Assembly (NCBI GenBank): GCA_951406725.2
Contig: OX597820.1
Location: 85,436,001 to 85,500,000 of the forward strand
Direction of reading: 5' to 3'
From: Octopus vulgaris
Taxonomy: Eukaryota
Length of the DNA stretch: 64,000 bases
Below the pieces are notes generated by a model, which saw only the letters and a list, made by a program, of their open reading frames with translations, ran no database searches and was not told where the DNA came from. Shown one piece after another: positions 1 to 64,000 of this stretch (position 1 is its first letter; the number at the start of each line of letters is the position of its first letter). The translations under genes were made by a program, and so were the position numbers.

Positions 1-663
1 GTTTCTGCCAGCTCGCCGCCTTCTAATGACAGATATATCATTTGGCTCGTGATAGAGATAGTGTTTACTGTACACAGTATAATATTTAACATTATCATAT
101 ATTTTGAAACTGTTCTTTATTATGACATGGAGACGAAATAATTTAGTGAAACGGACGCGTTACATTTGATATACAACTAATAAATATCTTGTATATTAAT
201 ATCCAAAAGTGCAAAATGATTTAGTCATAACATATAAAATAATTATACACACTAGGGTACTTGTAATCCTTGTTCCTTATCTGGATTAGACTTTATTCCT
301 TGAGACATAACACCATAAATTGTATTAACCACCAGTAATCCCACCTTAATCAAGCGAAGCGAGTTTGTGTAAGAGAATACATATTCATAAAAGGAAGTTA
401 TTAAAATAAATTATCGTTTACGTAACTCTTTTTTTTTTAAATCACTGTGGATAAATCCCAATAATCTACTTGGTATCTCCAGTTTTTTTAATTATAAATA
501 AAAACAATCGGAGACTGGGATTAAGGTTGCAAAAATATCAAATTTTACTAATTTTTTTTTTATAGCACATAAATGTATTTATGAGGCGAAAAATATTGAA
601 AAACTTCAATACATCCGGGAAGCGATAAAGAGGGTGATTACGTATATTCTTATGAACGTATTT

Positions 664-1362
664 ATATATAGAAGCACCTGCTCTTCTCTCTTTGTTGTAG
701 CTCATATTTCACTGCCATATAACATTGCAGGTAGAACTGTACTGTTGATGATGTTGGCGCGGGTGGTCCTGTTCAACCATCCCTTGAGCACATCCCTTAT
801 GCCATTAAACGCCTTCCATCCGGCCCTTACTATCCGTGAGATCTCCTTTTCGATATATCGGCACATATTCACTTCCTGTCCCAAGTAGACATATTCCTTT
901 ACCTCCTCTATTTCGTCACTGCCGATCACCATTCGACCTGTTGGTACGTTGTCTGACCGCATGAACTTCGTTTTCATGCGGTTCATCTTGAGACCTTCTG
1001 CGGAGCTTTTGATGTCGAGCTCCGTCAAAGAGCCATAGAAAGGTCAATGCTTGGTATCTCGTTGAGAGAGTACATCAGTAGCGAGATCATCAGAAAGAAG
1101 TTTAGATGGGCTGGACACGTCACCCAGCTCACCGATAATCGGTGGACCCGCGCAGTTGTCTAATGGTACCCGCGCAAGCGGAAACGACCACCCGGAAGGC
1201 CTCCACGACGGTGGAGTTACGATTTCAGGAGGACTATTGGGATCACGTGGATGAGAAAGGCGCGATCCAGAGAGGAGTGGACAGAGTGCTGTGACCAGCG
1301 GTGTCAAATGGAGGCCCGACGGACTGCTCGGTCAAGGAGATCAAGGTGATATATACAAGCAC
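664..1362 (+). mobile_element. 5'-truncated RTE-clade LINE with inverted 5' segment (twin-priming structure)
   Basis: Minus 1028->671 translates to LTELDIKSSAEGLKMNRMKTKFM...EYVYLGQ...VLPAMLYGSEI*ATTKREEQVL (RTE RT C-terminal region). Plus 1026->1349 continues QRAIERSMLGISLRE..KKFRWAGHVTQLTDNRWTRAVV*WYPRKRKRPPGRPPRRW. Short tandem tail TCAAGGAGA TCAAGGTGA. TSD-like pair atatatagaagcac (664-677) / atatatacaagcac (1349-1362). Confidence 0.88.
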
Positions 1363-2727
1363 ATCTTGGGATGTACTAGAAACAAAAGTCAAATCTCCCT
1401 TAAATCAATCACTTTTCCCTCTGTAAATATTAAGTATTTAAATTTAATTTCTGGCGAAAAGGCTCCTCCCATGGTTTTGAAGTGCAGAAAAATAAGCCAA
1501 AATAGGTCTCGAGTGGGATGATGACAGAGGTAGGGTTGTAAAAAAAATTTCAAAACTTTTTCCATACAAAGACATCCCCACAAGAAACAGCACACAAACG
1601 CACAATCATTTCGAAGGCTGTGGTTTTTAAAATAATTAGGAAAATCTCCATCAAAGACGAGCAGTTCTAATTTAATTTGTCTACCTGATCCGAGACTCCA
1701 TTTTGCAGAAATTCCTCTCCCCACCCCCTCGGTAAAACCTTTCCCCACAAAATTTTTTATAATCTATGCTGTTTGAAAGGTATTTTTATAAACTTTCATT
1801 AAAAGATACCCATTTTCCTGAAATTTATGAGGGAACATGTCGGATCATGTGAATTTTTCGAAACTCCCTTCTCCACCACCATTCTCCCGAAAAATTCTTT
1901 GCCATAAATCACTATATATTCTGAAGCCACAACATCGAAGCGGTATTTGTATAAAATTTTGTTTGAAAGTATCAATTTTACTCTTAAGAATGATAAACCA
2001 CCCGAAGGGCGGTCTTTCTCCCAGTAATAATTGTATGAGAAAAATACATCTTATGACATACCTATAACACTAGTATTCATGATGGCATTACTATAAAATG
2101 ATGAGGATATTTAATATTCAAGCTAGGTTTTTCCAATCGCCAGAGGACGTGGGCTAAGAATCGAACCCAAACGCAATAAGCCATTTACGTAACATTAGAT
2201 CACGCATATTCTTATGGACGTGTATTTGTAAGCACATATATTTGTAAAGGTATATTGATGACGTGCATATATGTATGTATATATGTATGCCTATATACTT
2301 AAACATATATGTTTACGTATGTATACACATACAATTATTCAATATATATATATGTGTGTGTGTGTATGTATACATACATATACGTACGTACATACATACA
2401 TACGTATTATTCTGTTGCAAGATAATGATATGCATTTTAATATTAATAACAATTTAATGCTTCATTTCTCATAAGAATGATAAACCAGCATTAAAAGTTT
2501 ATTTGGTTTTCCAAATATATTTATTTTAGTACCTTTTTTATAAAAGAAATATTTTAATGCGAAATTTATTAGTTTTATGCTAGTTACCATTCCTGCAATG
2601 TGAGAAGATTACACACAAATGTAAACTTCAGAAGTTTATAACGAAAAGCTTATATATAAATACATACATACGTACATACTCACATATTTATACACACGCA
2701 CACACACACACAAATATATATATATAT

Positions 2728-2768
<41 letters not shown>

Positions 2769-2836
2769 CAAACATATACGTATATAATTGAGTTATTAAT
2801 TTGTATTTTTTAAAGTTTTATGAAAGTCCGTGTGGT

Positions 2837-2996
2837 AGGCGCAGGATTAGCTGTGTGGTAAGTAGCTTACTACCAAACACATAGCTCCTGGCTCAGTCCC
2901 ACTGCGTGGAACCGTGGGCAAATGTCTTATTCTATAACCTCGGGCCGACCAAATAGTTGTGAGTGGATTTGGTAGACGGAAACTGAAAGAAGCTCG

Positions 2997-3036
<40 letters not shown>

Positions 3037-3073
3037 CGAGCTTCTTTCAGTTTCCGAAACTGAAAGAAGCTCG

Positions 3074-3113
<40 letters not shown>

Positions 3114-3138
3114 CGAGCTTCTTTCAGTTTCCGTCTAC

Positions 3139-3185
<47 letters not shown>

Positions 3186-3228
3186 CGAGCTTCGTTCAGT
3201 TTCCGTCTACCAAATCCACTCACAACTA

Positions 3229-3273
<45 letters not shown>

Positions 3274-3732
3274 CTGTAAATGTAATATGTAGCAATTATT
3301 CTGTAGCCATGATAAAACTCCGAGTTTCGGATGCCGACGTGGAAATCCACGCCGCCATCTCTTCAGTTATCCGGCCATCGGAAAAATGGCGGCGTGGATT
3401 TACACCTTGACATCCGAAACTTGTTACATATTACATTTAGAGATAAATTCCTGTATTTACATAACATCGGGGTCTCTTTCTTTTTGTTGTCTTACCATTT
3501 TTACCAATATATATATATATATATATATGTTTGTATGTCCGTGTTTGTTCCCTACCATCTCTTAACAATCGATGTTGGTGTGGTTTCGACCCTTAACGGT
3601 TTGGCAATAGATCGATAGAATATGTACTAGGCTTACAAAGGATAAGTCCTGGGGTCAATTTGTTCGACTAAATCCGGTGCTCCAGCATGGCCGCAGTCGA
3701 ATGACTGAAACAAATAAAATAAGATTAAAGAA
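2837..3732 (+). mobile_element. tRNA-derived SINE, family A (internal microsatellite), interrupted by fold-back duplications and a hammerhead element
   Basis: Head AGGCGCAGGATTAGCTGTGTGGTAAGTAGC with B-box-like GGCTCAGTCCC. Body GTGAGTGGATTTGGTAGACGGAAACTGAAAGAAG. The 3' half at 3530-3732 (AGTACTAGGCTTACAAAG-like...GGTGCTCCAGCATGGCCGCAGTC...GACTGAAACAA) matches copies at 16360, 27613 and 30135. Confidence 0.85.
3311..3371 (-). ncRNA. Minimal type I hammerhead ribozyme motif in a small inverted PLE-type insertion (about 3275-3510)
   Basis: Minus strand reads GATAA-CTGAAGA-GATGGCGGCGTGGATTTCCACGTCGGCATCC-GAAA-CTCGGAG-TT-TTATC: stem I GATAA/TTATC, intact core, long stem II, short stem III. A partial inverted copy follows at 3378-3441. 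Confidence 0.75.
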
Positions 3733-4048
3733 TATATATATATATATAATTTGAAAACAAGGACGATACATAAAATTATTCATTCAACTTTAAAAAATAC
3801 AAATTAATAACTCAATTATATACTTATATGTTTGTATAAATATATGCATATATGCTTATATACATATATATATAGACACATATATATATACATTTATCTA
3901 TACTTGACAACCTATCTCTTTTATCTACCTCTATGTATATATATGTGTATATATACATACATATATATGTATATATACATATATACACATGATATATATA
4001 TATATATGTATATATATAGTTCTCACACTCTCCTCTCTCTCACTCTCT

Positions 4049-4084
<36 letters not shown>

Positions 4085-6586
4085 GTACGTATATAAATAT
4101 GTGAGTGTGTATGTACAGTCATTCATACATACACACACACGAGAACTCTGCCAAAGGTAATGCAAGAGTGGACATAATTATTTTATTAAGTGATATAGAT
4201 CGTTTAAATTGCAGATAATTTTGAAAATTAAAAGTTCGAATATAGTATCTCCTCTCTCTTTGATTCTTTATTGACGGCAAATATTAGATTCTTCGCTTGA
4301 TGGATGAGCCCTCACCGAGTTCTTGATAAAGGAGCGGAGGGAGATCTAGCTTTCGATATCCACAGTTGGCAACAGTTTTTTTTTCTTTTTTTTGGTGGTG
4401 GTGGGGGGGGGGGGGCAAAGTAACTGAGATTCTACACGATGGGAGCCAATCAACTACAATTCCTCTCACGAAATCTCTGTACTTAGACCAATTGATTCAT
4501 GCAGACAGACTAGACACAATGCTTCAGAAGTCAAAAAGTATTACAATGGTTAGACTTTGGAGCATTGGAAAGAATTTTCACCAAGGGTATCTCGGTGGGC
4601 GAAATACGTTTAGAATAGTAGAAGACTGAAAACGCACTTTGATGCGGTGATAAAATTATAAAGCCGTGTAACAATTGCTTTGCAGATGTAGCTTTATATA
4701 GATGCTGAATATTGTAAAACATTGACTGGAGGAAGAAATTGCGTATGTTTCGCTGAGGCTTTCTCGGCAACGCTTAAACCGTCTATCAAGCGATTCTCAT
4801 TCTTTTTGCGCACGTCAAAAGCCGTGACTATCTCTTATTTCACAGTGATTTAGCCGCTTTTTCTAGTAAACCAGCAGACTATGAAGAGGGTCCTTTTGAT
4901 GAATTGAGTAAATACAAGGCCAATGTCCTTTCAGTCGTCACTAACCTGGATTATTTTATATCCGTGTCAACATCTCCAAAATATATTTTGCTCTCATTTT
5001 ATATAAGAAAGAATTGACTGCTATCTTATTTGTAAGTTGAGTGAATACGATCACTTATATTCCACTATTATTTTACCTTAATCATATGACCGATGTCTGG
5101 TTTTAGCTATAGGTAAATACAGCAATTAAACGCTAATAGCTGTGGGTGTCAGTAATATAATTGACTATCTACCACCACTAACACTACTATCACCACCGCA
5201 CCGTTATCACAACCACTATCGCTGCCATCATTATCATGATCCTCATCGGCATCATTATACTCGCCTTGCATTTTACATTCAATTTTGGATCTTGTGAATG
5301 TGTTATGATTGTTGTATTGTTTTATGCCAATTCAACTCTGTTTACGTTGACCAGTGATTAAAGATATTCAAGCCATCCTAATTTGGTGCTTATGTTTGTA
5401 GGTGAACTATCTTCAAAGCTATCTTCAGGTATATCTTAATTATTTCAGAAAATATGAACATGGAGTATGTTGGTAGAATACTTCTTTTAACGACGAAAGC
5501 CCATTTTGGCTTCTTTCTGTTAAACGTGTTAAGCAACATTATGAGTATTCAAATTATTATTCATTCTGTCAGATAAGTCAACACTTTGGAATAACGAATT
5601 ACCAAAATTCTTGGTAATAACATCTGCTTTTTTATTGCTTTTTTGGTCATGTAGAGAATATCCCAGGCGTAAAACGATATTATTCCTGTATTTTATTACC
5701 TTAATGAAAGAATATTAAAAAGCAATTACAAATAAGTGTCGAGAACGATTTCAGCTAAAGCAAAGATATTCAAGCCAAGAAAGAGTAGAAAACTTTGCAG
5801 TTTTAGACTTGCAAGTAATGCGAGCTGAATAATCCTCACATCGCTCTGAGCATCTTAAAATTGTATCGTGCATTGTATATCTAGTGTGAATTACTACTAT
5901 AAGCATAATGATTTAACAAAAACAAAAAAAAAAACAGAATGATTACTGATTCACAGATTAAATGATATTGATCATAATCGCGTCTGATAAGTGATGACCT
6001 GGTGGTTAAGCAAAAGCAAGTAAACAATGTTGAAACTACATATAGAAAGAAAGTGAAATTTTGGATTAAAAAGAAATTGCAGACATGCGAAAAGAAAGAT
6101 CAGAATCTGTTCAATATCGTAAGATAGATCAATAAATAAAGCTAGCTTACTTTATTATTCTGAAATAGTTTTTGCTGCAATTGTATTTGATTATTCTGTC
6201 AGATGAACAATGCTAAAAACATTCTCGAATACAAAATGGCTGTCGTTTTGTAAATTTTACAAAAATGAAAACATTTACAATATTAAAAACAAAAACAATG
6301 TATTTTGCTCTTGTATATAAAGCAATAATGCTGCTGAAATTGGGAATTAGAATGACGAGGTTTCTGAATCATCATCTGTAATAAATGTTTCCTTTATAAG
6401 AGCCAAATATGCATAATTAGATAAATAATTAAACCATAAACGACATGAGTACCTCTATGTCAGTATGCATGTATATATGTGTGTGCATGTGAGTAAATAC
6501 GTGTATATACTTTATACACGTGTGCGTGTATACATATATATATATGTATATCTGTGTGTGTCCGTGTGTATCTATCTATCTATCTA

Positions 6587-6669
<83 letters not shown>

Positions 6670-7931
6670 CATATATATATACATATATATATACACACAC
6701 AGAGGGAGAGAGAGAGAGAAATACTAAGATCAAGAACTCTACATATCATTCAGTAATTATGCGTTGGTTTGTGTGTGGGCAAATTATTTCCAGCCAATGT
6801 TTCGCAGTTTTTCAACTCTCTGCTCTCAATCTAAAATTCTTCTATTTATTCATTGCATGTATTATATCCTGATACTGAGTAAATTAAGTAAATACATGTG
6901 TCTTTGAATTTCAAATACAAACATAAATATGTATATTATGTAAATATATATATATATTACGCAGCATAAGCATGCCAGGAATAATTTTACAAAGATATAG
7001 ATTGACACATCCTTTATCACACAGGTGTTCTATATTTCTGGAGCAAAAGTAATTTATCAATAAACCTCGTTAACTGATTGTTTGTGTGTACGTGCGAATG
7101 TATTATCATTGTATCATTGTTAGTATATATGTTTTTTTTACCAATGAAGAAGGCTACAAACGTTAAAATAATTGTGTAACAGATTAGATATGTTATAGTT
7201 ATTGGATATTACTTGGGATATCGTTTCTAGATTGGTAAGGAAGATGTTGATTGTATGTTCACTCAGAATAATTAAGATGATATTCTCAAAACATTGTGCT
7301 TAATGGATTGATGCAAATTATCAGGAATGCTTTGTGATAATGATTGAATGAATATTCAACACGCTCAAATGTCTTAATATACTGGACATTACATTTTCTT
7401 CGTGACATTTGGACTATGTATTTATTTTGGTGAAGGTTTCGTCGATACAAATCAAAGTAGTAGTTAAATCGGTTAATAACGATCAACTGGGTTCTCTCAG
7501 TAGTAATTCTGTTAGTGGGAAAGCGGTTCGCCTGCCCGAGTAATCTAGAAAGCCATTAATTGAACCATAGGTATTTACATTAAAAATTGGCATCTGATTG
7601 TTATTTTATCGCGACGAACTCATTATATAATGCATTAGCATCTTCAAAGCATAGAATTCTATGCTAGTAAGGCTTACCGTTACATGCAGTTTCTGTTTTA
7701 CGATAAAGCCTGGGGTATATGATTAACATAAAATTTTCTAGATAATTTACAAGAAGTCGTTACATTGGTGCATCAAAAAATAAGAAAATTGTTACTTTGA
7801 TCAACATTTTGCTCAACACGAAACGTTTCCTAATCCTTACTTTAACTGCTTCAACTGTTTCAGCTTACTATTGAATAGATATGTGTGTGTCTATACATAT
7901 ATGTGTGTGTGTATACATATAAGTATACACA

Positions 7932-7986
<55 letters not shown>

Positions 7987-8110
7987 ACATACATATGTGT
8001 GTGTGTGGATCGCGCCAGGTAGTCATAGGAGGTGAATGTTTTTGCCGGCACACTACAAGGGATCTACCAAAAATACAATTTGGATACTAAATTTTAATAA
8101 TTAATTGTAA

Positions 8111-8161
<51 letters not shown>

Positions 8162-8234
8162 TACACACACACACATATACAGAGAGAGAGGTGAAGAAAT
8201 ACAGATAGGCAAACAAATAGACAGAGAGACACAC

Positions 8235-8298
<64 letters not shown>

Positions 8299-11200
8299 TG
8301 AGAGAGAGAGAGAGAGAGAGATACAGACAGATAGATGCGATTGCCAAATCTGTCTCTCCAAGAGACTACACAAAATCCATCAATCTGCACACTCTATATA
8401 CAAGAAGAAAGTTATTGTCACCATAGATGTAACTCTTGTTAAAGTCCTTGAAAACACTGGCATATGACAGTTCAGATACACCATCTTAGGTTTGGCTTTT
8501 CTACATACTAGGGCATGGAATTTGATCACTGTCTACCATATACAAAACGATCCCACTCGTGCTCAACATCTAGCTTTAATTGCGACCCAACATCATATTT
8601 AATTGCTAACACGTAATTACTGCTGCTGCTAACTCCAGTGATCGATGATTCAGCCAATTACCTTCGTCAGCATTTCACCCTATTACAACTGTCGTTGGAT
8701 ACATTACACTGCAGTTAGCTTCCAAAGTTCCGAAAGCTTTCTGCGAGCATCCTCTCCGAACAAAAACGGAAAGTGCTTGTATAGCTTCGACAGCATCAAA
8801 ACCACGTAACGTGAGCTGACCAATAGAGAACTATAATCTAAAAGCTATTTTGAATTTGCCTCAAATGGACGCAACCTACGCTCTCTGAAATATTTAAGAC
8901 ATAGAGAGCTAACTCAAACTGTAATGTATATATAAGTGATTTACCACTAAACCTCATGATGTATTTCGGAAAAGATATTAATTAGCATTGTACATAAGTT
9001 TCAGAATAGGATTTGCATTTTATCTAAAACAAAATTTCAACAGTATATCAATCGTTATTCACATTAAGTCATAAGTGTAAATGATATTTTATACTACAAC
9101 ACAAATCCTTCGTTTACAGCTTACATGGTTTTGAAACGTTTACTGGAGATTCTTCTGTTTGTCTTCTACGCATTGTAAAAGTTTCATACTTCATATATTT
9201 CTCAACAACGTAACATCGAATAACATTTTTATTAAAATTGCTAAATGTCTAAAGGTTCATTAGTATGTGTGCCGCCTCTGTGTTTGTCTGTGTGTATGTG
9301 TGAATCTGTGTATGTAGGAGTGCATTTATGTGCATATGCCCGTGCATGCGTGCGCGCGCGTTTGTGTATGTGTCAGTGTTTTCTGCAACACGTAAATGTT
9401 TAATGACCATGAGTTTCGTAAGTGACACTACCTTCGGTTTGATTAATGATTTATGTCATAAATTCGAAGATATTTGTACTGAGCACTGGGACCCCATTAA
9501 GACTAATCCTATCAGCAGTATCGCTGTAGTTGAATGTAGTGGCGAAGTAAAACTATTTCCAATTGGTGAGGTGAGTCTGCAAACATTTGTGTTTTAAGCT
9601 CACATGCATTTAATGATGATAATTTTAAGCAATCAAGATTGCCACCGTATCTAGAAGTAGTGGACGTCAAAAATACTTGAAGGAACGAAAGTAAGTGAAG
9701 TGCATCATCTCAAACTGATAATTTTCAAACTGATTGGCGCACTAAAATCGCGTGACTTAAATTTTAAATAAACATAGTGGCAAATAATCTCAGTTTTGGG
9801 GAGTTTGCACATAGATACAAATATCTACTTCAGTCTAGATAAATGATTTATTTGATCAGAAAAGTTTACGTTGGTCCTTTCCTTCCAACAAATTATCAGA
9901 TTAGCTATTTGTACCTTTCTTTAATTGAATATATCGATACAATAATGATCTGTTTGCCATGCTGAAGAAAAAAAAGGAATAGTTGATAAATATATTATAA
10001 ATAGTCTTGAAAACGAATCGTTATTCACATTAAGACTTAAGTGTAAATGACATTCTATACTGCTATTCAAATCCTTCGTTAACAGCTTACAAGGTTTTAT
10101 ATTCGGAAATATTTATTTAAGATCAATTTCCTTCACTTATCACCCTTTTAATATTAGCAAGCTATTATATAAAGCATTTCTTCACTAACCTTACCAAACA
10201 TAAAGTCGAATGAAGTTTGATTGCGATAACTAAATTTTATTAGTTTTTGATTTCAATTTCATAAGAATTATGGATATGATGTTTACGTCTCAATTATAAA
10301 TTTTGTTTCTCTCTACTTAGTAATTAATTTTGCTATTTTAATTAACTTTCGCAAGAAAACGATAAAAAGGAAAAAAATTCCAAAGGTACTTCATGGCCCA
10401 TTACATCAGAACTACTCATTGTAAATATTTCTTCAATTTATGTTTATTTTTCGTCGTTTTTACTTTAATTTAATCGAATTTTGTCGTTGCAAATATTGAT
10501 TTGTTCCTTAACTCCTAATGAACAAGAATATAATTGTCGACCGTGAAAATATAATTTCCCCCTAAATTTTCTTCATTAATATATATTATAGTTTCGGAAA
10601 TGAGGTCAGTTAACAATTCCTTGTGAATTAGACGGTAATTTAGATATTTCCTGCAACTACACATGAATAAAATGTCAGGAAGAAGAAGAAAAAAATAAAA
10701 CCAGCCGCTTCCAATATCACCTCATTAAAGGTTATTACTGTTATTAAACGAGAAATAGGAAGAATTCTTTCCATTATCAAATTTTTAAGTAGAAGAGCTA
10801 TTGATGCAACTTCTAGTTCCGAATATCATGTATATTTCCCCAACTCTCACTCGAGCAGGGATTATGTTTTGAGCTATAATTACTACTTCAAAAGCTGTAT
10901 TTGCAAAAGCGAAGCAGAAAGCATCAAACTTTGACATTGATGCTGTTGTTAATGTTGTTGTTGTTTGTTTCGTTTTTGTTGTTGATCTTGTTGTTGATGT
11001 TAAATGCATCGTATCAATATAACTAATTATACATGTGGCACAACGGTGGCTAATGTGAAAAGTAGGAATACATATTTTCATTTTGATTCAAAGTCTTCTC
11101 ACTGAATGGATATGCTGACCTCAATTGTATGATATACAGATTTGTGCATTGACGAACGCTGGAGATTCTATGAAGAAAATTCACTTGAAATATATGCAGA

Positions 11201-11394
11201 GGAAATGACTACGCATTAATGCGCCTACAATTGTAAAATAATAAAATGTAATTATGGATCTGTTTCAATGATCTTCAAAAATAATATAATACCTCTTTTG
11301 TTGTGAATAGTTAGATATAGTTCACGCTATCCATATTTGATTCTGAAATACATTACTCTATGACTTCTACTATTGTAAATTCATTTGCCATGAT

Positions 11395-11652
11395 TTGTAA
11401 ATGAATTTGGTGGGGGAAATTGTGGAAGCCCGTCGTGTGTGTGTATGTGTTTGTGTGTGTGTGTGTATGTGTGTGTGTTCCTCTGTTTGTCACTCATCAC
11501 CATTTGGCAATCGATGTTGAATTGTTCACGCACGGCAAAAGCGAACCATAGGATAAGTACCAGACTTGATTACAATCATTTCAACTAAACAAATATACCC
11601 AAAGCGGTGCCCCATAATGCCTGAAGTCCTATGAGTGAAACAAGTAAAAGAT
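11395..11652 (+). mobile_element. Degraded 5'-truncated family A SINE
   Basis: GAAGCCCGTCG-(TG)n...GGATAAGTACCAG...GCGGTGCCCCA...TGAAACAAGTAAAAGA matches the family A 3' half seen elsewhere in the window. Confidence 0.7.
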
Positions 11653-13033
11653 TATGATAATATAACTTGTGTAGTATTCTCTAGAAATATCCAAAGCATA
11701 CCTATAGCATATTTCAGAAAACGATTGCACCGCAATTACAGAATGAAGAAATTGATGTTAAAAAAAAGAGTAAAATCTCATAATACAAGATATCAGAGGT
11801 ATAGCAACTAACTATAATGTCGTACAATAATGTTTAAAAAACCTTCCTCATTAACTCGAAACAAACTGGCAAAACTAATGCGTAGTTCAAACAATTCAGT
11901 ATATAAAGTCCATTGTAAATACTAAAGTTCTTAATCTCGTGAATCAAGCTGTTAAATTGTGCGCGCAAGTATCAGAATATTGCAATGATTTAACCAGGCC
12001 TTTACAACAATCCGTTGCAATATTTTGTAATCCATTCACTAAATATATTTTTATGGAAAGATATTTAGTCGAGGGCAGCTCTATGTTACGTAAAATTAAA
12101 TAACAAAATATTAAAAAAGCCTCGAAAAGTTTACTAATTGCAATCACCATCCAAAAACATCAACACTCTGTTGCAGTTAATTGTTAGGGATTGCGTTTAT
12201 ATGCCTATTTGTTAAGGATTGCAACAGGTATATAAGCGCCAACGAACAGATACACATATATAGAATACATACACATTTACGTACGCGCGCACATATACGT
12301 ACGCGCCCGCACACTCATGCATATGCGCGCGCACACAGAAATAGATGCTAGTGTAATATATACATATAAACACGTTTATATATAAATGTATCTATTGTGT
12401 ATGTATCGGTGAGTGTGTTTGGAGTGCGTGTGTGCATATGTGGTTATCATTAAGTAATAAAACAAAATATTGCTCGCTCTCTGACAGATTTATTACCGAA
12501 CCTGTGGCAGTGGAGACCTCAAGTCTGCTGGGACCATGAGGCAGTCTATATTACAGAAGAATGTAAGAATTTCATAGCTTGCTACCCGGAGTTGATCATT
12601 ATATAATCGTATTATATTGTTACCTTATTTCAGTGCATTTCCTGTCAGCTATCCTTATAACTGCAATTTTTTTACGCTCTTTCCCTCTTCTCTTTTATTC
12701 TATGGTAAGATAATATTATTTTCTACTTGTACCGGAAAGAAATACACTAGTTATTTATAGAAAAATTAATCGAGAGTACTATATAATTGCGTTGAATTTG
12801 CATTGACCTTCAGCAAACTGCTGATGAAAGAGTATTGTGTCTTTGTTTCTACTTCTGTGAGTTTTATCTGTTGCCCGTGCTAAATGAATCTCATTTCTGT
12901 TTAATAGAATCGAGACATCGTAAGGTATTAGAGAGCATGCGTGTATGTAGGTACATGCGTATACATATATCAACCTGTGTTTTTATATTATGTGTGTGTA
13001 TATGTATGTATGTATATAATATAATATAATATA

Positions 13034-13090
<57 letters not shown>

Positions 13091-13564
13091 GTATATATAT
13101 ATGTGTGTGTGTGTGTATGTGTGGGTGTATGGGTGTAATATGCATCAACCATATGCGATATTCCATTGCCAATTCTGTTTCGACACGTTATTTCCTCATT
13201 TTCAGAACCTCCAAACATACAGCTGACATGTCATAATCTATTTCCTCTCCATGCAATATAAATGCCGATAAGCCTGCAAATGTAAAGGAAGCCCTGCTCT
13301 CTATATACTTACGTTTGTAATGTAAGTAAAAGCATTTTGACATATTTCCAAAATAACAGATGCAGAAAAAAAAATAATGGGATTCATATAGTCCTGTGGT
13401 AATGGAAGCAGCGTTATTTTTTTTGTTTTGTTTTTTCTTACGAAGCAAATGCACTCAGTTCTACTTGGATGCAAATGAATCTATCTGTCTATATACGGAT
13501 ATACGCGGACACACAAGGGACGCATGCACGTATATAATGTATATCTACTGCTGTGTATACATAC

Positions 13565-13626
<62 letters not shown>

Positions 13627-13679
13627 TTATGTATGTTTATATACATATATATGTCTGCGTGTATGTATGTGTGTATATA

Positions 13680-13716
<37 letters not shown>

Positions 13717-13925
13717 GCATGAACGTGTGCATATGTAAGAACGTATGTTTCATTTTCATCGCTGCAACGTGACTCAAGTGGAGTGAGAGCTTCCTTCATC
13801 GGACTCCCTACGCTTGAGTCATTTGTAACTTCTGGCGATTAAAGATAAAATAATATATATACGATTTGGGTTCTGTTTTTTCTACTTTGCATCACTATTT
13901 ATATATATATATATGTGTGTGTGTG

Positions 13926-13986
<61 letters not shown>

Positions 13987-14030
13987 GTGTGTATGTGTGT
14001 GTGTATACATACATATATACATACATACAT

Positions 14031-14670
14031 GCATAAAACCCGAGGACAAAGAAATATAGTATAAGCCATATCCACTCATAATAAAAAGGAGTACTGGTGG
14101 AATGTTCCAGTGATGACCTCAATAAAATGTAAGCACAACAGACCTGATATAATGATTTGGGATAGAGAAGAGAAACTGTGCACAGTCGTGGAAATTAGCT
14201 GCCAAGCGGATGTTAAGATAAAGCTGAAGATCTGTGGAAAAGAGAATACCTACACTTTGCAGTTACTCTATCCAGATTACAGTTTCAGATTTATACCTAT
14301 AATTATTTAGGCACTGGTATATATAACATACTGTCTGAATACTGATCTTGAGAAATTAGGCTTCCCAAAACCAGAAAGGAGAAAGCTGATTCGAAGACTA
14401 CAGATCCATCCATCACTGGAAATGTAAAAATCTGTAAAATTTTCCAGAAGTTTATCCTTTAATTATATATGAGCGTGTCTTGATATGCAACTATATGCAT
14501 GAGAATACATACTCAAAGCAAATCATACAAATCTGCACATATACATATACACATACTTATTAAAAAAATACCCTGTTGTTGTTGAAATTTCAATGAAGGA
14601 GCCTTGAATCTAGGTTAGAAAACGGCTCTTTCTCTATGGGCAAGAAATCTTAAAATAAAAGTGAACAATG
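14031..14670 (+). mobile_element. 3' fragment of an RLE-encoding retroelement, probably a Hydra-clade Penelope-like element; decayed
   Basis: Translates to EYWWNVPVMTSIKCKHNRPDIMIWDREEKLCTVVEISCQADV...LQLLYPDYSFRFIPIII*AL...LEKLGF...VKICKIFQKF (PD-(D/E)xK-type RLE). The 3' UTR has a hammerhead-like motif at about 14584-14632. A diverged partial tandem copy lies at 14785-15110. Confidence 0.75.
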
Positions 14671-14733
14671 ACATACATGCAGGAATACATACATATATAC
14701 GTACATACATACATACATGCATACATGCATACA

Positions 14734-14767
<34 letters not shown>

Positions 14768-14784
14768 CATGCATGCATGCATAT

Positions 14785-15110
14785 GGATACTGGAATATAT
14801 AACAAACCGCCTAAGCATCAGTCTTGAGAAATTAGTCCAGAAAAGAGAAAGCTAATCCTCGGTGTACAGATTCAAGCGAACAAAGACTGTGAAATTTGTA
14901 AAACTGTCCGGAAGCCTTCGTATTTAATCTCAAATGCGCTTGCCATGATGTGAAACTATATGCATGAGAATACATACATAAAACAAAGCGTACAAATCCG
15001 CACAAACATTAAATCTAAATACTGCTCACATACGCATAAACTTGCATAGATGCGTTGTTGATGTTGTTGAAATACCAATGAAGGAGACTTGTATATAGGT
15101 TAGAACCAGA
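14785..15110 (+). mobile_element. Second, more diverged copy of the 3' end of the RLE element at 14031
   Basis: TGGAATATATAAC...CTTGAGAAATTAG...CCAGAAAAGAGAAAGCT...AACTATATGCATGAGAATACATAC...GTTGAAATACCAATGAAGGAG...TAGGTTAGAA aligns to 14315-14620. Confidence 0.75.
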
Positions 15111-16359
15111 TTAGGATTTGGTGAAACTGATTCGCAAAATATGTATTTTTTAAAAGGAAGTAAACAATCTGAAGATCAGCTAAAATAATGCAATCTTCCA
15201 GACTCATTACTATGGAGATATGATGTTGTGCTGTAAAATAATTGGAGGAAAAAGTTACAGAGGTTTAAAAATCGAAAAAAGGTGTATATTTTCAGCCAAT
15301 AGCGAGACAGAAATTTTCTGCGTTTAGTGGAGCGGTCTCAACTTTAAGGTCGTAGCCAGTGAAATTTATAGTCTAGTGTCTGTGAAATTATCTGTTCATT
15401 GTAGGTTTCTAAATAAACAGAAATACCAAGCAAAATCATGTGTCATCTTACTGTTTATTTTGTCTCTTCATTCATTTATTATTTTATAGAAGTTATATAA
15501 ATACATCTGTCTGCATGTGTTTATTTTATTCGTATTTCAGTATTATGTATACCTGTCATGTATTTGTGTACATCATTAATATATATAAGTACAGGTGGAC
15601 GTGTGCATTCATATATAAGTTTATATGTACATTTATGCATTCTTGTTTGTGTGTGTGCGTTGTGTGTGTGTGTGTGTGTGTGTGTTTGTGTGTTTATATG
15701 TGTGTATGTGTGTGTGTGTGTGTGAAAAGGAGGCGTCTGTCTCCAAAACTCCAAAGTTATTACGCTTTCATCCTTGGATTTGTAATCTACAATAACAATA
15801 ACAACACTGGTCAACAAAGAATTTGACCCAAGAGAAAGCAATGTGAAGCTAACTGTTTAAGAAATACTCCTAATTTAGATGTTCATGAATAGAATTAACG
15901 TAGTGAAATCATAAATCCAGCTATCTCAGTCAATGAGTCTTTGAAAGTTAGTAGTACTGTCCATCCATCTTCATACTATGAAGAAACTGTTTAAACATCG
16001 GAAACATATTTTGTTATACTTGCAGTGACTTAACACCCAAGTCACAAAGACGGCGTTTCACGCTGATGATTACTTGCGGCAAAGACACGGGTGAAATGAA
16101 ACACAATACAGCGTGCGAATGCCACGCTGCCTGTTGATTGGCTAAAATTACCCAAATTTCCCAACTTTAATTCCAAATAACATCAGATTCTTTAATTTAC
16201 GAGATAAAGCAATTGGTTGATCATAATCAAAATTCAGAGTTCCATCGATTCGCCAAAATTGAAAGAAATCTGAGCAAAATTAAAGAGGGGCTCATTTTGC
16301 GAATGAGACTGACTAGATCCCCCGACTTTTTCTCCATTGGCAAGAAATCATGATATAAA

Positions 16360-16753
16360 GAGTCTCCTACTACATCCTCAGGCCGACCAAAGCCTTGTGA
16401 GTGGTTTTGGTAGACGGAAACTGAAAGAAGCCCGTCTTCCTGAGCGTCCAATAATACTATATTTGTTCCACGTCCTCGCGTTGCGTTTTTTTTGTGCTTT
16501 CATGTTTGGATTAACTTTGTATATATATATGTTTGTGTGTGTGTATTTGTGCCTGTGTTTGTCCACCCCAACATCGCTTGAAAACCGATTCTGGTGTGTT
16601 TATGTCCCCGTAACTTAACTTTCGGCAGAAGATACTGATAGAATAAGTACTAGGATTATAAAGTATAAGTCATGGGGTCGATTTACTCAACTAAAGGCGG
16701 TGCTCCAACATGGCCGCAGTCAAATGACTGAAACAAGTAAAAGGAGTAAATAG
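16360..16753 (+). mobile_element. 5'-truncated family A SINE with a nested insertion (16436-16520)
   Basis: GGCCGACCAAAGCCTTGTGAGTGG...GAAAGAAGCCCGTC, then an 85-bp insert that is the reverse complement of 62858-62938, then the normal SINE 3' half. Confidence 0.85.
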
Positions 16754-17889
16754 TAATAGCTTTTTCTATGCATGCATGTATATTTGATTTGACGTGTCAT
16801 TTGTACATCCAACTCCGTAAGAGAGTTGTAGACTCGTTGATATGTGATTTACCTTGTATATATATAGGTTTTTACGTAGTCTTGTTCTGATCACTCATCA
16901 TTTGTTCGAGAACAAGAGACAAGTAGTGAAAACGAATATAAGAGGGGCAGAACTTGTAGTTTATTTATCCACATTGAAAACATTAAAGACTACTTTAATT
17001 TCGGTGACACTTGAACTAGATTGCTCACAGTGGGCGCTCTAACTACTCTTCCGAATGGACACACACACACACACTTTGTCCGTTTGTTTAATTCTCTTCA
17101 AAATATTTCATTTCTACATTATACATTTCTACATTTCTCGCTTGTATATGCATTAGCTTACAAGATGAACTACTAACCCATTTCCCCATTGTCGAAAATT
17201 TTATTTCCTTTTAAAACAAATCTCTGCCACGCCTGACCGAACACTACCGCCCATCCTAATTCCTATACAATTGTCTATCAAACTCCATCAACTAATTTAC
17301 TTCTCTTTTCAATAAGCTCGTAGAGGCAGCAATAAAAAACAATAATAGTTTTCTCTTCAGCAGTCTGAAATTAGGTTGAATCCAAAATTGGCGTAGTCTA
17401 TGCCACCAGCTCCTGTCACAAACTTTGCCTCTTCGTCATCCTTTAACCTGTATTTCTTTCTTTTGTCCTTTATAGTTTCTTTCGTTTTGCTTTTTTACCT
17501 TCTCTTCTACTACAAATGATGATGATGAATATGATGATGATGAGGAGGATTCGCTTATTTGCCACAAATTTCTTAACATTCTTTGGACCGAATAATGGTT
17601 GTTGGTAAACTCAGTACAATGCCAAACATTTCAGAGGAAGTGTATTTGCAGACACATTGAACTACAGTATATGACTGGTTCTATATTTTATCGACCCCAA
17701 AGAGTTGAAATGTCAAGTTGGGTGGCGTTAAAATTAAATACCAGTCAAGGACTGACGGAGAATAAAGTAGTATTTATCAGTTGTAAAAATCACGTCGTTT
17801 GTAAAAGGCTTTATTTCTACTGTCAGTTACACAATACATCACTTTTTCATTTGGACCGAAGTCGATTCTATGGGCAAAATATCGGTTCT

Positions 17890-18560
17890 CGTTGTTGTTG
17901 CATTTGCACAGCTTCTAACGCTGGAGATGTATTAAACTGTCAGCTTTTCAATGCCCGGGAATTAAAGTAACACCTCTTATTTTTCGAACACCTTCCGGAG
18001 TATTCGAGTGGTTCCAAACAGTGCTATTTTCTGCAAGTGCTCCACACTTATTGCAGCCCCTATTTGTTCCACGTATTTCTCGAGATTTTTGATCACTGAC
18101 CCCAGGGCTCCGACTATTATTGTTACTGCTACCTTTTTCATCAACCACAACTACTTAACATCCTAAGCTAACCTGTCATATCTCTCGATTTTTCTTCCTT
18201 CGTTATCGCATACCTAGTTGTCAGCTGCTTGTGCCTATGATCCAGCATAGTTTACTTTCTTTCTCAATTAAGACTAAGTCCGGCTTCCTATTCTCAATCT
18301 CATGTTCGCGCTGAATCATAAAATCCCATAGGATCTTTGCATTTCTATTTTCGACAATGCCTTCAGGTTTGTGGTCGTACCAATGTTTTGCTCTGTAAAG
18401 TCCATACTTGTGGCAAATTGTCCAATGGACAAGCCTGAATATATTGACGTCCCTTATATTCCCGCTGGGCTAGTGGCGTACATTGGCTGGTAATATGCCA
18501 TACGGTCTCACCGTTTTATCCACAGATTCTACACTTATTACTTTCTGCTGTGTTGTCTAT
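17890..18560 (-). mobile_element. R4/Dong-clade non-LTR retrotransposon 3' fragment (CCHC finger + RLE); decayed
   Basis: Minus translation with stops and frameshifts: CRICG*NGETVWHITSQCTPLAQRE..VHWTICHKYGL..WYDHKPEGIVENRNAKILWDFMIQ..HEIENRKPDLVLIEKE...VGALGS...LEKYVEQIG...LQKIALFGTTRILRKV. Ends in a (CAA)n tail. Confidence 0.85.
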
Positions 18561-18565
18561 TCTGT

Positions 18566-18623
<58 letters not shown>

Positions 18624-18636
18624 ATGTGTGTGTTTC

Positions 18637-19495
18637 CTGAAATATATTTGCCACCTAAATGTGGCTAACCCTTAATGGTTGATGCTACGGTAGCTTGTAG
18701 CTTCAGGAAGACATCTCCTCCAGCTGACTATTGACACTTGCTGTACCCTTGCAAAGTCATCTTTCCCATCTCCAGCCTGAGGTGATACACACGGACCCGA
18801 GTTTTGGGGTATTGACCCGTCATCAGCGTGTGACAAACAGCGGCTGGCGATGTGAAGTGGTTCTCAATGTAAAAGTATATATTTACTGTTTCCAGTGACA
18901 AAATGTCAATGATCTCAAAAATGTGAAAAGAAGCAATAATAAATCTCTTAGTGAGGTATAAACAGTAGCTGTACGACATCGTGAAATATATTTGTCACGG
19001 AGATGGAAAGGATGACTTCCCTTTGCAAATACTGATAGAGCACAGAAAGTGTGTCAATAGCCAGCTGGAGGAGATGTCTTCCTGGGGCTACAAGCTACAG
19101 TAGCATCAACCTGTAAAGGTTAACCACATTTAGGTAGCAAATATATTTCACAGTGTCGTGCAGCTACTATTTATACCTCGATCAGAGATTTATTATTGCT
19201 TGTTTTCACATTTTCGGGATCAGTGACTTTTCATCACTGGAAAATATATATATATATATTAGCATTGGGAACCACTTCACACTGCTAGACGCGAGTTGTC
19301 ACCCAGAATGTCGGGTCCGTGTGTATCACGCCAAGCTTGAGATGGGCAGGATTACTTCCCTTTGCAAATACTGATAGGTTACAGTGTGCTAATAGCCAGC
19401 TGGAGGAGTATCAACCTTTAAGGGTTAGCCGCATTTAGGTGGCAAATATAATACACGATGTCGTGCAGCTACTGTCTATACCTAGCTGAGATATT

Positions 19496-19497
<2 letters not shown>
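18637..19497. repeat. About 340-bp hammerhead-bearing repeat: one minus copy (18637-18998) then about 1.5 tandem plus copies (19000-19497)
   Basis: 18639-18737 is the reverse complement of 19050-19150. GAGATGG..GAT.ACTTCCCTTTGCAAATACTGATAG recurs at 19000 and 19340. GTCGTGCAGCTACT recurs at about 19155 and 19460. Confidence 0.88.
18788..18832 (-). ncRNA. Type I hammerhead ribozyme motif (GAAA mutated to AAAA in this copy)
   Basis: Minus strand: CACACG-CTGATGA-CGGGTCAATACCCC-AAAA-CTCGG-GTC-CGTGTG. 6-bp stem I CACACG/CGTGTG and GUC cleavage triplet. Confidence 0.72.
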
Positions 19498-19567
<70 letters not shown>

Positions 19568-21540
19568 TACTTAATTTGATTTTCTTTTGCTGCTTTTGTG
19601 TACTGAAGTTGTATGCATTGTTTTCTAAATGCAAGTATCCGGATTTCCCCTGAAAAATTATCATCCCGTTTTAATTTTTTGCTATTTACTAAAATAGGGA
19701 GTACCTCCATACAGAACTAACGGCATTCATTCTTAGATTTCCTGTAAGAAGGCGGTCTTATTATGATGTCTCGGTGTACATCATATTTTGTATTCTCGGA
19801 AACAAAATTAAAGATGTACTTAGCCAGTCTAGTGGAATTACGTAAGTTTTAATTACTAAAGATGTGTGTAGTATGTAACGACATTTAAAGGAATTAGAAA
19901 TGAATCCTAAGTACGAACGTTTATCATTTGCTGCAATGACGCTACAGCTGTAGACGATGTTGAGTTGTAAGTGCTACCACAATGCGGTTAATTAGAAATC
20001 GTTTTGTAACTGCTATATAAAGGTTTCAAATTTGTCAAATATTCACTCCAAATGGTTTCAATCGTAGCGCTAGTCATTTGATTAATGTTGTCCTATATAT
20101 TAACCTGAAATCATGGATTGGAGAAGACTTCCTTAATTTGGTAAGTTTTTGTTGTGTCTTGATCCAGGTCAAGGAAGATGAGCCGGAATAAAGAACGTTG
20201 TCAATTTGGGGTGGATATTTAACTGTAGTGGTTGTTGCTTCGAGGTCTTCTAGGAAGAGAAATTTAAGATCTTCCACTGCTGGATGCATTTATGATGATG
20301 TCCATACTTTAGAATTGCATTCTTTACTATATATACACACATTAGCAATAACGAGAAGATAGGAACACACTGTTTCTCTCTCTTTCTCTCCCTCTATTTC
20401 TGCCTCTCGCTCTCTCTTCTTCTCACTCTCTCTCACTCACTCTTTCTCTTTCTGTGTATTTATGTAGTAAAAAAATAATTTTACATCAGAATTACCCGAG
20501 GTAGGTTTATGTTGCAACATGTTACCCACTGATTACCTGCATTTCTGTCTTAGGTAATTTATCGAGCACGAGAATAATAAAGAACGTTCGATGTGTAGTT
20601 GCCTGGTTGTCGTATTTTGAATTAAGTATAACGTATTTAAATTTAACCAGTACATCAAAGCTTCGACTCTACAAGGTCTCCATATCAATCAGTAACTCTA
20701 TTAAAAACCATCTAGATGTCTCGAATCATCATGAAACTATACTGACAAAAAATCCTTTTCAGAACGCAAATAAATTCAATGTATTTTGCATTTGCAAGCA
20801 GATCTCCCTCTCTCAATGAGACTGATATTGTCCAAGGCAAAACAAGTGCCAATGCAACTTGACACCAGTATTAGGGCATTTTCACGATCAAAATACAATG
20901 AACCGTAATAATGCTGTAAACCTGTCATCTGCTAATCTACCGTTCAGGACAAGTATTTTTTAGTCGACGTAAACAGAAGGGAAAGCAAAGCTGACGTCTT
21001 TGAAATTGAACTCAGACGACAAACATCCGGAACACACAGCTCAAGCCACTCTATCTGAAATTCGATGCACTCTCTCAGTTCTTATATTATCTATATTTTG
21101 CAAATAATAAATTCTAATTAATCAAATTCTAACGTTCATCAATGTTGTTAGCAGAGTGATGCAGTCATATACATGTATCAGTATGTAATTTAAATTCCTA
21201 TACCACCAATTGATATTTGTGCAACTTGAGGAAAAGAGTGATAGTTATTATGAGAGGTCGAAATAAGAATTCATAGTTTCTAAATTTAGCGACGAAATGA
21301 CACGTGACACCTATCTATATTCACTTTTAGATTGTCTTGTGCTGTGCAGCGTTTGTGAATAGATATCCATACAAAGAATACTCTGAGCAACGGCGACCAC
21401 TTGAAATTACTTCTGGTAAGGCTTGAATCATTAGAAATCCTATTAGAAACGCCATATTTTTCCTATTCAGATCATAACAGCAGTCTATGTTTACTTGTCA
21501 TTCAGCAAACTTGCTGCATCACTCATGATCAGAAACACAG

Positions 21541-21685
21541 TATGTATGTCTGCATGTATGTATGTATGTATGTATGTATGTATGTATGTATGTATGTATG
21601 TATGTATGTATGTATGTATGTATGTTTGTATGTATGTATGTATGTATGTATGTATGTGTATGTATGTATGTATGTATGCATGTAT

Positions 21686-21728
<43 letters not shown>

Positions 21729-21897
21729 TATAAATGTGTGTGTCTATGTGTATTTATATATTTATTGATAAATACATACCCGCACACACGCAGGTACATA
21801 CGCACACGTACACGCACATACCTATATACATACATAAATACATACATACATACATACATGCATACATACATACATACATGCATACATACATACATAT
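21541..21897. repeat. Compound microsatellite (TGTA)n-(TA)n-(TACA)n with mirrored orientation
   Basis: (TATG)n at 21541-21690, (TA)n around 21695-21718, (CATA)n at 21826-21897; the outer tracts are reverse complements. Confidence 0.9.
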
Positions 21898-24151
21898 CTA
21901 TGTTATCTCTCAGACTTGAATTTAGTTGATATTTTCTGTTCAATAATCCAATGAATGATGTATAGAAAATGGAACACCGGAATAAATAATTTGTTGAATT
22001 TTATCTATTTTTCTCTTGTCAAATTTGAAATATAGTCTCTCCGACATTGACGTCTATCATGCTGGTTTCATCTGTAACTGTTAAAGATGAATCGGTTTAA
22101 TCAATTCTACCCAGCCTTCTACAAAGATACATATCTCATTCGACCCTTCAGTCAACAATGTATAAAGCATTTCAAATATCAATATTGTGTCTACTTTTTA
22201 TTACAATGTGCTATTAATCGGAGAATTGGCAGACGTGTTAGAACTGCAGACTAATTACCAGCCATCATAGTTTGTTATGATTTCTTTCCCTCTCCCTCAT
22301 CCTCGCTGAGAGTATTCCAGCAGACCAAATAATCGAATCGATACTTTTTGCAAAAACTTTTTAGTTTTCTGCATTCGGGAATTCATCGGATAAAATACCC
22401 TGCAATATTTCTTCTTAATAAGGCAATGAGCTGGCAGAATCTTTAGCAGGCCTGCCAAATTGCTTAGCTCTATTTCGCCCGTCTTTATGTTCTGAGTACA
22501 GATTTTCGTTGAGGTCGATAAAATAAGTATCAATTGAGCACTTGTATCCATGTAATCCATGGCCACCCCCTCCATCCGAACTTCCTGGCCTTTTGCCAAA
22601 TTTTTAAACCAATATTTGTTTTTCTCTTTTACATTTTGATTTTAAATAGCATCGAACTCTACTTGCTTTTCATCTCTTCAAAATCAATAAAATACTTTAT
22701 AAGTTTAGTACAGGGCTAGACGTTATCGACATTTGCTTTTATCTTTTAGTTAGCGGAGAGAGAAGTAGCTGTGGTACTATGTAGGATATCCGCGAAAAAT
22801 TGGAGGAGGGAACCTATCATTAAGACAGAGACCAAGGCTCATTGCCGGCAATAAAGGGGAGTCAGGTCAAAGAACCCAAACCTTCAGTCGGTAGTGTTAA
22901 ACTGGGTGAAGAATGAGATATGCCATCCAAATAGGCCATGGAGGGAGTTAAAATCAAAATGCAAAATGCCGAAACAAATATCGCAAGACACCCGATTCCA
23001 CGTTCTTACACTTTTGCCAACTAATCGCTTTGGATTTGTTCTTTTTATCAAGGTGAATGGATGAAAGATAAAGTTATACTTGTATTAGAAGCAGCGAATA
23101 TCAGCACAAATACCACGAGATTTTGTAACGACTCAACCAATTCACCATGATTACACTACTATCAGTATTGTTGGTCTTTTGCCTCCAGATTCACTTAAAA
23201 TAATTTTCGAAGACAATCGCTTATTTTGGTATGAAGTATTTTAAATATTTTAATTTTGTCGTAAAATCGGATTAGGAAGAACACTGGCTAAATCTCAGAG
23301 AGTCTATTTTAACTGCAATATCCCCCTCTGGAGATATCTGTTAGATATTAATTTCAAATATGTACTGGGTCGATTTTTAATCCCAGGGTTTTCGGATGAA
23401 AAACTAAAAACGTCATAGGAATGTTCAATATAGAATGTGTGCGTGTGTGTGCATGTGTGCATGTGTGTGCGTGTGTTGGCGCGCGCGCGAGTCAGTGTGT
23501 GCTTGCGTGGAAGTGATTATCTTTTCTTTTGTTGAATTGAATTCTTTAGAGTTCAATTGTTTTAAATTTGGTGGTATTTTCTTATTAGTCATTTATGCTA
23601 GTTTGCAGTGTTAAGAAATTATTGCCTTTCCGTTCCTGCTGGATAAAATGTTAAGGACAACAACATCCAACAAGCATACTTACATACCTTAAGATCCGTT
23701 CCTTTCTATGACAAGTTACATGATACTCCGAATTGTATTAGATAGAAATAGATTCCGGTTATGAAGTTTTAGCTGCTGCAATAGTCATCTTCCGATGTTA
23801 CCATTATTCCTTTCTCATAAGCTTTATTTGTTGATCGGGAACGATCTTCATCCGATAAATAAAACTTCAGTATCATTGTATGTATTTAGAAGACGATAAC
23901 AGTTTTGTGTGTCAGTATATATTTTCAAGTGAGCCGCTGTTTTTCAAGATGCAAAATATAGCTGATATTCTTCTTGTTAGTCTTATCACATACTCTCTAT
24001 AGAGTTCAAACGTTTATTTAACAAAGAATTTAAAGTTTTATTCGCTTTCATTTCTCACATTGCTTTCTCATATTAATTCTGTGTGTCTGTGTGTGTATAC
24101 ACACATATACTGTATGTATTATGTTTGTTTGTATGTATGTATGTATGTATG

Positions 24152-24183
<32 letters not shown>

Positions 24184-25852
24184 CATGTATATATGTTTGT
24201 ATAAATGTACATATACTGTGTTTATATTTCTGTTTATGTACAATTATGTTCATAATAATATGATTTATAATAGCAATACGGTAAATATTTATAATATTAC
24301 TTCTATCTCAGCAGGTTGCAATTAATAGTTAATGTCATACTTTATTATTTTATGGCATATCTTATTCACCAAACTACATGTGGAATAACTATAAGATGTT
24401 AAATCTATCTATGGTGTTGTAAGTCATCTTGGACTGTCCATTTTGCCATTACTCGCAAATATGTACATAAATCTGTAACTGATTATTATAATTGTTATGT
24501 TTACAGATGCATTGTCAGATATAAAATTTGACTGAATAGATTCTCTGAAGTAGATTTAAATTCCGTCTCAATATATTTCATAACATTCGATATCATAGTA
24601 AACGTTATATGTGTGGAAAAGTGGCCGCATGTATTAACCATCTACAAAAGAAGTGCAATAAATCAGTACAAAATGTGGATGAAAGTATGTATGTCACTGG
24701 TGGTAAATGAGTACATGCAGATGATGCTTGATCCTTGATATGAACTGACGGAAAAGTGATATGTAGACAAGTCCATTGATTTTATATTCAGTATAAAATA
24801 AGGGATTTTATAAGATTTGTTTATAAGGTAGTTATATCAAAGAAGCAGAGAGACAAATATGATGATAAATGTCAGAACGAACATAAAGTGTGTGATTTCT
24901 CCGCAATCCAGTATGAAAATCAAGTAAATATGAAGGAAACTGAGAAATATTAGAGTCTACCTGGACAAGTAAAGTGATTTGAATCAGGTGAGAAAAATTG
25001 ATTGCGTGGTAATTAGTATATTTAAAACAATCAATGATCTTGAAATCTGACACCTGTTTTGGGAACAGGGTCAATAAAGGTTTTTGAATCACAAAAGACC
25101 ACACTTGCATCTCTAGTAATTAAATCAGCATTGATAAAAAGATATATCAATCAATAAAAAGAAAAGGAAAATGTTTCTCATTTACCTTTTCCAGTTTTTC
25201 AGGACGTCAACTGTTTTACTCGAACAAATATAACAACTAAGCTGTCTACCTTCTCTCTTAAAGTTTATACCTTTTGTCTCGGCGCATCATACGGAGAACT
25301 GTTCCGATAGTCTTCTGTTGCTTTCAGGGTTCATAATGATTTGAAAAGGATCCTACACGATATTGCTATTGCAACATAAATTAATGTGAAACACGAGATG
25401 AGATTACTAGTAATACATCATGTATTGAGAGGAAATCTCACTTCTGTGTTTTCGCTCAATTGTTAACATTTAAATCGCGTGATCTAAGTGCTAACTTTAT
25501 ACAGAAGGTGAAAAGAAGGTTAATAAATACTCTCCTTTATCTTCCAAGAAATCTGGACAAAATAAACGCCCCTTCTTTGAAAAGCACAGGGAATTATCTG
25601 CCAACAATGAAATTATAGGACTATGTCATTCACCCTGTTTTAAATATAATATCAATATCCATACCAGTCAACAAATCCTAAACTTAAGCACGATAAACAT
25701 AGACAGTTTAGTGGCGCAAAATTCTGTAAATAACTTAACATATCTCTTTTAAAAATGCAAATTAAACATATAAAATAAAAATGCCTGCATATATATAGAC
25801 ATGTACATATACATATGTATGTAGATATGTATACATATTATATATATATATG

Positions 25853-25883
<31 letters not shown>

Positions 25884-26596
25884 AAATATATGCATGTATA
25901 TATACATATATATACACACACAGACATATGCACACATATATACACATATACACATATGTGCGTATTTTTGTGTGTATGTCAGTGTATGTTCGTGAGTTGG
26001 AGATATGTGAGGGTATGTAATAAGAGAGAAGGAATTAGAAGCAGTAAGAAGAGCGTGTACATTTCACGTATATTATGCACCTAATTAGAAATAAGTAAAC
26101 GAATGGCATGGCAGCTACAGTAAAAACATGAAGAACACGAAAGAGAATATATAAAATAAAATCCACATGTCGGAAGATTTCTGCATTGAAATTTAATCAA
26201 CGATGTCTTTGATTACTTAGTCCAAGACTTTTAACTATGATGCTATCTGACAATCAAAGCTCTACTAGCTGCGAATCGTAAGTTACAATCTTCTGAGATT
26301 CAATACATAGTTTGCAGACGTGGCTTGGTTGGTAGGGGTGTTAATGCGAGGCGGATGAAACAGATACAGACATGAGGTGGATGGAATGGGTGCACAAGTG
26401 TTGCGGACAGAACGGATATAGACTGGGTGTGGATGGGATGGGTGCAGAAATCGAATCAATACACTAACTGTAATTCGTCGACGTAATGATAGGTGGAAAC
26501 AGGAAATTAAATTTTCTTAAATATATATTAAAAATACATTGCAAAAGGTTATGTAACGTTTAATTTGTATGCACAGTGTCCGTACATATACTTTTG

Positions 26597-26632
<36 letters not shown>

Positions 26633-26668
26633 TACATATACATACAATTACATACATACATACGTACG

Positions 26669-26792
<124 letters not shown>

Positions 26793-26944
26793 TTGTAGGT
26801 ATCTGTGAATGTGTCTATGCATTTATATGTGTGAATGTGTGTTTGTGTGTCTGTGTTTGAATGTACGCGTGTAAGTGCATCGGTATGTATATATATATAT
26901 ACATATATATATATACATAGATATGAATATATACGTATATATAA

Positions 26945-27005
<61 letters not shown>

Positions 27006-27099
27006 TGAGTGTGAGGCTGCGCACGCACGTTCGGTCTATAATGTACCTCACGGCTAATTTGGCATGCATTATGAATTACGTTTTGTGCGTCTCAAGTGA

Positions 27100-27590
27100 T
27101 TTCACTCAGTTGACCCAGCTAGTGTATGTCCCAGCTTGTATATGATTGGTAGCAAACCATGTTCTTTGTCTTCCTTTCTTATTCCAATCCAGCTATTAGC
27201 CTTGTTTGCAACTTCAGTTTTGAAATGTATGGATCTACTGTCGCTGAACCAGTAACACCAAGCCCTGTCAGCGCTATGTACAATGAACTCCCACAAACCT
27301 CAGCATCTTATTCTAATTTGTTTGATGTGTTACCACTAACCTCGGCTTCTGCAAAAATCTACAAATCCTGGGTTTCTGTAAGCTTTCCATCATGAACATC
27401 TTCCATCCGTTCGTCGTAGACGAAAGCCTGTGTCCGTTTCCACATGATCAACTACTTGATAGTGTCTGACAAAATGACTATGCTTGGATTGCGTGTCGTT
27501 AACATGACATTACCAGAGAACCTTAATTGTTGGACAATATTGCACTTTCAGTTGCCAGTTTGGGTTTATGGAAAAAGCCCATGTGTCATT
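27100..27590 (-). mobile_element. HERO-like RLE non-LTR retrotransposon 3' remnant; highly decayed
   Basis: Minus translation: NWQLKV..QLRFSGNVMLTTRNPSIVILSDTIK*LIM...DERMEDVHDGKL..QDL..CRSRG...GSSLYIALTGLGVTG...VANKANSWIGIRKED. This follows the HERO-type pattern RPDIV..ELTVPWEERMEEA..LGVTG..AEKAS.W.W. Confidence 0.65.
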
Positions 27591-27612
27591 AAATGTAAAC
27601 TTCTGCATACAT

Positions 27613-27963
27613 ATAGGAGTTACTGTGTGGTAGTTTGAGCAAGTGCTTTCTACTGTAGCCTCGCGCCAACCAAAGCGTTGAGAATGGATTTGGTAGACGG
27701 AAACTGAAAGAAGCCTGTCGAACATATATATATATATATATGTATGTGTATGTGTTTGCGTGTCTGTGTTTGTACACCCACCATCACTTGACAACAGATG
27801 TTGGTGTGTTTTCATCCCCGTAAATTAGCGGTTCGGCAGGAGAAACCGATAGCATAAGTACTAGGCTTACAAAGAATAAGTTCTGGGATGGATTTGTTCG
27901 ACTAAAGGCAGAGCTGAAGCATGGCCGCTGTCTAATGAGTGAAACAAGCAAAAGAATAAAAGA
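27613..27963 (+). mobile_element. Family A SINE with internally deleted head
   Basis: AGGAGTTACTGTGTGGTAG...GGATTTGGTAGACGGAAACTGAAAGAAGCC-(TA/TG)n-...AGCGGTTCGGCA...AAGTACTAGGCTTACAAAGAATAAG...GAAACAAGCAAAAGAATAAAAGA. Confidence 0.85.
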
Positions 27964-28707
27964 ATATATATAGTTAATAAAAAAAACGGAGAAAAAAGGC
28001 AACCAGAAAAAAAAAACAGCAGCGTGAGGACATGCAAAATATTAATAAGAGGTGCAGAGAAGGAAAAGGGTATATATTATATATATCATAAGTATTTTAC
28101 CAATAATAATCAGTCACTCTTACTACGCATCATCTAACAGCAATAACATGAAAGTCAGTTATAGCTGTTCAGAATTTACATTAGTGTTATATCGAGACAA
28201 TTTGAACGCCTCTTCATACAATATACCAAACAGGAAAGACAACAGGTAACTGCATAATTAATGTATTATGTCCCTTAACTTATTTTGTTCCCTTTTGTTA
28301 AGGAAAAGCTACAAATTAGGGGGTTTTTAATCTCAAGAGTTAAGTACGAAGACAGAAATACATTACAGATTTGTGTAAATACAGCTTTTACTCTAAATTC
28401 ACTTAAAGAAAGAAAAGGAAACCCGAAAGCAAAATTATGACATTTAAAAGAAAGTTGTTTCGAAATTTTCATATCAATGATGCTGGCAATGTAATATGTC
28501 ATATCATGCAAGAAAAGAGGTAAAAGTTGAAAACTTTTATACAGCTAAAAACAATTTACATGCAAAATATTTTAAATGTCAGACAAATACAATGACATAC
28601 TCTCATTAGCAGAAGAAATTAATCCTGGTAAATAACAAATAAAAAAGGCAACTAATTTGATGTATGTATTCTATATAAATTTTTCCTTAATATTTATCTA
28701 TTTATTT

Positions 28708-28870
28708 AAGGCAACAAGCTGGCAGAGCCGTGGGCATGCCGTGCAAGGCAAAATGCTTAGTGGCATTTCGTCTGACTTTTCCTTCTGAGTTGGAGTTCCG
28801 CCGACATTGAAAATTGCCTTTCCTTCTTTCAGCGTCAATAAAATAAGTACCAGAATTAATACATCCCCCG
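28708..28870 (+). mobile_element. tRNA-derived SINE, family B; degraded
   Basis: AAGGCAACAAGCTGGCAGA...AAATGCTTAGTGGCATTTCGTC...TTCTGAGTT...TTGCCTTTCC...ATAAGTACCAG, homologous to the minus copy at 50975-51208. Confidence 0.7.
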
Positions 28871-28919
28871 GAATTAATTAAAATTTGAAACTAATATCTA
28901 TCTATCTATTTATCTGTCC

Positions 28920-29007
<88 letters not shown>

Positions 29008-29063
29008 GTCTGTCTGTCTGTCTCTCTGTATATCTATCTATCTACTTCTCTATCTATATCAGC

Positions 29064-29116
<53 letters not shown>

Positions 29117-29204
29117 TATATACTGATAGATAGAGTAGATAGATAGATAGATAGACAGAGAGACATACATACAGATAGATAGATAGATAGATATTAGTTT
29201 CAAA

Positions 29205-29240
<36 letters not shown>

Positions 29241-29421
29241 AATACTGATATAGATAGATAAGTAGATAGATAGAATAGACAGAGAGACAGATATATGTAT
29301 ATGTGTGTGTCTGTTTGTGTATGTGTATATATGTTTTTGTCCGTACACATGCGTATGTGTGCTTGTATTCTCTCTCTCTCTCTCTCTTTCACACACACAC
29401 ACATGTATGAATGTATAGACA

Positions 29422-29900
29422 TACAGGTGCTATCATGAATTCCCGGACTTGCTCAGTGAGAGGTAGCAGTAACCTCCATAAAGCAGGGTACCGAGTGATA
29501 TTGCAGCTTCGCAAGTTGTGAAATTAGTAGTTTTGTGATCAAGTGTATAATGTTGTCTACTATGTTATCATGGACAGAAAGTTGAAACAAAGGACCAACG
29601 TGACATTTTACGTAGACTTGTGACGTCTGATGAGACACTAAGTATGCTCCGGCAAGCTTACAGCAACGAGGCAATGGGTTGTACGCAATGTTTCGAGTAG
29701 TACCACTGATTCAAAATCGGAAGAACTTTCCTGGAATGTGATGAGCGATTTGGAAGATCTGCCACGAGCGTCATCCCCGGGAATGGGGTACTGTGCATCG
29801 AGAATTAACCCCTCAGTGCCAAACTGTCAATCGTGAGTTCTACTGTAATGTTTGAAACGATTGAGAGAGGACATTTGGCGAAATCAATTGGACCACGAAA
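29422..29900 (+). mobile_element. Mariner (Tc1/mariner) remnant: left end, transposase HTH region and internally deleted catalytic fragment
   Basis: TA-CAGGTG...TTCCCGGACT TIR-like start. From 29569: MDRKLKQRTNVTF...ETLSMLRQAYSNEAMGCTQCFE*YH*FKIGRTFLECDERFGRSATS, then VHRE..PQCQTVNREFYCNV.KRLREDIWR. Confidence 0.85.
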
Positions 29901-30134
29901 ATAATGTATGTTCGACTACATGTATATGTGTCTATGTGTTCACACATATAAAAGTAGAGTGTGGAAAACCATATTGATTCCCTCAGATTTCGATGAAGCG
30001 GAAAAGCCAATGTGGGTGCTGCAGTTATTATGCCCATGGTGCAGCAGACAGTACCAAGGCGTACTTGACGATTTAGATACGTGGGTGTATGTGTGGAGTG
30101 GTATCTTTTCCTATTCATATACATGTATACACAT

Positions 30135-30538
30135 AGGCGCAGGAGTGACTTTATGGTAGGTAGCTTGCTTACCAACCACATGCTTCCGGGTTCCGTCCCA
30201 CTGTGTGACACCTTGGGTAAGAGTTTCTACTATAGTCTCGGGCCGACCAAATCTTTGTGAGTGAATTTGGCTGACGGAAACTGTAAGAAGTCCATTGATC
30301 TTATGTGTATGTGTGTGTATGTGTGTGTGTGCGCGCGTTTGTGTGTCTGTGTTTGTACCCCCACCATTGTTTGACAACTGATGTTGGTGTGTCTACGTCC
30401 CATATAAATTAGCGGTTCGGCAAAAGAGACCGATAGAATAAGTACTAGGTTTACAAAGAATAAGTCCTGGGATCGATTTGTTCGACTGAAGGTGATCTCC
30501 AACATGGCCGCAGTCAAATGAAAGAAACAAATAAAAAA
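30135..30538 (+). mobile_element. Near full-length family A SINE
   Basis: AGGCGCAGGAGTGACTTTATGGTAGGTAGCTTGCTTACCAACCACATGCTTCCGGGTTCCGTCCCACTG (A/B-box tRNA head), internal (TG)n, 3' half ending CATGGCCGCAGTCAAATGAAAGAAACAAATAAAA. Confidence 0.9.
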
Positions 30539-32164
30539 ATTAATAAAGACTATATACATACACACACCTACACTCACATACATATACAAACAGACACAGA
30601 TACACTAACACACACACACATATGTATATATATATACCCTCGCACACACAATTTACTTTTACGATAGTCAATTTTCCTTTGACGATAGTGACAAAACGAT
30701 ATTAGAAATTCTGTTCCTAGCAATCATAGTTCCAGCCAAGTTAGACTGTTAAATCTGAACCAATAGATATGTGACGTGTTTGGTGTAATGCGAAACTTGA
30801 CTAGCATCAAGAGGCAGATATATAAAATCAGTGGTAAATATCGGAATAACACTAAGAGAATGAGTACAACAATAATGGTAGTGGTAAATGACAGAAACAC
30901 TGTCATTTCTAGTAGGAAGATGTCTGGTTATCTTATATGTTGTCTTTTCTATTTTCTCTAGTAGTTAATATGTTCCTGGGTCCGTGGGTTCAATCAAATG
31001 ACTTAGTATTTATGCACATGTCTACACCAATATGGAATGAATGTAGTCAATGCATGTGATCATGAAAAGAATAAGATTATTTCTTTCATGAAATTTTGAA
31101 GGCAAACTATTTTAGAGTAGTAATAGTCCATTTTATTGAGTATTTTTTGGTATTTATTTACTTACTACAACGTAACGAGATTCTAATACAGGAGATGTCG
31201 GTCTAGCGTTATATATAATTTGGTAGTATCGAAATATCATTTGAAGCGGAAAGAGAATAATATGTTTTCTTCTACTATTCGGATGTCGGTCGTTATTGTG
31301 TCAAATGAGATATTTGTGCATATCATGGCATGAATTAATGCATTCCGTGTTTTTATTCGCTGTCTTAGTTTGGGTTTTCAGCATTGATAGCGTTTCCAAG
31401 GTACAGAGGCAGTAGAAAAAAAATTACTGTATATAGGATTACACCTTATCTACAACAGGCCATGATGTAATAATATGATGTATATTGTTATTTTAACAAA
31501 TAAAAATACACTCCAAATTATTATTTCAGCGCGTCTCTTAGATAAGGTGATACCTTACAGTCAATCGTATTTCTCTAGATTCTCTACACTAAAAATGCTA
31601 TCAATACTGAAACACAAAACCAAAACATTAGATATTTCTTTAGATATCAAGGCAACATATCAATAGCAATGATATGAAATCCGAATAGTACATACCATTT
31701 TCCTTTCTTTTGTAATTCACATAATACATCGCGCTTAATTTTGTAATAATGTCAGTCTGACTCACCCGATTATCTGATCTCTTGACCTTGTGCTAAATAA
31801 ATGAATATTCACTAATCCAATAAAGTGCAATATTTCCACAACCTGAAACCTTTCGGTTTCGAGACAACAGAAAATATTTCACTTTTTATTTTTCCATAAA
31901 CTGATATATTAACGCGGATATTATGCTATTTTAACTGACATGAACGGCATGTATACAAGACCATATATAGTCTCATCAATAACAAGTTAAACGAACACTG
32001 GAATTTCTTCGAATGCAGCACTCAAAGAAATCATGCTTTACGTATCAATAAAATCTCAGTCGAAACACAACTGTTTGCTTAACTTCTTTTCTTACAATAA
32101 AAATATGGAGATATAATTCCAGAAAGTATACTACACTATACTACAAGAGGGTGAAAAAATTGGT

Positions 32165-32380
32165 TTCAGATTTTGGCACAAGGGTAACCCTCCTTTTGGT
32201 GGAGGGTTTAAGGTCGGTTACAACGAGCTCAGTGCACAACTGTTACTTATTTTATCGACTCTAAAAGGATGAAAGGTAAAGTTGAACCGAGCGGTATATA
32301 AACCCAGAAAGTAAAAGCGGCCGAAACACCGGTAAGTATTTTTCTCGATATCCTAACGATTTTGCCAGATCACCGTCTTT
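32165..32380 (-). mobile_element. Family B SINE; degraded
   Basis: TTTTGGCACAAGG...TACTTATTTTATCGAC..AAAAGGATGAAAGGTAAAGTTGA...CTAACGATTTTGCCAGATCACCG matches 50780-51208. Confidence 0.75.
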
Positions 32381-32426
32381 CAGATGGTCAAAATATGGTT
32401 AGTAATATAAGGAATGGATATTCAGC

Positions 32427-32457
<31 letters not shown>

Positions 32458-32715
32458 TAAATAATAAGGGTGAAAATTTGAATATTAATTTGATTAATAT
32501 CAATTTAAAACCAGTGGTCTAGCATATTAAAATCTGAAGATACAGAAAAATTATACTACTTACATATAAGAGGGATGACCATTACATGGACATCCATTAT
32601 GCTAGTAGATCCGCTACGGTCTTAGCATTAAGACAGGAATGTTCTCCAGGAAATTTAGAGCAAACGCCAGAACGTAAGCGAGCAAGAAAAATGAAAAGAA
32701 ACAAAATATAGATTA

Positions 32716-32786
32716 ATCACAAACTAGTTTCGCTATTATCACTTACGAAATTATATACGTAATTGTCCGTAGCTCATCAGTGTGAT
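32716..32786 (-). ncRNA. Minimal type I hammerhead ribozyme motif (copy 1)
   Basis: Minus strand: ATCACA-CTGATGA-GCTA...TAGC-GAAA-CTAG-TT-TGTGAT. Perfect core, 6-bp stem I, palindromic stem III region (AACTAGTT). Confidence 0.85.
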
Positions 32787-33270
32787 CATCTTTGCAATAT
32801 AATTTGCAGAACTATACACAGGTAATACGAATGAGATTGAAGATGTATACAGTTCTAACAATTCCACTTGCGGTTATCTTTCAAAAGTCTTCGTTTTGAC
32901 CCGTTGAAATACCAGAAATAATTCTGCAGAATATAAATTTCAACAGTGAATTTTGCCGCTTAGAGAACATAGTTATTTAAATTTTAATTTAAAATAATTA
33001 AATTTAAATTTAAAATAATAAGGGTGAAAAATTGAATATTAATTTAATTAACATCAATTTAAAACTTGTGGTCTAGAATATTAAAATCTGAAGATACAGA
33101 AAAATCATGATGCATAAATATAAGAGGGTGACCACAACGTGGACATCCAATATGCTAGAAAGAGATCCGATATCGTGTTACCACCAAGAAAGGAATGTTT
33201 TCAAGAAAAGTTTAGCAAACGCCAGAACGTAAGCGAGCAAGACAAAGGAAAAGAAACAAAATATAGATTA

Positions 33271-33329
33271 ATCACAAACTAGTTTCGCTATTATCATTTA
33301 TGTAATTACTTACGTAGCTCATCAGTGTG
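33271..33329 (-). ncRNA. Minimal type I hammerhead ribozyme motif (copy 2)
   Basis: Minus strand: CACA-CTGATGA-GCTACGTAAG...TAATAGC-GAAA-CTAG-TT-TGTGAT. Core and stems conserved; the stem II loop differs from copy 1. Confidence 0.82.
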
Positions 33330-33742
33330 TGTCCGTAGATTATCAGTGTGACTCTCTTTGCAAATATAAGTTGCGGAACTATACACGGGACGTCCGAATG
33401 AGATTGAACATGTATACAGTTCTACCAATTACACTTGCGGTTATCTTTCAAAAGTTTTTGCTTTAGCGCGCTAAAATACCGGAAATAATTCTGCAGAAAA
33501 TAAATTGCACAGTTAATTTTGCCGGTTTCTATCTATTGCGAGAATGTGGTTGCGTGTTTTTTAAAAATATTTTTTAATATTTTTCATGCCTATTAGAGTA
33601 ACTTCCCTTTTATTCGACAGTTGTTTTATAGGGTCTATAGTGAAAAATAGCCGATGAAAATACCCCGAATATTTTAGCTTCGGCATCTGAAACATAGAGT
33701 TCTATTATGACAGCTTACTGATTGTACTATACTATACTATAC

Positions 33743-33785
<43 letters not shown>

Positions 33786-34129
33786 ATGTATAAATTCCTC
33801 TATTTTCATATCAAGGTCTAGTGCTTTTGTTGTGGTTTTATTATTATTAATATACATACATACATGCATGCATGCATACATATAAGAGGGATGACCACTA
33901 CATGGACATCCATTATACTAGAGTTTCAATATTCTTCTCACTTGTATCAATCCGCGAAGCTAGATATAATATATCGTCGTGTTTTTCCAGCTTGTATTCA
34001 TTCATTTTTAGTCGGTATTTGTAAGGAATATACTTCGTTATGCCCTCTTTCGTTTGTAATCTCTTCTGTGGAGCACAAGACCCAAATCGCAATAAAACCT
34101 ACTCGCTTTGTTCCCTAATGTTGCATTAC

Positions 34130-34520
34130 ACCTATTAAGGCACTAGAAAGAAAAGTAGGTGCAATGTACGCAACAGGTCTCAGAGCAACACTTATCAAAT
34201 ATCACATATCGTTTACCATATATCAAATAGCAATCCTATACAAGAAATCGGCTCCTCTATTGTAATCTTCCAAGAGTTACTGCCTTCATATTGGAAAAAT
34301 AGACTCAGATTATATGGATACTGCTTTCGTAACAAACATGAAGTAGTAATCTAAATACTAATGTGAGGACCAACACACAAAAAGAGACCTAGCAGTCGCC
34401 ATGTGTGGACGTTTATTTATAAATTGGTTGAAGACTGGTCTACAGAACAGCGACCTAACAAGAGCAATGTAGGAGAAGGAATTCTGGAGACGAATAGTTG
34501 ATGATATTGATCTGTGAAAT
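34130..34520 (+). mobile_element. Old RTE/RTE-X LINE 3' remnant
   Basis: Frame-broken translation ALERKVGAMY...LYCNLPRVTA..RLRLYGYCFRNKHEVV..ILM*GPTHKKRPSSR..TFI..L..TGLQNSDLTRAM*EKEFWRRIV. Confidence 0.65.
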
Positions 34521-35191
34521 AACTAGTAGTAATCTGCTTAAAGTACACTACATGGATTCAAGCATTAACAAAGAGTATGTAAACTAAATATTTATAATCT
34601 CTGAAATCATGGTAAAGAAGCAAATTTAATGTGCGTTTCACTATTTACATCTACTCCAGACGAAGCCGTAAATATTTCCTACAGTTGGTGCTCTGACTAT
34701 CATATCTGTACTAACATACATCTGCCTTCGTATGTAATCTGAAATAATTCAGATTTACACTCACAATCCAATTATAATCTGTCGTAACATCATTATATAT
34801 TTCCAAAAAATTAATCATTTCAAATCTTCTTATCACATTTTTATTTTAACTTGAAACTATAAAAGCTGCATTAGCGACGTATACTTTTGTTTTAGGTAAA
34901 TTAATATAACCATTCCTAGAATCTAGTTTCAATTATCAAAGCCACATACATTCTTCAATAAATGAAAAAATATATACGAACCGCAACAAAACGAAGCTAT
35001 ATCACGAAATATATTTTTCCGTAGAATTTTTAACATACATTCTGAAATTTTGTGTAACTGCTTACTAACATTTCTTCGCCTTACAACTATTAATATCAAA
35101 TGATCTTTTTAGATGAATTTGGAAAACAAATCTTGCATTTATATTTTATATAAATATTTAAAAAAATAAGTACTAAACAGCTGTTTCATCT

Positions 35192-35218
35192 CTACTACTA
35201 CTACCACTACTACTGCTG

Positions 35219-35278
<60 letters not shown>

Positions 35279-35378
35279 TTACTACTACCACTACTACCAC
35301 TGCCACCGCCACTACTACTACCACTAATGTTGCTACTGTTACTACTACAACTACGATAAATAATAATAATAATAATGG
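35192..35378. repeat. (ACT)n / (AAT)n trinucleotide microsatellite
   Basis: Direct reading; it explains the poly-V and poly-S ORFs at 35139 and 35173. Confidence 0.95.
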
Positions 35379-35599
35379 TATTATTATCCTTTGTGTCTCT
35401 GTTCACAATGCATTCTCAAGCGGCTCAACCAAATCAAATCAAATTTTACATGGTAATACTATGACATGGTAATACTATGACCGTGAACTTCAACATGTAA
35501 TTTTTGGATTTAAACAATGTAACATTGGCACTGATTCCGTATTATGTGTAAAAACTCAAAGAATAAAAGTGAAACAATAAGTATATTGTAATGTGATAT

Positions 35600-36025
35600 A
35601 ATGTTTCACTTTTATACCTTTACTTTTAATTCCAACCACCACCATGATAACTTTTACGTCACATTTTGTATATGACTGTGTATCTGTTTTTGAATGTATG
35701 TGAGCGTATTAATGTGTATATGTCTCATAGTGTGTGTGCCTTCCATGTTAGGTACATTATTAAACATACTGTGTTTCAATTTTATACTTTTACATTTAAT
35801 TCTAACCTCACTTATGACGTGTGTGTGTATATGTCTCACAGTGTGTGTGTCCTTCCGCGTTAGGTACGTTAATATAAACACTATCCGTAATTGAGGGCTA
35901 GTTAACTACAGTTTATATATTACTGTGCATTCTTCTATGAATATACGTGTTCGTATATGTCTCACACTCTGTGGGTCTTTCAGCGTTTGGCACGTTATTA
36001 AACACACTAAATGTAAGTGAGGGCT
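35600..36025 (+). repeat. Diverged mosaic minisatellite (about 112-125 bp period, three copies)
   Basis: GTATATGTCTCA.A.T.TGTG.G...TT....GTT.G..AC.TTA recurs at about 35716, 35828 and 35953. TGTTTCA.TTTTATAC.TTTAC.TTTAATTC.AACC recurs at 35602 and 35772. Confidence 0.75.
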
Positions 36026-36199
36026 GTCAGTGTCAATACAAAATTTTATTTTCATTTCGATTATATCAACATTTCGAAGAGATATTCTTTCTAATTACGG
36101 AGATGTACTTGCGTAGCATGTGACATCAACTGAAATCGAGTGTTCCCAACACATACACACAGACACACAGACACACACGCAGACATATATATATATATA

Positions 36200-36705
36200 T
36201 CAGAATATGGTGCATTGTGAACTTTTACAGAACACGTGTCCTATACAAACTCAACAAACAATTGGAGATGCAGAAGAGATATAAAAAGTTTTAATAAAAT
36301 TTTAATCCATGCATACGATCGTTTCGAATGGCAACACAAACATGTTATAAACATGGAAAAAATTAAATTACAATTATAATTAAATTATTTCCATATTACC
36401 ATTCTCCTTGGTGAAAAAGAGGCATATATAAAATGAATGTATCAGAAGAATATTGTTACAGAAGATTATATGGACTCAGTGTCACATAACTCATCCAGAT
36501 ATTCATAATTAGATTATGAAAGATGAAATATGAGAACATGCTTAGGTAGTGTTGAGTCTAGTTGTGTAAGAACTAAAACTGGTGTGGCTAACGGATATTT
36601 GAAATATAAGTGAAAAAGGTTTAAGAGATATATCTATATGAAGATAAGTAATATAGTGAAATACATATCATCTAAAGCATTTATCATAAGGAGTAAATTA
36701 TAAGA

Positions 36706-36736
<31 letters not shown>

Positions 36737-36758
36737 GAACACACACAGACACCCACAT

Positions 36759-36803
<45 letters not shown>

Positions 36804-37520
36804 CATACATACACATATACACATATATAAAGATATACATATATATACATAAGCATGCACATAACAGATTTGTGTATATATATATATATACATACATACA
36901 GGTGTATATATATATACATATAAAAATAAGCGACTAATAGGACAGCATAACTATATTTAAATTTATATATGATCTGACAGTTATGATTGGTATACAATGA
37001 AACAAATGAAAATAAATTATGGTGTGTATTAAAAAAATGTCTTTTTAAAAACATGGTACAATAAGAAGTATAAGTAATATGATTTTATATAAGTTACTTG
37101 AAATTCGAAAGACAGAAAAATTTGGTGGTTTAATATAACGGGGGTAAAAGATTTATTATTATTTAAATAGCATGATATTCGTCTGTATGAGATACGTTTA
37201 AGAGGAAGGACTAAAAAAGAAAGAATAGTTGTTACTATTACATAATTGAGAGAGAAGAAATATTTGCTGTGGTTAGAATTATTTTTGGGAAAAAAATACG
37301 TACCGTGATAAAAGATTTTATATAAGAGCGTGAATAATATAACAATGGAGGGGAGAAATGCCAAGGTAACATCCTAAAATATTTTTAAAAAAAGTGTTTT
37401 CGAAGGAATGCTCGTAGTTGTATTTTAATGTTAATTATGTTACGTAAATATAGTAACTAGAAATCTAACTGGACCCATCCAAAGTTAAAAAGGGATGAAG
37501 CTGAACTCAAGCTTTTTCAC
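36200..37520 (-). mobile_element. Probable non-coding PLE-derived element with a degenerate hammerhead at 36312-36413
   Basis: Flanked by (TA)n. Minus strand CA-CCAAGGA-GAATGGTAA...TTGCCATTC-GAAA-CGATCG-TA-TG: stem II and palindromic stem III intact, core degenerate. No coding similarity seen. Confidence 0.45.
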
Positions 37521-37531
37521 CTATATATATA

Positions 37532-37572
<41 letters not shown>

Positions 37573-37575
<3 letters not shown>

Positions 37576-38199
37576 TATTCTAAAGGCAATTGTAGATTTG
37601 GCCCCAGCGGCACAAACAACAATGGACGCTGTGCTTTTTCCCATCCGACCTTATGTCGTAGACTTGTTATGGGCACCTGTCCATATGGTATAACAGGAAA
37701 AAATTTCCCCCACCTCCACCCCAAATACTGTCCTAAATACAGAATCCATGGTTCTGATCCTAAATACGGATGCCCAAAAGGCAATGGATGCACCTTATTC
37801 CATCCTAAACTGTGCCAAACTTCTGTCTCACAAAGGATGTGCCTGAACCCAGAATGCAACCACCACCATCTGAAGGGCACAAAACGATCACAGAATAAAT
37901 ATAAACAGGAACAGAGGAAATCTAGGACAACAACAAGAACAAAATACAACCAAGTTTCCCCTGCTAAAATCAAACTACGTAGACAGAACCATGAAAAAAC
38001 ACCAAATAACGCCAACATGAAATATGTATCCTCTGACCAAGTGGCAAACCAAACAAGTAACTCTTTTTTACTGACATACCTAGAAAATATGAAGGCCGAC
38101 CTAAGCCAGGAGATCCAGCGAGCTATCACCAACCATCTATGCAAATCACAAGGACCACTCACCCATTACCAACTTCCCTTACCTCGACATTCCTGTTAA
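37573..38199 (+). CDS. LINE ORF1 (N-terminally truncated) with about four CCCH-type zinc fingers
   Basis: YYSKGNCRFG..GRCAFSHP / LCRRLVMGTCPYG..FPHLHP / YCPKY..GCPKGNGCTLFHP / LCQTSVSQRMCLNPECNHHH. The track's N-terminus (37495-37572) is flank and microsatellite, not part of the element. Confidence 0.8.
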
Positions 38200-41152
38200 A
38201 TGTACGTGGCATCAACCCATCAATTATTGCCCAAAAATGGAAGATCCCATATATAGAGAGTTGGCTTGCCGAAATGGCACATTGCTTCCCTTTCTTTATC
38301 CTTACCGAGACTCACCTGAACAACACCCATATGGACGCATAGGTGAAAATAAAAGATTTCACCATTGTTCGTGCGGATCGCACAGACCGAAATAAGGGAG
38401 GGACAGCCATCTTTATCCATGACTCCTTTTCACTTGATGCCAAGGACATATTTTCCAATGGCTACTGTGAATCGGTATCACTATACAACAAAGCCAAGGG
38501 CATAACCATTGTTGATCTTTACAGGCCTCCCCAGGCACCTCTAAAATACTTTGAAGAGTGCCTTAGCAAAGTCAAGTCCTTCCTTCGGAAGTACCACTCC
38601 GGAAACATACTAGTGATAGGTGATTTTAACCTCCCTCGTGTGAACTGGCCCACAAATACTCTGAAGTTAGGCAAGTGCTCTACATCAGATAGAGCAGCAG
38701 CAGAACTGCTCTTTAATCTGATGGATGAGTATTTCCTGACTCAGCTAGTGCTTGAACCAACGAGACAGAATAAAACTATGTTGGATCTGGTATTGACCAA
38801 TCACTCTAGCTACGTTCACAGTATTTCAGTCGAAAAAACTCTCCTCTCAGACCACGACATGGTACTCTACAATCTTAAATCCCGACATATAAAAACCAAA
38901 CCAGCCAATCCCACTCCATGGCACCCATTTGACAACATAAACGTCCACAAAGCAGACTGGGGAACAATCAGAAAGGATCTGTCTTCCATCGACTGGTCTT
39001 TTACTCTCAATTCCTCTCATATTGAGACAGCGTGGCAGCACTTTGAAAACATTGTCACCTATACATGCTCTAAACACGCTCCCAAGTAATCTACTAACAC
39101 AAACAGAAACCGGCTTCCTAAAAAGAAAAAAAACACACTCATCAGGCGCATCAAAAGACTCAACAAAAAAATCAACCAATTAAAATATTCCCACAAACAA
39201 CATCCACATTCAACAACAATGAAAAGACTAGAGCTGGAAAAACTTCATCTGCAGACCAACATGAAAACCCCCATTGAAAATCAAAGAGCTGTGGAGGAAC
39301 AATGGGTAATCAAAAACATCAAACAGAACCCAAAAGTGTTATATTCTTATGCAAATAAGCATAGAACCACTGTCTCACCCATTGGGCCATTGATTGATGA
39401 TAACGACATTCCCCAACACGATGCTAAAGAAATGGCAGAAATACTGCAGAAACAATCCTGCTCTGTCTTTAGTGTCCCCACTGATATTGACGTAAGGGAA
39501 ACGAACGAAGTTGACTCCCAACACAAAATCTCAGACATAACCTTCACTGCCACTGACATCGTAGCAGCAATAAATGAGGTCAAACATTACTCTGCTGTAG
39601 GCCCTGATAGATTTCCCGCTAGTCTCCTGAAGGAATGTAGATACCAACTTGCAGTCCATCTGACCAACCTCTGGAGAAATTCGTTAGACGCAGGTTATAT
39701 ACCGAAACAGTTTCTATCCCAGTCGGTCATCCCGGTTTTCAAACAGGGAAACATATCCCTCGCAGTCAACTATCGCCCAATCTCACTCACCTCCTACATC
39801 ATTAAAGTGTTTGAAAGAGTGTTAAGATCAAGGATAGCTGACTTCCTGGAGACCCACAAACTCCTAAATGCAAATCAGCATGGCTTTTGCTGTGGCAGGG
39901 ACTGTCTAACACAGCTCTTACACCACATTGAAGATGTACTCAAAGCCTTGGGAACAGGTTCGAACTCTGACGTCATATATCTTGACTTCAGTAAAGCGTT
40001 CGACAGGGTAGACCATAATATCCTACTCTCAAAATTGGCAAAATTTTGGAATCCGTGGAAAAGTTCTACACTGGATTAAGTATTTCCTGGCGAATAGAAC
40101 ACAACATGTTGTAGTTGATGGAGTCCACTCAAACCCAGCAAAAGTCACCAGCGGTGTTCCCCAGGGAACTGTTTTGGGTCCGCTACTCTTCATAATTTAC
40201 ATAAACGACCTTTCCAGTGTCGTACATTACTGCAAAGTGAAAATATTTGCTAATGACACTAAGCTCCAGCAAATCGTCAATGAAGAAGCAGACCGAACTC
40301 AACTCCAGTCTGATCTATATGCTGTGAGTCAATGGGCAGACAGAAACAAAATACAACTGAATGAGGGAAAATTTGATCTGATGCATTTTGGAAGAAATTC
40401 CTCACTAAAACAGCCATACTCTCTTCCTTCAGGGGAACCGCTCACAGCCGCTAACAATATCAGAGACCTGGGTGTAATTGTTGATGACGATCTCAGTTGG
40501 AGTGCATACATCAACAAGAAGGTCGATATAGCTCGTAGGATGAGTTCCTGGATCTTAAGAACTTTCCGGTCCAGAGAACAAGGTGTCATCATACCACATT
40601 TTTTCCTCCTTTGTACGGCCACACCTTGAATACTGCTGCCCACTGTGGTCTCCTCACACAAGACAAAACATCTCCAGAATTGAGTCACCCCAGAGGGCAC
40701 TCACTAAACGAATTGAAGGAATGGCTGCTCTCGATTATTGGGATCGCCTTAAAGCCTTGAAACTTTACTCCCTCCAGCGTCGCCGTGAGCGGTACATCAT
40801 TTGTACGATGTGGAAAATATACCACCAACTTTGCCCAAACGACCTAAACATTAGCTTCAAGGTTCATCCAAGACTTGGACCACGGGCTATACGTCCACTG
40901 CCCAATTCAAGATCACATCATACATGTACACTGCAACACAATTTCTTTTCCTCAACAGGCCCTGCCCTATTTAACATTGTCCCGAGGGAGATCAAAGAGG
41001 AAAAGGATCCCATCGACTTTAAACAGATTCTGGATAGATTCCTTCAAAGAATACCAGATAAGCCACCCATAATTGGATACAACTCACCCAACAAGAACTC
41101 ACTACTTGAACAAAACTGGATACAACTCACCCAACAAGGACTCACTACTTGA
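38139..41152 (+). pseudogene. LINE ORF2 (APE endonuclease + reverse transcriptase); disrupted
   Basis: LNVRGI..LTETHL..RADR..GGTAIF..YRPP..GDFNLP..LDLVLTN..LSDH (APE). NYRPISLTS..QHGF..YLDFSKAFDRVDH..SGVPQGTVLGPLLFIIYINDL..FANDTK..DLGV..VRPHLEYCCPLWSP (CR1-type RT). Stops at 38340-38342 and 39087-39089; +1 frameshifts near 40040 and 40600; FADD changed to FAND. Confidence 0.93.
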
Positions 41153-41389
41153 ACAAAACTTGACTTAAACAAAACTTGACTTAAACAGGATTCGAACAAT
41201 CCTATCAGGTGGTGCTATTAATTTAGACATGGCCTGGACCAATCTTTGGTCGAAACATATCTAAGTTTTATCTAAGTTTTATATATACATGTATGTATAC
41301 AACCTTCGACAGAGTAACAGAAGTAAATACTTTCACATTAAATTCTTTCACTTGTAATAGTTTCACACTTTATTCTTTCAGTATGTGTA

Positions 41390-41443
<54 letters not shown>

Positions 41444-41587
41444 CATATACATATATTTATGCATGTATATATATATGTGTGTGTATATATATATATTTAT
41501 ATATCTATATATGTGTTTGTATACATGTATATATATATGTATGTATATGAATGTATATATTAATATATGTAGATGTATATATATGTA

Positions 41588-41669
<82 letters not shown>

Positions 41670-41689
41670 ACAGAAAGATATATCATATA

Positions 41690-42930
<1,241 letters not shown>

Positions 42931-43071
42931 TCCATTCTTACACATGGTATTGATTTTTTTTTCTATGTTATTTCTATTCCTACATATCTTGCATCTATTT
43001 TCTTTCCTCCATCTCACTCTCTATTTTGTATCACATCTAAACTAACTATGACTGAACAATCCTCTCACACC

Positions 43072-43123
43072 GTCTCCGATGAAGGGATATAATTAATAAA
43101 TATCCTGGAAACAGCTGTAAGAC
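43072..43123 (+). ncRNA. Minimal hammerhead ribozyme motif (U4C variant) in an inverted PLE terminal repeat (about 42930-43195)
   Basis: GTCT-CCGATGA-AGGGATAT-aattaataa-ATATCCTG-GAAA-CAGCTG-TA-AGAC: stem I GTCT/AGAC, stem II GGATAT/ATATCC, palindromic stem III. Confidence 0.75.
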
Positions 43124-43328
43124 CTTCTATATATAAATGTCCTCATATCTACGCACCATTGGTTTTTTATATTATTACACATAAAATTCTTATATACACA
43201 CGCAGACATAGAACCAACTTTGAAGCCCTTTTTTGCAAAATTTCCGAATCTGGAACGTAAATATGGTCTGTCTATAGCACTTATTCAGCGTTACCTGACA
43301 CCTTTGGGTCTCAATTACACCATTATCT

Positions 43329-43403
<75 letters not shown>

Positions 43404-43838
43404 ATTTAGAACAAACAGTAAATTGTCATTAGAGCATTCGGAGTTTCGAATGTCGGAGCGAAGAGTTACAATGCATATATATATATATAAACACACACAC
43501 ACATTTATGTATACACATGCACACACAAACACACATACACACACGTATATATTTATATGTATGTATGTTTGTATGTATATATATATATATATATATATAT
43601 TAATTATATGTTTGTTAATGTATAGCTACTGACGTTATCTTGTATAAATATACCTACTTCTGTATAAATACTTTGCCTCAGTTTATATATGAGACATAGC
43701 AGATAAACGCACGCACACAAGCACACACATATGAATAGACACACACCCTCATGCACACTTATATAGAAATATATATGTAGACTGACAGAAAGACAAACGG
43801 ACGGTCAGAGAGACAGACAGACAGACAGACACACAGAC

Positions 43839-43917
<79 letters not shown>

Positions 43918-45969
43918 CAGACAGATAGATTGGTAGGTAGGAGTCGGTGTCACATTAGCTATTACACTTATCCCATGACATCGTTTTGTCAATAAATTGT
44001 CACGATATATGATATTAGTAATAAAACGAGATCCGATTCCTTTCATGTCACTGATTGAACAATTGGAAGTAAGGTGAACAGGCGGATAGATATTCTGTTT
44101 GCTGATAGACCCATTCCCCATATAAAGGCTATTAAATATGGTATTCATATCCAACTATTGAAGTTGCTACAGACTAACAATACTTAGTGTACCTAAACAC
44201 ATTTTATTATATTGTAGTATTTAAATGCATCCCTCACACTTTTGAGGTCAGTTTCCACTCGAGATAATTGTCATTGTCCAATACGTGGTTGATTAGAAGC
44301 ACGGTAACATTAAACAGATAGCGTCGATACAATCGATTACATATATGTTCGTTCCTCTATTTCAACAATTACTTTCGTCATCAATTACCACGAAAATCGG
44401 AATAGTGTATTGTTTTAGTTCCATACTGTTAAGCGACAAATATATAAGGCCCTGGTTACGTATCTCTCATTTCAACTTAAACTGTTTTTGTTGCCGCCTT
44501 GGATAGACGTTGCTTTAGAATATCAGAAAGTTCTCTTACATTATATTACCTTTTACCATATTTGTGCGTTGAAAATATTTGCAAGAATGTCTCGGTATTT
44601 GTGAAAAATCACTGCTGACACCATTCATAGTATATAGAACCATTATTCCGTATTATCATGGCCGCTGAAAAGGCTAGACCATTCCAAGAAAATATCAACG
44701 TAGCGCAGTCTGTGCTGACAGTCTGCCATTTTGAAATATGTTTTAAATTAAATCAAACTTAACTGCTGATTCCATAAAATTGTTCTCAAATAAAATTTTT
44801 AGCATAAAAATAATTTTATGAGCTATTCCTTACATGGTTACTAATATATCTTCATATTTATCACTCTTGTTCTTAGTATTGTAAGGACGTTCATTGCTAT
44901 TGTTACCCTGTATAAATATTTCGGAATGCTTTACTTTTTCTATCGTGACGTAAATGACCACTGGTGTCCGTTCATACACTACATCTATCTTTGATAAGTA
45001 CCTAACGTTAATGTTGCAGACCACTTCACCGTTAGTATTGTTGGTGTTCCTATTGTTATAAATCTTATCGATGCCACTAGTTTCACTACTGCTAAGAGAT
45101 AGCCATTAGCAGAGTTTCTCACAGCTGTGTTCCATGTTGATCTTATTTTAAGTCAAGTAAGATTTGCTAGTAATGTAGGGAAGCGTGACTTCTATTTTGC
45201 CAATATTTCAATTATATTACGGCCACATATTTTTTCTTTTGTGTCACAAAACAGAAGAGATGAGCTATTCTTTGTATCCGCATTTTTCTACTGTGTAAGC
45301 TGGCTGAGCCAATGAAGTAAAGATAGATATACGACCAGGAAATAAAAATTATAACTACACACATTTCTTTCAAAATTTTGTCATCTGGCTGAAGTCCTAC
45401 ATCTTTAACTTTCAATTCACATACTGAATAATTCTTAACTTTCGTAATATTTCCGTATATATTCCACTATTCAAAATGATTATAATATTGAACTAAATTA
45501 CTATGTATAACTCTTCGTATTTAGTTTCATAATAAGATTTATTCGATATAAAGTTAACAATCACAATTTGCAACTGACGTCATTAAAGTTTATAAATGCA
45601 AAGCTTGAAAACACAGCTAGTTACTTCAATCATCGGAAATACTGTCAAACAAGGGAAACTAAAATCAACGGCGTTATAATTCAGAAAGGCATGACATATC
45701 ACTTTAAAATAAATAACAACGGAACTGAGATAAAGCAAATGAATAATAAATACAAAATCGTTACTGAAAATTTCTTTCTCAAAGAGAAAATCCACCCACG
45801 AAGGTGATCATTAGCAGCATAGATTATATGTAGCATGTGTATTCTAGTGAAACCGAATTCCGAAGGTGTGGGTAAACTGACTTTATGGCACGTCAAATAT
45901 ATACATACATATTGCATATAGTGTGCTTGGTTTTATACACACACGCCCGCGCCCCGCACATATACACAA

Positions 45970-46030
<61 letters not shown>

Positions 46031-46479
46031 TATAGATATATAGATAGATAGATAGATATATATATATATATGTGTGTGTGTGTATATGTGTGTGTGTATA
46101 TGTGTGTGTGTATGTATATATGCATATATGTATATATGTGTATATATGTTTGTATGAGTGGATAAATGAATGAATGAATGACTGAATGAAAGAATGCATG
46201 TATGTATGTATATATGTATGTATGTATGAATATACCTAAGGCTATCAGGTTTCAGAGATCCTAGCACGATATTCATATGATTTATTATTCATGTAGGCAG
46301 TAAGGTTGCTAATTACCTTCCATCTTCACGGACGCAGAACGCTGGGAGTTTATTTAATTTATTGCTTTTATTTATTTTATTTATGTATTTATTTATTCTG
46401 TATGGTCCATGTGATGAACCAAACCATTCCACTCAAAATCACTGGCTTAAATTATAAAATATTGTTATTATCATATTAG

Positions 46480-46850
46480 TACACCGAACTGTCAGATTCG
46501 TTAGCAAATCGTGCTAAATGCTTATCAGTATTTATTCCGGCTCCTTACGTTCTGTGTTCAAATTCCACCGAGGTCAACTTTATCCTTTCATCCTTTTGAA
46601 GTCGATCATATAATTATCGGTTAGAAACTAGCATCGATCTCATTCACCAAACCTCTTCCCTTAAAATTATTGACCTAAATTTTAAAGAGCTGTTAGCCCG
46701 TTGGATAATGTGCGTATCTGCATTTCGTACGGATCTTTACATTTTGTGTTCAAATAACACTGAAGTGTGATATGCCTTTCGACATTTCGGGATGGATAAC
46801 AAATTAATTGTCATGAACTGCGGTCCATATAATCGAATTGCCTTGTGCCA
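46480..46850 (+). mobile_element. Two degraded family B SINE fragments
   Basis: GATTCGTTAGCA...AAATGCTTA...TTACGTTCTGTGTTCAAATTCCACCGAGGTCAACTTT..CTTTCATCCTTT, and a second TGTGTTCAAAT...GCCTTTC..CATTTCGGG copy. Confidence 0.6.
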
Positions 46851-47389
46851 AAATTATAAAAAAAATATTGATAGTAGTAGTAGGAAGAGGAGAGGGAAGA
46901 GTATAAATACTGCTACTCTTAGTAATAGTAATAGCAACAACATTGGCTTGTTTATTGGCCATAATGGCTGCGAGAAGCATTTAAGACATTTAAGACTGGG
47001 AAGATGGGATTTCCATAAGCCCGTGTTTAAAATTAAAACAATTACAATCAATAAGAAAATTATAACAAGAAAATTCTTCAGTACTGTGGGAACATTACCC
47101 AGAGCCAATCAAAGAATCCTATTGATTCCCAGTCACCGTTATCACTATGAGCACATTGGCAAGTTTTCCTCCCACCTCTCGATTTTTAGGTTACAGGTGC
47201 ATTCTAGTGTATGTTCATTCACTCGCTACAATCACGCAGCTATTTACAAATTTATTGGGCGGGGGGAAGCAACTTCCTCTCCACACGCATCTTACATTCA
47301 AGGCAGAACTTAATAAAATCGATGAGAGCTTGAACGAAAAGGAAGTTGCCTGTTTCAGTACTTTTAATTACGTCTAACGCTTTTGCCAT

Positions 47390-48020
47390 AGCCACCAGGC
47401 AGAAATACTGCTACCCCCATTCTGCTAAAGAGAGACTGCAAGACGATTTTCGCAATCGAGACGGCTGATAAACGTGTCGACTTCACACATTGTACCAGCT
47501 TCGATGTAGCTCAATTCAAAAATGCGCGGGTGCTGAAGGATCGCCTGCATTACAGCATCGTTTCTCTGCGCTACTATGACACTTTTACGCTTTTAGGTTT
47601 TATCCCAAACCAACAGTGCTAACCGATATTATTACTAGGCCAGGGATTTTTATATATTATCCATGAAACCCGAACTGAAGATTCTCCGAAGCAGACCCGC
47701 CACTAAACCATGACAGTACGCCATCGTGGAACATCCATCGACCGCATTGCCCAACAGACAAAGGGTTGTGAGCCTTTAGCATCACTCAAGGTACCAGGCG
47801 CGTTACATCGGTTTACGTTTGATCCAAGATAGCATCTCCAAAAGAATTCTGAGGAACGGCAATCACATCTGCTCAATATCAAATTGCGGCTAGAGATGTA
47901 GAGTCAGTGCATATTTGGAACATCATAAGTCAAGACATGCTCACTACACTAAGCAGCGGATATTAACAGCAAATGGAACGCCTATTCGGCGGGACCTGTC
48001 TTTTCCATAGAAAGCGGAAC
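47390..48020 (-). mobile_element. L1/Tx1-clade LINE fragment (post-RT region); decayed
   Basis: Minus translation FRFLWKRQVP..RRSICC*YPL...SWIKRKP..AWYLE, resembling the F.FLW.G...V....L..P...GGL pattern of Tx1/L1 ORF2. GC-richer than the flanks. Confidence 0.5.
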
Positions 48021-48062
48021 AGCAAGGATGAGGAGGAGGGGGCGGAGCAGCAGCAGCAGGAT

Positions 48063-48360
48063 CATAGCCATGTGTCGAGAGGAAGTCTTTAGTGTTTGAA
48101 TAATTCACCTCTGGCAAAAAAGCTTATTGAGGGACCTTTTGTGCGGGATGAGCTGCTCAACCTGAAGAAAATTCTAACTGGGTGCCACCTGCAAGGTCAT
48201 GCGCTGCTTATCTTAATATGAGATCCCTATGTCGCGCACATGTGGTAATGAAGCATGTGCCTGGTGTAACCTTATCAGATGGGCTTTCATGATTGGTATG
48301 TTGGGCTTTGTATATTTGTACTCCCGTGTCACTTTGATGGCATGCACTGCTATCTAATAT
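48063..48360 (+). repeat. Probable interspersed repeat (SINE or LINE 3' end)
   Basis: GC-richer block ending GTCACTTTGATGGCATGCACTGCTATCTAATA. Recognised as a cephalopod repeat from memory only; no second copy in the window. Confidence 0.35.
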
Positions 48361-48577
48361 GATGTTTGAAGAAGTGCGGGACTGTGTCCAGTTTTTTATC
48401 GCACATTATTAAAAGTCATATGACTTTGAAGAAGTTATAAATGAATATTAACTTCTGTTGAAGAGCTTAGGTTCAAAGCGTAAAGGACTCTGTCACTTCC
48501 CGAGCGTTAAACTAATACATCTGATTGTTGCATACACACCCGTCTTCATCTTTTCTTTTTATTTTTTGGTAAATTCC

Positions 48578-48654
<77 letters not shown>

Positions 48655-48684
48655 AGACAGACAGAGACAGAGAGACAGAGAAAC

Positions 48685-48723
<39 letters not shown>

Positions 48724-48734
48724 GACATAGAGAC

Positions 48735-50230
48735 TGTGTGACAAAGTCAACATGGCACGCCGAAAGCATTTCTCTTCTGAATCGCAACGTTTGGGGGCAA
48801 TTGCACAACGGCGAAGAGAGAGGAGGGTAATTCAGTCCCACAATAATCGCTCTACAGTATTTCAACAAATATCTGCAAATTTAATTTACTTACACATCAA
48901 CAACAACTTTTAGCAAATATAACAAACGTCCAGAAAAAATTAACAGGTCTATTAAAGGTCTGGCAAAGAATCTTACTGATGAACCTATCCAGGAACAAAA
49001 TGTTCTTCATATCATGCCACAACCTAACGCTTGAAGTCTCTCTTTACATTTGTTTGTCTATACTGCAAAGATTATCGTTGGCCTCATGAACCCAAAACTA
49101 TATGCGGCTTCCAGAGTAAAATGAAACTCGCTCAATTACCTCCTCCTTCACCAAATATACTGAAATATTTCGAAATAATTCGATCAGGTAATTCTTTTCT
49201 CAGTAATATATGTTCATGTAACAATGCGCTTGCCTTAGCTTCATTAGGTTGTAAAGAGATTAGAGCACCAGGATTTAGTCCCACATTTAAGATCCAAGGC
49301 AAGGTTTATCAGATTATTGGCTCACTACTAAAATATTTCGATATCACTCGAGCAGGTAATACTTTTCTCAGTAATATACATGCATATAATATGTATATTC
49401 TGTTTATTATATTATTGGATCACTACTTCCAAGTGATGCTTCACCGATCTTTGTGCAGCTCTACTTCTATGCTGCAGATAATGAGCTTCAGAATCGCTTG
49501 AAGCATGCTAGTGTAGATGCTGCCATCCTGTAGGATCTGCAAGAAGATTTGGACTATTACAGCACACACATAAGAAGCTTCAAAGTAGTCAATGAATTGC
49601 CAGACCCCGAAAATCTGAATTTGTTCTACATGCTGAAAAGAAAGTAAAACCCACTGATTTTCATTGTCGCACATACAATTTTTCCATGGCATCTGAGATT
49701 GATGTTATTCAACCTGATACATTATGTCTCTTCATTATGACATTCTTCATAAAAGTGATGGTGGTCTTCAGAAGATTCATTTGTTGCGCCGTTCTTGTGA
49801 TCCCCTGCATTTATGTGTTACTGTTCCCTCGGGGGAATGATGGATTTCAGGTTGGTTTGAAAAGGATTGACAACAACCAAATACTCACACCCATTGATTT
49901 CTACTGTTATCGGTTACAGGTTAAGCCAGGTGACTGTAACATTATCATGATGAGTAGACATTATCATGCAGCAATATGCTATACATACCCAGGCAAAAAT
50001 AGAACAAAAATAGACTTACTTGGGCCGAGAATAATCAAGCCATGACACGAGCTGAAATGTATAAAGCTTTGTATGATGCTGTGGTTGAAGGCGATTCATC
50101 AAATACAGGCCGGACAATTGCTCTTCCACCCTCAGTCTATGGTTCCACTCGCTTCTACAATGGGTGATTCCAGAACTCACTGACTGTGGTTCATTCAACA
50201 CATGGGAAAGCCATACTAGGATGAAATTTT
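48735..50230 (+). mobile_element. Helitron Rep/helicase N-terminal remnant
   Basis: CLYCKDYRWPHEPKTICG..KMKLAQLPPP..FLSNICSCNNALALASLG..PTFKIQGKVYQIIGSLL and YVLLFPRGNDGF..LTPIDFYCYRLQVK are typical Helitron N-terminal motifs. Many stops; internal about 60-bp duplication (49163 vs 49331). Confidence 0.85.
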
Positions 50231-50249
50231 AAAAGAACAGTCTGCACTC

Positions 50250-51440
50250 AGGTGAAGAATTATGAACGTTTGGCAACTGGTGTTTGTAGCAGTTCACTGT
50301 GAACCGTTTATATAGAGCCTGGAGTCTCGTTTAATATGATAGTAGTGCGTTATATATATATACTTTCTTCCTTCTGCTTCATTATATTATACATCCAACA
50401 CAAGGATATAAAAGTGGTGACTTGTTGTTCAAAGTTTAAGTTGGATGTTTAAATCGTTGTTTTGGCACAAAATCAATAGAAAGTATCGTTAACACGGAAG
50501 CTGTAATGGTAAATGGGAAAATATCAAATAGAAAAGACATGTTAACCAGCTCAAGAGTCACGGACAAAAACAATGACGAGAAATCCCTATGGAAGTATTG
50601 TACGACACGTTTAAGGTACCAATACCCAAACAATTTACGACTACACGTTCTTGCATTGAAAAACCAGAAAAGAACGGAAATACTGGAATTAAACCCTAAA
50701 CGTAAGAGATGTTAAAACTCGGAGAAGAGTTCAATCCTCGAAAGAGGAAAAGATAGGCGTGACTGAATCATTTCTTTCCTTTTCTAAGCACAAGGCCCGA
50801 AATTTTGGGGGAGGGGACAGTCGATTAGATCGACCCCAGTGCATAACTGGTACTTAATTTTTCGACCCCGAAAGGATGAAAGGCAAAGTCGACACCGGGG
50901 GAATTTGAACTTAGAGCATAAAGACAGACATAACTCAGAACATACAGACAGAACATAAAGACAGGCGAAATACCCATTTCTTTACTACCCACAAAGAGCT
51001 AAACACAGAGGGGAGAAACAAGGACAGATAAACGGATTAAGTCGATCATATCGATCCCATTGCGTAACTCGTACTTAATTTATCGACCCCGAAAGGATGA
51101 AAGGCAAAGTCGACCTCGGCGGAATTTGAACTCAGAACGTAACGGCAGACGAAATACGGCTACGTATTTCGTCCGGCGTGCTAACGATTCTGCCAGCTCG
51201 CCGCCTTAGGAGAGATGTTATGGAAGGAATGTATCTCCCCCACCCCAGTGACTTATGATGGAGTGACCCATGGTTACAAATTAAAGAACTGCGATCGTTT
51301 GGCAGTTCGTATTGGTAGCAGTTCACAGTGAACCTTTGATATAGAACGTTGAGTCTTGTGTAAGAGTAAGTGCATCGTATATATATACTTTCTTCCCCAC
51401 TGTTTCCTTATATAATACATCAAAAACAAGGATATAAAAG
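50250..51440 (+). mobile_element. Probable internally deleted LTR (Gypsy-like) retrotransposon remnant
   Basis: Diverged direct repeats at about 50265-50414 and 51293-51441 (CGTTTGGCA..GTAGCAGTTCAC.GTGAACC..ATATACTTTCTTCC..CAAGGATATAAAAGT). PBS-like TGGTGAC after the first; purine tract AGGAGAGA followed by TGTTATGG before the second. Confidence 0.5.
50772..51208 (-). mobile_element. Two adjacent family B SINEs (50772-50930 partial; 50975-51208 near complete)
   Basis: Minus strand AAGGCGGCGAGCTGGCAGAATCGTTAGCACGCCGGACGAAAT...TTCTGAGTTCAAATTCCGCCGAGGTCGACTTTGCCTTTCATCCTTTCGGGGTCGATAAATTAAGTAC. The core occurs twice. The same head also appears at positions 3-22. Confidence 0.9.
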
Positions 51441-52388
51441 TTAGCAGATGCCATTTTATTTGGAGTACACACAATGACGTCGCACGACAGAGCACTGCAA
51501 TAGCAAAATAGACAATACGTAATCAAAACCCAAGACTAAATGTACAAGAGAAAGAACATGAACAATACATTGTAGGCGCAACAACAATAGTAGCAGCCAA
51601 ACTAGCTGCAGTTTTTCCACAATTTCAAACACAACGTAAATCCATATAGTAGTTACGTAAAAACAAAAACCTTGATCAATACTAAACGAGCAATCGGATA
51701 TTTTGACAATAACAAGAAACAAACTGAGCATCAGAAAATTATACAAAACCCAAGAGTATTTGTTTGACAGAACAATTTATATTTCTACTTAGCAAAAGCG
51801 GGAAAAGATTAAATTTCCCATTACGCCCATGAGTACAGGATACATCGAGACAAATAACTACAACTGAAATAGAGAAATATGGTACAATTTGCTGTACGGG
51901 TCTATGTCTCATTAATTGTTGTTTCCACTTCCAAAGGCTTTCGCAAAAACACATTGCAATTTCTAAATTTTAATTCATCTTGCCAATGATCGCAACGCTA
52001 ACTAAACGTATGATCCCTCAAGCATTTGTATAGTGATGAATAACTAGCATCAAAAGTAAGGTCAAAGTCACAACACTGTCGTCGCCGGAATGCATCAGAA
52101 ACACAGATTATGTTCTTTGGAAACGTCGTATATAAATGGACTTCCATTACATGAACTTCCATTATACAGAATCACTGAAAAAGATTAAGAAATAGATAAA
52201 TATCTGCAACCTTAAATCAGAATGACACATGAAATTAAGTTGTATACGTGTGTGTGTGTGTGTGTGTGTGTGTGAGCATTTGTTATATATGCATGTATGT
52301 TTATATATATATATATATATATGTATGTATATAGTATACATACATATATGTACGTATATATATATACAGTATACATACATATATGTAC

Positions 52389-52423
<35 letters not shown>

Positions 52424-52859
52424 CCACGCGCCATATCACGGTTCACCAATCGCGCACTCAATACATTACGGATTTATCTAGCTGATATATGTAAATTTAT
52501 ATCATGTACTCCTCAGTATGTCACTGGCTTCTGCGGACGATAATTTTTTTTTTATGTCCGATATGTTCAATCAAGCGAACTGCATGCTCATGAATTTGAC
52601 GAGCACGCCACCAATACGGGTATGATTGACAATGTTCTCAAGGTGTTTCAGCGTGACACAGAATGTGACAAGGCCGGCCGTTTGAATTAGAGATACGTAT
52701 GATTTTTGGTATTTGAGTGGACTGGAACAACATGAAATAAAATGTCTTGCCTCAAGGCGCCGCCAGAAATCGAACTCATGTTCGTGAAGTGGTGTGTATA
52801 TATTAACCACTATGCCATGTGCCTTCATATTCATAGATACCTATCTTTCCATTTCCAGT

Positions 52860-53170
52860 AATTAGACTACCGCCAAGCTAGGACACCATCTTGAAATTTT
52901 AATCGAATTAATCGATCCCGGCTTTCTTTAAGCTTGGCACATGTTCTATCTGTTTCTTTGACGAACCGCGAGGTAATTGGGGCATAAAAATACCAACATG
53001 CAAACAGCGGAATAAAGACACACAAATACACACACTAAATACATAAATGCATATATTTATATATTGCGGGCTTTTGTCGACCCGAGGCTATAGTTGTCTA
53101 AGGCGTCATGCTATGGGACTGAACAAGAAACAAAGTGATTGCGAAGCAAACACAGAACCATGCTTACGCC
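52860..53170 (-). mobile_element. Degraded family A SINE
   Basis: TCGATCCCGG..TTCTATCTGTTTCTTTGACGAACCGC..CCAACAT..CCCGAGGCTATAGT..GGGACTGAAC matches the reverse complement of family A. Confidence 0.6.
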
Positions 53171-53789
53171 AATGTACATAGATGTACGTATGTATACATT
53201 TAATTCAGAACCCTTCATACAGACATACATACGTATATATACTTAGATATAGCTATATATGTAACTATCCAGTATTATAATCTATCAAATGCAAGAGCTT
53301 TGTTTTCGAGTTGAAATGAAAAATTTATTATTGAAAAGATTTCGTTTTTGAAGTACAGCACTCGTACCTATATACAATTAATTTATAACACAAATATACA
53401 TAATTCTCTTTCATTCAGTTAATATAGGTAAGACAAAGTTTAGCAGCCATTTCAATGCGACAAAACATGTCTGTCTGAGACTCCTGTTTTATCATTGTAA
53501 TGTATAAGTGGAAATATAAGTGGCTATAATCACAGAAAGTAAATCGAGCATAAATCACTTACTCTGTTTAGAATATAGCATATCAATTTGTACTTATAAT
53601 GCTTATATATTCAAGTGAATTTGGGAAGAGGAACCTTGGAAGACTACCAGATAGATGGAAGAGCATTGTAGAAAATGAAGGAGAGAATATTTTAGATTAA
53701 AAAATGAACTTTGTTTATCTGAAATATGAAGAATAAAAGAAGTATAAAATAACCCCGCGTTATTTATGGGATGAGTAATACATGTGTGG

Positions 53790-53821
<32 letters not shown>

Positions 53822-55944
53822 TTGTCTGTCTATGTGTGCATGTGTGTGTGTGCATGAGTGTGTGTTTGTCTGTCTATGTATGTGTGTGTATTCTCTTCCT
53901 TTTCCTACCTCTCTCACACCAATACACTCACAGATACTCATATATGTGTGTGTGTGCGTGACAGTGTGTGTATGTGTGTTTGTGTGTATGGGTGTGAGAG
54001 AAAGAGAAACACAAAGAGAGAAAGAGAGAGAGAGAGAGAGGGTATACAGGGGTTTTAAGTAATTATTAAAATAATCTAGCCCTAATTTACCATGCTGGCG
54101 GAAGAAACTGCACTCTATTCCGTGTTTTTTAACATCTTTCAATGAAAGGCTGAAGCCAGGAAAAAGATGATGACATTGAAAAATGGAATATTTGAAAAGA
54201 TGAACAAAGTTGTGAAATGTTTTTCAAAATGAACGGTAAGGGCTCTTTTCACGACAAAAGTCAATAACAAATTACTGTAACTGGCTGTGATAAAAAGTAT
54301 GTTGCATTTAAAAGTATAGAGCGGCGAGTCACATACTACAACAGGGAAAAAATATCTTCTTCCTACCTAAGCAAATGCGTTATGGATGCATGAGGACATA
54401 GTAGGAAATTATTACGATGTGAATATCTTTTTTCTGTAACACTGCAAAGTGTGTCTGAGAATTTTATAATTTGTTCGTGAGTTGCGTACTTAAAGATCAA
54501 TATTTTCCATACAGTTTGATGGAAATAGAAATATTTCTACTGCAGCAATTTTTTTTTTATTTTAGTACGATTAAAATTTAATGGTACGATTAGGGAAAAG
54601 TTTCAACTTTCTCAATAAATGTAATAATTTATTTTAATTAAGTGTAATTTTCAATTGAGGAGCGAAAGTGGGAAAACGAATTAAGTGTTAGAAAATTGAA
54701 ACAGTTCGTTGAGTTAACTGACCTTTTTGAAAGTCTTGGGGTCTGAGATAAACATGTATGCATGTATGCAAGTATCATATGTATGTTTGCATGCATGCAT
54801 TTATTGATATACACATATCTATCTACCAATCTATCTATTTATCTAATCTATCTAACTGTCACTCCTCTCTCTCTTTCTCTCTTTCCCTCACAGAGACATG
54901 TATGTATGTATGTATATACAGAAAGAGGAAGCGATGAAGTAAAAGAGCCAAAGAACAAAACAAAAAAATTGCTGAAAAGTAAGATTCACAATATGGCAGC
55001 ACATAGAAAAAAATAATATTCCTATGTCCTCTGAATACTATTCTCAATATTTGATAATCAAAGGACATCGCTGCTCTGTTTTACTTTGTACTTTTATTTT
55101 ATTTTTTACAAATATGACATTATCGCTTTCATTGGTCTTCATTGTTTTCATTATTTTCTTATCTTTTCCATTTTGTCGGTTGATTCATTCGCCGATGGTT
55201 GAATTTTCAGAAAATTTCAGGTGTAAAATAATGGCATAAAAAAGTCTGCCACGCACTATAATTAATACATACATACATACATACATACATACATACATAC
55301 ATACATACATACGTACATACATGCATGCATATATTATATATATATATATGTTACAATCGAAATATGTTACAATCGAAATATGTTACAAAAAGAAAATGGA
55401 AACTACACGTGGAAATGAAAGTAAGAAGAAAAGTAAGTGAAAATGAACATTAGTTGGTTACGTGTTTGTTACTACCATTGTTTCTATTTTGTATTGTTAT
55501 AGCACGGCTACAGTTCACTCTATATTTATCGTCGACAATAACAACCATACTACGATATTGGAAGCGTAAGGATATATAACATATATATGTGTGTGTAAAT
55601 GTGTATGTGTGTAAATATTTATTTATATATATATAGTAACAAAATAATAAATAAAACATATGCATATATACATACATATATGTACGTACCTACATCTATA
55701 TGTATATATACATGCATATATAGGGTACAGGACACAAAAAAACGTCGAACACAATGAGAAATGAAAACATAAACACAAACCCAAGGAAATGGACATTTTT
55801 CTTAAACAACGAAAAAAAAAGAGAGTACAAGACATACAACAAAAAGGAACATTCCCCTTCTTCAGCCGCCTCTGTTTCATCTACTCCGCGTTCTGAAGGT
55901 ATATATATATATATATATATGCATATATATGTGTGTATGTATAT

Positions 55945-56195
55945 ATATTTCGTTTTTGGATTTGTTTTGCAAGATTCTTTATATGATTTCGTGTGTTGAA
56001 GCATATTCTGTTGTGTCTGGGGAGAGTAATTTTCTTATTGTGCCTTATTATGTAACACATTCACCGGTAAAATTTCCACTTTTTTCTTATTTCTATTATC
56101 CTAAAATTTTCGTTGCGTTTTGCAACCTTTTCAATATCTTGACGGTGGGTGTGTTACATTATAAGGCACAAAAATTACTCTCCCCAGGCACAACA

Positions 56196-56196
<1 letters not shown>
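55945..56196. repeat. (TA)n-flanked small element with an internal inverted repeat
   Basis: CTGTTGTGTCTGGGGAGAGTAATTTT...TGTGCCTTAT.ATGTAACAC..TCACCG (56008-56066) is the near reverse complement of 56143-56196. Confidence 0.8.
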
Positions 56197-56235
<39 letters not shown>

Positions 56236-57223
56236 AGTAGACCGTCTGTATGTATATAATCATGGGAGTGTGCATACGGGTCCGTATGTCATTAAATAAT
56301 TTTGTTCAAATTTAGATGTGGGAATATTTAGCAAGAATATGCATTTTCTCCAGTGTGACGTAGGAGATTGTTTTCCTCATTAAACTTTTGTTATTATTTA
56401 AAATATGGATGTACAATTTGATATTACGGTTAATGTTTTTAGCCACGTAGCTATTCTATTTACGGAATTTTGTGGACGGGCAGAAAATGTTTTGGTCTTA
56501 TTAATAGGAGAAAATTCTTAACAAGTTATTTAGATGATTAAAAAATTTTAGGACAAACTTTTTATGACGATTAAAAAAATTTGGTAGAAGTCAGACGAGC
56601 TTTTGATTTAAATTTGAAATTTGTATAAATAAATATTATATTGATACAGATAGCGTGAATAATATTATTGATTTGTTTCTGAACGTTAATATTTAATGCT
56701 AATTTTATGCAAAAGTTTTACTGTCTTTCCAAACTTAATAATTGAAATGGAATTGATGTCACGTGAGATATTTTTACAGAATTTTCCAGCGTAATAATTT
56801 TCTTTGTAGTAATTGCATGATTTACGTTTTTCTCTTTCAAAATGTTTATATGACATTAAGTAAATTAGGACGAGCAAATGAATCTTCGTAAAATAATTTT
56901 TGAAGTTCAGATTCTGTACTATGAAACAGAAACCGGTTTGTGTCTGTAATCATGCGTTCACGTCTGCTTAAAAACTCAGCAACAGGTTTTTACAGGAAAA
57001 GGGATTAAAGCCAGGCTTAGAATTTTAAAATCAGATGAAACTTTTGTAATTTTTCATTATTTACATTTGACGGATATTTGCCATCATCTTGTTTTTTGTT
57101 AACACAAAGTTTCGGCTGACATACCCTCCAGTAGTCATTAGGTGTTTTGGGGAAATTTCGAACCTGGGTTTTCATTCCTAAGGTATTTTTCGATGTTATT
57201 ATTATTATTATTATTATTATTAA

Positions 57224-57295
57224 GGTCACTGTTTGGAATCAAACTCGAAATCTTGAGGTTAGTAGCCTGCGCTTTTAACCACTAAGCCATATGCC
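57224..57295 (-). promoter_or_regulatory. tRNA-derived Pol III promoter cassette (A and B boxes) in the Penelope 3' region
   Basis: Minus: GGCATATGGCTTAGTGGTTAAAAGCGCAGGCTACTAACCTCAAGATTTCGAGTTTGATTCCAAACAGTGACC. A-box TGGCTTAGTGG, anticodon-like loop CTACTAA, B-box-like GAGTTTGATTCC; about 30 nt after the ORF stop. Confidence 0.65.
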
Positions 57296-57875
57296 AGTGA
57301 GCAAATATGGAATGAATTTTAGGGATTATAAGGCTAAAATTGTTCTATCCTTCCTTAATACCGGTTCCCATATTCCACTCATTTCTGCAATTGGTCTGCT
57401 TAGGAGGTTGTTGTTTCCTAGCATATGTGCTGCTTCTTTTAGCTTTCGTATTTCCCAGTGGTGTTCTCTATTATTTTAACTTCATCCCACAGGGGGAGGT
57501 GATCTCCATTTTTCCATACATGATCAGCTATACCCGATTCATCAATACCTCATCTAGTCACAGCTTTGCGATGTTCCTCTACCCTTATTTTGAGGGACAG
57601 CATGCTTCGCCTTCGTACAACCTACCACAGCTGCATGGGATGGTGTATACGCAGTCTTTGGTCATATTCTCTTCTATTGGTAGTTTTACGCGGATATATT
57701 TGCGAACTGTTGTATTACTCTCGAATAGTCTCCTGATGTCATATGGGCCCCATATCTTTTGTATCTTTTCGGAGAGGTCTTTCACATAGGGTAGACAGAC
57801 TGTGGACAGTTTATTAGTTTTTATCCTCTCTTTTCTTCATAATTGGAGTGGGTAGCATGTTTTTAGGGTAGTTGT

Positions 57876-58213
57876 GAAGGCGCATGGCTCAGTGGTTAGA
57901 GCGTCGAGCTTACGATCGTGAGGTTGTGAGCTCGAATCCCGGACCGGGCTGCGTGTTGTGTTCTTGAGCAAGGCACTTTATTTCACGTTGCTCCAGTTCA
58001 CTCAGCTGTAGAAAGGAGTTGCGACGTCACTGGTACCAAGCTGTATCGACCTTTGTCTTTCCCTTGGATAACACTGGTGGCGTGGAGAGGGGAGGCTGGT
58101 ATGCATGGGCGACTGCTGGTCTTCCATAAACAACCTTGCCCGGACTTGTGTCTAGGAGGGTAACTTTCTAGGTGCAATCCCATGGTCATTCATGACCGAA
58201 GGGGGTCTTTACC
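57876..58213 (+). mobile_element. tRNA-derived SINE, family C, inserted into the Penelope ORF
   Basis: GGCGCATGGCTCAGTGGTTAGAGCGTCGAGCTTACGATCGTGAGGTTGTGAGCTCGAATCCCGG head, TTGAGCAAGGCACTT core, TTTACC tail. The Penelope frame rejoins across it (ILGN|NYPK). Confidence 0.9.
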
Positions 58214-58465
58214 TGTTGCCTAATATATTGTTACTGAGCTTGATCATTTCTTCATGGTGTGTATCATGATCGCTACGTATATTCTTTGCTCGCTGCTTTA
58301 GGCACTGAGCAATCTCTCTCTTTAGAGTTTATGGATGGTGGGAATTGAAGTTGAGGTATCGTCCAGTGAAGGTCGGCTTGCGGTATACGACTGTCCTGAA
58401 TCCATATATGGTGCGTGTTATTAATACGCCCATGAATGAGAACTCAGATTCGAAATTTCCCCAAG

Positions 58466-58509
58466 GCACCTGATGAAGGCTGATGGGTATATCAGCTGAA
58501 ACGTTGTGT
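58466..58509 (+). ncRNA. Minimal hammerhead ribozyme motif in the inverted Penelope terminal repeat
   Basis: GCAC-CTGATGA-AGGCTGAT-gggtat-ATCAGCT-GAAA-CG-TT-GTGT, with palindromic AACGTT stem III region. A degenerate sister copy lies on the minus strand at about 57100-57146. Confidence 0.75.
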
Positions 58510-59049
58510 AAACAACAAACTACATGAGGACAAATATCCGTCAAATGTACATAATGTACATAATGTACATAATTCCTCATCTCTTAGACATAGAACTGTG
58601 TTTTTCATTCATTACATGCTAGGCCACTAGTAATGGAACTTTCAAATATTTCTGATTACCTTTTGACATTAATTATTGATAATTTTCTGATAAATTTTCG
58701 GAATGAAAAAGCCCGCATTTTATTTACTGCCGACAAAGAGCTGCGCTGGCTTGGTAGATATGAAAATTTAGAATGTATAAGCACGGGGCATATACTGGAT
58801 TGCCTCGTGTATATATATATATTCAGCCTAAGGTGCACCAACTGAAGAAGGCTTCACCAAGCAAATTATTTTATTCGCTAAAAAAGTCTAAAAACTCTTG
58901 GTCCAAGAGTTAGATGGTAAATGTTTTTAGTTTTCATTTCTTTCGAAATTTTATCCCTAATAGTGGTTTGGAATTTAACTGCCTTCTCTAGCATGCAAGG
59001 AATCCATTGTATTTATATGAAAAACTATATATTCTATTTATTAATTCTA

Positions 59050-59120
<71 letters not shown>

Positions 59121-59125
<5 letters not shown>

Positions 59126-59219
59126 GGTTGGCAACTAAGTTCCCACCGTTTTTTAAAGTTTGGAATTTAATGCGTTTTAAAATTTTGGAATCTACCTTTT
59201 CCGAAAATTCTATTTTTGA

Positions 59220-59222
<3 letters not shown>
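59121..59222 (+). mobile_element. Possible mariner terminal inverted repeat fragment
   Basis: TAGTGGGTTGGCAACTAAGTT directly after a TA tract resembles mariner TIRs; no partner end found. Confidence 0.4.
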
Positions 59223-59263
<41 letters not shown>

Positions 59264-59273
59264 GATGTATTTT

Positions 59274-59523
59274 TGTTATTTTTATTCTTGTTTTTTTTTA
59301 AATAACAAGGTAAATTTTTTATTTTTCAATCCCTTCGAAATTGCTGTAAAAATGTGGCTTTGGTCGTTTTCACTTCTCCTTCTAGCGTGGAAAATTTATC
59401 TGTTAATGTTATTTTTATTCTTGTTTTTTTAAATAACAAAATTTTTTTTAATCCCTTAAATTGCTGTAAAAATGTGGCTTTGGTCGTTTCCTTCTCCTTC
59501 TAGCGTGGAAAATTATCTGTTAA
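59274..59523 (+). repeat. Tandem duplication (about 133 + 117 bp)
   Basis: TGTTATTTTTATTCTTGTTTTTTT...AAATTGCTGTAAAAATGTGGCTTTGGTCGTTT...CTTCTCCTTCTAGCGTGGAAAATT.ATCTGTTAA twice; the second copy differs almost only by deletions. Confidence 0.92.
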
Positions 59524-60766
59524 AGGTAGTTTTGTTTTGTGTTTAAATGTACACTATTTTACATGCATACATATATATATACATACATATATATATATAT
59601 ATATATAATACATATACACACGTCGTTTTTTATTTGTTTTGCATGATTAATGTTTTCACTTCGTGCGTTGAAACAAATCTTGTGTCTAAGAAGGGTCAGT
59701 TAGCCAATAAAATTAAAAATATATAAACGCACTAGTTCAATACCGCTTCTTCACTTTTTCATCAAACGTTTAAGTAACTAACCAACAAAGTAATCGATTG
59801 TTTGTTTACTTCATTAAATTGCTGATTAAACAACCATTCGTTTGTTTGTCAAATTCATTTTGTCGCTATTTGCGACCTTTTCATTGACATAAACTATTTA
59901 TTCAATGCCTGCATTAGGTCCGTCTGAGAATCAGTTTTATACCAAAGCTTATGTGTGTACGTATGTGTATATATAAATGCAGTATTGTTTACCTATGTGC
60001 ATGTATTACTAGTATTCTGTGTGCGGTGAAGCCGTATAGAAATGCATATTTATCCATACACACAAATATACATACCTATATGCATATATGCGTGCTTACA
60101 TACATATATACATACATAAACACATGGACACACATATACATATATACATAAATATTAATATGTATACACACCCACATATATGTTGGTGATAATGTAATAT
60201 TGCATTTGAATAATGCCTAATTTGAAAAAGAGAAAGAGAGATACTTACAGAGAACGAGAATGATACTGAAAACATGAAAAAATTAGATTGTGCTTGGCAA
60301 TCGAATGATACGCATTATATTATCGTAAATGCGTCCATCTGCTCTTCCTTCGTATATCCTTAAATCTATAGCTATCCGTAATATCCTAACTAGAGGCATT
60401 GTTATGACATCTAATTTGCAATAATAATCTTGCAATATGCAAAGCAGCTGAAGCTCTCCAGCTAAATCAGGCTCTTCCCCCAATTTCCTTTACTGTTTAC
60501 TCTGTGTTTCTCTCTCCACACATTCTCTCTAAAATGTGTATGGAAGCTCTAGCATACATATATTATTCAGCACATTAGCTAAAAGAAAATCTTATAGAAA
60601 TATAAACTTGCAAACAGGAATATACAAACAGGTGCACACATCCTACTCTGCCTCCCTCCCTCCACCCCTCTCTCTCTCTCTTTATCTTATATAACATCAT
60701 ACATGTACATGTATATATATAAATATTTAAGGATGTATATATATAGGTATATGTAGATCTATATAT

Positions 60767-60807
<41 letters not shown>

Positions 60808-60874
60808 TATATGTATATATGTATATACATAAATATTTAAGTATATATATATAGGTATATGTAGATATATATAT

Positions 60875-60976
60875 ATAGGTTTGAACATAATGGTTGCTTT
60901 CTCTCAGGCTTACTTACATAAAATACATTTGAACATATACATGCCTATAAAGATATTTGTAATAAGAATATATATG

Positions 60977-61052
<76 letters not shown>

Positions 61053-61154
61053 CATATATATTCTTATTACAAATATCTTTATAGGCATATATATGTTCAA
61101 ATGTATTTTATGTAAGTAAGCCTGAGAGAAAGCAACCATTATGTTCAAACCTAT
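60875..61154. repeat. 280-bp near-perfect palindrome centred on (TA)n
   Basis: Arms are reverse complements with one mismatch seen (TACATGCC vs TATATGCC). The ORF track gives identical 67-aa ORFs on both strands. Confidence 0.95.
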
Positions 61155-61487
61155 TCGAAAATAAGTGTAGCTGCAAAGACATTTCTAAAGTAGAAATCTA
61201 AATAATGAAGATAAATAACATTTAAAACCAAAATGTGCAGATTGTTGAAGACATTTCAATGGTGTTTAGAAAATCGGTTCAGTACATTATATCATGGTTT
61301 TACGTTCAATTAAACGGCAAGCGTTCTAATTAGACCTTACACTTGCAATTCATCGTCAGTGAATTTTGTGGCTAGAAATTCTTCGAAAACTTACAGCAAA
61401 CACACACACACACACATACATATACATAATGTGCGTAGTTGTATATATATATACATACACATTTATATATGTATGTATATGTGTATG

Positions 61488-61526
<39 letters not shown>

Positions 61527-61557
61527 CTATATATGTATATATATATATATATATAAA

Positions 61558-61605
<48 letters not shown>

Positions 61606-61610
<5 letters not shown>

Positions 61611-61747
61611 AAAGAATGGAGTTGAACGACGATTTAACAAAATTCTGAATTCTCGACATATCTTTCGAAGGCTGCATGCAGCCTTCGAAACATATGTCGA
61701 GAATACAGTATTTTGTTAAATCGTCGTTCAACTCCATTCTTTCATTT
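61606..61747. repeat. 142-bp spacerless palindrome containing the 3' half of a hammerhead motif
   Basis: 71-bp arms centred on TGCA|TGCA with 3 mismatches. The right arm reads CCTTC-GAAA-CATAT-GTC-GAGAA. Confidence 0.92.
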
Positions 61748-61916
61748 ATTTGTATCAAAAAAATTGTGTGTATTAAAAAAACACACACATTTCCACACGA
61801 AAGCACGTGATCTCTGCCCTTGGCATGTAGCTTCATCCGTGTTTTTCTGACGTGAATTTGCTACCCAGGTATCGGTTAACCGAATTATCCATACTAAGAT
61901 AATTCATTCAACTACT

Positions 61917-62022
<106 letters not shown>

Positions 62023-62084
62023 AATATGTATACACCAAGTGATTTTTGCATGCGAGCATATTTACGTCCACCATACAAAGTTTT

Positions 62085-62299
62085 GGCTTCAAATTTTGGC
62101 AGAAGACCAACAATGTTGAGGTTTCGGTGTACGTCTATTTCATCAACCTCAACGTACAGGTAGAAATTATTTTATTGATCCTGAAAGGATGAAAGGTAAA
62201 GTCGACCTCGGCACAATTTGGACTTAGAACGAGATAACGGACGAAATGATGCTAAGCATTTTTGCCGGCGTGCTGAAGATTTTGTCAGCTCACCGCCTT
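62085..62299 (-). mobile_element. Family B SINE
   Basis: GAAAGGATGAAAGGTAAAGTCGACCTCGGC..ATTTG..ACGGACGAAATG..GCTAAGCATTT..CCGGCGTGCT..CAGCTCACCGCCTT. Confidence 0.85.
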
Positions 62300-62556
62300 C
62301 ATCTTATCAAATATGAGAAATTCAGAGTCAAGTATTAGAAAATAGGAAGGAAAATTTCAAATCCGAGATGCGAACAACCTGTTTGTCAATATGTCTTAGA
62401 TTCTCTTCAAATAAATTACGTTTATATACGAGATTGGGATGGCTTTTAAAGGGTCAAGTGTTAAAAATTCTATTGAATTCAATAGTAGATGTTTTCTGTC
62501 AAAAAGTCTATTACATTGAAAGGCAGATTACTTTTCTTTTCAGATAATGTTCAGCT

Positions 62557-62623
<67 letters not shown>

Positions 62624-62771
62624 TGTTTGCGCGTGTGCGTGCGTGCACGTGTCCGTGTTGCGATAAAATGCCCGAAACAGTAAATGAAATGGATTTCAGG
62701 ATGGTCGAAAATTCAATTTATAAGGTTTTGAGGAGACATTTTTTATTTCATATTTTGTGTGATGTGTGTGT

Positions 62772-62828
<57 letters not shown>

Positions 62829-62855
62829 TATGTATGTATATATGTATATATATAT

Positions 62856-63035
62856 ATAGTTAATCCAAACATGAAAGCACAAAAAAAAAAACACAACAAC
62901 GCGAGGACGTGGAACAAATATAGTATTATTGGACGCTCTTCGTCGGAAACATAGGAGAAGGAAATATCCAGAAAGAAAAAAAAAAAAATCGCCAACGGTA
63001 CACACGAGGTCACATTTTGAAAAAAAAAAAAAAAA
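62856..63035 (-). mobile_element. (TA)n-flanked PLE-type small element with an internally deleted hammerhead-like motif
   Basis: 62858-62938 matches the insert at 16436-16520 (inverted). Minus strand GTTT-CCGACGA-AGAGC is a hammerhead-core-like 5' half. Confidence 0.5.
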
Positions 63036-63170
63036 AAGAAATATATATATACACACCTGTATATATATATGTATTTATATATATATATGGTTATATATAA
63101 GTATATTTATGTGTGTATATATATATGTATATATATACACATATATATATATATATATATATATATGAGT

Positions 63171-63247
<77 letters not shown>

Positions 63248-64000
63248 TATATACATATGTATATGTTCTATACTTGTTCCAGCTATCTGACTGAGGTTAT
63301 ACTGGGCACCGCTAATGTTAATGTTAATGGTAACCTCAGGGGCTTCTAATGCCCTCCCTCTCTCACCGCATTTCTCTACTATTTTAAAACTAGTTAAGAA
63401 AGCAAAAAATGTCGATCGTTTATATTGTTTATAAATGTTTTAAATGACTATGTGTTTTTACCCCAAGTAGCGATATTTTGACAAGCCCTGAATTTAGATC
63501 GAAATAAATTTATGTGCATCTACTTGCAGCGTCTATGACAACCAAAAGATAGAAAGAAATGAGAATGAAATATATAGATGTATCTACTGGCATTATTAAG
63601 ACAGAAGTATATAAAAAGAAATAATAAAACCCTCACTTAGCGATTCTCCCCTCTTAAGGGATTTTTCTCCTCCTCTTCAATTTCTTACCAAACTATTTCT
63701 CTCTGCCTCTGAAGCTGAAAACAACCTGAGATGGTGGCAGCAGCAACGGCGATCACCAGTCAAATTTCACACGTGTAGCTATACGCGTGTGTGTATGTGT
63801 GTGTGTGTCTACTAGGGTAATGACTACTTGAGTTTTTGTTAGTAAACAATTTCCTTTATCAAATATCGATAAACAATTTCATAGAAGTAGAGAAAATGAA
63901 CCTTAAGTTTTGTTTAAAAAAACGCCATTTCCGACTGAGCAAATCTAACACCGCTTTTGACCCAAATCATGCAAAATTCGGGGGATGGGGGGGGGGGCTC

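Follow-up and report, generated by a model that had tools for sequence, protein, structure and literature searches.

In Octopus vulgaris, a Penelope/Poseidon family of PLEs possesses a pLTR that begins with a fixed tRNA-derived head, and this head is probably an internal Pol III promoter whose start point lies 6-7 nt upstream of tRNA position +1. The same repeat also forms the full element's 5' terminus and contains its start codon, and the whole element is without Pol III terminators; these points were absent from a preliminary description of the DNA. New here are the T4-free sense strand of 2.8 kb and three long copies that start at the head. Only tentatively do we extend the reading to an autonomous coding PLE that is transcribed from end to end by Pol III, has been purged of every T4 terminator over 2.8 kb and releases its terminal repeat in the form of a SINE. 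Such an element would unite a LINE-like master and a SINE, and its 835-aa ORF would be translated from an uncapped RNA whose first codons are the hammerhead.

The window, a 64,000-nt stretch of contig OX597820.1 (positions 85,436,001 to 85,500,000, forward strand), contains a decayed, 5'-truncated Penelope/Poseidon-type element on the minus strand (Table 1). Stop, spacer, head, AAT tract, hammerhead and terminus follow one another as first described, except that the spacer measures 29 nt (previously about 30) and the microsatellite reads (AAT)8AAC (previously about nine AAT units); in other copies the tract ranges from a few to more than 100 units. The tRNA-like cassette had been delimited at 57295-57224; the head is real, but the 5' boundary of the unit falls at about 57302, 6-7 nt upstream of tRNA +1. 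The final 14 nt of the spacer are an imperfect inverted copy of the first 10 nt of the head, and the two form a 9-bp hairpin. The PLE ORF is split by the later insertion of a SINE that belongs to a different family, outside the PLE family unit.

Table 1. Features of the window copy and its surroundings (positions in the window; numbers with a plus sign are counted from tRNA +1)
Feature	Position	Strand	Remarks
PLE ORF, C-terminal third (RT thumb and GIY-YIG-type endonuclease region)	57326..58440	-	5'-truncated, frameshifted
ORF stop TAA	57328-57326	-	
Spacer, 29 nt	57297..57325	-	
Predicted Pol III start at -6/-7	57302-57303	-	within spacer
tRNA-derived head	57222..57296	-	colinear with tRNA numbering
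A box, +8	57289-57279	-	in head
Anticodon-loop remnant in head	+32..+38	-	
B box, +53 (53-62)	57244-57235	-	C56 lost in window copy
(AAT)8AAC microsatellite	57195..57221	-	
ATG starting the 835-codon family ORF in 5' pLTR copies	57173..57175	-	
Type I minimal hammerhead	57101..57146	-	core mutated in window copy
AC-rich 3' part	57055..57100	-	ends at first of two recurrent 3' ends (short, tail-less)
Inverted, 5'-truncated pLTR copy	58435..58599	+	start-codon region, intact minimal hammerhead, ~30-nt PLE 'tail'
Unrelated tRNA-headed SINE, ~340 nt	57875..58214	+	later insertion into PLE ORF; 4-bp GTTG duplication

The hammerhead is built of a stem I of 5 bp and a stem II of about 6 bp, with a palindromic AACGUU and a GUU cut site. 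In the forward copy of the window, the core carries the changes G5A and G16.2T and stem II is broken. Because of these changes and the loss of C56 from the B box, the window copy itself is likely inert. The inverted copy, formerly placed at 58434-58590, does have the intact core ascribed to it (58470-58476, with GAAAC at 58498-58502 and GUU at 58503-58505); it is without the head and (AAT)n, and is 83% identical to the minus-strand repeat over 123 nt (E = 4e-31). By eye, a direct repeat pair of about 120 nt was also seen at 59340-59520.

The family unit can be written as head-(AAT)n-ATG/hammerhead-ORF (835 aa)-stop-29 nt-head-(AAT)n-hammerhead-tail. In long copies, head, AAT tract, ATG, hammerhead and ORF are unbroken, and a majority line derived from 28 long copies contains a single ORF of 835 codons, which opens shortly upstream of the hammerhead and continues through it. 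The preliminary description had correctly placed a hammerhead in the terminal repeat; however, this hammerhead is not purely 3' non-coding, as the ORF ATG (57175) precedes it closely and the frame runs on through it. Three long copies (L132, L205 and L180) have their 5' end at the head and extend into the ORF. Five N-terminus-selected copies have a near-whole head upstream; in three of them (L212, L217 and L219) the end of an ORF or spacer lies still further upstream, so RNAs with a start beyond the head exist as well.

The ORF showed an RVT_1 match in its RT domain (E = 5.6e-10), 37-53% identity to the best full-length PLE proteins and 35-40% identity to the Anolis PLE protein P0131; the family was also placed in a tree. 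A GIY-YIG domain had been assigned ahead of the stop. The stop was confirmed, whereas Pfam gave no direct GIY-YIG match in the family ORF, and we assigned the domain by homology of the C-terminal region with P0131 (35% over 326 aa, E = 1e-54). The C-terminus aligns with that of PAc, including the IPCSC, EH and IAxH motifs, conforms to the GIY-YIG/CCHH type and has no Neptune CxxC linker. A relative, P0121, with an N-terminus similar to that of the family, gave a weak GIY-YIG match (E = 0.23). Based on RT and C-terminal homology, we assign the family to the Penelope/Poseidon group. Two metagenome scans returned no DNA context of related PLEs elsewhere.

The family also has the hallmarks of PLEs: pLTRs, inverted 5'-truncated partners (which are common), an optional tail of 30-40 nt and a minimal type I hammerhead. 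In a sample of 93 hammerhead-bearing copies (see below), 3' ends fell into two clusters about 30 nt apart (24/93 and 64/93), which is the PLE tail signature. Many short copies (L194, L195, L198, L203, L206, L210, L214, L221 and L222) join the ORF N-terminus directly to a second piece of tail or hammerhead, and such joints suggest that re-priming at the RT start sites is frequent.

To place the head among tRNAs, we aligned it with 27 distinct host tRNA genes (6 isotype labels). The best score was 54.5 for the window copy and 62 for the family majority line, the latter with tRNA-Arg. Shuffled sequences (300 for each) reached best-of-library scores of 26+-4.7 and 29+-4.7, respectively, and none of the 300 attained the score of the head in either case (z about 7); by this measure the similarity of the head to tRNA exceeds chance. 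Counted from +1, an A box from position 8, an anticodon-loop remnant at 32-38 and a B box at 53-62 stand where standard tRNA numbering puts them. ARAGORN detected no tRNA fold in the head and Rfam no tRNA at E<=10; Rfam likewise gave no hammerhead match at E<=10, there being no matching model. The calls of the head and the hammerhead thus rest on alignment and motif.

Conservation of the two boxes, on which the promoter proposal of the preliminary description hung, was found in the family majority line: both are canonical there with respect to the A- and B-box consensus, while the cloverleaf has been lost. Individual copies, which are 6-9% diverged, keep both boxes exactly in only 9 of 29 cases, and the PLE family is probably old. 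As candidate donors of the head, we also considered common SINEs. Three clusters of SINE-like heads, with 68, 22 and 6 members among the loci fetched, scored 50.5, 58 and 46.5, none of them surpassing tRNA-Arg (61.5).

The sense strand of the 2,820-nt majority line contains no TTTT run, whereas about 2.9 were expected from synonymous-codon permutation (P = 0.02-0.03), and no T4 site is common to more than 3 of the 28 long copies. Control ORFs from the same genome were not depleted: that of a Neptune-type PLE (a single copy, L297) has 6 runs (7.1 expected), and four LINE ORFs have 3, 13, 7 and 2 (P = 0.21-0.95). An additional short control ORF (L329, 397 aa) was also free of T4 (P = 0.097). G4 runs, too, are absent from the majority line (1.0 expected, P = 0.30). 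The strand is A-rich, with 21.7% T, and the absence of T4 is only moderately significant. A third-base codon model gave P = 0.005 for this absence but P = 0.046 for the control PLE, and was rejected as too lenient. The Neptune-type family from which the control was taken (L291-L312; L297, for example, at G000:C2:153874575-153878807) is young, with near-identical copies, and was probably active recently. Its ORFs are intact (about 1,000-1,100 aa) and encode a CxxC linker; the sense strand is rich in C/T and the 5' region in T.

The T4-free sense strand and the three long copies with a start at the head suggest that the coding element, too, may be transcribed by Pol III. Against such full-length Pol III transcription, Kojima (2024, PMC10886601) argues that Pol II is obligatory for the autonomous partners of Pol III TRIMs; and an uncapped Pol III RNA would need a cap-independent route of translation.

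The 5' ends of the repeats were examined in the first 93, in list order, of 2,214 exact matches to a 32-mer of the hammerhead (89 of these loci on contig 1), a selection blind to the 5' side. No head was detectable in 36 of them, the break lying in or downstream of the AAT tract or the head being deleted. The 57 head-bearing copies comprised 33 that break at -8..+10 (25 directly and 8 fold-backs placed at -6 by rule), 16 that break inside the head and 8 that run upstream into the spacer or ORF. Breaks per nucleotide amounted to 0.059 in -8..+10, compared to 0.006 inside the head (P = 6e-14) and 0.0014 upstream (P = 1e-19); the -8..+10 interval was chosen after the data were seen, and the effect is tenfold. 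With the fold-backs excluded, the pile-up persisted (P = 3e-10). In a set collected by a head query, only 5 of 29 copies continue into true spacer or ORF. Solos that start at the head, which the preliminary description had suggested counting, are the commonest form. Sequencing runs assigned to six organisms contain part of the window, and none of those listed is recorded as RNA. In contigs of four runs, loose ends before the head stop in the -6 motif and carry unrelated upstream letters (79 contigs for X15 and 33 for X16); because the reference copy has a small deletion at this point and contig depth does not measure copy number, these counts are not taken as evidence.

The commonest direct break is at -7/-6, 13-14 nt ahead of the A box, a distance that fits the start geometry of type-2 Pol III promoters. 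From this fit, the canonical boxes and the lack of T4 runs, we infer a Pol III start at -7/-6. A Pol II Inr at -17 was also considered and rejected, the breaks at -13..-17 being fold-backs.

TSD-like repeats of at least 8 nt flank 5 of 10 clean solos, as compared with 2.2% of mismatched pairs; the solo L325 has a TSD of 16 bp, and TSDs of the family vary between 8 and 16 bp. Because TSDs flank them, the solos are read as separate insertion events. With a tRNA-derived A/B-box head, a defined 5' end at that head and dispersed insertions with TSDs, the solo resembles a SINE. It has no LINE-like 3' tail: its 3' ends are the two PLE tail positions, so that it is best called SINE-like, with a PLE as partner.

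The pile-up has a second possible cause, since in read-through RNA the spacer-head hairpin (-9.6 kcal/mol by folding) spans -14..+10, the same site. In this main rival explanation, the head is a passive relic, transcription is by Pol II (host read-through or a tandem promoter, as in D. virilis Penelope), stalling or fold-back at the hairpin ends copies at -8..+10, and the solos are 5'-truncated PLE copies. Inverted or fold-back junctions do occur in 36 of the 57 head-bearing copies, but among copies with clean, non-inverted flanks 10 of 21 still break at -8..+10 (P = 6e-5). A stalled enzyme should stop mostly at the 3' foot of the stem (+10), whereas only 2 of 57 breaks fall at +8..+10 and 8 direct breaks at -8..-6. 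Tandem read-through copies exist, and the PLE promoters described in PMC2377424 have an Inr and a DPE; a passive relic would, however, leave unaccounted for both the boxes kept canonical in the majority line despite the lost cloverleaf and the lack of T4 runs. We consider this explanation unlikely.

Alternatively, the start at the head could be real but made by Pol II, with the tRNA-derived sequence or a TATA-like TTTATAA co-opted as core promoter. This would account for the pile-up and for a translatable capped RNA, and the majority line has the TATA-like word at -34..-30 relative to +1; yet so short a word is nothing unusual in AT-rich DNA, and canonical boxes at tRNA spacing and the absence of T4 would be left unexplained, which makes a Pol II start at the head improbable. 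A TATA-like word could equally serve TFIIIB. The stop codon (window ~57330-57326) lies inside this word, about 28 nt upstream of the predicted start, and solos lose the word. It could be an aid to TFIIIB or to Pol II, or be there by chance.

The family hammerhead reads CUGA(U/A)GA in 185 of 199 motif matches, its commonest 3' core is GAAACGUU (155 matches), and the core is intact in the majority line. Type I minimal hammerheads of this kind have been described for PLEs (PMC4209133). There are at least two subfamilies, with U or A at hammerhead position 7 (130 versus 55 motif matches) and a few apparently linked sites. The predicted cut follows approximately codon 24 and separates the head from the RT start sites. 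Solos retain sequence on both sides of the cut site (head and tail), and of 30 long, N-terminus-selected copies only 1 begins within 3 nt of it. Because of these two observations, we take genomic copies and solos to come from uncleaved RNA, and PAc was reported to insert uncleaved RNA in vitro (PMC11167929). Self-cleavage as a part of mobilisation, as first proposed, is not supported, while the captured tRNA promoter and the solo PLE-mobilised SINE of the same proposal agree with the fixed head, the head-starting solos and the canonical boxes, Pol III transcription itself being predicted. Since cleavage would cut the ORF and part head from tail, the hammerhead is likely an off-switch or a late processing step rather than a replication step.

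The solo might instead replicate like Sm-alpha or animal retrozymes, with Pol III multimers cut by the hammerhead into monomers that are reverse-transcribed. It shares with Sm-alpha a tRNA head plus type I hammerhead (PMC6765202, PMC2770079), and with an intact core in the majority line and a few head-to-tail partial repeats (L315, L320 and L366) the parts for such a route are present. However, the copies are unpermuted at the cut, starting at the head and ending 45-90 nt past the cut; they span the cut without any pile-up there, so that they are not hammerhead-processed tandem units; and regular tandem arrays were not seen in the loci fetched. Copy geometry, including the near-absence of long copies starting at the cut, largely refutes this route, and we rate it as very improbable.

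The head is fixed in the family. In a search by ORF sequence only, a head match follows right after the stop in 27 of 29 other loci, and its first nucleotides are preserved in the remaining two. Among the 72 copies of a larger set, also selected by ORF, the head is present in 63, represented by its 5' end only in 4 and absent in 5; two of the five are deletions, because their AAT tract and hammerhead remain. The preliminary description had allowed that most copies might lack the cassette, which is clearly not the case. One-off insertions do happen in this DNA, as the different SINE that splits the ORF of the window copy illustrates, but a single SINE insertion into one PLE copy as the origin of the cassette is refuted by the constant place of the head in the 63 copies and by 353 exact matches to the spacer-head junction genome-wide.

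The hammerhead 32-mer has at least 2,214 exact matches in the 2.8-Gb genome. Scaled by exact-match rates (9/63 and 4/49), rough totals are ~2,500 ORF-joined heads and ~27,000 hammerheads, and the family perhaps has 25-30 thousand copies, with solos outnumbering ORF-joined heads by about 10:1. In some copies (upstream flanks of L353, L362, L373, L329, L337, L342 and L357), the head is lost where another element abuts or interrupts (AAT)n, and three of these AAT-interrupted copies share the same upstream sequence. Because other elements abut or interrupt it in several copies, the AAT tract appears to attract insertions of a microsatellite-targeting retroelement.

For the reading with a Pol III promoter in the head, we propose the following mechanism. 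From the downstream pLTR, Pol III would produce an RNA of about 250 nt or more. The PLE protein would probably copy this short RNA in trans from two internal start sites; the two 3' end clusters match the two PLE RT start sites, which supports copying by the PLE, and such copying would explain why SINE-like solos with TSDs are in about tenfold excess. From the upstream pLTR, the same promoter could read the T4-free 2.8-kb unit into the next pLTR and provide a full-length template, a step that we regard as possible but hold with less than even confidence. cDNA reaching the 5' end of the RNA would likely snap back at the short palindrome there and give rise to head-to-head inverted copies, and the inverted copy of the head in the spacer may be a relic of such a junction. 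The protein could still be supplied by Pol II read-through.

Should Pol III also make the full-length RNA, this would contradict the usual view that coding retrotransposons need Pol II, and the family would offer a compact system for cap-independent translation and for the role of PLE hammerheads. The family also makes up a large part of the octopus repeat landscape, which automatic annotation would probably split into 'SINE' and 'Penelope'. The recently active insertions listed in a 2026 repeat annotation of O. vulgaris include 893 SINE families left unclassified and 30 Penelope families (PMC13282606); the structure of a tRNA-headed PLE does not appear in its main text as far as covered. The solo unit may already be catalogued as a SINE. 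Older work on octopus SINEs reportedly deals with OK, OR1 and OR2.

Our literature search, including a word search of the available text of PMC4209133, PMC8557442 and PMC11167929, found no autonomous PLE with a tRNA head; the portions of PMC6962438, PMC8967140 and PMC3653858 that were covered add nothing to the comparison. The closest coding relatives described are Anolis PAc (Frangieh 2024, PMC11167929) and D. virilis Penelope (Schostak 2008, PMC2377424). Like them, the octopus element has a single RT-plus-endonuclease ORF (835 versus 836 aa), pLTRs from partial tandems, an inverted 5'-truncated partner, an optional tail of about 30 nt, a minimal hammerhead that overlaps the start of the ORF and a probable promoter in the pLTR; in PAc, too, the ORF begins inside the hammerhead (PMC11167929). 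Unlike in both, its pLTR begins with a tRNA-derived A/B-box head, head-starting solos dominate and the sense strand is without T4. The D. virilis promoter is of the Pol II type, with Inr/DPE and an intron (PMC2377424), whereas the octopus ORF is continuous from the ATG in the pLTR.

Among LTR elements, the TRIMp3 groups Cassandra (5S), Helenus (tRNA) and Ajax (5S) similarly have a Pol III promoter derived from a small RNA in the terminal repeat, which likely makes the template RNA (Kojima 2024, PMC10886601). As described there, they are non-autonomous elements of 311-1263 bp with PBS and PPT, non-coding and with TSDs of 4-5 bp, whereas the octopus repeats flank a PLE ORF, have TSDs of 8-16 bp and are shared by the autonomous element and its short form. 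Animal non-LTR retrozymes (Cervera 2020, PMC7229834; Li 2026, 10.64898/2026.07.22.740005) and non-autonomous Chlamys such as MRC1 (PMC8557442) are likewise short non-coding, pLTR-related units moved by PLE proteins, but the retrozymes form tandem arrays processed to circles; a word search of the available text of these three sources found no tRNA head or Pol III promoter.

Schistosome Sm-alpha and Sj-alpha are similar in build, as high-copy SINE-like repeats with a tRNA-derived head and a type I hammerhead that are apparently transcribed by Pol III (PMC6765202, PMC2770079). According to the sections of these papers covered, they are non-coding repeats freed from multimers by cleavage, and no autonomous PLE is stated there to carry the head; in the octopus, by contrast, the hammerhead is the N-terminus of the ORF and copies come from uncleaved RNA. 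The octopus family offers a testable model of how tRNA-plus-hammerhead repeats such as Sm-alpha could have arisen. Finally, tRNA-derived SINEs (SINE2) share with the solo an A/B-box head, a length of 150-400 nt, dispersed insertions with variable TSDs and a 3' part common with the mobilising element. The partner of the solo, however, is a PLE instead of a LINE, and its 3' end is an internal RT start site instead of a poly(A) or repeat tail. The octopus solo is its partner's own terminal repeat, and the family shows how an autonomous PLE can lead directly to a SINE-like element, the short form being the terminal repeat of the master and not a foreign passenger.
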